From: Bacteroidales bacterium | Lineage (GTDB): Bacteria > Bacteroidota > Bacteroidia > Bacteroidales > WCHB1-69 | Length of the DNA stretch: 33,914 bases | NCBI GenBank assembly: GCA_031272415.1 | Contig: JAISTU010000127.1 | Span: forward strand, 1-33,914 | Reading direction: 5' to 3' | Notes under the pieces: model-generated | The model's database searches: none | What the model was told of the DNA's origin: nothing | The model's input: the letters and a program-made list of their open reading frames with translations, nothing else | In this document: in pieces, positions 1 to 33,914 of the stretch | Position numbering within the stretch: position 1 is the first letter of the stretch | How the letters are laid out: every line of letters starts with the position of its first letter | Program-made: the position numbers and the translations under genes

Positions 1-345
1 AATACCAAAAACCTCGTCCATCATCACCTTCACATAATGCCCGATTTTATAGTCAATATGCAGATAGATTGAGCCTCGTTCCGACAACAACTCTTTGATT
101 AACAACAATCTTTCGCGCAGAAATTCGATAAAATCCCTTCCCTGCAAGGTGTCGGTATATGCAATCTGCCCGTTTTTGGAATTGCTTATCGTAGTTGCCC
201 TGCCGTCGGTAATGGTAAAATTGCCGCCTGTGGCGTAGGGTGGGTCAATATAAACCAAATCAATCTTACCCCTTAAACCGTTGTTTAAAAGGCAATTCAA
301 TCCTGTGAGATTGTCGGCGTGGAGGAGGAGGTTATTATTTTGCAT
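1..345 (-). CDS. Site-specific DNA amino-methyltransferase (N6A/N4C, beta-class order), N-terminal part; runs off the window edge
   Basis: Not in the ORF track. Manual translation from ATG at 345: MQNNNLLLHADNLTGLNCLLNNGLRGKIDLVYIDPPYATGGNFTITDGRATTISNSKNGQIAYTDTLQGRDFIEFLRERLLLIKELLSERGSIYLHIDYKIGHYVKVMMDEVFGI; catalytic DPPY motif near the N-terminus. Confidence 0.93.
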   Translation of the reverse strand, partial: MQNNNLLLHADNLTGLNCLLNNGLRGKIDLVYIDPPYATGGNFTITDGRATTISNSKNGQIAYTDTLQGRDFIEFLRERLLLIKELLSERGSIYLHIDYKIGHYVKVMMDEVFGI

Positions 346-880
346 TTGTCTTTTCTTTTAACTTTTCTTCGATTTGTAAAAATCTCATTATTGGGGAAGA
401 CATTGCTTGCGTTGTTGCTCTCGCTTTTTCCCTTAATTCATCTATACATTGTAAAAATTTTTCATTGTATATCAACTCTATTGAAACTCCCTTTTTTTTC
501 GCTTCAATTCTTTTTTTAACATCCTCAATATCGTTCAATTGATTATGCACATTTTCTTTTTTAGGAATCCTAACAATTGGAGTCCATAACATAAAATGAT
601 GTTTATAATCCGGAAAAGTATTTTCCGTATATTTTATGTCCTTTTCAAATTTTGAAATCAACTTATCTACATTATTAGGTTTATTTCCTTTGGTATAATG
701 CAACCCAGTTTCTAAATGTATTGCGACCTCACAAACATATATTTCTTTTTCTATTGAATTGATACCAATTACATCAATTTCACCTTGTTTTTCTTTTGTT
801 TGTAAATTATACTCCACAAAATCACATTTTTTGACAGATTTCAAATATTCTCCTACCAAATGTTCTCCAGGATTTTCCAT
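335..880 (-). CDS. Hypothetical protein with probable PD-(D/E)XK restriction-endonuclease-like fold
   Basis: 181 aa; N-terminal helix GEHLVGEYL, then GEIDVIG...IYVCEVAIH (E..D..ExX pattern with Ala where Lys is expected); overlaps the MTase start by 11 nt. Confidence 0.6.
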   Translation of the reverse strand: MENPGEHLVGEYLKSVKKCDFVEYNLQTKEKQGEIDVIGINSIEKEIYVCEVAIHLETGLHYTKGNKPNNVDKLISKFEKDIKYTENTFPDYKHHFMLWTPIVRIPKKENVHNQLNDIEDVKKRIEAKKKGVSIELIYNEKFLQCIDELREKARATTQAMSSPIMRFLQIEEKLKEKTNAK

Positions 881-892
881 ATTTTTTATATT

Positions 893-1027
893 TTAAATTT
901 GATACAAATAATTTCTCAAAACCAAAGCGCTCGTAATATTGTAATTACGATACGTTTCGGCGAACAAATCGTCGAGATAGGAACGCTGGTTGGCGTATTC
1001 GATGCTGTATTGTGTCCATTTATTCAT
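893..1027 (-). pseudogene. 44-aa remnant, probably an internally deleted type II restriction endonuclease (Tsp45I/NmuCI-like)
   Basis: ORF MNKWTQYSIEYANQRSYLDDLFAETYRNYNITSALVLRNYLYQI*; the two halves resemble, from memory, the extreme N- and C-termini of ~260-aa Tsp45I-family endonucleases; first ORF after the promoter and upstream of the MTase. Confidence 0.65.
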
Positions 1028-1085
1028 TTATTTATATATTTATATTTTTTTTGCTAAAAAAAACTACATTGTTTTTATACAAATG

Positions 1086-1096
1086 CAAAGATACAC
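1086..1096 (-). promoter_or_regulatory. Bacteroidota primary-sigma -7 element (GTGTATCTTTG) for the R-M locus
   Basis: Matches TAnnTTTG; about 60 nt upstream of the ATG at 1027. Confidence 0.75.
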
Positions 1097-1147
1097 TTTT
1101 TTTTCAGTTGAGAGTTGAAAGGAGAAAGTTGAGTGTGAATTTTGGTT

Positions 1148-1171
1148 ATAGGGGCAGGGCAAACCTTGCTC
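1148..1171 (+). repeat. Degenerate GTAG-type REP-like hairpin
   Basis: ATAGGGGCAGGGCAAACCTTGCTC; similar to 18466-18489. Confidence 0.45.
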
Positions 1172-1204
1172 AAAACAGAAATCAAAGTCGAAACTTACTG
1201 TCAA

Positions 1205-1240
1205 TTTTATAACAATTTTCTCCCAAAATGCAAAAAAAAA
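1205..1240 (+). repeat. Dispersed ~35-bp intergenic motif, copy 1
   Basis: ttttataacaattttctcccaaaatgcaaaaaaaaa; related copies at 3702, 9052, 12264, 27089 and 32389. Confidence 0.75.
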
Positions 1241-1292
1241 TCTACATTCTACACTCTCAATTTCTCATTTTTAATTTTTAATTGAAATTTTT

Positions 1293-1303
1293 GTGTATCT
1301 TTG
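1293..1303 (+). promoter_or_regulatory. -7 promoter element for the nusB operon
   Basis: GTGTATCTTTG ending 18 nt before the ATG at 1322. Confidence 0.8.
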
Positions 1304-1321
1304 TAAAACAGAAAACAATAA

Positions 1322-2296
1322 ATGATAAGCAGAAGATTTATTCGGATTAAAGTAATGCAGGCGATTTACTCCCACCAAATGCGGAGTGATGAGTATCTGT
1401 TTGAGGGAAAAAAACGATTGCAGGCTTCTTTTGAGGACACTTATTCGCTGTTTGTGAAGATGTTGGGCATTTTTGGCGCAATGACTTTTCAAGCACAGCA
1501 GATTATTGATACCAATAAGCAAAAATTGTTGCCTACAAAAGAAGATTTGCAACCTAATTTAAAATTTGTTAATAATTTGTTTATTAAGAAATTAGAGCAT
1601 AACGAAGACTTGCAAAAAAAACTCCGTTCCAAAGGCATGGCGTGGAACAATGATTTGGATGTTTTGTTTGCTAAATCGGTGTATAAACAATTGACAAAAA
1701 CGCCGCTTTATCAAGACTATATGGCAAAATACGAATTAGCATATAATACGTTTAAAGATGATAAATCGTTTATTTTTAATGTAACAGAACAATTTTTTTT
1801 GGAAAATGAAGAAATTGCCGCTTATTTTGGTGAAAAAAAGATAAATTGGTATTTGGATTACAATGATGTTATTTTGTTGATACACAGGTATTTACAAGAA
1901 GTTCATAAAAACACCCCTGATAGTACTCCATTGCCAAATCTTTTCAAACCTGTGGAAGACGGACTGCTGGATGACAAACAATTTGCTTACGATTTATTTA
2001 TGCTCGCAATTGAAAATGATGCACAATTTCAGTCAATTATAGCAGATACCGTTCAGCATTGGGATGTTGAACGGTTGGCAACTTTGGACGTGATTTTGCT
2101 CAAAATGGCAATGTGTGAATTTTGTAAATTTCCCTCCGTCCCGATTAAGGTTACTTTTTTTGAATACCTCGAATTGTCAAAGTATTATTCCACTCCCAAA
2201 AGCAGAGGATTTATCAACGGAGTATTGGATAAAATATTGGAAAAATTGAAAGAAGAAGGAAAAATTAATAAAACAGGAAGAGGTTTAATAGAATGA
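1322..2296 (+). CDS. nusB: Transcription antitermination factor NusB (long Bacteroidota form)
   Basis: MISRRFIRIKVMQAIY N-terminus; WDVERLATLD...P.VP.KV...EYLELSKYYSTPKSRGFINGVLDKI. Confidence 0.95.
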   Translation: MISRRFIRIKVMQAIYSHQMRSDEYLFEGKKRLQASFEDTYSLFVKMLGIFGAMTFQAQQIIDTNKQKLLPTKEDLQPNLKFVNNLFIKKLEHNEDLQKKLRSKGMAWNNDLDVLFAKSVYKQLTKTPLYQDYMAKYELAYNTFKDDKSFIFNVTEQFFLENEEIAAYFGEKKINWYLDYNDVILLIHRYLQEVHKNTPDSTPLPNLFKPVEDGLLDDKQFAYDLFMLAIENDAQFQSIIADTVQHWDVERLATLDVILLKMAMCEFCKFPSVPIKVTFFEYLELSKYYSTPKSRGFINGVLDKILEKLKEEGKINKTGRGLIE

Positions 2297-3690
2297 AACA
2301 TAATAAATTGATTATCAGAATATTATTAGTAAGTTGGGCATTTTTTGCGACTGTATTTTTAACAAGTTTATCTTCTTTGCAATCTCAAAATTTGTATGCT
2401 TTAGATACAGTAATAATCAATCAATTAAATAGATTACCATTTGACATTTCTTTTCCTTACGATTTAAAGACACAAAACAAAATTCATGCACTTATTACCA
2501 CAGAAAGTTATACCACACAACAAGCATTAGGTAATTTTTTGGAGTGTGAAACTTTTTTGAACAATAGTTTGCAAAAGGAAGATATTCCTCTCATTTTCAA
2601 GTATTTACCACTTGCATTAAGCAATATGCAGTACCGCAAAATCGGAACTTATACACGGGCAGGCGCCTGGCAATTGCCTTTTTTGACGGCGTTGCGGTAT
2701 GGATTAAAAATTGACTCGGCAATAGACCAACGCTTTGATTTTAAGGAATCTACGCATGCTGCAACAGCCTATCTTCAACAATTATCAATTCAGTATGATA
2801 ATGTATGGGAAATTATTGTTGCTTTTGCCAACTCGCCCGCCATATTGAACAATGGACGTTTGTTGGCTGAAAATTCACCCTCCGCCTCCAATGCAGGAAA
2901 CATAGAAATGCCTAATAATGAAATAATTACAGATTTTATTGCATGGGTTTATGTGGCAAATTATTACAAAAATAATCACATTCAACCGCTTGTGCCTGAT
3001 ATAAATGACAAATTTCAAACGGAATCGCAAACCGTACTTATCACAGGCAAAGAACTCAAAGAGGGTGAAAAAACTGCCAAACCAATTCCACAAGACACTG
3101 TTAATGAGATAGTTATAGATACGCCACCGGAAGAAAACATAGATTCTACCGACATCGTTTCTACTCCAATATCTGTTACTCCAATAGAAACTCCTATTGC
3201 CGTTTCTACGCCTCCTGCATCTCAAAAAATAGAAATTCCCGTTACAACACCGCCTCCTGCCAAACCTATTGTAAAAGAGGCAAAAGACGGCTATTATATT
3301 GTGCAAAAAGGCGATTATTTGGGGAAAATTGCCACTCAATTCAATACAACTGTTGAGCAATTGAAAATTTGGAACCAATTAAAAGATGATAAAATTTATG
3401 AAGACCAAAAATTGATTGTCAAAAAAAATGCTGCAGCCGCAACTCCCTCTGTATCAACACGTTCTACTGCTGTTACTCCTACCGCAGCACAGCCCCCAAA
3501 AAAGACAACTCCTTCTGTTTCCCAACCACTCAAAACTCCCTCAGCCACAATTATTTACATTGTTCAAAGCGGCGATAATTTAACAAAAATTGCCAAATTG
3601 TACAACGTTACCGTCAACAGTATCATGCAATGCAATGGTATGCAAGATGATAAAATACAAATTGACCAAAAATTAAAAATTTGTAAGTGA
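2293..3690 (+). CDS. MltD-like protein: degenerate lytic transglycosylase domain, Pro/Thr-rich linkers and two LysM domains
   Basis: Signal peptide; KYLP..., GAWQL, YGLKIDSAIDQRFD...STHAATAYL; LysM motifs YIVQKGDYLGKIA and YIVQSGDNLTKIA. Confidence 0.85.
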   Translation: MKHNKLIIRILLVSWAFFATVFLTSLSSLQSQNLYALDTVIINQLNRLPFDISFPYDLKTQNKIHALITTESYTTQQALGNFLECETFLNNSLQKEDIPLIFKYLPLALSNMQYRKIGTYTRAGAWQLPFLTALRYGLKIDSAIDQRFDFKESTHAATAYLQQLSIQYDNVWEIIVAFANSPAILNNGRLLAENSPSASNAGNIEMPNNEIITDFIAWVYVANYYKNNHIQPLVPDINDKFQTESQTVLITGKELKEGEKTAKPIPQDTVNEIVIDTPPEENIDSTDIVSTPISVTPIETPIAVSTPPASQKIEIPVTTPPPAKPIVKEAKDGYYIVQKGDYLGKIATQFNTTVEQLKIWNQLKDDKIYEDQKLIVKKNAAAATPSVSTRSTAVTPTAAQPPKKTTPSVSQPLKTPSATIIYIVQSGDNLTKIAKLYNVTVNSIMQCNGMQDDKIQIDQKLKICK

Positions 3691-3701
3691 TTTTTATCTG
3701 A

Positions 3702-3795
3702 TTTTAGAACATTTTTATTCCAAAATGCAAAAAAAAATCTACACTCTACACTCTGCACTCTACACTCTGAAAAAAAAGTTTTTAATTTTTAATTG
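3702..3795 (+). repeat. Dispersed motif copy 2 followed by heptamer tracts
   Basis: ttttagaacatttttattccaaaatgcaaaaaaaaa, then about four (ctacact)-like units and ttttaat x2. Confidence 0.75.
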
Positions 3796-3803
3796 ATAAA
3801 ATT

Positions 3804-3814
3804 GTGTATCTTTG
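3804..3814 (+). promoter_or_regulatory. -7 promoter element for rpoN
   Basis: GTGTATCTTTG; implies the real start is ATG 3836 rather than TTG 3812. Confidence 0.8.
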
Positions 3815-3835
3815 TATTTTTTTAATCAAATTGAG

Positions 3836-5389
3836 ATGAAACAAAACAGTATATCGCAAACGCAGGATACAGAATTGTTGTTGCAGATGCAGCAAAAGAT
3901 TATGCCTCAGCATCTTTTGTTGATGAAGTTGCTGCAAGTACCCGCAGCCTCTTTGGAAGAGCGTATTGATGAAGAGTTGGAGGAAAATCCGGCACTTGAA
4001 ATAGCAACAGAGGACGAAAATGCTGATGATTTATCGGAAAATACTGATTTTCAAGTAAATGAGAACGCCGAAGAGTCGCCATCCGAATATGAACAAGGCG
4101 ATATTGCAGAAGAGACAGGCACTAATTCTGATTTGTCGCTTGAAGATTATTTGCCTGATGATTTCTCCCAAGAGACAGATTATGCACCTTATGCAGGGGG
4201 GAACGATAGAGAAGAAAAAAACTACCAATATGAACGCTATCTTTCTCATTCTGAATCTGTTCAGGATATTTTGGTGAGACAATTAGACCTGTTGGATTTG
4301 TCAAAAGAAGACCGAGATTTATCTTATTTTTTGATTGGAAATATTGACACAAACGGCTATCTTACTCGTGCGTTGTCCGATATTGTGAATGATTTGCTTT
4401 TTACGTCCAATATTTCGACAACGGTTGAGCATTTGGAGTATCTTTTGACGCATGTTGTGCAACAATTAGACCCGCCCGGTGTAGGGGCAAGAAATTTGCA
4501 GGAAAGTTTGCTCATCCAATTGCACCGACTTGAAAAAGGGAAAAATGATAAACTTAATAACTTGGCAATCAACATTATACAAAATGCTTTTGATGATTTT
4601 ATATCTCATTTTTATCAAAAAGTAAGCAAAAAAACAGATTGTACAGAGGCTCAAATTGAGGAGGTAAAACAGTACCTTTCGGCTTTAAATCCAAAACCGT
4701 TTATGGGATTGGATGATGCTGAAAATGCGTATATTACACCCGATTTTATTGTAACTTATAACCAAAAAACGGACACTTTGGAGTGCAGTTTGCCGATGGA
4801 AAATTTGCCTCCTTTGCGAGTGGGACTGCAATATAAAAAAATGTATGGAAATTTGCATAACAACCAAATGTTGAGCCCAAAAGATAAAAAAGCAGCCATT
4901 GAATTTGTCCGTCAAAAATTGAATGCTGCCAAATGGTTTATAGATGCACTTTCCCAGCGAAATCAGACGCTTTTCAATGTAATTTCGGCTATTGCTAATC
5001 ATCAACGTGATTTTTTCTTAACAGGGGAAGAAGATAGAATTAAACCATTGATTTACAAAGATATAGCAACAGAAATTAAAGTAGATATTTCCACCATTTC
5101 GCGAGCCACACGACATAAATATGTATTGACCGATTATGGTGTATATCCTTTGAAATTCTTTTTTACGGAAGCCGTTGGAGCAGAGGAAGGTAGCGAATTG
5201 ACGGCTTACGAAATCAAAAAACATCTTACGGAAATTATTGCCCAAGAAGACCCCAAAAAGCCTCTCAATGACATTGAAATTTGCGAAAAATTAAAAGAAA
5301 GAGGCTGCAATATTGCCCGCAGGACGGTCGCAAAATACAGAGAACGACTGCATATTCCTACTGCAAGATACCGTACAAATAATTCATAA
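3836..5389 (+). CDS. rpoN: RNA polymerase sigma-54 factor
   Basis: Gln/Leu-rich region I, ELEENPALE, LDPPGVGARNLQE, DISTISR HTH, RpoN box ARRTVAKYRE. Confidence 0.97.
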   Translation: MKQNSISQTQDTELLLQMQQKIMPQHLLLMKLLQVPAASLEERIDEELEENPALEIATEDENADDLSENTDFQVNENAEESPSEYEQGDIAEETGTNSDLSLEDYLPDDFSQETDYAPYAGGNDREEKNYQYERYLSHSESVQDILVRQLDLLDLSKEDRDLSYFLIGNIDTNGYLTRALSDIVNDLLFTSNISTTVEHLEYLLTHVVQQLDPPGVGARNLQESLLIQLHRLEKGKNDKLNNLAINIIQNAFDDFISHFYQKVSKKTDCTEAQIEEVKQYLSALNPKPFMGLDDAENAYITPDFIVTYNQKTDTLECSLPMENLPPLRVGLQYKKMYGNLHNNQMLSPKDKKAAIEFVRQKLNAAKWFIDALSQRNQTLFNVISAIANHQRDFFLTGEEDRIKPLIYKDIATEIKVDISTISRATRHKYVLTDYGVYPLKFFFTEAVGAEEGSELTAYEIKKHLTEIIAQEDPKKPLNDIEICEKLKERGCNIARRTVAKYRERLHIPTARYRTNNS

Positions 5390-5394
5390 TCAAT

Positions 5395-5829
5395 ATGTTA
5401 GACGATAATTATTTTATGAGATTAGCCCTTTTGGAGGCACAAAAAGCGATGCAAGCGAAGGAAATTCCTATCGGCTGTGTGATTGTTGCCAATGAAATTG
5501 TGATTGCTAAGGCACACAATTTAACCGAAACAATGTGCGATGTTACTGCTCATGCCGAAATGCAGGCTATCAACGCCGCTGCCGACAGTTTGGGGGCTAA
5601 ATACTTGAATGATTGCACTTTATATGTAACATTAGAGCCTTGTGTAATGTGTGTGGGGGCTACATTTTGGGCAAAATTAGGCAAAATTGTTTTTGGAGCA
5701 AAAGATGTAAAACAAAAAAATAATGAAGAAAAATTAAAATTCTTACATCCTCATACTCAATGGATTGGAGGTGTTTTGGAGAAAGAATGTCAGCAAATTT
5801 TACAACAATTTTTTGAAAAGAAAAGATAA
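5395..5829 (+). CDS. tadA: tRNA adenosine deaminase / nucleoside deaminase
   Basis: AHAE and LYVTLEPCVMC zinc motifs; EIPIGCVIV. Confidence 0.9.
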   Translation: MLDDNYFMRLALLEAQKAMQAKEIPIGCVIVANEIVIAKAHNLTETMCDVTAHAEMQAINAAADSLGAKYLNDCTLYVTLEPCVMCVGATFWAKLGKIVFGAKDVKQKNNEEKLKFLHPHTQWIGGVLEKECQQILQQFFEKKR

Positions 5830-5864
5830 ACACAATAATTTAAAAAAAATAACGTTATTCATTT

Positions 5865-8420
5865 ATGCAACAGCGATGTTTAGTAGTATTTATTTTGATG
5901 TCTTTGGCTTTTTCGGGTTTTGCAACTCACGAAAGAGCGGGGGAGATTACGTACAGACACATTTCAGGTCGAACGTACGAATTTACTATTACTACTTATG
6001 TATATACTGCCAGTCCTGCAAAACGTGAATACTTGGACATTGATTGGGGAGACGGCTCATCAAAAGAAACCGTTCCCCGCATATCAGAGACCTTTATTAC
6101 TAACGACATTACACGCAACATTTATATAGCAACACATACATTTAACAGCAATGGAACTTACACAGTATCAATGGAAGACCCCAATCGCAATGCAGACATT
6201 ATCAACATTCCTCGTTCTATTGAGGTGCCTTTTTATATTGAAACGGTTATTGTTATCAATGCTACATTTGGGGGCAATAGTTCGCCTGTTTTGACCAATC
6301 CGCCGGTAGATAATGGCTGTGTAGGGGCTATTTTTTATCACAATCCGGCGGCAGTGGATGCGGAAGGTGATAGTTTGGTGTATTCATTGATAAATTGCAA
6401 AGGCATTGATGGTGTGGATATTCCGGGTTATACATTGCCACTCGCCAATTCGATAACGATAGACCGTAACAGTGGTGATTTTGTGTGGGATGCACCCCGC
6501 GCACAAGGAGAATATAATATTGCTATTTTGATTGAAGAATATCGATCAGGAATTAAAATTGGGTCAATTATCAGGGATATGCAAATAAATATTGCAAGTT
6601 GTGATAATCAGCCTCCGTTGCTTGATTTACAGGTAGATACATGTATTACTGCCGGCGATAGTATTGCTTTTACGGTTACCGCACGCGATGATACGGCTCA
6701 ATTGATAACCCTTACCGCCAAGGGAGACGTGCTTTCGTGTCAATCGCCTGCCAAATTTCCCTCATCTACAACAGCAAAAGGGCAAGTCAGTGGCTTATTT
6801 TCATGGCAAACCAATTGCTCTCACATTCGCAAACAGCCTTACCATTTGACACTCAAAGCGGAAGATAATGGCTTTCCTGTACACTTATCTATTGTTAAAA
6901 CATTTAGTATCAAAGTATTAGCACCGCCTGTTGAAAATGTATTGGCAACTCCTTTGGGCAATTCTATTACAGTTACTTGGGATACCGCCATTTGCCTTGA
7001 CAATGCCAAAGGCTACAAAATATATCGCAGAGAAGACAGTTCGGGTTATATTTTGGAAAATTGTATCACCGGCGTGCCTCCCCAAACAGGCTACCAAATG
7101 ATTGGTATTGTGAGCATTGCAACTCACTCATTTACAGACAATAACAGTGGAAAAGGATTGCGACATGGGGTCAATTATTGCTATGTGGTGATAGTCTATT
7201 ACGGGGACGGCTCGGAAAGTTATATGTCAAATGAAGCCTGCACGGTACTTAAAAATGAAATTCCGATGATAACAAAAGTGAGCATTGACAAAACCGACCC
7301 TTTGACAGGTGTCGTTCAAACAGCATGGGAAGCACCAACAGATTTGGATTCTACACAATATCCGCCACCCTATCAATACCAAATTGAGCGGAGCATTAAC
7401 GACTCTTTGCATTTTTCAACTATCGCTGTTTTAGGTGGAAATGCGCGGCAATATATTGATAGTCTGCAAAATACGCAAGATAACATTTTCTATTATCGTG
7501 TTAATTTGCGGCTTTTGGCGGATACGTCTGTCGCCTTGTATTCCGATGCAGCCTCTTCTCCTTTTTTACAAATAGAAAGTTCTGATTGTCAATTGATTAT
7601 GAATTGGAAAGTGGAAACAATTTGGAAAAATTATCAATACATTATTTACAGATACAACCCGCTTACCTCACTTTATGATTCTATTGGGAGCACTGAAAAT
7701 CAAGAGTTTATAGATACAGGTTTGACCAATGGTGTCAATTATTGTTACTATATCAAAACGGTTGGCGAATATGGAGATACTTCTTTGCCACATCCGCTGC
7801 TCAATTTATCACAAATAGTTTGCCAAACACCCATTGACAATATGCCTCCTTGTCCGCCACAGTTGAGTGGAGATGGAAATTGTTCACAAGTTGCGTTAAA
7901 GTGGTCATACTCAATCGATTGCAGACAAGCGGATATTGACAAAGTATATATTTGGTATAAACCTGAATATAAAGGTGAATATACTTTGATTGACAGTGTA
8001 AAATATCCGACAGATAACTACTTGTCTATCAATGATTTAATGGTTGTAGGTTGTTTTAAAATTATTGCCATTGATACTAACGGAAATATAGGGCAAAGCA
8101 GTGAAGAGTTGTGCTTTGAGCCGGATTGCAATCATTATCGATTGCCTAATGTATTTACGCCAAACGGAGACGGCATCAATGATTTGTTTGAACCGTTTCC
8201 TTACACAAATATAGAACAAATAGAAATCAATATCTATAACCGTTGGGGTGAAAAAATGTTTTACACACAAAATCCTGATATTCAATGGGATGGAGTAAAT
8301 ATGATGACACATCAGCCGTGTTCTGATGGTGTTTATTTTTACGTTTGTGCAGTAGAAGAAAAAACACTTAACGGATTGAAAAAGAAATATTTAACAGGTT
8401 CGATAACCATTTTAAGATAA
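5865..8420 (+). CDS. Secreted Cys-rich beta-sandwich (Fn3-like) protein with T9SS type B C-terminal domain
   Basis: Signal peptide, ATHERAGEITY N-terminus, C-terminal LPNVFTPNGDGINDLF...IYNRWGE...WDG...GVYFY...GSITILR. Confidence 0.9.
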   Translation: MQQRCLVVFILMSLAFSGFATHERAGEITYRHISGRTYEFTITTYVYTASPAKREYLDIDWGDGSSKETVPRISETFITNDITRNIYIATHTFNSNGTYTVSMEDPNRNADIINIPRSIEVPFYIETVIVINATFGGNSSPVLTNPPVDNGCVGAIFYHNPAAVDAEGDSLVYSLINCKGIDGVDIPGYTLPLANSITIDRNSGDFVWDAPRAQGEYNIAILIEEYRSGIKIGSIIRDMQINIASCDNQPPLLDLQVDTCITAGDSIAFTVTARDDTAQLITLTAKGDVLSCQSPAKFPSSTTAKGQVSGLFSWQTNCSHIRKQPYHLTLKAEDNGFPVHLSIVKTFSIKVLAPPVENVLATPLGNSITVTWDTAICLDNAKGYKIYRREDSSGYILENCITGVPPQTGYQMIGIVSIATHSFTDNNSGKGLRHGVNYCYVVIVYYGDGSESYMSNEACTVLKNEIPMITKVSIDKTDPLTGVVQTAWEAPTDLDSTQYPPPYQYQIERSINDSLHFSTIAVLGGNARQYIDSLQNTQDNIFYYRVNLRLLADTSVALYSDAASSPFLQIESSDCQLIMNWKVETIWKNYQYIIYRYNPLTSLYDSIGSTENQEFIDTGLTNGVNYCYYIKTVGEYGDTSLPHPLLNLSQIVCQTPIDNMPPCPPQLSGDGNCSQVALKWSYSIDCRQADIDKVYIWYKPEYKGEYTLIDSVKYPTDNYLSINDLMVVGCFKIIAIDTNGNIGQSSEELCFEPDCNHYRLPNVFTPNGDGINDLFEPFPYTNIEQIEINIYNRWGEKMFYTQNPDIQWDGVNMMTHQPCSDGVYFYVCAVEEKTLNGLKKKYLTGSITILR

Positions 8421-8426
8421 AATTTT

Positions 8427-9041
8427 ATGTTTACAGGAATAGTAGAAAAAACAGGTAAAGTTGTAGAAATTATACACGAAAAAACAAATGTCCATTTTGT
8501 GATTGAAGTTGATTTTGCTAACGAACTCAAAATTGACCAAAGTATGAGTCATGACGGCTGTTGTTTGACCATTGTAAAAGTGGATTATGCTAAAAATCAA
8601 TACGTTGTAACAGCAATGGATGAAACATTACTCAAAACCAATCTGCGGACTTGGCAAGTCGGCTATGAGGTCAATTTGGAGCGTAGTATGCGATTAGACG
8701 GACGTTTTGATGGGCATATTGTGCAGGGACATGTAGACCAAACAGCCGTTTGCAAAAAAGTTACAGATGAAAATGGTAGTTGGAGATATTACTTTGATTA
8801 TGAGCCACTTAAAGGGAACATAACAGTCCCCAAAGGCTCCATTTCTGTCAATGGAGTCAGTTTGACGGTTGTTGATTCCGAAGAAGGAAAATTTTCAGTT
8901 GCCATTATTCCTTATACTCAGGAGGTTACAAATTTTCACAATTTTAAAGTCGGCACCATTGTCAATATAGAATTTGATGTTTTTGGCAAATATGTAGCCC
9001 GCTTATTGCAAGAATATCTTGGGGAAAAGAAGGGGCTATAG
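8427..9041 (+). CDS. ribE: Riboflavin synthase (alpha chain)
   Basis: MFTGIV N-terminus, GCCLT, VNLER, GHIVQGHVD, KGSISVNGVSLTV. Confidence 0.97.
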   Translation: MFTGIVEKTGKVVEIIHEKTNVHFVIEVDFANELKIDQSMSHDGCCLTIVKVDYAKNQYVVTAMDETLLKTNLRTWQVGYEVNLERSMRLDGRFDGHIVQGHVDQTAVCKKVTDENGSWRYYFDYEPLKGNITVPKGSISVNGVSLTVVDSEEGKFSVAIIPYTQEVTNFHNFKVGTIVNIEFDVFGKYVARLLQEYLGEKKGL

Positions 9042-9051
9042 GAAGTACAAA

Positions 9052-9126
9052 TTTTAGAACGTTTTGGTGCAAAAATGCAAAAAACGTAAGGAAATTCTCA
9101 ATTTTCCATTCTCCATTCTTCATTAA
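9052..9126 (+). repeat. Dispersed motif copy 3 plus heptamer tract between convergent genes
   Basis: ttttagaacgttttggtgcaaaaatgcaaaaaa, then attctca-attttcc-attctcc-attcttc. Confidence 0.6.
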
Positions 9127-9144
9127 AAAAGGTTTTTAATTGTA

Positions 9145-9567
9145 TCAATCGTATACTCTTATTTTGTCGTCGCTTTCTATACGGACGTTGTAACTTCTTA
9201 ACGGTTGAGTGGCTTTACAGTTAGCACCTTGTGGATAGCCATTGAGAATGTTGTACGTTGAGCCACATTGTTCGCACAGCAATTGAAAAGTATTTTGAGG
9301 GTCTACAATAACGTAACCGTTGCTTTCCCAGTCGAATGCACAGGCACGGTCGTAGGCAACAAAAGTATTCATATCAACATGATAAACAATAAATCCTTGT
9401 ATGCCTCCGGTAAAATATTCGTAACCGCCCACCATAATAAGGCGATTGGTGTTTATATCAACAATAAAATTAGTTTTTACACGTGGCACAGGTGTATCTG
9501 TTTGGCAACGGCATAAAAAGATAATTGCCAATATATAAATTATTTTTAATTGATTGATTCTGAACAT
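9145..9567 (-). CDS. Hypothetical lipoprotein with Rieske-like fold
   Basis: Hydrophobic N-terminus ending in Cys; AYDRAC...LLCEQCGSTY...G.P...PLRSY. Confidence 0.65.
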   Translation of the reverse strand: MFRINQLKIIYILAIIFLCRCQTDTPVPRVKTNFIVDINTNRLIMVGGYEYFTGGIQGFIVYHVDMNTFVAYDRACAFDWESNGYVIVDPQNTFQLLCEQCGSTYNILNGYPQGANCKATQPLRSYNVRIESDDKIRVYD

Positions 9568-9570
9568 ATT

Positions 9571-10695
9571 CTAAAGTTCTAAATGAATTACTACTATTTC
9601 CGAAGAAGAGCCTAACCTTGCCATAGGTCCCCACAAACCCAAACCGGAGGAGACAAAACATTGCGTACTCCCCTTGCGACTATAGCCATGATGCAGTTCA
9701 TACATTGCTTTTGTGAGCAAAGTTACAGGGAAAAATTGCCCGCCGTGCGTATGCCCCGACAAATGCAAACAAATTTCATTTTTTGCCGATTCTTGCAAGC
9801 GCGAAGGCTGATGGTCTAAAACTATTACAGGATATTGTCTATCAACAGTGGCAAGAATTTCCGATAAGGGTTTATCAGAATGTAGGCTAACGTCCTCTCT
9901 ACCAACAATATAGAGACAACTATCGACCAAAACTGCACTATCTCTCAAAATGTGAATACCTGCTGCTTGCAAATATTGGCAAGATTTTTCAATATCCCCA
10001 AAAGCATCATGATTACCTATGCATGCATATATTCCCATGGGGGCTTTAATTTGCTGTAATTGTTTATCCATCTTCATGTAAATCAGTGCATTAAGGTCAT
10101 TATCAATAATGTCGCCTGCAATTAAAACCATGTCCGGTTTTTGCTCATTGATAAGTTTTACAAATCTATCCAATGTTTGATTCCGAAGTATGTATCCTAA
10201 ATGTAAGTCGCTGATTGCCACTATATTAAGTGTTTTATTTGCCTTTTTACTGCAATTAGATGTTGCCGAAAGTTGCACCGTATTGGGATGTAAAAATCGG
10301 TAATAACCAATGAAATACAACAAAAAAATGACGAACAAAGAGACAAAAAAAGTAATCAGTCTCACATTTTGTCCATTTGTGGAAAAATATTGCGGAAAAA
10401 AGTGAAAAATATAGTTAAAAACACGAATTACATCTATCAATAAAGCCGCCATTAGCCCATAAAGCATTAAAAATAACCAAAATGAACCAATTGTTTCCAA
10501 AAAAACAGTCAATGAAAACGGCAAACTGTTTTTTAAAAGATGTCCTGCAATGTAAGAAAACGCAAGCATTGCGAACACAATCCCCAATATAATTTTTCCT
10601 ATGCCGTGCAATGACAAAGCCTGTGCCGTGCGAATAAATAAATAAGCATTCGCCCCCACAAACAACGCAAGAAATAAAATAACAATTTTAGGCAT
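9571..10695 (-). CDS. Membrane-anchored metallophosphoesterase (calcineurin-like, YkuE-type)
   Basis: Four N-terminal TM segments; SDLHLG, AGDIID, GNHD, HQP, SGHTHGGQ. Confidence 0.93.
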   Translation of the reverse strand: MPKIVILFLALFVGANAYLFIRTAQALSLHGIGKIILGIVFAMLAFSYIAGHLLKNSLPFSLTVFLETIGSFWLFLMLYGLMAALLIDVIRVFNYIFHFFPQYFSTNGQNVRLITFFVSLFVIFLLYFIGYYRFLHPNTVQLSATSNCSKKANKTLNIVAISDLHLGYILRNQTLDRFVKLINEQKPDMVLIAGDIIDNDLNALIYMKMDKQLQQIKAPMGIYACIGNHDAFGDIEKSCQYLQAAGIHILRDSAVLVDSCLYIVGREDVSLHSDKPLSEILATVDRQYPVIVLDHQPSRLQESAKNEICLHLSGHTHGGQFFPVTLLTKAMYELHHGYSRKGSTQCFVSSGLGLWGPMARLGSSSEIVVIHLEL

Positions 10696-10700
10696 ATTTT

Positions 10701-11222
10701 TTACAATAAATTAAGTTGTGTCAATCCTGGGGGCGTTTGAACAGTAAGTTTTTTTGCTTTTCTGTCCACTTTTAAAATAAATTCGTCTATTATGGGTATC
10801 AAAATTTCTCCTTTTGATGTAAATATTTGAATAAGAGACTGTTGTCCATAATCAATAATATTTGAGCATTTTCCCAAAGAGCCTTCTTGTTTATCAATAA
10901 CCTCAAAATCAATGATTTCGTGATAATAAAATTTATTACCCGAAAGCGGTGGCAACAAATTTAGGGGCAAATACAATTCTGTCCCTACATATTGCTCGCA
11001 AGAGTCGTTGTTCATATTTTCAAATAGCACAACCATTTGATTATTAGCCTTGTTGCGACTATTTTTAATAAAAAACGGAATCGGTTCTCCGTCAATATCA
11101 AAGAAAACCGATTCCATGTTCCAATACTTTTGCGGTTCGTCAGTGTCTAAATAGACCACTAACTCACCTGCTAATCCGAATTTTTTGGTTATTTTACCTA
11201 AGTAAAAATAATCATCAAGCAT
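10701..11222 (-). CDS. rimM: Ribosome maturation factor RimM
   Basis: LGKITKKFGLAGE, FYYHEII.FEV.D, EILIP, PPGL; downstream of rpsP. Confidence 0.95.
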   Translation of the reverse strand: MLDDYFYLGKITKKFGLAGELVVYLDTDEPQKYWNMESVFFDIDGEPIPFFIKNSRNKANNQMVVLFENMNNDSCEQYVGTELYLPLNLLPPLSGNKFYYHEIIDFEVIDKQEGSLGKCSNIIDYGQQSLIQIFTSKGEILIPIIDEFILKVDRKAKKLTVQTPPGLTQLNLL

Positions 11223-11231
11223 ACAATTGTG

Positions 11232-12035
11232 CTATTCTTCCGTTGCAACGGGTGTTTCCTCTGCTTGAGCGGGAGTTTCTTCCGTTGTTGTTTCTGTCGG
11301 GTTTGGCTCAACTGCTACTTGCTCAACAGGTTCAGCAACAGGTTCAGCAACTTCTTGAACATCTTCTACTGCAACTTGTGTTGCAACTTCTTGATTTTCA
11401 GATTGTTGTGCTGCTTCTTCTTCCTGTTGTTGTTTGAGTCGTTCTTGTTGGCGTTTTTCGGCTTCTCTTGCAGATTCTTCGGCTTCTTTTGCAGCCTTTT
11501 CGGCTTCTCTGGCGGCTTTTTCTGCTTCTCTTTGGGCTTTTTCTTGTGCTGCCTTTTCTGCTTCTGCTGCCAAAATAGCCTGACGTTTTTCATTTATTAA
11601 CGTCGCTCTGGCTTCTTTTACCTTTGCCTCAGCCTCTAAACGTTTTTTCTTATTGGCTTTGTCGGCGTTAAGAATTTCCGTCCTGTTTTCACGGATTTTT
11701 CTTGCCTTTTCTTCTTTCCAAGCAGCGAATTTTTCTTCCGCTTGTTCTGCCGAAAAAGCACCTCTTTTAACGCCTCCCATTAAGTGTTTTTTTAGGTAAA
11801 CACCCTCCCGTTTGAGTATCATTCTTGCCGTGTCAGTAGGCTGCGCACCTACATTCAACCAATAAAATGCTCTCTCAAAATCCAAATTGATACCAATTGG
11901 ATGCGTTAGCGGATTGTATGTACCTATCTTTTCTATGAACCGTCCGTCCCGAGGTGCACGACCATCCGCAATTACTACATGATAAAAAGGTTGTCCCTTT
12001 TTCCCAAATCTTTGTAATCTAATTCTTACAGACAT
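11232..12035 (-). CDS. rpsP: 30S ribosomal protein S16 with long charged/acidic C-terminal extension
   Basis: [42 protein letters not shown]; [11 protein letters not shown]. Confidence 0.97.
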
Positions 12036-12083
12036 AATCTAAATATTATATATTCTTTTTTTATTAAAAAATTTACAGATTTG

Positions 12084-12094
12084 CAAAGATACAC
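12084..12094 (-). promoter_or_regulatory. -7 promoter element for the rpsP-rimM operon
   Basis: Reverse complement GTGTATCTTTG. Confidence 0.8.
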
Positions 12095-12102
12095 TTTTTT
12101 GT

Positions 12103-12299
12103 CAATTAAAAATTAAAAATTAAAAATTAAGAGTTGAAAGTTGAAAGTTGAGAGAAAATATAAAAACGGCGCATGCACTGTCTTTACTTGTATATATTTA
12201 TTTGATTATCAATGTTTTTTTGTACATTTTCAAAAAAATCATTCTCAATTCTCAATTTTCATTTTTTAGAACAAATTTCTCCCAAAATGCAAAAAAAAA
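12103..12299. repeat. Inverted heptamer tracts plus dispersed motif copy 4
   Basis: (aattaaa)x3-4, (agttgaa)x2-3 at 12103-12154; attctca-attctca-attttca at 12241-12262; ttttagaacaaatttctcccaaaatgcaaaaaaaaa at 12264-12299. Confidence 0.75.
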
Positions 12300-12300
12300 C

Positions 12301-13455
12301 TTAAAAAAGAGTAGCAGCAGAGGTACTTTTCAATGAATAATAATTTTTATTTTTTATTTTAATAACCTCTACAAAATCCAATTTTAAGAGTTCTTTTTTA
12401 AGCGTTGCTTCGGATTTGGGGAATTTGATTTTTGTATGTATTTCATTGATTGTCAATTCTTTAGTCGCTAAAATATCTTTTATTTGGTCTGAAAAGGAAA
12501 CTGTTGCTTGAGCAGTTTCGGCAAGTGAAACCTGATTTCCGTCAAAATCTACCGCAATTGCACCGCATTGAATGAGATAAAGATTGTCATTTTTCTCTGT
12601 CGGGTCGGGGTTTCGGACATAAATTTGTCTTCCTTTTTTGAGTCCATCCATGGCGCCGGCATAAGTACCGCCTTTGGTTTCTTTGCCTTGTCGATTTTTT
12701 GAAGGTTTGGATTCTGCCACAAAAATTTCTTTGGCAAGTCCGTAAATAATTGAATTTCTTGCCATTGCTAAATCTTTTCCCCAAGGGGCTTGAGGATGAA
12801 ATGTACTCAAAACCAACACATCATCGTCAATAATTTGCTTATAATAGGTTTTAAAACCCGCTTCAAAAGTTAAAATTCCCTGCGGTAATACAATGATACT
12901 CTGACCTTTACATGCAATAGAAGAATCTAATGCCTGCTTATCAACACCTTTGGCAAAACCACTCACCACAACTTTCCATTCTTTGGTCGCCTTTTTTGCC
13001 ACATTATCAGTAAATTGCAAGGCTATATCGGATGCCTCACGTGAACCGACAATGGCTATGGATTTTTCTTGCATAATTTGTTGATTCCCTTTGGTATACA
13101 ACAAAATAGGAGCAGATTTTTTTAGATTTTCTTTCAAAGTTTTTGAATAATCGGGAGACACAATCGGAATTGCATCAATACCATTATTTTGTAACGTTTC
13201 TGCTAAAAATGCGTAATTAGCAAGCGAAGATTTTGCTTTTTGTAATTCTGTTAATTGCCTGTTATTGAGCAAAAAACAATTTTTCCAATCTTTTTCACTC
13301 AATCCAAAAAAATCTGATATAGACATTTTTTGAGTGTGAAAAAATTGAATAATTAAGTTCATTTTGTCTTCATTTTTCCATGCCTCTCGGTCGGCAAAAT
13401 TCCATGCGGGCAATTCATGTGCCAGCGACATCCAATATATTGATTCTGAATTCAT
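12301..13455 (-). CDS. DprA/Smf-family protein (ShosA-like candidate antitoxin)
   Basis: APILLYTKGN, IAIVGSREAS, VVVSGFAKGVD, AMARNSIIYGLA, GGTYAGA; ATG 13455 overlaps the upstream stop (ATGA). Confidence 0.9.
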   Translation of the reverse strand: MNSESIYWMSLAHELPAWNFADREAWKNEDKMNLIIQFFHTQKMSISDFFGLSEKDWKNCFLLNNRQLTELQKAKSSLANYAFLAETLQNNGIDAIPIVSPDYSKTLKENLKKSAPILLYTKGNQQIMQEKSIAIVGSREASDIALQFTDNVAKKATKEWKVVVSGFAKGVDKQALDSSIACKGQSIIVLPQGILTFEAGFKTYYKQIIDDDVLVLSTFHPQAPWGKDLAMARNSIIYGLAKEIFVAESKPSKNRQGKETKGGTYAGAMDGLKKGRQIYVRNPDPTEKNDNLYLIQCGAIAVDFDGNQVSLAETAQATVSFSDQIKDILATKELTINEIHTKIKFPKSEATLKKELLKLDFVEVIKIKNKNYYSLKSTSAATLF

Positions 13456-14363
13456 AATCTGTCTCCTCCTACTGTTTTTGCAATGCACACAGGTACAATC
13501 TTTTGTGCACCTAATTGGGTTAATAAATTGCCTATCTCTTTTATAGTTGCTCCGCTATCTACAATGTCATCAAATAATAAAACTGTTTTGCCTTTGATTT
13601 CGCTCGGATTGGCATAAGAAAAAGCATTATGTATGTTCTCTTGCTTAAGATATTGATTTTCAAATATTTTTTGTTCTTTTGTTTTACGTATTTTTATTAA
13701 ATCATGCGAAATTGGAATTTTCAAAGCGTGCGACAAATTTTGAGCAAAATTTTTGACTAAATCTCCCGATTTTGTTGGGGGAACATAAAGAATTAAATCA
13801 AAATGTGTTTTTTTGATTTTTTTACGAAATGCTTTGATTGTCAAGCGTAAAAGAAAATCAGGAAAATCGCCCCCAGCCTCATATTTTGATTGATGAATGG
13901 CTTTGCCTACATTTGAAACTCCATAATATGAAGCCGCAACGCCATCAACAATACATGAATCAAGTGAGTTGACCTCCAAGTCGGGAAAATTATTTTCTCT
14001 AAAATTTTGCAACTCTTCTGTTAATTCGGGAGTAACGTTTATATGAATTTTCTTTTGACCTGTATTGTCGCAATTTAAGAAGTTAACATGTTGATTATCA
14101 CCTAAATAATCACAAAGAAATTTCATCCTTGAATCGGTTGTTTCTACATATTCAAGCATCTTATCAAGGTCTTTTAACTTTGCTTCCCGCAATTCTTTAA
14201 AAGTGTGCGTATCTAAAGGCTGCGAGTGAGTAATAAATTCATATTGTTTGGTTTTGCCATATTGAACTTCTCTGATAATGCCTTGTTCCATGAGGTCTGA
14301 TTTAATCACTCTGAATTGTTTTTCAGTTATGTCAGTCATTTTCATCAATGTTTTTTTCTCCAT
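13452..14363 (-). CDS. C-terminal part of a RecQ fusion: RecQ Zn-binding-like segment plus ComF-like phosphoribosyltransferase domain
   Basis: SRMKFLCDYLGD...NCDN; PRPP-binding motif VLLFDDIVDSGATI; overlaps the upstream ORF out of frame across an A7 run. Confidence 0.85.
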   Translation of the reverse strand: MEKKTLMKMTDITEKQFRVIKSDLMEQGIIREVQYGKTKQYEFITHSQPLDTHTFKELREAKLKDLDKMLEYVETTDSRMKFLCDYLGDNQHVNFLNCDNTGQKKIHINVTPELTEELQNFRENNFPDLEVNSLDSCIVDGVAASYYGVSNVGKAIHQSKYEAGGDFPDFLLRLTIKAFRKKIKKTHFDLILYVPPTKSGDLVKNFAQNLSHALKIPISHDLIKIRKTKEQKIFENQYLKQENIHNAFSYANPSEIKGKTVLLFDDIVDSGATIKEIGNLLTQLGAQKIVPVCIAKTVGGDRL

Positions 14364-15753
14364 GTAAGCCTGATTTAATCGCCTCTATCATTTTGTTATA
14401 GCATTTTACGGCAGGTCTGCTGCCTTCGATAAAAGCCAATGGCAATTCTTTGTCTTCATTTGGATTATAAAACAATATGATATATGAAGGTTTGCCGTCT
14501 CTGCCTGCACGCCCGATTTCTTGATAATAATGAATAGGTGATTGTGGAATTTGAGTGTGAATAATAAATCGAATGTCAGGCTTGTCAATGCCCATCCCAA
14601 GTGCGTTTGTTGAAACAATACATTTCCATTTGTTGCCAATTAAGCCTTTTTCGATGGCAACACGAGATTGAGCGTCAAGTTTTCCATGATATGCAATTGA
14701 AGGAATATCACAAAAGTTAAGCCAATCCGAATATATTTCAGTATCCCTCCGCGTGCCTGTATAAATAATGCCCGAACCGGGAGATTTTTTAACAATTTGT
14801 TTTAACCATATCATTTTTTCGTCTTCGCTGTCTACTTTTACAACAAACAATTTAAGATTATCCCGCATTAAATTGCCTCTTATGACGGTAATTTCACTAC
14901 CAATTTGAGCAATTATATCCTGCTCTACTCTTTTTGTTGCCGTTGCAGTAGTGGCAAGTATCGGCAAACCTTTTGGCAAAAGTTTAACAAGATTGATAAT
15001 ACGTTTAAATGCAGGGCGAAAATCGTGTCCCCAAACCGAAATGCAATGTGCCTCATCGATGACAACCATTGATAAATTCATTTGTCGTGTCGCCTCAATC
15101 CACTCGTAATTTTCTTGCCTTTCAGGGGCAATATACAGAATTTTTATTTTTCCGGCTATGGCATCTTGAATATTTTTTGAATTTTCTGTGATAGATTGCT
15201 CACCATTGATACATTTTGCCGCAATTCCCAACGATTGTAACTTTTTTACTTGATCCCGCATTAAGGCAATCAGAGGCGAAAAAATGACAGTTATTCCACT
15301 AAAAATGGTCGCAGGAAACTGAAAACAAAGCGACTTCCCAAAACCTGTTTTCTCAATCAGCAAAACGCGTTCGCCATTGAGAATCTTTTCCACTGTTTGC
15401 CATTGTTCGTCATAAAAATGTGCAATTTTGAAAGTTCTTTGCAATAAATTTTCGGCTTCTTGTCTGCTCATTTTGCCTGAAAAAGAGGGTTTATTTGGCA
15501 AATTTTCTGCATTTTTCGGAATTTCTATTGTTTTTTCTGCATTTTTTTGATTTTCGTCCAATGTTTTTTGCAATAATTGAGCAAATATTTGTAAATCTTC
15601 TTCCGGCACATCAATCCATTGATATTCAAAACTATTTCCGGTTTCTTCGCTCTCTGAAATGCTAACATAACGTTCCCCGTTTCTATTTATCCGAATGCTG
15701 AAAGAATAAGTCCGTTTCCCCTTTTTTACCTCCGTTGAAAATACCTCATCCAT
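14332..15753 (-). CDS. RecQ-family helicase core with N-terminal PUR/DUF3276-like domain; ends at a frameshift
   Basis: EKTGFGKS, SPLIALMRDQ, DEAHCISVWGHDFRP, TATAT, TNALGMGIDKPD, YYQEIGRAGRDG; N-terminus VFSTEVKKGKRTYSFSI...YVSISES. Confidence 0.9.
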   Translation of the reverse strand: MDEVFSTEVKKGKRTYSFSIRINRNGERYVSISESEETGNSFEYQWIDVPEEDLQIFAQLLQKTLDENQKNAEKTIEIPKNAENLPNKPSFSGKMSRQEAENLLQRTFKIAHFYDEQWQTVEKILNGERVLLIEKTGFGKSLCFQFPATIFSGITVIFSPLIALMRDQVKKLQSLGIAAKCINGEQSITENSKNIQDAIAGKIKILYIAPERQENYEWIEATRQMNLSMVVIDEAHCISVWGHDFRPAFKRIINLVKLLPKGLPILATTATATKRVEQDIIAQIGSEITVIRGNLMRDNLKLFVVKVDSEDEKMIWLKQIVKKSPGSGIIYTGTRRDTEIYSDWLNFCDIPSIAYHGKLDAQSRVAIEKGLIGNKWKCIVSTNALGMGIDKPDIRFIIHTQIPQSPIHYYQEIGRAGRDGKPSYIILFYNPNEDKELPLAFIEGSRPAVKCYNKMIEAIKSGLHGEKNIDEND

Positions 15754-15791
15754 ATTAAATAATTTCTAAATTTATTATCTTTCCACTATTT

Positions 15792-17237
15792 TTATCCTAC
15801 TCCGTTTTCCAATGAAAGGGATAGCAATTGCTGTGCTTCGGCGGCAAATTCTAACGGCAATCGGGTTAGTACATCTTTTGCATAACCATTGATTATCAAT
15901 CCGATAGCACTTTCGGCTTTGATGCCACGCTGTTGGCAATAAAACAATTGTTCTTCGGAAATTTTGGACGTAGAAGCCTCATGTTCCAAAATGGCAGTGG
16001 TGTTATTGCATTCGATAAACGGAAAAGTATGTGCCCCGCATTTGTCGCCCAAAAGTAACGAATCACACTGCGAATAATTGCGAGCGTTGGAGGCTTTGTT
16101 GGCAATTCTGACCAATCCGCGATAGGAATTTTGGCTGTTCCCGGCTGAAATTCCTTTTGAAATAATGGTACTTTTGGTATTTTTGCCCAAATGTATCATT
16201 TTTGTACCCGTGTCAGCCTGTTGAAAATTGTTGGTCAATGCAACCGAATAAAATTCTCCCACCGAATGGTCTCCTTTGAGTACGCAACTTGGATATTTCC
16301 ACGTGATTGCCGAGCCTGTTTCGACCTGTGTCCATGAAATTTTGGAATTATCGCCCTCGCAAATGCCCCGTTTGGTTACCAAATTCAACACGCCACCTTT
16401 GCCTTGTGCGTCTCCGGGGTACCAATTTTGGACGGTAGAATATTTTACTTCTGCATTTTTGAGAGCAAATATTTCCACTACTGCCGCATGTAATTGATTT
16501 TCATCACGTTTAGGCGCCGTACAGCCTTCCATGTAACTCACATACGCATCCTCTTCGGCGATAATCAATGTGCGTTCAAATTGCCCTGTATTTGAGGCAT
16601 TTATCCTAAAATAAGTGGATAAATCCATCGGACATTTAACCCCTTTGGGAATAAAACAAAAAGAGCCATCACTAAAAACCATTGAATTTAAGGCTGCATA
16701 AAAATTATCTCCAATCGGCACCGCTTTGCCCAAATATTTCCGTACCAAATCGGGATGCTCCCGCACCGCCTCGCTGAATGAACAAAAAATAATTCCTTCT
16801 TTTGCTAATTCTTTTTGAAATGTGGTTTTTACTGATACTGAGTCTATTACAGCATCCACTGCGACCTTGTTGTTGTCCTTTTTTTCATCTAAATTGACTT
16901 TTAAACGGTCAAATGTATCCGCTAAATTTTTGTCCAATTCATTTTTATCTGTAACTACTTTTTTAGGGGCAGCAAAATATATAATATCTTGAAAATCAAT
17001 AGGTTCTATTTTTAAATGTGCCCATTGAGGTGGTGTCATTTTGAGCCATTTTTGATAGGCTTCCAATCGAAAATTAAGCAACCACTGCGGTTCTTCTTTA
17101 AATGCAGAAATTTTGCGAATAATATCTTCATTCAACCCCTTTGGAAAATATTCCGTTTCAATGGGCGACACAAAGCCCGGCTGATAATCTTTTGCGGTCA
17201 GTTCCTCAATGATTTTTTCGTCCGTTTTTTCTTTCAT
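15792..17237 (-). CDS. sufB: Fe-S cluster assembly protein SufB
   Basis: [58 protein letters not shown]. Confidence 0.97.
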
Positions 17238-17245
17238 AATGATTT

Positions 17246-18343
17246 TTAGGTAAATTTTTCACCTTTTCGGAGTTCAACATCATTAACATATCGCCTAATT
17301 TCCTGCTCATCAGTCTTTTTGCAAATCAGTAAAACTCCATCATGCTCGGCAACAATATAATCCTCCAAACCTTGCACTACAACAATTTTGTCTTTGGGAG
17401 TATTGATAATGCAATTAGTTGATTGATAGGTAAATACATCTCTTTTGGACTGTATTGCATTTCCATTTTCGTCATGCGGTAAATGCTCAAAAAGTGAAGT
17501 CCATGTCCCCAAATCAGACCAGCCAAAATCGGAAATCAATACGTGTGCATTGTCAGCCTTTTCCATTATTGCATAATCGATTGAAATAGAAGTACATTGT
17601 TGATAAATTTCCTTCATTTTTGACTTTTCTTCAGGCGTGTCCATTGCGTAGGCTACACCGTCAAACAAATCTTTCATTTCCGGCAAATGCAATTCAAATG
17701 CTTTTTCAATAATCGGCAATCGCCAAACAAAAATACCCGCATTCCACAGAAAATCACCACTTTCAATAAATTGCTGTGCCAATTCAAGGGCAGGTTTTTC
17801 CGCAAAAAGTTTTACTTTTGTGATCCGCTGTTCGGGGACATATCTTGAAAATTCGTCAAATTGAATGTAGCCATAACCCGTGTCAGGACGCGTAGGCTGT
17901 ATGCCCAGCGTCAAAAGCCATGGATTTTTTGCCGTACAATTCAATGCCGCATTAAGATGCTCTACAAAAGAATCCTCATCAATGATGATATGGTCGGCAG
18001 GCGTAACCACAATGTTTGCATTGGGATTGCGTTTTTTTATTTTTGCATTTGCGTAGGCAATACAAGGTGCCGTATTACGCCTAACAGACTCCAAAATTAT
18101 CTGATTATCAGATAGTTGTGGAATTTTTTCTTTGGTTAATTGATAATATATTTCATTGGTAACAATGTAGATATTTTCGAGCGGACACACCCTTTGCATA
18201 CGCTCAACAGTCTTTTGCAAAAGCGATTTACCGTTTCCTAAAATATCAATAAATTGTTTAGGGCAACTTTTGCGGCTCATAGGCCAAAATCTTTCGCCTG
18301 CACCGCCTGCCATTATCACACAAAAATTCCCTTTATCTGCCAT
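17246..18343 (-). CDS. manC: Mannose-1-phosphate guanylyltransferase
   Basis: [15 protein letters not shown]...[35 protein letters not shown]. Confidence 0.95.
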
Positions 18344-18412
18344 TTTTTTTCTCTCTAATTTCTTAATTTACAAATCATTATCTTATAAGGCGTCTATTTT
18401 GCCTCCTAATTA

Positions 18413-18423
18413 CAAATATACAC
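18413..18423 (-). promoter_or_regulatory. -7 promoter element for manC-sufB-recQ-dprA
   Basis: Reverse complement GTGTATATTTG, with a heptamer-like tract upstream. Confidence 0.7.
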
Positions 18424-18465
18424 AATTTCTTCAATTAAAAGTTAAAAATGAAAAACGAAAATGTT

Positions 18466-18489
18466 GTAGGGCAATGCCATGCCTTGCCC
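18466..18489 (+). repeat. GTAG-type REP-like hairpin
   Basis: GTAGGGCAATGCCATGCCTTGCCC: GTA(G) followed by GGGCAA...TTGCCC stem. Confidence 0.55.
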
Positions 18490-18550
18490 AAAAGAAGGGT
18501 GAAGGGTAAAAAAACGCTCAACTTTCCACTTTTTATTCTCAACTAATAAA

Positions 18551-18590
18551 GAAACATCATAGCCGAAGATAACTGCGACTATGACATTTC
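18551..18590 (-). terminator. Probable intrinsic terminator after the RND operon
   Basis: Imperfect inverted repeat gaaacatcatagccg...cgactatgacatttc just downstream of the stop at 18616. Confidence 0.55.
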
Positions 18591-18615
18591 AAAAGAAATA
18601 GTAATATTTTTATAA

Positions 18616-18909
18616 TTATACCGTTTGTTCGATGTTCCACACGAAGGCGCGGACACCGATTTCTGTGTTTCGGAGGTCTAATTTTTTAATAGATTCGAGC
18701 AATTGGGGTACTTTTTCGTCCTCAACAATAGTGATAGCGGCGGAGTTCATTTCGGGCCAAGTGTGTGTCCCTTGACGGGGCTGTCCGTCTGTTGTACCTC
18801 TGCCTTTGACCTCTTCCCACCACGTATAACCGCGTATTTGTAAGCGGTCTAACATATATTGTACCCTTTCGGTATTGGCTTGATTGAATATGACAAATAC
18901 TGCTTTCAT
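18616..18909 (-). CDS. PII-like transporter-associated protein (PG0541 type)
   Basis: MKAVFVIFNQA...RGYTWWEEVKGRG...PRQGTHTWP...GVRAFVWNIE; directly after the RND permease; start moved to ATG 18909. Confidence 0.8.
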   Translation of the reverse strand: MKAVFVIFNQANTERVQYMLDRLQIRGYTWWEEVKGRGTTDGQPRQGTHTWPEMNSAAITIVEDEKVPQLLESIKKLDLRNTEIGVRAFVWNIEQTV

Positions 18910-18916
18910 TTTGATA

Positions 18917-21900
18917 TTATTTTTGTTCTTTAATTTCTTGATTATCAACTAATTTTGTATCCATAAATACAAATTGTTTTCTTAATTTACTTTCTTTATC
19001 TCTTTCGCCTCTGCGGGACATAATGGAGTAAAGGATAGGTACTATAATTAAGGTAACAAGTGTGGAAACGGTCAGACCGCCAATGACAACAATACCCATC
19101 GGCTGCCACATTTCAGAGCCTTCGGAGGTACTGATTGCCATAGGTACCATCCCTAAAATGGTCGTAGCAGCGGTCATCAATACAGGACGCAAACGAGAAC
19201 GACCCGAAAGCGCAATCGCCTCATTGAGTTCGTACCCTCTGTCTCGCATCAAATTGATATAGTCCACCAATACAATTCCATTTTTGACCACAATACCTAT
19301 CAAAAGTATCACTCCCAAAGCACCAATCATATCCAAACTTGTGCCTGTAATCAACAACGCTGCAATAACTCCCGTAATAGCAAACGGTATCGCCATCATG
19401 ATAATAAATGGTTTTGAGAGCGATTCAAATTGAGAAGCCATTACAATATAAACCAACAGCACAATGAGCAATGCTAACGTAATCATATCGCCAAAGGTTT
19501 CCTGTTGGTCTTCATAGGCACCACCGATAGTAACCAATACGCCTTGCGGGATGTCTGTTTTATCAATTTCGGTTTGAATTTCTTTTGCCAACTCGCCCAA
19601 AGATATATCTTGCGGAGTAACAGTAACTTTAACAATACGCTCCCTTCTCTTTCGCTCAATATTTGGGGGAGACCAATATTCTTTTATTTCGGCTAACTCT
19701 TTGAGTTTGATTTGTTTACCTGTCGGAGTCATAATAGTAAACTCTTCAATATCGGTGAGCGAACTTCTGTATTTTTCAGCCAAACGGACTATAATATCAT
19801 ACTCTTCACCGTCTTCTTTGAGATAGCCTGCCAACATTCCATTGACACGATTGCGAATATAAGCCGCTGCTGCCTGATAACTAATGCCGTGCAGGGCTAA
19901 TTTTTCTTTATCGAACACAATTTGCAGTTCGGCACGGTCTTCTTCACGGGAAATAATCACATCTCTCGCCCCTTTGAGTTTCTGTATTTTACGCTTCAAA
20001 TCAGCCGCCAAAACGTTGGTTTTATCAAAATCATAACCATAAATTTCAACATCAACACTGTTTTGATTGCCACCACCGCCCATATTGCTGGCAACAGTTA
20101 CTTGCAGATTGATAATTTCAGGAAATTTAGCCAAATCATTTCTAATCGTTTCTGCTATTTGCCAAATGGTTCGCTCTCTTGCATATTTTTTAGAACATCT
20201 GACTGTCATGCTGATTTTATTGTTATTTGCCTGCGTAAATAGGGACGTAATACCGGCGTCTTCCGAACTGCCGCAAGAGGTTGAAATCAACTCTGTTTCA
20301 GGCACTAATGCCATAATATGATTTTCAATTTCTCTGGCAGTACGGCTGGTCTCTTCTACTCTTGTACCGCGCTGAAGTTCAATGCTTAATGACATTCTAC
20401 CCGAATCTTGGTCAGGCATAAAATTAGTACCTATCATGCCAAATATAAATGGCAATAAAGAGGCTACAAAAATTAGTACCATCGTTATCAATGTTATCCA
20501 CTTATGTCTCAAACATACACGTAAAACTCTTGCATACCATGCATCTACTTTATCTAACGCCTTAACGACTGTATTTTGATAGGTAAGGCGTCTTTTTTTA
20601 CCGTTATTTTCGGTAGTTTTCTTTTTGGATTTCAACAATTTAGCCGAAAGCATTGGCGTCAAAGAAATGGCGGCTACGGTGGAAACGCAGACAACAATGG
20701 TAACAATCCAACCTAACTCTTTGAACATAACTCCTGCCATGCCAGTGAGCATTGTCAGTGGCACAAAAACTGCCACAATGACCAATGTAGTGGCAATTAC
20801 TGACACCCAAACCTCATTAGTGGCATAAATGGCAGCCTCACGAGGCGACGAGCCTCGCTCTATATGCGTGGTAATATTTTCCAACACCACAATCGCATCA
20901 TCCACCACCATCCCAATGGCGACCGTCAATGAGCATAATGAAATGATATTGAGAGAACTACCTACTAATGCCAAATAAATAAATCCGCACAATAATGAGA
21001 TAGGAATTGTTAACGCAATGATAACTGTTGCCCGCCATTTGCCCAAGAAAAACAAAATGACCAAAACAACAAACAACAAAGCATACATTAACGACTCTTG
21101 CAAGCCTGCAATCGCATTTTCAATTTCTTCGGATTGGTCATAAATAAGTTTAAGATTGATGTCAGGGGGGAGTTTTTTCTTAATTTGTTCGAGTTCTTTG
21201 CGTACATCTTTGGCAATTTGTACCGTATTTGCCCCCGATTGTTTCATAATAATTAAGCGGGCGCCGTCTTGTCCGTCAATTTTTTCCTCCAAAGTAATAT
21301 CGCGGATAGTATCGCGTATCGTAGCAATGTCTCGCATAAAAATTTCTTTACCTTCACGACTCAAACCTACCACAATATCATTGATTTCGCTACTTTCTAC
21401 ATATTCACCTTGCACCCGCATTTGATATTGTTCTTTGCCCATTTTGACACTACCGGATGCCAAATTGAAATTATTGGCACCAATAGCCGCTCCGATAGTT
21501 TCCACAGACAAACCATAAGCGTCCACTTTATTGGGGTCAAGGTCAATATAAATATAGCGTTCAGGGGCGCCCGAAATGCTCAACGAACCAATGCCATCCA
21601 CACGATTTAACACATTGATAACATTATCTTCCATGATTTTTTTAAGTCCCGGATAACTTTCTTTTGCCGTAATAGCATATTGCATTATCGGGAAATTGGA
21701 AGTATTTATCTTAAAAATCAATGGACGTGAGCAACCGTCCGGCAAATTGTCATATATCATATCTATTGCCGAGCGGATGTCATTTACTGCCTCATCCAAA
21801 TTGATACCCCACTGAAATTCGAGTGTAACAACGGATATATTATCCTTTGAGGTAGAGGTAATTTCTTTTAATCCGTCCACCGAATTGAGTTGGTCTTCCA

Positions 21901-22099
21901 GCAATTTGGTTACATTCGTTTCCAATTCACTGCCATTGGCTCCCGGATAAGTTGTCATAACCGAAATATAAGGCGGCTCTATCTCAGGAAAAAAGTCAAT
22001 AGGAAGCCGCTGTAATGAAAACAGTCCTAACACTATCACTGCCAAAAAAATCATTAAAACCGTTACAGGTTTATTCACCGAAGTCTTGTATATACTCAT
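18917..22099 (-). CDS. RND efflux transporter permease (AcrB/AcrD/AcrF family)
   Basis: 1060 aa; AIGMVVDDAIVVLENI, GIVVKNGIVLVD, RLRPVLMTA. Confidence 0.96.
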   Translation of the reverse strand: MSIYKTSVNKPVTVLMIFLAVIVLGLFSLQRLPIDFFPEIEPPYISVMTTYPGANGSELETNVTKLLEDQLNSVDGLKEITSTSKDNISVVTLEFQWGINLDEAVNDIRSAIDMIYDNLPDGCSRPLIFKINTSNFPIMQYAITAKESYPGLKKIMEDNVINVLNRVDGIGSLSISGAPERYIYIDLDPNKVDAYGLSVETIGAAIGANNFNLASGSVKMGKEQYQMRVQGEYVESSEINDIVVGLSREGKEIFMRDIATIRDTIRDITLEEKIDGQDGARLIIMKQSGANTVQIAKDVRKELEQIKKKLPPDINLKLIYDQSEEIENAIAGLQESLMYALLFVVLVILFFLGKWRATVIIALTIPISLLCGFIYLALVGSSLNIISLCSLTVAIGMVVDDAIVVLENITTHIERGSSPREAAIYATNEVWVSVIATTLVIVAVFVPLTMLTGMAGVMFKELGWIVTIVVCVSTVAAISLTPMLSAKLLKSKKKTTENNGKKRRLTYQNTVVKALDKVDAWYARVLRVCLRHKWITLITMVLIFVASLLPFIFGMIGTNFMPDQDSGRMSLSIELQRGTRVEETSRTAREIENHIMALVPETELISTSCGSSEDAGITSLFTQANNNKISMTVRCSKKYARERTIWQIAETIRNDLAKFPEIINLQVTVASNMGGGGNQNSVDVEIYGYDFDKTNVLAADLKRKIQKLKGARDVIISREEDRAELQIVFDKEKLALHGISYQAAAAYIRNRVNGMLAGYLKEDGEEYDIIVRLAEKYRSSLTDIEEFTIMTPTGKQIKLKELAEIKEYWSPPNIERKRRERIVKVTVTPQDISLGELAKEIQTEIDKTDIPQGVLVTIGGAYEDQQETFGDMITLALLIVLLVYIVMASQFESLSKPFIIMMAIPFAITGVIAALLITGTSLDMIGALGVILLIGIVVKNGIVLVDYINLMRDRGYELNEAIALSGRSRLRPVLMTAATTILGMVPMAISTSEGSEMWQPMGIVVIGGLTVSTLVTLIIVPILYSIMSRRGERDKESKLRKQFVFMDTKLVDNQEIKEQK

Positions 22100-22190
22100 T
22101 GATTTGCTATCTTTTTAGTATGTATTTTTAGTTAATTTTTTTATTCTTTTCACAAAACTATAAAAACTAAAATAGTTTTTACAGTACTAA

Positions 22191-22206
22191 TACAAATATC
22201 ATGCCA
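22191..22206 (-). promoter_or_regulatory. Candidate sigma-54 (-24/-12) promoter for the RND operon
   Basis: Reverse complement TGGCATGATATTTGTA vs consensus TGGCACG-N4-TTGCW with exact spacing; about 90 nt upstream of the ATG. Confidence 0.6.
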
Positions 22207-22270
22207 AAAAAATTAGAGTAATTTTCAATTTTCAACTTTTTTCAATTTTTAATTCTCCACTCAAAAAAAA

Positions 22271-22281
22271 GTGTAATTTTG
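22271..22281 (+). promoter_or_regulatory. -7 promoter element for the AraC regulator
   Basis: GTGTAATTTTG preceded by a heptamer tract at 22221-22263. Confidence 0.7.
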
Positions 22282-22327
22282 CAAAATAAAAATATGTATT
22301 ACAATAAATTATAAAGAAATTAAGAAG

Positions 22328-24064
22328 ATGTTTAGAAAAAGAAAGTATCGTGATAATCAAAGCAAAATAATGATTTTGATGGTTTTAGTAGGAATGTTTT
22401 TTATGGTTTCGGGGCAAAAAGCATTTGATAAACAAAAAGAGGTCGATTCTCTTTGTAATGTTATCAAAACAGCCAAAGGAATAAAAAAATTAGAGAACTA
22501 TAAAGAACTGATGAACGCAACAGCCTATAATCCTGATATTGAGGCTTCTTATAAATATATAGACGAGTATATAGCCGAAACAAAAAAACAAAAAAATATA
22601 GAACATGAAATAAAAGCAAGAGCAGCCAAAGTACAAATGCTGTTCAAACATCATCATCACACAGAAAATTGTACATTTGAGACTGAATATGAGCGATTTA
22701 TGAAGTTTGCATACCAACATAAAGCATGGGACTACTATTTTGAGGTATGGCATCAGTATGTTTATTTTTTGATAGAAGAAAATAAGTATTCGGATGCGTT
22801 TTTAGAAGCCCAAAAAATGTACAAAATCGGACAATCTGAAAACAATTATGTCGGGGTGGGATATGCTTGCTTTTTCACAGGACTAATTTATGCCAACAAT
22901 GATTTTGCGGATAAAGCCTTGCCGTTTTATGCAGAAGCCATTCAACATTTTCACCCATTGATAAAAGAGTCCAACGTGTTAAAGTCTTTTCCGTTGTGGG
23001 TAACATACGCAGAATACATTTATGCGTTGCAAAAGGTGGGAAAATATGAGCAAACTTTACCGCTCATTGCAGAGTGGGAGAAAGAGCAACAAAAAAGAGA
23101 CCAATGGCGAAAATATAAAGAATATATAGGCTGGTTTAATATTGACCACAAAAAAATTATTACCTACATGGGACTAAAGCAATTTGACAAAGCACAGCAA
23201 TATTTTGATACAATAGATGCTTATATTGACTATATTAACGACCACAATATGTCCTCTTACATGGGTACAAAATTAGATTTTTACATGCAAACCGGTCAAA
23301 CGCAAAAGGCACTCAAATATGTAGATTCGGTGATTGCATTTGAGACCCAATATCACGGCGGCTCGCATTTATACAACAGAAAAAAAGAGAAAGCGATTTT
23401 ATTGCGGAATACAGGTTATGTTGATACTGCCACTTTTGACATGCTTTTGGACTACATGAACTACACAGATAAATTTGAAAAAGAAAAAACGGCTGAACAA
23501 CTGAATTTGTTTAACACTGAATATCAAGTAGATAGAATTACATTAGAGAAAAAAAGAAACCTTTTACTTTTTATTGCCGCTGCCGTCATTGCGGGGCTAT
23601 TGTTGCTTTTGTTGGTAGTTTATTTCCTCTATTCTCGTAAAATACATAGGAAAAATCGTGCTATTGTTGCACAAATTTTAGAGCAAAATCAACAAGCCAA
23701 ACAAAAATTACATCATTCGCCGCCCACCAAAGAACAACTTTTATTCGATAAGTTGGAGAAATATATGCAACAAAGTCAATCTTATCTCACTGAAAATGTG
23801 AATATAAGCGATATTTCACGTCAACTTGCCACCAATGAAAAATATTTGCAAAATGCTATCAAAGAGTGTGTAAATATGACTTTTGCAGTCTATATCAATA
23901 CATTACGACTGCAATTTGCCTGCTCAATGTTGAGCAATCCCAACAATCAAGCCACTATTGACAGCATTGCATTGGATAGTGGATTTGGGAATAGAGTGCA
24001 TTTTCACCGACTTTTTGTCCAAAAATACGGCATTTCACCGGGAGAATTTAGGAAAAATTCGTAA
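22328..24064 (+). CDS. Membrane-spanning AraC-family regulator with TPR-like periplasmic sensor
   Basis: Signal/TM segment, helical repeats, second TM (LLLFIAAAVIAGLLLLLLVVYF), C-terminal YINTLRL...IDSIALDSGFGNRVHFHRLF...GISPGEFR. Confidence 0.9.
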   Translation: MFRKRKYRDNQSKIMILMVLVGMFFMVSGQKAFDKQKEVDSLCNVIKTAKGIKKLENYKELMNATAYNPDIEASYKYIDEYIAETKKQKNIEHEIKARAAKVQMLFKHHHHTENCTFETEYERFMKFAYQHKAWDYYFEVWHQYVYFLIEENKYSDAFLEAQKMYKIGQSENNYVGVGYACFFTGLIYANNDFADKALPFYAEAIQHFHPLIKESNVLKSFPLWVTYAEYIYALQKVGKYEQTLPLIAEWEKEQQKRDQWRKYKEYIGWFNIDHKKIITYMGLKQFDKAQQYFDTIDAYIDYINDHNMSSYMGTKLDFYMQTGQTQKALKYVDSVIAFETQYHGGSHLYNRKKEKAILLRNTGYVDTATFDMLLDYMNYTDKFEKEKTAEQLNLFNTEYQVDRITLEKKRNLLLFIAAAVIAGLLLLLLVVYFLYSRKIHRKNRAIVAQILEQNQQAKQKLHHSPPTKEQLLFDKLEKYMQQSQSYLTENVNISDISRQLATNEKYLQNAIKECVNMTFAVYINTLRLQFACSMLSNPNNQATIDSIALDSGFGNRVHFHRLFVQKYGISPGEFRKNS

Positions 24065-24079
24065 AAAACATCCTGCAAT

Positions 24080-24667
24080 TTAAAAATATCTTCGTGTATG
24101 TTGTTGATATTCAATATATTTATTGCCAAATTTGCGAATTAGGAATTTTTCTTCCCGCAATATTTGAAAATGAATGCCAATAAATGAGCAAAGGGCTAAT
24201 ATTATGATAATTACGTTTGGAAAGACAAGCATTATGCCGGCAAAATACATATCCATAAACAGAAATATGGGGTTGCGAGAGTAAGCAAATGCACCTGTGG
24301 TTATCAATTCATTGCTTGTTTTTTCGTCAATGCCAATACGCCAACTTTTTCCAAATGAAAGCAATGCCCATAAAAATATTGCTAATCCACTGTAACACAG
24401 AATGATTCCTACATATTTCAGCCAAGCAAAATACACCACAAAATCCGTTAGAAATGAAAATTGAAGCACTGCCAAAATTATCAACACATTCCACAGCAAC
24501 AGAAAAGGTGCTAATATGTTTTCCAACATCTTTTCGAGCATTGTGCCTTTGCTTGTTCCTATTGACCAGACTTTTACGCTCTGACAATAAAGCATAACCG
24601 TTCTGCCGATAAACAGAACATTGAACAGCACAAGACTTGTTAAAATTAAAATATTTGTTGCAGCCAT
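24080..24667 (-). CDS. Isoprenylcysteine carboxyl methyltransferase / PEMT-family membrane protein
   Basis: GKSWRIGID...LITTGAFAYSRNPIF...REEKFL...FG..Y.EY...TRRY. Confidence 0.88.
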   Translation of the reverse strand: MAATNILILTSLVLFNVLFIGRTVMLYCQSVKVWSIGTSKGTMLEKMLENILAPFLLLWNVLIILAVLQFSFLTDFVVYFAWLKYVGIILCYSGLAIFLWALLSFGKSWRIGIDEKTSNELITTGAFAYSRNPIFLFMDMYFAGIMLVFPNVIIIILALCSFIGIHFQILREEKFLIRKFGNKYIEYQQHTRRYF

Positions 24668-24668
24668 T

Positions 24669-24935
24669 TTATTGTTTTTTCCAACGCTCTAAACGTCTGA
24701 AACCCCGTGTAAAGAGCCACGCTTTAAGTTTATTATGACCGTTTTTAATCATTGCTTGTCGGCAAAATTCTTGAAATTCATCTACCGTCATTCCTTCCCC
24801 TGCAAGCACTCCGTTTTGATAGCAATACATGCAAAATTTCTCACTTTTACTACCGTCTGCATTTGTGCCTTCGTTATTTGTGCGTTTGTCTAACGGCATT
24901 CCACAACTTTGGCAAAACTTTTTTTTATTATCCAT
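24669..24935 (-). CDS. Zinc-ribbon domain protein
   Basis: KFCQSCGMPL...GTNADGSKSEKFCMYCYQNG...LERWK; start taken as ATG 24935 because a promoter lies at 24983. Confidence 0.85.
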   Translation of the reverse strand: MDNKKKFCQSCGMPLDKRTNNEGTNADGSKSEKFCMYCYQNGVLAGEGMTVDEFQEFCRQAMIKNGHNKLKAWLFTRGFRRLERWKKQ

Positions 24936-24982
24936 TTTGAATTGATTTTTTATGCCCACTTGGGCGGTTAATAATAACTCTG

Positions 24983-24993
24983 CAAAGATACAC
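24983..24993 (-). promoter_or_regulatory. -7 promoter element
   Basis: Reverse complement GTGTATCTTTG with (aattaaa/aattaag)n tract at 25003-25034. Confidence 0.78.
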
Positions 24994-25082
24994 CTTTTCG
25001 TCAATTAAAAATTAAAAATTAAGAATTAAGAGAGATGCATATTTTATTCTTTTTGGGGTCAATTATTATCATCGCATATAGG

Positions 25083-25134
25083 TTTATAATTGACCATAAG
25101 TATACTTTTTTTTGTATTTATGGTCAGTTATAAA
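25083..25134. repeat. 52-bp palindrome copy 1
   Basis: tttataattgaccataagt-N14-atttatggtcagttataaa. Confidence 0.95.
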
Positions 25135-25292
25135 AACAAGTTATTAAGTATAATTCTTTGATTTACAATACAATATGTTTATTACGAACTATGTCAAAAA
25201 TCATAATAAAAGTGAGATGTAAAACCTACCTCGTTTTGCTAACATATTGAAATGTGGAGCGTTTTTTCAGATTATTAGCATCTCTTGCAAGA

Positions 25293-25344
25293 TTTATAAT
25301 TGACCATAAGTATACTTTTTTTGGCACTTATGGTCAGTTATAAA
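25293..25344. repeat. 52-bp palindrome copy 2
   Basis: tttataattgaccataagt-N14-acttatggtcagttataaa. Confidence 0.95.
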
Positions 25345-25505
25345 AACAAGTTATTAAGTATAATCATTTGATTTACAATGTAATATGATTATTACGAACT
25401 ACGTCAAATTTATAATAAAAGTGAGATATAAACCCTACCTCGTTTTGCTAACATATTGAAATGTGGAGAGTTTTTATTTTCAGATTATTATTATCGCTTG
25501 CAAGA

Positions 25506-25557
25506 TTTATAATTGACCATAAGTATACTTTTTTTGGCACTTATGGTCAATTATAAA
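25506..25557. repeat. 52-bp palindrome copy 3 (perfect 19-bp arms; contains the ATPase stop codon)
   Basis: tttataattgaccataagt-atactttttttggc-acttatggtcaattataaa; the TAA at 25551-25553 lies in the right arm. Confidence 0.97.
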
Positions 25558-26972
25558 AATATGTCATCAAGCGTAATTTCCTTTTGTACAATGCTATAAC
25601 GCTTATTATGAACTACTCCAAATGTTGTAATAAAAGTGAGATGTAAAGCCTTCTTTGTTTTGCTAACATACTCAAATGCAGCGAGTTTGTTCCTAAGGTT
25701 GGCTTCATACGCTTTTGAAATGATAAATGGCGAGTTAGAAAATTTCATTTCGCAAATGTTTATCACGCCGTCTTTGCGGTCTATCAGCAAATCTATTTGG
25801 CAACCATCGTAATTATCCGTTTTGTCTGTTGCCCATGCTGACACGCCGGATTGGACGCCGGAGATACCAAGTGTGCGTTTTATTTCGCTAACATGCTGTA
25901 AAACAAGCGATTCGAAGGCATATCCTGCCCACGTATTCCGCAACGGAGTATTGAGGCTGTTTGTCCAAAAATTCTCATCTTTGCTATTATAATTCTCCAA
26001 AAAGTTGAAATAAAATAGGGTATAGGCATCAAGCAACTGATAGAGGCGGTCTCGCTTTTTTTTGTGCAAAGCATTGTAAGAACGGATAAAACCACAACTT
26101 TCAAGGTTAATCAGAATTTCGGTCAGTTCTCTGCCACTTTTTTTGGTAATCTCGCTAATTTCGCCACGTGTTAAACCTTTGTTTTTGAGGCTCAAAGCAG
26201 AAACTGTTGCCACATAATTTTCCGATTTTCTAAACAGTGAGGCATATAGGTTTGAAAATTCGTTCTTCAATTTAGCGTTCTGCTTAAAGCACAGATTATC
26301 AATATTTTGCGACAAACTTAATCCTTTTTCAAACAAACTAAGATAATATGGAATTCCCCCAAAAATCATATATGCTTCGGCAATTTCCTGCCTGCCAAGC
26401 ATGATTTTATGCGACAAAAAATATTGTTCTGTTTCGCTTATATTGAAAGGTTGCAAGAAAAGCGTGGCAGTCAATCGATTATGTAAACCGCCATGATTGT
26501 TGATAATTTTGTTCGTAATCCACGAAGTCGCTGAACCGCAAATTATCAGCATAATATCATCTCTTCCACAAGCCCACCCGTTCCAAAAATGTTCCAATGC
26601 TGTTAAAAAGCCTGCTCTCGGAGTGTCTAACCACGAAATTTCATCAATAAAGACCACCTTTCGCTTTGTGCGAGACTTTTTCAACTGTGCAATAAGTTGC
26701 TCGAAGGCGTACAACCAGTTTTTTGCGACCGGCAATTGCTTGTTAAAACAGCGGTTGAGCGTCAAATTAAAGTTGGCAAGTTGCGTTTTAGTGTCTGTGT
26801 TTGCCAATCCTGCTAAGTCAAATATCAGCCTGTTGCCAAATAACTGTCTGATTAAAAACGTTTTACCAACACGGCGCCTCCCACATACCGCTATAAATTC
26901 TGCATTTTCCGAATTATAAAGGTCAGTCAATTTTTGCGTTTCGCTTTGTCTTCCAATAATTTTCTTGTCCAT
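25551..26972 (-). CDS. ATP-binding protein: archaeal-type AAA ATPase, winged helix and DUF234/PD-(D/E)XK-like C-terminus
   Basis: Walker A GRRRVGKT, Walker B VVFIDE, ICGSATSW, wHTH GLTRGEISEIT...LINLESCGFI, WAGYAFE, QIDLLIDR...INICEMKF. Confidence 0.92.
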   Translation of the reverse strand: MDKKIIGRQSETQKLTDLYNSENAEFIAVCGRRRVGKTFLIRQLFGNRLIFDLAGLANTDTKTQLANFNLTLNRCFNKQLPVAKNWLYAFEQLIAQLKKSRTKRKVVFIDEISWLDTPRAGFLTALEHFWNGWACGRDDIMLIICGSATSWITNKIINNHGGLHNRLTATLFLQPFNISETEQYFLSHKIMLGRQEIAEAYMIFGGIPYYLSLFEKGLSLSQNIDNLCFKQNAKLKNEFSNLYASLFRKSENYVATVSALSLKNKGLTRGEISEITKKSGRELTEILINLESCGFIRSYNALHKKKRDRLYQLLDAYTLFYFNFLENYNSKDENFWTNSLNTPLRNTWAGYAFESLVLQHVSEIKRTLGISGVQSGVSAWATDKTDNYDGCQIDLLIDRKDGVINICEMKFSNSPFIISKAYEANLRNKLAAFEYVSKTKKALHLTFITTFGVVHNKRYSIVQKEITLDDIFL

Positions 26973-26980
26973 ACATCTCT

Positions 26981-27032
26981 TTTATAATTGACCATAAGTA
27001 TATAAAAAATAGCACTTATGGTCAGATATAAC
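26981..27032. repeat. 52-bp palindrome copy 4, 8 nt upstream of the ATPase start codon
   Basis: tttataattgaccataagt-atataaaaaatagc-acttatggtcagatataac; same 14-nt spacer length as copies 1-3. Confidence 0.95.
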
Positions 27033-27088
27033 TATTTTTTTACGCATAGACAACGTAATTTTTGCATTTTTATTGTTTTTACAAAATC

Positions 27089-27123
27089 ATTTTTTTGCAT
27101 CCTTTGGGGAAAAGTTTTTTTAA
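27089..27123 (-). repeat. Dispersed motif copy 5 (degenerate)
   Basis: Reverse complement aaaaaacttttccccaaaggatgcaaaaaaa. Confidence 0.5.
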
Positions 27124-27149
27124 TTGAAAATTATATAACAAATTGATAC

Positions 27150-27962
27150 TCAAACAGTTACAATCTTCATTCCGATTTGCTTCCTTTCTACTGATTTTAC
27201 GATGCTGATACTCAATTGATAAAGCAAAAAAACAGGAACACTTACTAAAAGGAGTGTAAAAATATCAGTTGTAGGAGTAATGATGGCGGAAAGGATCAAA
27301 ATCAATACCAAAGCATGTTTGCGATATTTTTTGAGTAGAGAGACTTTTAAAACCCCAATTTTTGCCAAAATCCAAGCCAAAACAGGCAATTCAAACAATA
27401 TGCCTAACAACAACGTAATCAATAAAAAAGTATCAATATACGAATTGATGGTAAACATATTTTCCACTGTTTCACTGATTTGATAATTGGCAAGGAAGCG
27501 AAACGAAAACGGAAAAACAACAAAATAACTCAATAATGCCCCCAAAAAAAAGAACAAAAATGACATAAAAATCAAATATGTCGTATATTTTTTCTCTTTT
27601 GTATAAAGTGCGGGCGAAATAAAGCCGTAAAGTTGGTACACAATATAAGGCGCTGTCAGCAAAAGTGCCGTATAAAGCGTAACTTTTATGTGTATCAAAA
27701 ATTGTGAAGTAAGTTGCGTACTTACCAAATGAAAAGCCGAATTGTCCGAAAATGCAAAATGAAAAGAAAAATATTCCCCCAATTGCCTGAGCAGCCTAAA
27801 TGTAACAAAATCAGCACTTTGAGGTGCAAAAATTACGGCAAAAATAGGTGTTTTGAAAAAAAATGCAACTATCGTAATCGCAAATACAACAACGATAATG
27901 CGAAAAAGCATCTTTCGCAATACCTCTACATGCCCCCAAAAAGTCAGCAGATTACTGCTCAT
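27150..27962 (-). CDS. tatC: Twin-arginine translocase subunit TatC
   Basis: TFWGHVEVLR, FISPALY..EKK, FELPV, SAIITPTTD; start taken as ATG 27962. Confidence 0.95.
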   Translation of the reverse strand: MSSNLLTFWGHVEVLRKMLFRIIVVVFAITIVAFFFKTPIFAVIFAPQSADFVTFRLLRQLGEYFSFHFAFSDNSAFHLVSTQLTSQFLIHIKVTLYTALLLTAPYIVYQLYGFISPALYTKEKKYTTYLIFMSFLFFFLGALLSYFVVFPFSFRFLANYQISETVENMFTINSYIDTFLLITLLLGILFELPVLAWILAKIGVLKVSLLKKYRKHALVLILILSAIITPTTDIFTLLLVSVPVFLLYQLSISIVKSVERKQIGMKIVTV

Positions 27963-28167
27963 TATTGTTGGGCGTAGTATCCTTTTTTTGTTCGGCATTT
28001 TCGCTGGCATCCGTGCCGTTCATGCCGTCTTTAAAACTTTTAACGCCCTTGCCTAATCCACGCATCATTTCAGGGATTTTTTTACCACCAAAAAGCAACA
28101 AAATGATTAACGCAATCACTATCAACTCCGGCACACCCAAACTACCTAAAAACAACAAAATATTCAT
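27952..28167 (-). CDS. tatA: Twin-arginine translocase subunit TatA
   Basis: LGVPELIVIALIILLLFGGKKIPEMMRGLGKGVKSFKDG. Confidence 0.96.
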   Translation of the reverse strand: MNILLFLGSLGVPELIVIALIILLLFGGKKIPEMMRGLGKGVKSFKDGMNGTDASENAEQKKDTTPNNNEQ

Positions 28168-28222
28168 GATAATACCATTTTCTGTTTAATAAATAAAAAA
28201 CAATAACGATTTTTTGCTGAAA

Positions 28223-29269
28223 TTATTGTATTTTCCACATTTCTTGGAACAATTTTTGTTTATCAACCGCTACTACACCAATTTCTTCGCACACCAAACC
28301 GCCTGCCAAATTCGCCATTGCCACCGTTTTTTCTATTGGCAAACCGATTGATAAGCCCAATGCTGCAACGCTAATAACAGTATCTCCTGCGCCGGAAACA
28401 TCCGCAATATTTCGCAAATGTGCCGCAATGTGAATTTGCTCAATACCTGTGTTTTTCTTTTGATAAACAATCATTCCATCCGCCGAAAGTGTCAGCAAAA
28501 TCATCTGATGCCCTTTCTCCTCCATAAAACGCTCAATGGCAGTCAAAAACGGCTCACTTTTATAATCCATATCGGACAATCCCAAACCTTGAGTGAGTTC
28601 TTTTAAATTGGGTTTAAAGATTGTAATATCTTGATAATGAGTGAAATTATTTTTTTTAGGGTCGGTCAAAACAGGAATTTTTTTGTCCTTGCAAAGCGTA
28701 ACAATAGAATGTATAATCTGCTTTGTAATCACTCCCTTATCATAATCCTCAAAAATAACTGCATCAATTTGTTGTGTATCAATGATTTGTGTAAATTTTG
28801 AAAGCAAATTATCAACGTCTTTTGGGGATAAATTGTCATCCATTTCATCATCTATGCGTAAAAGTTGCATTTTGTTACCAATAATGCGGTATTTTGTGGT
28901 GCAAATACGTTCTTCGCTTTTAAGAATACCGTCCAAAGTAAGCCCTTTGGCATTCATTTGTTGCTCAAAAATGGCACTTTTGGCATCTTTCCCAATAACG
29001 CTCAGCAAAATCGGCGTAGCACCTAACGACTTTATATTGAGTGCCACATTGGAAGCACCGCCTAAACAAACATAACGATTGCGAAGGTTGACAATCGGCA
29101 CCGGCGCCTCAGGTGAGATCCGACTCACGTCCCCGATAATGTAATCATCCAACATCACATCGCCGATGATGAGAATGTTTTTTTGTTCAAATTCTTTAAA
29201 AATAGCACTAATTTGCTCTTGAGATATATTTTTTTCTATATTTTTGTTTGAGTTTGACATTTGCAACAT
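28223..29269 (-). CDS. rfaE1: D-glycero-D-manno-heptose-7-phosphate kinase (stand-alone HldE domain I / HldA, PfkB family)
   Basis: IGDVMLDDY..GDVSRISPEAPVP, GGASNVA, DYDKG, KPNLKE, DVSGAGDTV. Confidence 0.9.
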   Translation of the reverse strand: MLQMSNSNKNIEKNISQEQISAIFKEFEQKNILIIGDVMLDDYIIGDVSRISPEAPVPIVNLRNRYVCLGGASNVALNIKSLGATPILLSVIGKDAKSAIFEQQMNAKGLTLDGILKSEERICTTKYRIIGNKMQLLRIDDEMDDNLSPKDVDNLLSKFTQIIDTQQIDAVIFEDYDKGVITKQIIHSIVTLCKDKKIPVLTDPKKNNFTHYQDITIFKPNLKELTQGLGLSDMDYKSEPFLTAIERFMEEKGHQMILLTLSADGMIVYQKKNTGIEQIHIAAHLRNIADVSGAGDTVISVAALGLSIGLPIEKTVAMANLAGGLVCEEIGVVAVDKQKLFQEMWKIQ

Positions 29270-29607
29270 GTTGATTCAGAGATTTTTATGGGTAATTGAT
29301 TATTTTGCCATTCCAAAATGCCACCTTTGAGGATAAGTATATTCACAAGTCCCTCATTAACAAGCATTTTGTATGCTTTGAAACTTTGTATTCCCAAAAG
29401 ACAACAGATGAACAATAGACGCTCTTTGGGCAAATTTTCTATTTGAGACTGCAGTTTATCAAATGGAATACAAATTTGTTCAGGGCAGTCAATTTTGCGG
29501 TCATTTATTTCTTCTTTGCTCCTAATGTCCAACAAAATGCCTTCCCCTTGCTGTAAAAGTTCCCACGCTTTGGCAGGCTGTATGTATATTTTATGATTAT
29601 TTTGCAT
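29236..29607 (-). CDS. Rhodanese-like domain protein
   Basis: LLDIRSKEE, CCLLGIQS, LKGGILEW. Confidence 0.85.
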   Translation of the reverse strand: MQNNHKIYIQPAKAWELLQQGEGILLDIRSKEEINDRKIDCPEQICIPFDKLQSQIENLPKERLLFICCLLGIQSFKAYKMLVNEGLVNILILKGGILEWQNNQLPIKISESTCCKCQTQTKI

Positions 29608-29639
29608 TATTTTTTTAATAAATTAAAACAACTTTTTTA

Positions 29640-29650
29640 CAAAGATACAC
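29640..29650 (-). promoter_or_regulatory. -7 promoter element for rhodanese-rfaE1-tatAC
   Basis: Reverse complement GTGTATCTTTG. Confidence 0.78.
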
Positions 29651-29766
29651 ATTTTTTTTAGTGGAGAGTTGAAAGCCCGAAATTGAAAGTTATTTTTTCA
29701 CCTTTCCCTTTGTCCCCCTTCAGGTATGTCATTGCCACTACACCATCCCTTCAATTCAAAAAGAAA

Positions 29767-29804
29767 CTCCTTTTTATCACGGTTTTATCCGTAACAAAAA
29801 GGAG
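29767..29804 (-). terminator. Probable intrinsic terminator after rny
   Basis: ctcctttttatcacgg...ccgtaacaaaaaggag hairpin about 20 nt after the stop. Confidence 0.7.
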
Positions 29805-29826
29805 CAAATTATATTATAGTATAGTC

Positions 29827-31368
29827 TTATTTTGCGTAACTTACGGCTCGTGTTTCACGAACAACAGTTATTTTGATTTGTCCGGGGTATGTCATTTCAT
29901 TTTGAATTTTTTTAGACAAGTCCAATGATAATTGATTGGTTTGTGCATCGTCTAATTTTTCTGCTCCTACAATGACACGCAATTCCCTACCTGCTTGAAT
30001 AGCATACGTTTTAACCACGCCCGGATACGAGAGTGCCAATTCTTCCAAATCTTTGAGTCGCTTTGCGTATGCTTCAACAACTTCACGTCTTGCGCCCGGT
30101 CTTGCTCCTGAAATAGCATCGCACGCCTGAACAATTGGAGAGATAAGCGTCAGCATTTCCGTTTCGTCGTGGTGAGAAGCAATGGCATTTACAATTTCAG
30201 GTTTTTCTTTGTACTTTTCTGCAATTTGACCGCCCAATTCTGCATGTGGCAAATCAGGCTCATTATCAGGTACTTTGCCGATGTCATGCAACAGCCCTGC
30301 ACGTTTGGCTAATTTAGCATTTAATCCCAATTCTGCCGACATAGTGGCACACAATAGGGCTACTTCTTTGGAATGTTGCAACAAATTTTGACCATAAGAA
30401 GACCTGTATTTCATTTTGCCTACTAAACGTACCAATTCGTGGTGCATGCCATGTATGCCCAAATCAATGGTTGTCCGTTTGCCGGTTTCGATAATATCTT
30501 GTTCAATTTGTCGCTTAATTTTTGCAACTACCTCTTCGATACGTCCGGGGTGAATGCGTCCATCGTTGACCAATTTTGCCAATGCAAGTCGCGCCACCTC
30601 CCTACGAACAGGGTCAAAACTTGACAAAGTTATCGCATCCGGCGAGTCGTCAATAATAATATCAACACCTGTCATGGACTCCAAAGTACGAATATTTCTG
30701 CCCTCACGTCCAATAATTCTTCCTTTAATCTCCTCATTATCAAGATTAAAAACTGACACTGAATTTTCATGCGTATGCTCAACGGCAGTCCTTTGAATGG
30801 TTTTGATAACAATCTTTTTTGCCTCTAAATGAGCGGCTTGTTTTGCCTCTTCTACAATATCTTTTATCAACACAGAAGCATCACTTCGGGCGTCATCCCG
30901 CAACGTTTCTATCAACTCTTTTTTTGCCTCTTCTACCGACAAACCGGCGATAGATTCCAATTGCTCTTGTTGCTGTTTTTGTGCTTTATTTAACTCTGCC
31001 TGTCGCTTTTTGACAGCGTCCAATTGCAGACTTAATGCTTGTTGTAATTGATTGACTTCGTTTTGTTTACGCTGTAATGCCTCTTGTTTTTGAGAATGAG
31101 ATTGCTCTTTTTGTTTGAGCCTGTTTTCGGCAATAGATAACTGTTTGCTTTTATCAGCCATCTGTTTTTCATGCTCGCTTTTGAGTTGCAAAAATTTCTC
31201 TTTTGCCTGCAAAATACGCTCTTTTTTTATCAATTCAGCCTCTTCTGTTGCTTCTTTGATAATGCGACTGACTTTATTTTTAGAACGAACATGCGCTATA
31301 AACCATGTAACGCCTACTCCTATGATAATCCCTGCTATAATTGCAATTACTGTTATTATATTTGTCAT
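29827..31368 (-). CDS. rny: Ribonuclease Y
   Basis: N-terminal TM, coiled coil, KH motif [15 protein letters not shown] motif [19 protein letters not shown]. Confidence 0.98.
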
Positions 31369-31473
31369 CTTTTATTTTACTATATTTAACTACTGTTTAT
31401 TTAACTACTATCCTATTTTTTTTTTTACTATATACTTCTATTTCCCATAAATTAAAGAACGTTCAAAAAAAAG

Positions 31474-31640
31474 AAATCCCGCTTGCGTCAAGTGGCTTTT
31501 AAACTCCATTCTATAGGATTGCAGCCTCCGAAACCGGTCAAGTTACCGCAGATTGCTCTGCACTTTAACGCCTCCGAGTCGACCGCACAAGTTTGTTACT
31601 GTTGAGTTTAACAAACGATATTGACGCCCTGCGGGATATT
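31474..31640 (-). ncRNA. ssrS: Probable 6S RNA (Bacteroidota type)
   Basis: ~165-nt non-coding segment between zapA and rny with complementary ends (atcccgc..gcgtcaa / ttgacgc..gcgggat); this is the usual 6S RNA position. Confidence 0.75.
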
Positions 31641-31666
31641 CCTCTATTTCATTTGCATATACAAAA

Positions 31667-31972
31667 TTATTGTTCCTTATCTTCTAAAATTTCGTTCACA
31701 ATTTGTTGAACTTTGCCTAATTTATACTTTAATTCTGTATCTACAAATTCTTGTTTTTCAATAAAATAAACCTCATTAACCGCAGAATTGAAAGCCGCAT
31801 ACCTCAATTGTTCAAGCATATCGGTAATGTGATTGTCTTCGGCTAATCTCTGTATATAGCCTTGTAATCGCGCCTCTGCTTTGCGATACAAATCTTCTTC
31901 CGATGCTTTAATCGTTACTTTTATGGGCTGCCCAGCCACATGAAAAACTACTAACTTCTTGCCTTCTGCCAT
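31667..31972 (-). CDS. zapA: Cell division protein ZapA
   Basis: 101 aa, VAGQPIKVTIKASEEDLYRKA; conserved order zapB-like, zapA, rny. Confidence 0.8.
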   Translation of the reverse strand: MAEGKKLVVFHVAGQPIKVTIKASEEDLYRKAEARLQGYIQRLAEDNHITDMLEQLRYAAFNSAVNEVYFIEKQEFVDTELKYKLGKVQQIVNEILEDKEQ

Positions 31973-31976
31973 TGCT

Positions 31977-32264
31977 TTATTCTTCTAATAATGTTATGCA
32001 CTTATCTATTTGCTGCACTAATGCGTTTATTTTGCGTTTCACATCTGCTTTAGAATTGGAGGCATCTACCGCCAAGCCCAACTTAAATTTCACTAATTCA
32101 GTGGCTTGCGATTTTACCTTCGTTTCCAAAGCAGAGATTCTATCCCGCATTTCTTTGTTTCTGCTTCTAAATTTAGCATTTTCCGCTTTCAATGCGTGGT
32201 ATTTCTCTGCCATTTGGAGTATTTTACTTTCCAGTTCAAGACTTAATATCTTTAATTCCTGCAT
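31977..32264 (-). CDS. ZapB-like coiled-coil protein
   Basis: 95-aa coiled coil ending KRKINALVQQIDKCITLL, upstream of zapA. Confidence 0.75.
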   Translation of the reverse strand: MQELKILSLELESKILQMAEKYHALKAENAKFRSRNKEMRDRISALETKVKSQATELVKFKLGLAVDASNSKADVKRKINALVQQIDKCITLLEE

Positions 32265-32300
32265 TTTATAACTTCTTTAGCGTTCAAAAATACCTTTTTA

Positions 32301-32311
32301 CAAAGATACAC
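32301..32311 (-). promoter_or_regulatory. -7 promoter element for the zapB-like/zapA/6S/rny operon
   Basis: Reverse complement GTGTATCTTTG. Confidence 0.8.
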
Positions 32312-32319
32312 TTTTTCTT

Positions 32320-32510
32320 CAATAAAAAATTAAAAATTAAAAAAAAAAAATTAAAAATTGAGAATTGAGAATTAAGAATTGAGAATTATTTTTTTTGCAT
32401 TTTGGGATAAAAACGTTCTAAAAAATGTTTTTTCCCGTCGAAACCACGATTTTTTAATAAGATTTAAATATCTACACTTTACACTCTAAAAATCTACACT
32501 CTACACTCTA
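32320..32510. repeat. Heptamer tracts plus dispersed motif copy 6 (minus strand, 32389-32424)
   Basis: (aattaaa)n, (aattgag)x4, ttttttttgcattttgggataaaaacgttctaaaa, then (ctacact)-like tracts at 32471-32510. Confidence 0.75.
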
Positions 32511-32515
32511 AAATA

Positions 32516-32545
32516 AAAAGAGGGAACAACGCTGCTCCCCCTTCT
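32516..32545 (-). terminator. Probable terminator after the T9SS cargo gene
   Basis: aaaagagggaacaacgctgctcccccttct imperfect hairpin; gives a U-run on the minus strand. Confidence 0.5.
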
Positions 32546-32564
32546 AAACAAATCAAGTTTTTTT

Positions 32565-33914
32565 CTATTTTACGCTCATTTTTCTTACCAACTTCTGACC
32601 TTCAAATTCCATAGAATAGAAGTAGATGCCGGAAGAAAGACCATTGAGGTCAAAAATGATGTTGTTTGTGCCGACTATTGCATCAACGCTTTGAGTATAA
32701 ATCACTTGTCCTGCTGTGGTGTAAATGTTGAATGTCGCTTTGCCGTCATGAGGGAGTGAGTATTCAACTTTTGTGGTGTTGCCAGCAGGATTGGGGATGT
32801 TTTGAGAAAGGGTAATGCTTTCTTTACTTGTTGGCAAAACTGCATTTGGAGGCACTACCGTATCTACTGCTGTGCGTGTGATAGAGAGTGTGTCATTGAG
32901 CGGGGTGCGGTCTTGCGTTTCCAAATACACTTTGACATAATATGTGTCCGTATCAGGCACAATGTAGGCACGTGAGCAAGTGTATGTATATTCTTCCCCT
33001 TGTATTATTTGCGACACATTATCTGTCTGCGTAAAGGCAACAGTAGCCCCATAACCGACTTCTACATGCACTTTTACGTTGTTGAAATCATTGTCGGGGT
33101 CATTGTTTTGCAATTTAGCCCAAACAGTTATCGGGCGTCCGGTGGAGTCATCATCACTGCCTGACGGATTTTCAATGGATATAAGTGCAATATCGTGTAA
33201 ATCAACACATTCTGCAATGCCATGACTGTGAGCAATTTGTGCATCGCAAGATAAATATACAAACGAACTTACATTGAAATAGGCACTGTAAGGAGCGGTG
33301 TAAGTTGCACTAAATGTGTGAATTACAGAATCTCCTGCAACTAAACCCGCACTCAATGTATCCACTGCGGTGGCTATGGTATCCGAACCATCTACAACGT
33401 ACATAATTGCCACAATATCACCAAAATCCACATTTCCTGTATTGCGAATAAGAATATCTTGTGTCTGTATGGTGTTGGGGAATACGCAAGTTGTTGGTTG
33501 TGAGGGAGTTGTCAAATTGAGCAAATTGGACTGTAATTCAGGCAATAAAGCAAAGGAAGTCGAAATACTGTCATTGTTTGCCTCATCATCAATTGATGTT
33601 GCCATAAATGCCTCAATATTGTAAGTCCCTGCAACAAAATTATGACCGCTAAATACCTCAATTGTATCAGAAGCATAGCCCGCTAATGAGCCGATAAGAG
33701 GTATATTGAAAGCCTGTGTCCATGTGCCACTTACATTGACCTGCAATGAAGTCGGATATTTGCTGTAATCTATTGCCTGTGCTGTTTGATTGGTCAGCAC
33801 TATGCTCAAATTTTTATTATCCATATCACAAACGCTCATTGTGTCAAGCAACATGGCAGTAATTGCCACATCTTGACTGGCTACAATTCGCACTCTATCA
33901 ATGTATTGAGCAAC
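32565..33914 (-). CDS. Large secreted protein, C-terminal part: repeated Ig/CARDB-like modules and T9SS type A sorting domain
   Basis: Frame stays open to the window edge (VAQYIDRVRIVAS...); C-terminal LSQNIPNPA...LSSGIYFYSMEFEGQKLVRKMSVK. Confidence 0.9.
   Translation of the reverse strand, partial: VAQYIDRVRIVASQDVAITAMLLDTMSVCDMDNKNLSIVLTNQTAQAIDYSKYPTSLQVNVSGTWTQAFNIPLIGSLAGYASDTIEVFSGHNFVAGTYNIEAFMATSIDDEANNDSISTSFALLPELQSNLLNLTTPSQPTTCVFPNTIQTQDILIRNTGNVDFGDIVAIMYVVDGSDTIATAVDTLSAGLVAGDSVIHTFSATYTAPYSAYFNVSSFVYLSCDAQIAHSHGIAECVDLHDIALISIENPSGSDDDSTGRPITVWAKLQNNDPDNDFNNVKVHVEVGYGATVAFTQTDNVSQIIQGEEYTYTCSRAYIVPDTDTYYVKVYLETQDRTPLNDTLSITRTAVDTVVPPNAVLPTSKESITLSQNIPNPAGNTTKVEYSLPHDGKATFNIYTTAGQVIYTQSVDAIVGTNNIIFDLNGLSSGIYFYSMEFEGQKLVRKMSVK

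Follow-up and report, generated by a model that had tools for sequence, protein, structure and literature searches.

Why does an intact ATPase gene run out into a tandem array in which near-identical palindromes alternate with broken copies of the gene's own tail? Within the window, as we call the whole 33,914-nucleotide stretch analysed here, Tandem Repeats Finder located a 210-bp tandem array at 25062–25692 (3.0 copies, 84% matches, 3% indels, score 831). A repeat search of the window gave start-to-start spacings of 210 and 213, the very periods named in a preliminary description of this DNA. Copy 1 of the array is the live 3′ end of the ATPase gene, copies 2 and 3 are pseudogenised tails, and every copy terminates in a 52-nt palindrome (Table 1). 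The 5′ edge of the duplicated unit within the gene could be placed only approximately, at ~25692 to ~25720. At the distal end, a short unit-like stretch represents either the beginning of one more unit or ancestral flank carried along in the duplication. The preliminary description had missed a fourth palindrome, P0, which is situated upstream of the start codon. When an 18-nt arm was searched for at up to three mismatches, eight matches were found, corresponding to the two arms of four palindromes (shuffle mean 0.09; none of 100 shuffles reached eight). At up to two mismatches, eight of the nine arm matches in the 2.34-Mb genome fell at this locus; as a palindrome, the element appears nowhere else in the genome.

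Table 1. Features of the ATPase gene and of the repeats that surround it (positions in the window).
Feature	Position	Strand	Description
Unit-like stretch, 21 nt	25062..25082	-	Similar to the 21 nt that directly follow P1 and P2
P3, distal palindrome	25083..25134	-	3 differences from P2; stem slightly weakened
Relic 1	25135..25292	-	Pseudogenised tail; identity 91% to relic 2, about 78% to the gene
P2, palindrome	25293..25344	-	1/52 positions differs from P1
Relic 2	25345..25505	-	Pseudogenised, roughly the last 45–55 codons of the gene; stops and frameshifts
P1, palindrome at the end of tandem unit 1	25506..25557	-	Perfect 19-bp stem, 14-nt A-rich loop
ATPase gene (P0001)	25551..26972	-	Intact, 473 aa; PDC-S27 match, ATPase_2
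P0, upstream palindrome	26980..27032	-	Repeat and arm searches, RNA fold, family counterparts

Is the array real? In a public run from another study, one contig covers 25342–25627 with one base changed. The junction of relic 2, palindrome P1 and gene is thus also present in a second sample and is not an assembly artefact of this genome. A second contig, from run X2 (depth ~52), carries the palindrome with one loop base fewer, flanked by a diverged gene tail on one side and by unrelated DNA on the other. Among the contigs aligned to the locus, which cannot show rare forms and which cover the array in short pieces in both runs, none contained a joint that would remove the gene or change the number of units.

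Are the segments between the palindromes still recognisable as coding sequence? The preliminary description took them for decayed copies of the 3′ end of the adjacent gene, and the alignments agree: the relics are ~77% identical to the gene and 91% to one another, and both contain stops and frameshifts when read on the minus strand. The 3′ end of the gene aligns with relic 2 at 118 matches, 36 mismatches and 13 gap columns, and with relic 1 at 116 matches, 33 mismatches and 20 gap columns; the two relics align with each other at 143 matches, 14 mismatches and 5 gap columns. Residues that are invariant in the family are lost from the relics. Mismatches between gene and relic are spread evenly over the three codon positions (relic 2, 18/16/17; relic 1, 17/17/18), and thus the relics have decayed neutrally. 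A pile-up at third positions, as expected between two functional alleles, is absent, so that there is no sign of a functional allele having been replaced. G+C content is 0.27–0.29 in the array versus 0.36–0.41 in the gene. In itself, G+C content gives no sign of foreign origin. Upstream of P0, no relic of the gene tail was found (score 8.5 versus a shuffle mean of 10.7). Finally, a relic array of such kind was seen at none of the 185 other homologous loci examined, and therefore the arrangement itself is not under recurrent selection.

The palindromes have fared differently. P1 and P2 differ at a single one of 52 positions, whereas the adjoining DNA accumulated 36 mismatches and 13 gap columns over 167, in line with the preliminary description, which held the palindromes to be far better conserved than the intervening segments. 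In pairwise comparisons, P1–P3 differ at 1–4 of 52 positions overall, with 1/38, 2/38 and 1/38 differences in the arms and 0–2/14 in the loops. At 25% divergence, the probability of finding at most one difference in 38 positions is 2.4e-4. The locus amounts to a natural experiment, in which the adjoining DNA lost about a quarter of its identity while the palindromes stayed almost intact. Conservation is not uniform: P3 differs from P2 at 3/52 positions, about the relic-to-relic rate (14/157 plus gaps), and the distal copy may thus be unconstrained. The near-identity of P1 and P2 could itself stem from gene conversion instead of selection.

At the gene's own boundaries, the stop codon lies inside the first arm of P1, and P0 ends 8 nt before the ATG, where it probably overlaps the promoter. 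The second arm of P0 is identical to that of P1–P3, the first arm shows three differences, and the loop is T-rich in the orientation of the gene. The canonical Bacteroidetes −7 box (TAnnTTTG) could not be placed in P0. The 8 nt that separate P0 from the ATG compare with a family median of 44 nt.

What does the gene encode? P0001 combines a C-terminal PD-(D/E)xK-type domain with an ORC/Cdc6/STAND-like AAA+ ATPase domain and a winged helix. It matches Pfam ATPase_2 (8.8e-13), with ATPase_2/AAA_14 at residues 8–212, and the PADLOC profile PDC-S27 (PDLC04984) over its full length (E 5.2e-195, residues 2–472 on profile positions 2–473 of 474). The top Foldseek matches of its AF2 model (pLDDT 83.2) are the archaeal AAA+ structures 2qen and 2fna and ORC/Cdc6; by this resemblance of the AAA+ domain and winged helix, P0001 plausibly binds DNA. 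Residues E354, D394, E408 and K410 (E408-x-K410) are invariant in 34 homologues and are read here as a putative nuclease motif; DUF234/COG1672 is listed as PD-(D/E)xK in PMC3424549. According to PMC12988326, PDC-S27 is an ATPase fused to a PD-(D/E)xK domain, a protein-defined candidate single-gene defence system without experimental validation that ranks among the most frequent unvalidated candidates. Sharing with it both the full-length profile match and the domain fusion, P0001 is a candidate anti-phage ATPase-nuclease. PDC-S27 is defined by the protein alone; the window's gene additionally has an associated palindrome, and the searchable literature makes no mention of a palindrome associated with PDC-S27. 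The window's 2.34-Mb genome holds no second copy of the gene. The closest homologues at the protein level are P0002 (90%) and P0003–P0017 (69–76%), and the relatives returned from metagenome and genome scans reached at most 63% identity.

Does the palindrome belong to the gene or to this locus? An inverted repeat of at least 10 pairs within 130 nt upstream was found for 129 of 149 homologues, compared to 38 of 523 other ORFs taken from the same loci and 3 of 149 shuffles. The pair GCCAWA...TWTGGC occurs in 82/149 upstream regions versus 19/12,247 control windows, and the half-site profile is conserved. The element consists of an A/T-rich spacer, 10–20 nt long, between two inverted half-sites whose family consensus approximates TATAATTnGCCAAATCT; in most homologues it sits on the gene's promoter or just upstream of it. 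Its sequence drifts with symmetry kept: 100 palindromes fall into 40 clusters of arm sequence. For homologue pairs at least 75% identical, DNA similarity extends 85–125 nt upstream of the ATG in 626/852 pairs and ends within 10 nt of the stop codon in 754/906. The palindrome, of a kind found with this gene in many other bacteria, is thus a family hallmark of the PDC-S27-type gene, and it is probably a working DNA site. Internal stem mismatches point the same way: upstream palindromes (85) have 18 G-T, 14 A-C and 25 other mismatches, and downstream palindromes (32) have 10, 8 and 6, respectively; this lack of a G-U bias suggests that the element acts as DNA and not as RNA.

Between a fifth and a third of loci have the element more than once, with the extra copies upstream or downstream of the gene. 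At least two copies were counted in 25 of 84 loci, with a downstream copy in only 13 of those 25; since most loci are not multi-copy, extra copies are not required. Phased arrays without any relic DNA exist in relatives, with up to four copies: L047 has four abutting palindromes and L038 three, both at a period of 52, and the arrays of these relatives sit upstream of the promoter. Array periods in relatives range from 52 to 65. Eighteen of 20 neighbour spacings fall within 0.2 turn of whole 10.5-bp turns, and the window's own spacings of 210 and 213 correspond to 20.0 and 20.3 helical turns, a weak argument because the loci are related and 52 nt is the palindrome's own length. Dyad half-sites at the promoter, conserved in sequence and repeated in helical phase, make this a candidate operator- or iteron-type protein-binding array. 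A repeat common to the upstream and downstream flanks of the gene was detected at 29/144 loci (score above the 99th percentile of non-cognate pairs). In one subgroup palindrome and gene move together as a 1.7-kb unit; the repeat of this subgroup was located at the gene's two flanks in four other genomes, with one further weak partial match in one of the four.

What is the origin of the array in the window? The explanation that we favour, and whose chance of being right we judge to be about even, is an ordinary tandem duplication of which only the cis-acting palindromes have been maintained, as probable sites for the encoded protein. Tandem segmental duplication affected the end of a single-gene cassette at its 3′ junction, namely the last ~135–160 nt of coding sequence, the 52-nt palindrome and ~20 nt of flank. 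Copy 1 is the still working gene end, copies 2 and 3 are dead DNA drifting neutrally towards A+T, and the palindromes alone would have been kept, as copies of the family's signature cis-element. Most likely the cassette's only product, the ORC/Cdc6-like ATPase with its winged helix and nuclease domain, binds the half-sites as double-stranded DNA. P0 would then provide autoregulation at the promoter and P1–P3 additional cooperative or titrating sites at the other end of the cassette, while the relic DNA would be a passenger that incidentally sets the spacing of the palindromes. The data show the duplication, the neutral decay of the relics, the excess conservation of the palindromes, and their association with the family and multiplicity within it; we infer that the palindrome is bound by a protein, that the gene itself encodes this binder and that the additional copies are of consequence.

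Alternatively, the extra copies may be functionless, left by a one-off neutral tandem duplication, a possibility that we regard as somewhat unlikely. Its palindromes, being short, perfectly repeated and hairpin-forming, would look conserved only because gene conversion or template switching had matched them to P1 and P0. Palindromes are hot spots for slippage and template switching, and the relic DNA, being less similar, would not have been convertible; the isolation of the array among the 185 other homologous loci, the clearly non-functional relics and the relic-like decay of P3 all fit this reading. However, the P0 loop differs from the P1–P3 loops although the arms match, so that conversion would have to stay within the downstream copies. 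In addition, the same palindrome is conserved beside a diverged allele in another organism or strain, multi-copy palindromes recur among relatives, and the array junction is stable in a second sample. The preliminary description offered another origin: the relics would be scars of turnover, left when an incoming allele replaced an older paralogue and later duplicated. In the version weighed here, an earlier resident allele or paralogue was displaced as the present gene entered by recombination at the palindrome. Turnover of such kind does occur elsewhere: in L176, behind the palindrome of the intact gene, lies a 75-nt copy of the tail of a truncated paralogue that is present at the same locus. 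Loci L163 and L149 are 88.9% identical only between the outer ends of their two repeats, their flanks showing no translated similarity on either side. Of 30 related genomes with the same neighbouring gene, four have the gene and repeats; in 25 of the other 26 that side could be read and has neither gene nor repeat, and one locus is cut at a contig end. L052 and the group of L149 retain the last 8–28 nt of a coding sequence plus the palindrome upstream of the gene, and the near-identity of P1 and P2 despite a gene–relic distance of ~23% would also be consistent with turnover. For the window itself we found no positive support. The even codon positions would be expected under turnover only if nearly all divergence were decay of the relics, and no relic precedes P0. 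Both relics share one 5′ boundary, which implies at most one scar-forming event. When the relics were aligned to the family, the adjacent gene ranked 2/120 for relic 1 and 5/101 for relic 2, and none of the 120 C-termini was a clearly better fit than the adjacent gene or its 90% relative. Replacement of an earlier allele or paralogue is a quite improbable source of the relics.

Could the palindromes instead be the recombination ends of a small mobile cassette, with either the cassette's ATPase-nuclease or some enzyme of the host moving it? Repeated integrations at the 3′ end, whether aborted or in tandem, would in that case have left the relic array behind. This reading is compatible with the duplication that we favour but, in our judgement, unlikely. 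It draws on the discrete 1.7-kb repeat–gene–repeat units in unrelated contexts with empty sites that lack the repeat, and on a patchy and multi-copy family, with a match in 64/152 genomes from the same taxonomic family (G000 included) and up to 10 matches in one genome. Furthermore, the window's gene stands alone among housekeeping genes with no recombinase among the 28 window ORFs scanned, and its nearest relatives at the protein level sit in other taxonomic families. Against mobility, direct reading revealed no target-site duplication at the ends of the window's cassette or of L163/L149, there was no match to a transposase or integrase family, and no excision joint was seen in the aligned contigs, to which rare forms are invisible. 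Abutting arrays of three or four copies upstream of a promoter would also be atypical of recombination sites. As to an insertion sequence or transposon, palindromic ends and, in one subgroup, unit-like movement were observed, and neither a match to a transposase family nor a target duplication was seen. At tatC homologues in 19 loci from the same taxonomic family (one of them a second copy in the window's genome), the window's neighbours were absent within 1.5 kb; the genome collection searched holds no other genome of the window's genus. Action at the RNA level is highly improbable, in either of two versions: hairpins that end or insulate transcription between the nuclease gene and the zinc-ribbon/methyltransferase operon, or hairpin-delimited ~210-nt RNAs that antagonise a toxic protein in the manner of a type III antitoxin. 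The array does lie between the gene's stop codon and the promoter region of the next gene, and both strands fold into stable hairpins (−16.9 to −23.7 kcal/mol, z −4.4 to −5.9; P0, −19.8 kcal/mol, z −4.4; P1, −23.7 kcal/mol, z −5.0; P3, −16.9 kcal/mol), with 0/200 shuffles as stable. However, no T-run follows any of the palindromes, and at 14 nt their loops are long for a terminator; stem mismatches in the family lack a wobble bias on either strand, half-site sequence is conserved and not pairing alone, the arrays of relatives lie upstream of the promoter, and the segments between the hairpins are decaying. No Rfam family matched: a permissive search of 24500–27500 returned only 4 chance-level matches, all far below gathering scores.

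The preliminary description had also considered a functional array. Its binding-site half fits the relic-free phased arrays of relatives; its RNA half found no support and the turnover scars no positive support. Its description of the locus was right. The zinc-ribbon/methyltransferase operon lies downstream of the nuclease gene. An intrinsic terminator was rejected, since none of the four palindromes was called as one, loops being 14 nt and stems A/T-rich; the two terminator calls in the region are both on the opposite strand, within the gene. A flip/flop mechanism, in which the loop between P0 and P1 inverts, was likewise rejected because the loop ends keep their orientation and because upstream and downstream loops are co-oriented in other loci. 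A dif/Xer-type site, whose spacer is 6–8 nt, was rejected by eye on the palindromes' spacer of at least 14 nt.

How does the locus compare with known systems? A likeness is found where a winged-helix protein adjoins arrays of its presumed sites: Rep initiators of plasmids have an iteron/operator arrangement, and ORB repeats adjoin archaeal orc1/cdc6 genes. Like these, the window's family has an inverted half-site pair on its own promoter, A/T-rich spacers and near whole-turn spacing. Unlike them, the locus is chromosomal, with no indicated function in replication, its protein has a PD-(D/E)xK nuclease domain, binding is predicted here, and the window's extra sites lie downstream, separated by dead coding DNA. 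Tandem repeats beside a potentially toxic nuclease gene also recall ToxI/ToxN. ToxI-type repeats are ~36 nt, upstream, well conserved and processed by a ToxN/AbiQ-family RNase, whereas the window's unit is 210 nt, downstream and decaying, beside a protein of ATPase-DNase type (ATPase_2/PDC-S27) that is not a ToxN-type RNase. On these grounds, together with the lack of G-U bias and of an Rfam match, a ToxIN-like type III system was rejected, and the hairpin-delimited antitoxin RNA of the preliminary description is without support. Palindromic repeats at a regular period resemble CRISPR, but the window's 'spacers' are ~160 nt long, share 91% identity with one another and are homologous to the adjacent gene, the repeats number only three plus a fourth on the gene's far side, and no cas domain was found among the 28 ORFs; a CRISPR array was rejected, and we found no support for an RNA or CRISPR-like role.

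Imperfect palindromes at the 3′ ends of single promoter-proximal genes and on both sides of a gene, in units that occupy different contexts, are shared with integron attC/VCR-type arrays. The core sites R″/R′ of attC are RYYYAAC / GTTRRRY, and by eye the nearest strings in the arms fail this core; an integron cassette was rejected. The 33.9-kb window contains no integrase, and, unlike in integron cassettes, the gene's promoter is probably carried by the upstream palindrome, and what lies between palindromes as 'cassettes' is always the tail of one gene. Tandem 3′-terminal fragments behind an intact gene are also known as Rhs/CdiA orphan C-terminal modules. Orphan toxin tips of that type are usually intact, immunity-paired and functionally divergent, whereas the window's fragments span 45–55 codons and are broken, neutrally decayed copies of the same tail.

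What do these findings mean for the family? In a wider reading, which we hold to be rather doubtful, PDC-S27-type ATPase-nucleases would be self-contained cassettes of a protein plus its own DNA site. The protein would assemble on phased arrays of a putative cognate 52-nt dyad, located on the promoter, often bracketing the gene and travelling with it between genomes. Such sites could act as an autorepressor operator and, at the same time, as a self-mark that spares the own locus from the nuclease and as the ends where excision, copying or replacement of the cassette takes place; the window's relic array would in that case preserve the traces of end-directed events. Should the extra copies prove neutral, what is left is an interesting cis-element next to a decayed duplication of an ordinary kind. 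That gene-specific dyad marks the limits of a unit that differs between genomes and is a concrete, cheap experimental handle; it frequently recurs, spaced in helical phase or placed at both flanks of the gene, and excision, binding and reporter tests can build on it.

A tandem-repeat search returned an array at 25062-25692 (period 210, 3.0 copies, 84% matches, score 831) whose copies start 210 and 213 nt apart, in agreement with the palindrome periods of the preliminary description. Read in the orientation of the minus-strand gene, each copy is closed by a 52-nt palindrome, in which arms of 19 nt surround an A-rich loop of 14 nt. Allowing up to 3 mismatches, the window contains eight occurrences of the arm sequence, where 0.09 would be expected, and none of 100 shuffles reached eight. 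Six occurrences form the three array palindromes that had already been listed (P1–P3), and the other two form a fourth, P0, absent from that list. With P0 upstream and the array palindromes downstream, the nearest of which (P1) contains the gene's stop codon in its first arm, the gene is thus bracketed by the palindrome. Across the whole 2.34-Mb genome, eight of nine arm matches (up to 2 mismatches) lie at this locus. P0 shares its second arm with the array palindromes, differs at 3 positions in the first and has a T-rich loop. Compared pairwise, P1–P3 differ at 1–2 of 38 arm positions and 0–2 of 14 loop positions; at 25% divergence, one arm difference or fewer has a probability of 2.4e-4.

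Coordinates of the palindromes, relics and accompanying features
Feature	Sequence	Coordinates	Description
P0	window	26980-27032	palindrome from arm search, ends 8 nt 5' of the ATG of 25551..26972(-)
P1	window	25506-25557	array palindrome
P2	window	25293-25344	array palindrome
P3	window	25083-25134	array palindrome
Relic 2	window	25345..25505	gene-tail copy
Relic 1	window	25135..25292	gene-tail copy
Palindrome array	L047	1442-1649	four abutting 52-nt palindromes, period 52, directly 5' of homologous gene
Palindrome array	L038	2652-2821	three abutting 52-nt palindromes, period 52, directly 5' of homologous gene
Paralogue locus	L176	2666-5560	truncated paralogue, hicA/hicB pair, intact gene
Extra segment	L167	1328-3838	2.5 kb, 563-aa ORF
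A/T-rich element	window	24981-25036; 12082-12133; ~32321-32388	~55 nt, AATTAAA repeats
TCTACAC heptamer	window	3738-3768; 32465-32513	short tandem repeats, two distant intergenic places
21/42-nt tandem repeat	window	11442-11543	within S16-domain ORF 11232..12035(-)
tatC-like gene	G000 (window's own genome), C216 (L253)	1887-2702	49% identical to the window's, in-frame TGA

The array was also compared with contigs from sequencing runs. Contigs from a run resembling the source sample tile it at a depth of ~104–110, the same as the flanking genome, and a contig from a different study's run covers 25342-25627 with a single change. Another contig of this second run, at about ten-fold higher depth, has the palindrome minus one loop base; judged on 30 bases per side, it resembles a diverged gene tail on the gene side and carries DNA unlike the relics on the other.

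Both inter-palindrome segments, read on the minus strand, are copies of the gene's last ~45–55 codons with stops and frameshifts, as had been proposed from the sequence at first sight; the 5' edge of the duplicated unit can be placed in the gene only approximately, at ~25692 to ~25720. Beyond the last palindrome, 21 nt resemble the stretch of equal length that begins right after each of the other two. The gene tail aligns to relic 2 with 118 matches, 36 mismatches and 13 gap columns and to relic 1 with 116, 33 and 20, and the relics align to each other with 143, 14 and 5. Set against 33–36 gene–relic mismatches, the few arm differences uphold the claim that the palindromes are far better conserved than the segments between them, and these alignments indicate that the palindromes change far more slowly than the coding remnants. 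Differences are spread evenly over codon positions (18/16/17 for gene–relic 2, 17/17/18 for gene–relic 1 and 3/5/6 between the relics), which is the pattern of neutral decay of the remnants, since two once-functional alleles should differ mostly at third positions. The relics have lost residues invariant in 34 homologues and match gene residues beyond the catalytic motif.

Where do the relics come from? One of the two readings offered in the preliminary description was scars of a replaced older paralogue, a reading that the even codon-position spread does not favor. When both relics were compared with homologue C-termini, the adjacent gene came second among 120 for relic 1 and fifth among 101 for relic 2. 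It scored much like its 90% relative, and no further family member had a clear advantage. No relic was found upstream of P0, and a protein-level search of the 2.34-Mb genome found no second gene copy, the only other match being a relic (E 3e-7, two stops). Because decay is even, invariant residues are lost, the gene ranks high and P0 lacks an upstream relic, we interpret the array as the gene's own 3' junction duplicated in tandem; that an older allele was displaced and then decayed over a long time is a less likely origin. Self-searches of each locus with its own protein revealed no window-like tandem 3' relics among 158 loci and 27 of 29 more from the same taxonomic family (two were left out for internal stops). 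As a type of event the array is commonplace: a tandem duplication that has decayed.

Other rearrangements were seen at homologous loci. At L176, a truncated paralogue, of which the C-terminal 228 aa remain, precedes a hicA/hicB pair and an intact palindrome-flanked gene, behind whose downstream palindrome lies a 75-nt copy of the paralogue's tail; the tail copies are direct repeats of the resident gene's 3' end, bracketing 2.1 kb (hicAB and cassette). L052 repeats the last 28 nt of coding sequence and the downstream palindrome upstream, L140 and L099 carry short N-terminal fragments downstream, and at the edge of L261 lies a C-terminal fragment, which may be another full gene.

The palindrome was sought in 160 loci (80 metagenomic, 80 genomic) with homologues of 47–63% identity. 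Of 149 usable genes, 129 are preceded within 130 nt by an inverted repeat with 10 or more pairs and no more than 1 mismatch, compared to 38 of 523 other ORFs in those loci and 3 of 149 shuffles; with at least 14 pairs, the counts are 69/149, 7/523 and 0/149. The pair GCCAWA...TWTGGC is found in 82 of 149 upstream regions versus 19 of 12,247 control windows, and thus the palindrome's sequence, not symmetry alone, is conserved. The family half-site profile is close to TATAATTnGCCAAATCT, which the window's arms fit with one G-to-A change, mirrored in the opposite arm; inner arms of 100 palindromes (at least 12 pairs) form 40 sequence clusters. The Bacteroidetes -7 box is matched in many loci, in the loop or second arm or just 3' of the palindrome. 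In homologue pairs with identity of 75% or more, which are not independent of one another, the DNA remains similar for 85–125 nt 5' of the ATG (626 of 852 pairs), and similarity is lost no more than 10 nt from the stop codon (754 of 906).

Of the 84 loci whose flanks are long enough, 59 carry a single palindrome. The other 25 carry several: one upstream plus one downstream (10), two upstream (10), two upstream and one downstream (2), two on each side (1) or three upstream (2). At L047 and L038, a canonical -7-like box occurs in the last copy only. A repeat common to both flanks of the same gene was found at 29 of 144 loci (above the 99th percentile of non-cognate pairs). Nine of 20 neighbor spacings equal 52 and the others are 53–65, 75.5 and 162; 18 deviate by no more than 0.2 turn from an integral number of 10.5-bp turns, and the window's 210 and 213 correspond to 20.0 and 20.3 turns. 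The fit to whole helical turns is no more than a hint, given that the loci share ancestry and that the element is itself 52 nt long. On these comparisons, the array palindromes belong to a conserved, gene-specific and often multi-copy dyad element.

Is the palindrome-bounded unit mobile? In one gut subgroup, a 115-nt direct repeat (two hairpins) flanks the gene on both sides, and a coding-sequence end of a few bases precedes the upstream repeat. Two of its loci, L163 and L149, are 88.9% identical exactly from outer end to outer end of the repeats, with no translated similarity in either flank. In four genomes the repeat lies at the gene's two flanks, one genome having an additional weak partial match on another contig. 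Among 30 loci of relatives sharing the downstream neighbor, 4 have gene and repeats, 25 of the other 26 have sequence on that side with neither, and the remaining one is cut at a contig end; one locus shows a 15-nt chance-level match elsewhere. A mobile cassette with the palindromes as its recombination ends would fit these subgroup data, but the proposal has neither a mechanism nor a target duplication to support it, and the 28 window ORFs scanned include no recombinase. Within the window's taxonomic family the gene is patchily distributed and multi-copy, with matches in 64 of 152 genomes (the window's included) and 11 of 22 genera, and the best identity to the window's protein is 54%, below the 63% in other families. 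Genomes of genus g9 (G146, G149 and others) have up to 10 ATPase matches, versus one in the window's. Compared with its close relative L086, L167 has an extra segment immediately outside the cassette's upstream repeat, which suggests an insertion hot spot.

Pfam searches place ATPase_2 and related AAA domains at residues 8–212 of the gene's product (473 aa), which matches the PADLOC PDC-S27 profile end to end (E 5.2e-195). Its AlphaFold2 model, built on 34 homologues (pLDDT 83.2), best matches archaeal AAA+ ATPases (2qen, 2fna), then ORC/Cdc6 and STAND NTPases, structures in which a winged helix follows the AAA+ domain. Its C-terminal 120 residues contain invariant E354, D394 and E408-x-K410 (34 homologues), which we read as a PD-(D/E)xK motif. 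PDC-S27 is described as an ATPase fused to the PD-(D/E)xK superfamily, awaiting validation (PMC12988326), and DUF234/COG1672 is placed in that superfamily (PMC3424549). The neighbors are housekeeping genes (tatC, a pfkB-family kinase, RNase Y, an RND pump, sigma-54, rimM, S16, sufB), and the S16-domain ORF is unusually long (267 aa). The A/T-rich element occurs on at least 6 contigs of the genome, and contig depth at it is very high in each of the two runs (17,734 and 5,888). Next to its copy near the array is a string whose reverse complement fits the Bacteroidetes -7 box; this copy is probably the promoter region of a zinc-ribbon gene.

What do the palindromes do? Stem mismatches were 18 G-T, 14 A-C and 25 other in 85 upstream palindromes and 10, 8 and 6 in 32 downstream ones; neither strand shows a G-T bias, which argues for a double-stranded DNA site over an RNA hairpin, and RNA-level roles are the least supported reading. 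The dyad is probably a binding site for a protein, predicted to be the cassette's sole product because the element travels with the gene, varies among cassettes yet remains symmetric and is absent elsewhere in the genome. P0 would then autoregulate and P1–P3 would be extra sites. The chief rival reading gives the extra copies no function and attributes their similarity to conversion; consistent with this, P3 has diverged at about the rate of the relics, and no second relic array turned up among the loci searched. Judged by its conservation, the palindrome is a hallmark of the gene family. No mention of a palindrome tied to PDC-S27, DUF234 or ATPase_2 genes was found in the literature searched, and the cis-element seems to be a feature, so far undescribed, of a common candidate defense gene.

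What the first reader, a model, noticed from the sequence alone, without database searches (positions are those of the whole stretch)
25506..27032. ATPase-wHTH-nuclease gene packaged as a cassette between two copies of a 52-bp palindrome
Seen: the same element (19-bp arm tttataattgaccataagt, 14-nt spacer, inverted arm) sits 8 nt before the start codon (26981-27032) and overlaps the stop codon (25506-25557). The left arm is identical in all four copies and the spacer length is fixed while its sequence varies, as expected for a site bound by a dimeric protein. Known: gene-tight flanking by palindromes is typical of integron cassettes and dif modules, but this site lacks the attC RYYYAAC/GTTRRRY boxes and the 11-6-11 dif layout, and I see no recombinase or transposase in the window. 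Inference: a single-gene mobile/selfish or defence module in which the protein's own winged helix recognises the palindrome (autorepression at the 5' copy, possibly processing or recombination at both). I know of no described system with this layout.
Basis: partly seen in the sequence, partly recalled or inferred. Interest (0 to 1): 0.88.

Follow-up and report, generated by a model that had tools for sequence, protein, structure and literature searches.

The report
Defence-candidate gene with its own palindromes
A single ATPase-nuclease gene of a known but untested phage-defence candidate family sits between copies of a private 52-bp palindrome, and its relatives in other bacteria each carry their own version of that palindrome at the promoter and at the edges of the transferable gene unit.

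Summary
Four 52-bp palindromes (19-nt arm, 14-nt spacer, 19-nt arm) lie at the stated places. They occur nowhere else in this 2.34-Mb genome.

Each unit is a palindrome plus a decayed copy of the gene's last ~50 codons.

The 473-aa protein matches the PADLOC phage-defence candidate PDC-S27 over its full length. It is a AAA+/STAND-like ATPase, a winged helix and a PD-(D/E)xK-type C-terminal domain.

The palindrome is a rule of this family:
- 67 of 78 relatives have their own palindrome within 150 nt upstream, against 21 of 879 control windows.
- It usually ends about 15 nt before the Bacteroidetes -7 promoter box.
- 16 of 74 relatives repeat it right after the stop codon.
- Near-identical units in unrelated flanks break exactly at the palindromes' outer edges.
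- One genome holds about 20 paralogues with different palindromes.

Best reading: a self-contained, horizontally moving single-gene unit. Its palindrome is the operator for the protein's own winged helix and also marks the unit's boundary. Binding, mobility mechanism and defence function are untested. I found no description of this in print.

The parts
26981..27032 (.). Upstream palindrome (copy 4). It has a 19-nt arm, a 14-nt A-run spacer and a 19-nt arm with 2-3 mismatches, and it ends 8 nt before the ATG.
25551..26972 (-). Gene for the 473-aa PDC-S27 protein. The domains are a AAA+/STAND-like ATPase (about residues 1-245), a winged helix (about 250-313) and a PD-(D/E)xK-type C-terminal domain (about 375-473). 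Walker A G31..K37-T38, Walker B D110-E111, and D394 and E408-x-K410 are invariant in 79 of 79 aligned sequences.
25506..25557 (.). Downstream palindrome (copy 3). Its 19-nt arms are perfect, and the gene's TAA stop codon lies inside its right (+ strand) arm.
25345..25505 (-). Tandem-repeat unit 2. It is a ~30-nt linker plus a decayed copy of the gene's last ~45-50 codons, with stop codons in frame.
   Evidence: (families D1, D2)
25293..25344 (.). Palindrome copy 2, with 1 arm mismatch.
25135..25292 (-). Tandem-repeat unit 1, a second decayed 3'-end copy. It is 47% identical at protein level to residues 417-469 and has 1 TAG and 1 TAA inside.
25083..25134 (.). Palindrome copy 1, with 2 arm mismatches. 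It is the last element before the Zn_ribbon_2 gene.

Best explanation
The locus is a self-contained single-gene unit of the PDC-S27 family, inserted between housekeeping genes (tatC and a Zn-ribbon gene).

Inferred role 1, operator. The 52-bp palindrome belongs to the gene, not to the host site. The protein's own winged helix, acting as a dimer or larger AAA+ assembly, binds the two long half-sites at or next to the core promoter. This holds expression of a potentially harmful ATPase-nuclease in check.

Role 2, boundary. The palindrome is also the physical edge of the unit that is exchanged between genomes. That the edges coincide is shown in relatives; the mechanism is unknown. Where a second copy follows the stop codon, the gene is bracketed by direct repeats of the palindrome module.

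In this window the extra downstream copies, with their decayed 3' gene ends, are most simply leftovers of an earlier tandem or replaced S27 copy. A deletion would have started at a palindrome, and one remnant unit was later duplicated by unequal exchange between palindromes (inferred).
For: The palindrome goes with the family.
- A palindrome scoring at least 11 (arm length minus twice the mismatches) lies within 150 nt upstream in 67 of 78 homologous loci. The controls gave 21 of 879 windows elsewhere in the same loci and 1 of 78 shuffled upstream regions.
- The first sample from relatives showed the same pattern.
- Palindromes or repeats also precede members on Butyrivibrio, Emticicia and Segatella plasmids. 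These share a related half-site core (TATA(A)T-N3-GCC-AAA); in Butyrivibrio the half-sites face the other way.

The position is regulatory.
- Among 66 loci with an upstream palindrome, 51 have an exact TAnnTTTG box within 70 nt of the ATG. Control windows had one in 34 of 1349.
- In 45 of the 51 the box follows the palindrome, with a median gap of 15 nt. In 4 it sits at the loop/right-arm junction.

No other regulator travels with the gene. Neighbouring genes differ from locus to locus, so the winged-helix protein itself is the only constant candidate binder.

The fold fits. The model has pLDDT 92 and pTM 0.89. Residues 1-326 match the archaeal ATPases 2qen (Z 21.2) and 2fna (Z 20.9), and DNA-bound Orc1/Cdc6 2qby (Z 14.7).

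Palindromes are private.
- Of 16 full-length paralogues examined in one genome (G057, 25 matches), 15 have an upstream palindrome.
- The listed half-sites differ among the 16 paralogues, and 7 repeat their type downstream.
- The palindrome is confined to S27 loci in G000 and in G057-G061.

Palindromes mark the unit's edges.
- L047 and L048 are 97.6% identical over 1553 bp, running from palindrome through gene to palindrome, with unrelated flanks.
- Six loci share a 1703-bp unit of two palindromes, the gene and two palindromes. They have five different left flanks that start at or within 1-2 bases of the first palindrome's first base.
- In a large clade, most pairs at 80-91% identity break near -90 (the palindrome's outer edge, most commonly exactly -90) and within about 16 nt of the stop codon.
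- The flanking direct repeats consist of the palindrome module only, 19-120 bp (most 40-120).

Alleles are replaced at a palindrome. In G057:C192 an S27 gene only ~50% identical to the others sits beside the same ABC-F flank. It keeps the other allele's palindrome at its 3' end.

Remnants bounded by palindromes occur in this window and in G019, where a palindrome and a half-palindrome are fused to the gene at about codon 400.
Against: - No binding, cleavage or expression data exist.
- This window's upstream copy is 8 nt from the ATG, and no exact TAnnTTTG box is visible. This copy may therefore be regulated differently or poorly expressed.
- Each half-site is 16-19 bp, longer than one winged helix usually reads.
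- Arm positions vary symmetrically: 25 cells changed on both sides against 7.5 in shuffles, with 0 of 500 shuffles as high. This happens even between loci with identical residues 262-312, L069 and L074. That points to base-pairing or arm homogenisation rather than protein co-evolution at those positions.
- Only 16 of 74 loci have the downstream copy, so it is not required.
- At 80-90% identity, sharp homology ends may mark where selection stops rather than where a mobile unit ends. Only the pairs at 95-98% identity escape this objection.
- Some MAG flank combinations could be assembly chimeras across the repeat.
- 11 of 78 loci lack a scored upstream palindrome.
- More distant paralogues (24-29% identity) show no consistent palindrome.
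Confidence: 0.55

Rival explanations
1. The palindrome is mainly a recombination site that works as a folded single-strand hairpin or cruciform, like attC sites or IS200/IS605 ends. The S27 ATPase-nuclease, or a host enzyme, moves or swaps the gene cassette there. The promoter position would be secondary.
For: - Compensatory symmetric changes occur in the arms: 6 of 16 pairs have changes on both sides. One position reads T:A in 12, A:T in 7 and C:G in 5 sequences, with none unpaired.
- In L085 and L089 the 12-nt loop is an exact reverse complement, within flanks that are about 97% identical.
- Unit edges fall at the palindromes, and an allele was replaced at a retained palindrome.
- The stop codon is embedded in the palindrome.
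- One genome holds about 20 copies.
Against: - The gap to the -7 box has a median of 15 nt (range 4-86), and a related half-site core recurs across phyla. Neither is expected of a site needed only for its structure.
- Most loci have only one copy.
- The window has no recombinase, and the attC boxes are absent.
- A PD-(D/E)xK nuclease alone cannot carry out strand transfer (recalled knowledge).
- Symmetric changes and loop flips can also arise from template switching at quasi-palindromes, which is a mutational effect and not a function (recalled knowledge).
Confidence: 0.17
2. The downstream copies have no function of their own. They would be debris of tandem duplication followed by palindrome-stimulated deletion, and only the promoter-proximal palindrome matters.
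For: - The window shows palindrome-plus-3'-remnant units with in-frame stops.
- G019 has a half-palindrome fused into the gene.
- L094 differs from its kin by loss of one downstream palindrome.
- The downstream copy is absent in 58 of 74 loci.
Against: - In at least ten separate lineages the downstream copy starts between -9 and +42 of the stop. It carries no promoter or gene remnant.
- Extra gene fragments were found in only 2 of 79 loci.
- Up and down copies are 100% identical in L075 and L098. That argues for recent, repeated generation or homogenisation.
Confidence: 0.15
3. The palindromes are transcription insulators or terminator-like RNA hairpins. They would shield a transferable gene from read-through at both ends.
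For: The hairpins sit at both gene ends, and many downstream neighbours are convergent.
Against: - Most upstream copies lie before the -7 box, so they are not in the gene's own transcript.
- Stems of 16-19 bp with 11-15-nt loops and no T tail are unlike intrinsic terminators, and the terminator scan found none at these sites.
- Arm mismatches show no clear sense-strand G:U bias: 25 G:T, 16 A:C and 47 other, out of 88.
- Rfam returned only a far sub-threshold chance hit.
Confidence: 0.06

Closest known systems
PDC-S27, a PADLOC phage defence candidate (single gene)
   Same: The protein matches HMM PDLC04984 over its full length (E 5.2e-195, residues 2-472). PDC-S27 is described as an ATPase fused to a PD-(D/E)XK domain and is abundant in Bacteria and Archaea (PMC12988326, passages read).
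   Different: Nothing I read about PDC-S27 mentions palindromes, operators or cassette edges. The main text of the PDC source preprint 10.1101/2024.01.29.577857 holds 0 occurrences of 'palindrom' or 'inverted repeat'; its supplements are closed. Defence is unproven. The one S27 tested in E. coli was not among the four protective candidates (10.1101/2024.09.26.614923, passages read).
Palindromic operators of defence-gene regulators: R-M controller (C) proteins and BrxR/CapW-type winged-helix regulators (recalled, not from a call)
   Same: An inverted repeat sits at the promoter of a potentially toxic defence gene, sometimes as two tandem sites. It travels with the system.
   Different: Here the DNA-binding domain would be part of the effector polypeptide itself. 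The half-sites are 16-19 bp with an A/T-run spacer, and the same site also brackets the gene and marks the unit's edge.
Integron gene cassettes with attC
   Same: A single ORF is tightly bounded by an imperfect palindrome. Its sequence differs between cassettes while its pairing is kept. The units are found in many contexts.
   Different: No RYYYAAC or GTTRRRY boxes occur in any of the 4 copies on either strand. No IntI or other recombinase is in the window. The palindrome is specific to one gene family, and it lies on the promoter side with its own promoter.
Insertion sequences whose transposase promoter lies in a terminal inverted repeat (recalled)
   Same: The element's end sequence doubles as the binding site that autoregulates the element's own enzyme. 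One genome can hold many copies.
   Different: The protein has no DDE, HUH or tyrosine/serine recombinase domain. The ends, where doubled, are direct repeats of a palindrome. No target-site duplication was seen.
Archaeal Orc1/Cdc6 initiators with inverted origin-recognition boxes next to their own gene
   Same: Both have the AAA+ plus winged-helix architecture; the model matches DNA-bound Orc1/Cdc6 2qby_A with Z 14.7. Both have inverted repeats around an A/T-rich centre beside the gene.
   Different: S27 carries a C-terminal nuclease-type domain and occurs in up to ~20 copies per genome. There is no evidence for an origin.

Membership tests
PDC-S27 (PADLOC) | Full-length match to the family HMM | tested here: met
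   PDLC04984 matched with E 5.2e-195 and 646.8 bits, covering residues 2-472 of 473.
PDC-S27 (PADLOC) | ATPase fused to a PD-(D/E)XK domain | tested here: met
   Pfam ATPase_2 scored E 8.8e-13. Walker A/B and D394 and E408-x-K410 are invariant in 79 of 79 sequences. The C-terminal hits are weak: DUF234 at E 0.0098 and DUF4143 at E 0.024, both below their cut-offs. The nuclease fold itself was not searched on its own.
PDC-S27 (PADLOC) | Protects against phage | not testable with these tools
   The family is a candidate only. One homologue tested in E. coli was not listed as protective.
Integron cassette / attC | R'' RYYYAAC and R' GTTRRRY core sites | tested here: not met
   A regex on the 4 palindromes plus or minus 8 nt, both strands, gave 0 hits.
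Integron cassette / attC | IntI integrase nearby | tested here: not met
   Pfam scans of 25 of the 27 ORFs of 130 aa or more in the window found no integrase or transposase family.
dif / XerCD module | 11-6-11 site layout | tested here: not met
   The layout is 19-14-19 in all four copies.
REP / MITE-type dispersed palindromes | Many copies scattered through the genome, independent of one gene | tested here: not met
   All palindromic copies in G000 lie at this locus. In G057-G061 all copies lie at S27 genes.
IS200/IS605-type hairpin-ended elements | TnpA (HUH) or TnpB gene between subterminal hairpins | tested here: not met
   The only gene between the palindromes is the S27 ATPase-nuclease.
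Autoregulated gene with palindromic operator | Inverted repeat overlapping or abutting the core promoter | tested here: met
   The feature is met in relatives: in 45 of 66 loci the -7 box follows the palindrome (median gap 15 nt), and in 4 of 66 it overlaps it. In this window itself no exact box was found.
Autoregulated gene with palindromic operator | The gene product binds the repeat | not testable with these tools
   No protein-DNA tool is available. This step is inference only.

The most novel reading that the evidence does not exclude
PDC-S27 genes are autonomous mobile elements of a new kind. Each would be a one-gene unit whose ATPase, winged helix and PD-(D/E)xK nuclease recognise and cut the unit's own private palindrome, possibly as an extruded hairpin or cruciform. 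That would drive insertion, tandem amplification and allele replacement at palindrome-marked sites, while the same site represses the gene. If so, the 'embedding' inside other defence systems that earned them candidate-defence status would partly reflect this mobility.
Probability: 0.2. Interest if true: 0.9.

Novelty: new variant of a known kind. Interest (0 to 1): 0.72.

Why it matters
PDC-S27 is one of the most common unvalidated defence candidates. One survey counted 4562 bacterial and 3503 archaeal instances (PMC12988326). Nothing is known about how it is controlled or how it spreads.

A private palindrome that is both promoter-proximal and the edge of the exchanged unit gives concrete handles:
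- a predicted DNA ligand for biochemistry and structure work;
- a natural set of about 16-20 orthogonal protein/site pairs in one genome for testing specificity;
- a sequence signature for finding unit boundaries, remnants and replacement events.

It also cautions that 'guilt by embedding' may pick up self-inserting cassettes.

Tried and rejected
- Metagenome scan with a 17-mer arm pattern. It returned 119 or more single-arm hits, and 0 of the 80 fetched loci had a partner arm.
- Empty-site test for this locus. The nearest held genomes share only 40-56% identical TatC, and none had the Zn-ribbon or PEMT gene beside tatC, so there is no answer.
- Homodimer prediction. It gave no verdict (score 0.00) and is not used as evidence either way.
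- Sequencing runs. No RNA holder was listed. Two DNA runs from two studies hold the stretch.
- Laying their contigs showed the gene and part of the repeat region in both runs. No contig bridged an empty site. The listed joints have short sides and probably come from related genes of other organisms.
- Rfam. The only hit was a far sub-threshold miRNA family (23.8 bits against a threshold of 139).
- Sigma-70 promoter and terminator scan. It was not informative for a Bacteroidota genome.
- GC profile. The unit does not stand out from its flanks.
- NCBIfam. No family matched.
- Sense-strand G:U bias in the arms. The split was 25 against 16, which is not convincing.
- Arm-versus-recognition-helix covariation by eye. 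It is confounded by phylogeny and contradicted at the variable triplet.
- More distant paralogues at 24-29% identity. They show no consistent palindrome, so the rule holds for the ~470-aa subfamily only.
- Literature. I searched 'PDC-S27', 'DUF234', 'PF01637', 'guilt-by-embedding' with PADLOC and a six-term search. None mentioned these palindromes. Papers were read as passages only, and supplements are closed and may describe S27 contexts.
- The TAnnTTTG promoter consensus, quasi-palindrome template switching, C proteins, BrxR/CapW and IS promoter-in-IR examples are recalled, not taken from a call.
Full report
**The observation**

Four 52-bp elements lie at 25083-25134, 25293-25344, 25506-25557 and 26981-27032. 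All four share the + strand arm TTTATAATTGACCATAAGT and have a 14-nt spacer. The inverted arm has 2, 1, 0 and 3 mismatches to the left arm in copies 1-4.

The arm with up to 3 mismatches occurs 8 times in the window, against 0.09 expected from shuffles. The ORF 25551..26972 on the minus strand encodes 473 aa. Copy 4 ends 8 nt before its ATG, and the TAA stop lies inside copy 3.

In the whole assembly (2.34 Mb, 229 contigs, 98.8% complete) every palindromic copy is at this locus. It is therefore not a dispersed REP or MITE element.

Copies 1-3 are spaced 210 and 213 bp apart because they belong to a tandem repeat (families D1 and D2). Read on the gene strand, each unit is a palindrome, a ~30-nt linker, and a diverged copy of the gene's last ~45-50 codons that runs into the next palindrome.

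The two remnants resemble each other more than the live gene: 92% against 71% identity over 119 nt. They carry in-frame stops. On the gene strand the order is: palindrome 4, gene, palindrome 3, remnant, palindrome 2, remnant, palindrome 1.

**The protein**

- Pfam gives ATPase_2 (PF01637, E 8.8e-13) and related AAA models. NCBIfam gives nothing.
- PADLOC gives a full-length match to the phage defence candidate PDC-S27 (PDLC04984, E 5.2e-195).
- In an alignment with 78 relatives, Walker A, Walker B, and D394 and E408-x-K410 are invariant.
- The AlphaFold model (pLDDT 92.1, pTM 0.89) shows an ATPase, a canonical winged helix (helices 250-260, 269-276 and 280-292, then two strands) and an alpha/beta C-terminal domain.
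- Residues 1-326 match the archaeal ATPases 2qen (Z 21.2) and 2fna (Z 20.9), plant NLR NB-ARC modules (Z about 16), and DNA-bound Orc1/Cdc6 (Z 14.7).
- The C-terminal part gives only weak DUF234 and DUF4143 hits. I did not fold it alone.

The published passages I read call PDC-S27 an ATPase fused to a PD-(D/E)XK domain. They describe it as abundant in both domains and unvalidated (PMC12988326). One member tested in E. coli against T7, T5 and T4 was not among the four protective candidates (10.1101/2024.09.26.614923).

**Context in the window**

The neighbours are housekeeping genes: AcrB, an AraC regulator, PEMT, Zn_ribbon_2, then S27, then TatC, PfkB, rhodanese and RNase Y. Further out lie NusB, sigma-54, RimM, S16, DprA and SufBD. 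I scanned 25 of the 27 ORFs of 130 aa or more and found no integrase or transposase. T9SS sorting domains, and the named relatives (nearly all Bacteroidales), place the organism in Bacteroidota.

**The palindrome is a family rule**

In 41 genomes of the same family and order (G000 included), 13 had a match, and some had many. A first look showed that most full-length homologues have their own palindrome upstream.

The genome-contig scan gave 80 loci at 48-63% identity. I scored each palindrome as arm length minus twice its mismatches, allowing loops of 6-26 nt.

| Region scored | Score of at least 11 |
|---|---|
| 150 nt upstream of the gene | 67 of 78 |
| Other windows of the same loci | 21 of 879 |
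| Shuffled upstream regions | 1 of 78 |

Arms are 13-26 nt and loops mostly 11-19 nt, with an A or T run. The commonest half-site is TATAAT-N3-GCCAAATC. Other clades have GATAATCTGCTGCTAAGTC, TATAATCAGCCATAACTC, GGAGCTGTAACT and others. Several loci have two palindromes 53-63 bp apart.

Members on Butyrivibrio, Emticicia and Segatella plasmids also carry palindromes with a related half-site core. Copies on a Wolbachia WO phage, a Paracaedimonas plasmid and a Malaciobacter plasmid have repeats before the ATG. More distant paralogues (24-29% identity) show no consistent pattern.

**Position relative to the promoter**

The Bacteroidetes -7 consensus TAnnTTTG is recalled knowledge. Using it, 51 of 66 loci with an upstream palindrome have an exact box within 70 nt of the ATG. 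Control windows had one in 34 of 1349.

- In 45 loci the box follows the palindrome, with a median gap of 15 nt. The box most often ends 21 nt before the ATG.
- In 4 loci the box sits at the loop/right-arm junction.
- In 2 loci it lies inside or upstream of the palindrome.

The right arm therefore covers the -33 region or the -7 box. This is where a repressor would sit.

In this window the palindrome is 8 nt from the ATG and no exact box is seen. The equivalent position reads TATACTTA. The window's own copy is thus atypical.

**Downstream copies and unit edges**

The same palindrome type follows the stop codon in 16 of 74 loci that have an upstream palindrome. L041 and L043 also have a family-type palindrome downstream.

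The up/down repeat covers only the palindrome module, 19-120 bp (most 40-120). It ends 5-80 nt before the ATG (8 nt in this window) and begins between -9 and +42 of the stop. Identity between the two copies ranges from 85% to 100%. Neighbouring genes differ between loci and are often convergent, so the downstream copy does not serve another gene.

Pairwise blastn shows where homology between loci ends:
- L047 and L048 are 97.6% identical over 1553 bp, from the first palindrome's outer edge to about 12-20 nt past the second palindrome. Their flanks are unrelated.
- L070, L073, L084, L087, L091 and L094 share a 1703-bp unit. They have five different left flanks that begin at or within 1-2 bases of the first palindrome's first base, and two right flanks.
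- In the large clade, most pairs at 80-91% identity break near -90 (most commonly exactly -90), which is the palindrome's outer edge, and within about 16 nt of the stop.

For the lower-identity pairs this may only mark where selection ends. The pairs at 95-98% identity are not open to that objection. Assembly chimeras in MAGs remain a caveat for some flank combinations.

**Replacement and amplification**

The L070-type palindrome is confined to S27 loci in five genomes. The one extra site, G057:C192, lies at the 3' end of a different S27 gene. That gene is about 50% identical to the others and has different upstream palindromes. It sits against the same ABC-F flank as L084, L087 and L091. Nucleotide homology starts 5 nt before its stop, inside the palindrome. 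This looks like one allele replacing another, with the old palindrome kept.

G057 (2.9 Mb) has 25 matches to the protein. G064 has 6 and G021 has 9. I examined 16 full-length G057 paralogues, which are 33-60% identical pairwise. Of these, 15 have an upstream palindrome. The listed half-sites differ among the 16 paralogues, and 7 repeat their type downstream.

Gene remnants next to palindromes are uncommon. They occur in this window, in G019 (a half-palindrome fused at about codon 400), in G039, and in 2 of 79 loci.

**Structure or protein site?**

In 24 aligned palindromes of the large clade, 94.3% of cells pair. Six of 16 pairs have changes on both sides. Twenty-five cells changed on both sides, against 7.5 in shuffles (0 of 500 shuffles as high). 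Slid controls give 2-9.

L069 and L074 have identical residues 262-312 yet read TTAGCC and TTTGCC in both arms. L085 and L089 differ by an exact reverse complement of the 12-nt loop, within flanks that are about 97% identical.

These facts point to pairing or arm-to-arm copying. That could be hairpin or cruciform use, or template switching at quasi-palindromes. They do not point to protein co-evolution at those positions. On the other hand, the invariant core (GCCAAAT; the outer AT), the gap to the -7 box (median 15 nt) and the reuse of the half-site core across phyla fit sequence-specific protein binding. Arm mismatches show no clear RNA-type bias.

**Conclusion**

The most economical account is a self-contained S27 unit. 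Its palindrome is an operator for the protein's own winged helix (inferred). It is also the edge at which units are gained, duplicated, deleted and replaced; the correlation is shown, the mechanism is unknown. The window holds one live unit plus two duplicated remnants.

A bolder reading is that the ATPase-nuclease itself acts on the palindrome to move the unit. The evidence does not exclude this. I found no description of these palindromes in the searches listed. Supplements and the scan's earlier findings were closed.

Noticed in passing
L085:2330-2520 and L089:2330-2520: Two syntenic loci are about 97% identical but differ by an exact reverse complement of the 12-nt palindrome spacer. This is a clean natural 'flip' of a hairpin loop.
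   Followed up: partly
G057 (genome of L070/L099), many contigs: One 2.9-Mb MAG has 25 matches to the S27 protein, about 20 of them full-length and 33-60% identical pairwise. This is an unusually large expansion for a defence candidate.
   Followed up: partly
G057:C192:8578-10072 (L286): A divergent S27 allele sits beside the same ABC-F gene as in L084, L087 and L091. It keeps the other allele's palindrome at its 3' end, which suggests allele replacement at a fixed site.
   Followed up: partly
window 25503-25558, run X2: One short contig, at about ten times the depth of this organism, carries the same palindrome with one base fewer in the T run. It lies next to what looks like a diverged S27 3' end. 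The flanks are too short to interpret.
   Followed up: no
G000:C216:1887-2702: The same assembly holds a second TatC-like frame on another contig. It is 49% identical and has one in-frame TGA. It could be a paralogue, a pseudogene or bin contamination.
   Followed up: no
window 24987-25127: An A/T-rich low-complexity stretch (repeats of aattaaaaatt type) just before palindrome 1 attracts very high summed contig depth in both metagenome runs. This is probably cross-matching from many organisms.
   Followed up: no
L252 (Wolbachia phage WO record) and L250-L255 (plasmids): S27-family genes occur inside a WO prophage head-gene region and on plasmids of Firmicutes, Alphaproteobacteria, Campylobacterota and Bacteroidota. 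The family has a wide horizontal reach.
   Followed up: partly
L048:851-2203 and 3982-6144: In L048 the unit lies between two ORFs whose N-termini look to me like those of an integrase and of an OLD/Gabija-type ATPase. That would place it in a mobile defence region. This rests on recall of N-terminal sequence patterns and was not scanned.
   Followed up: no
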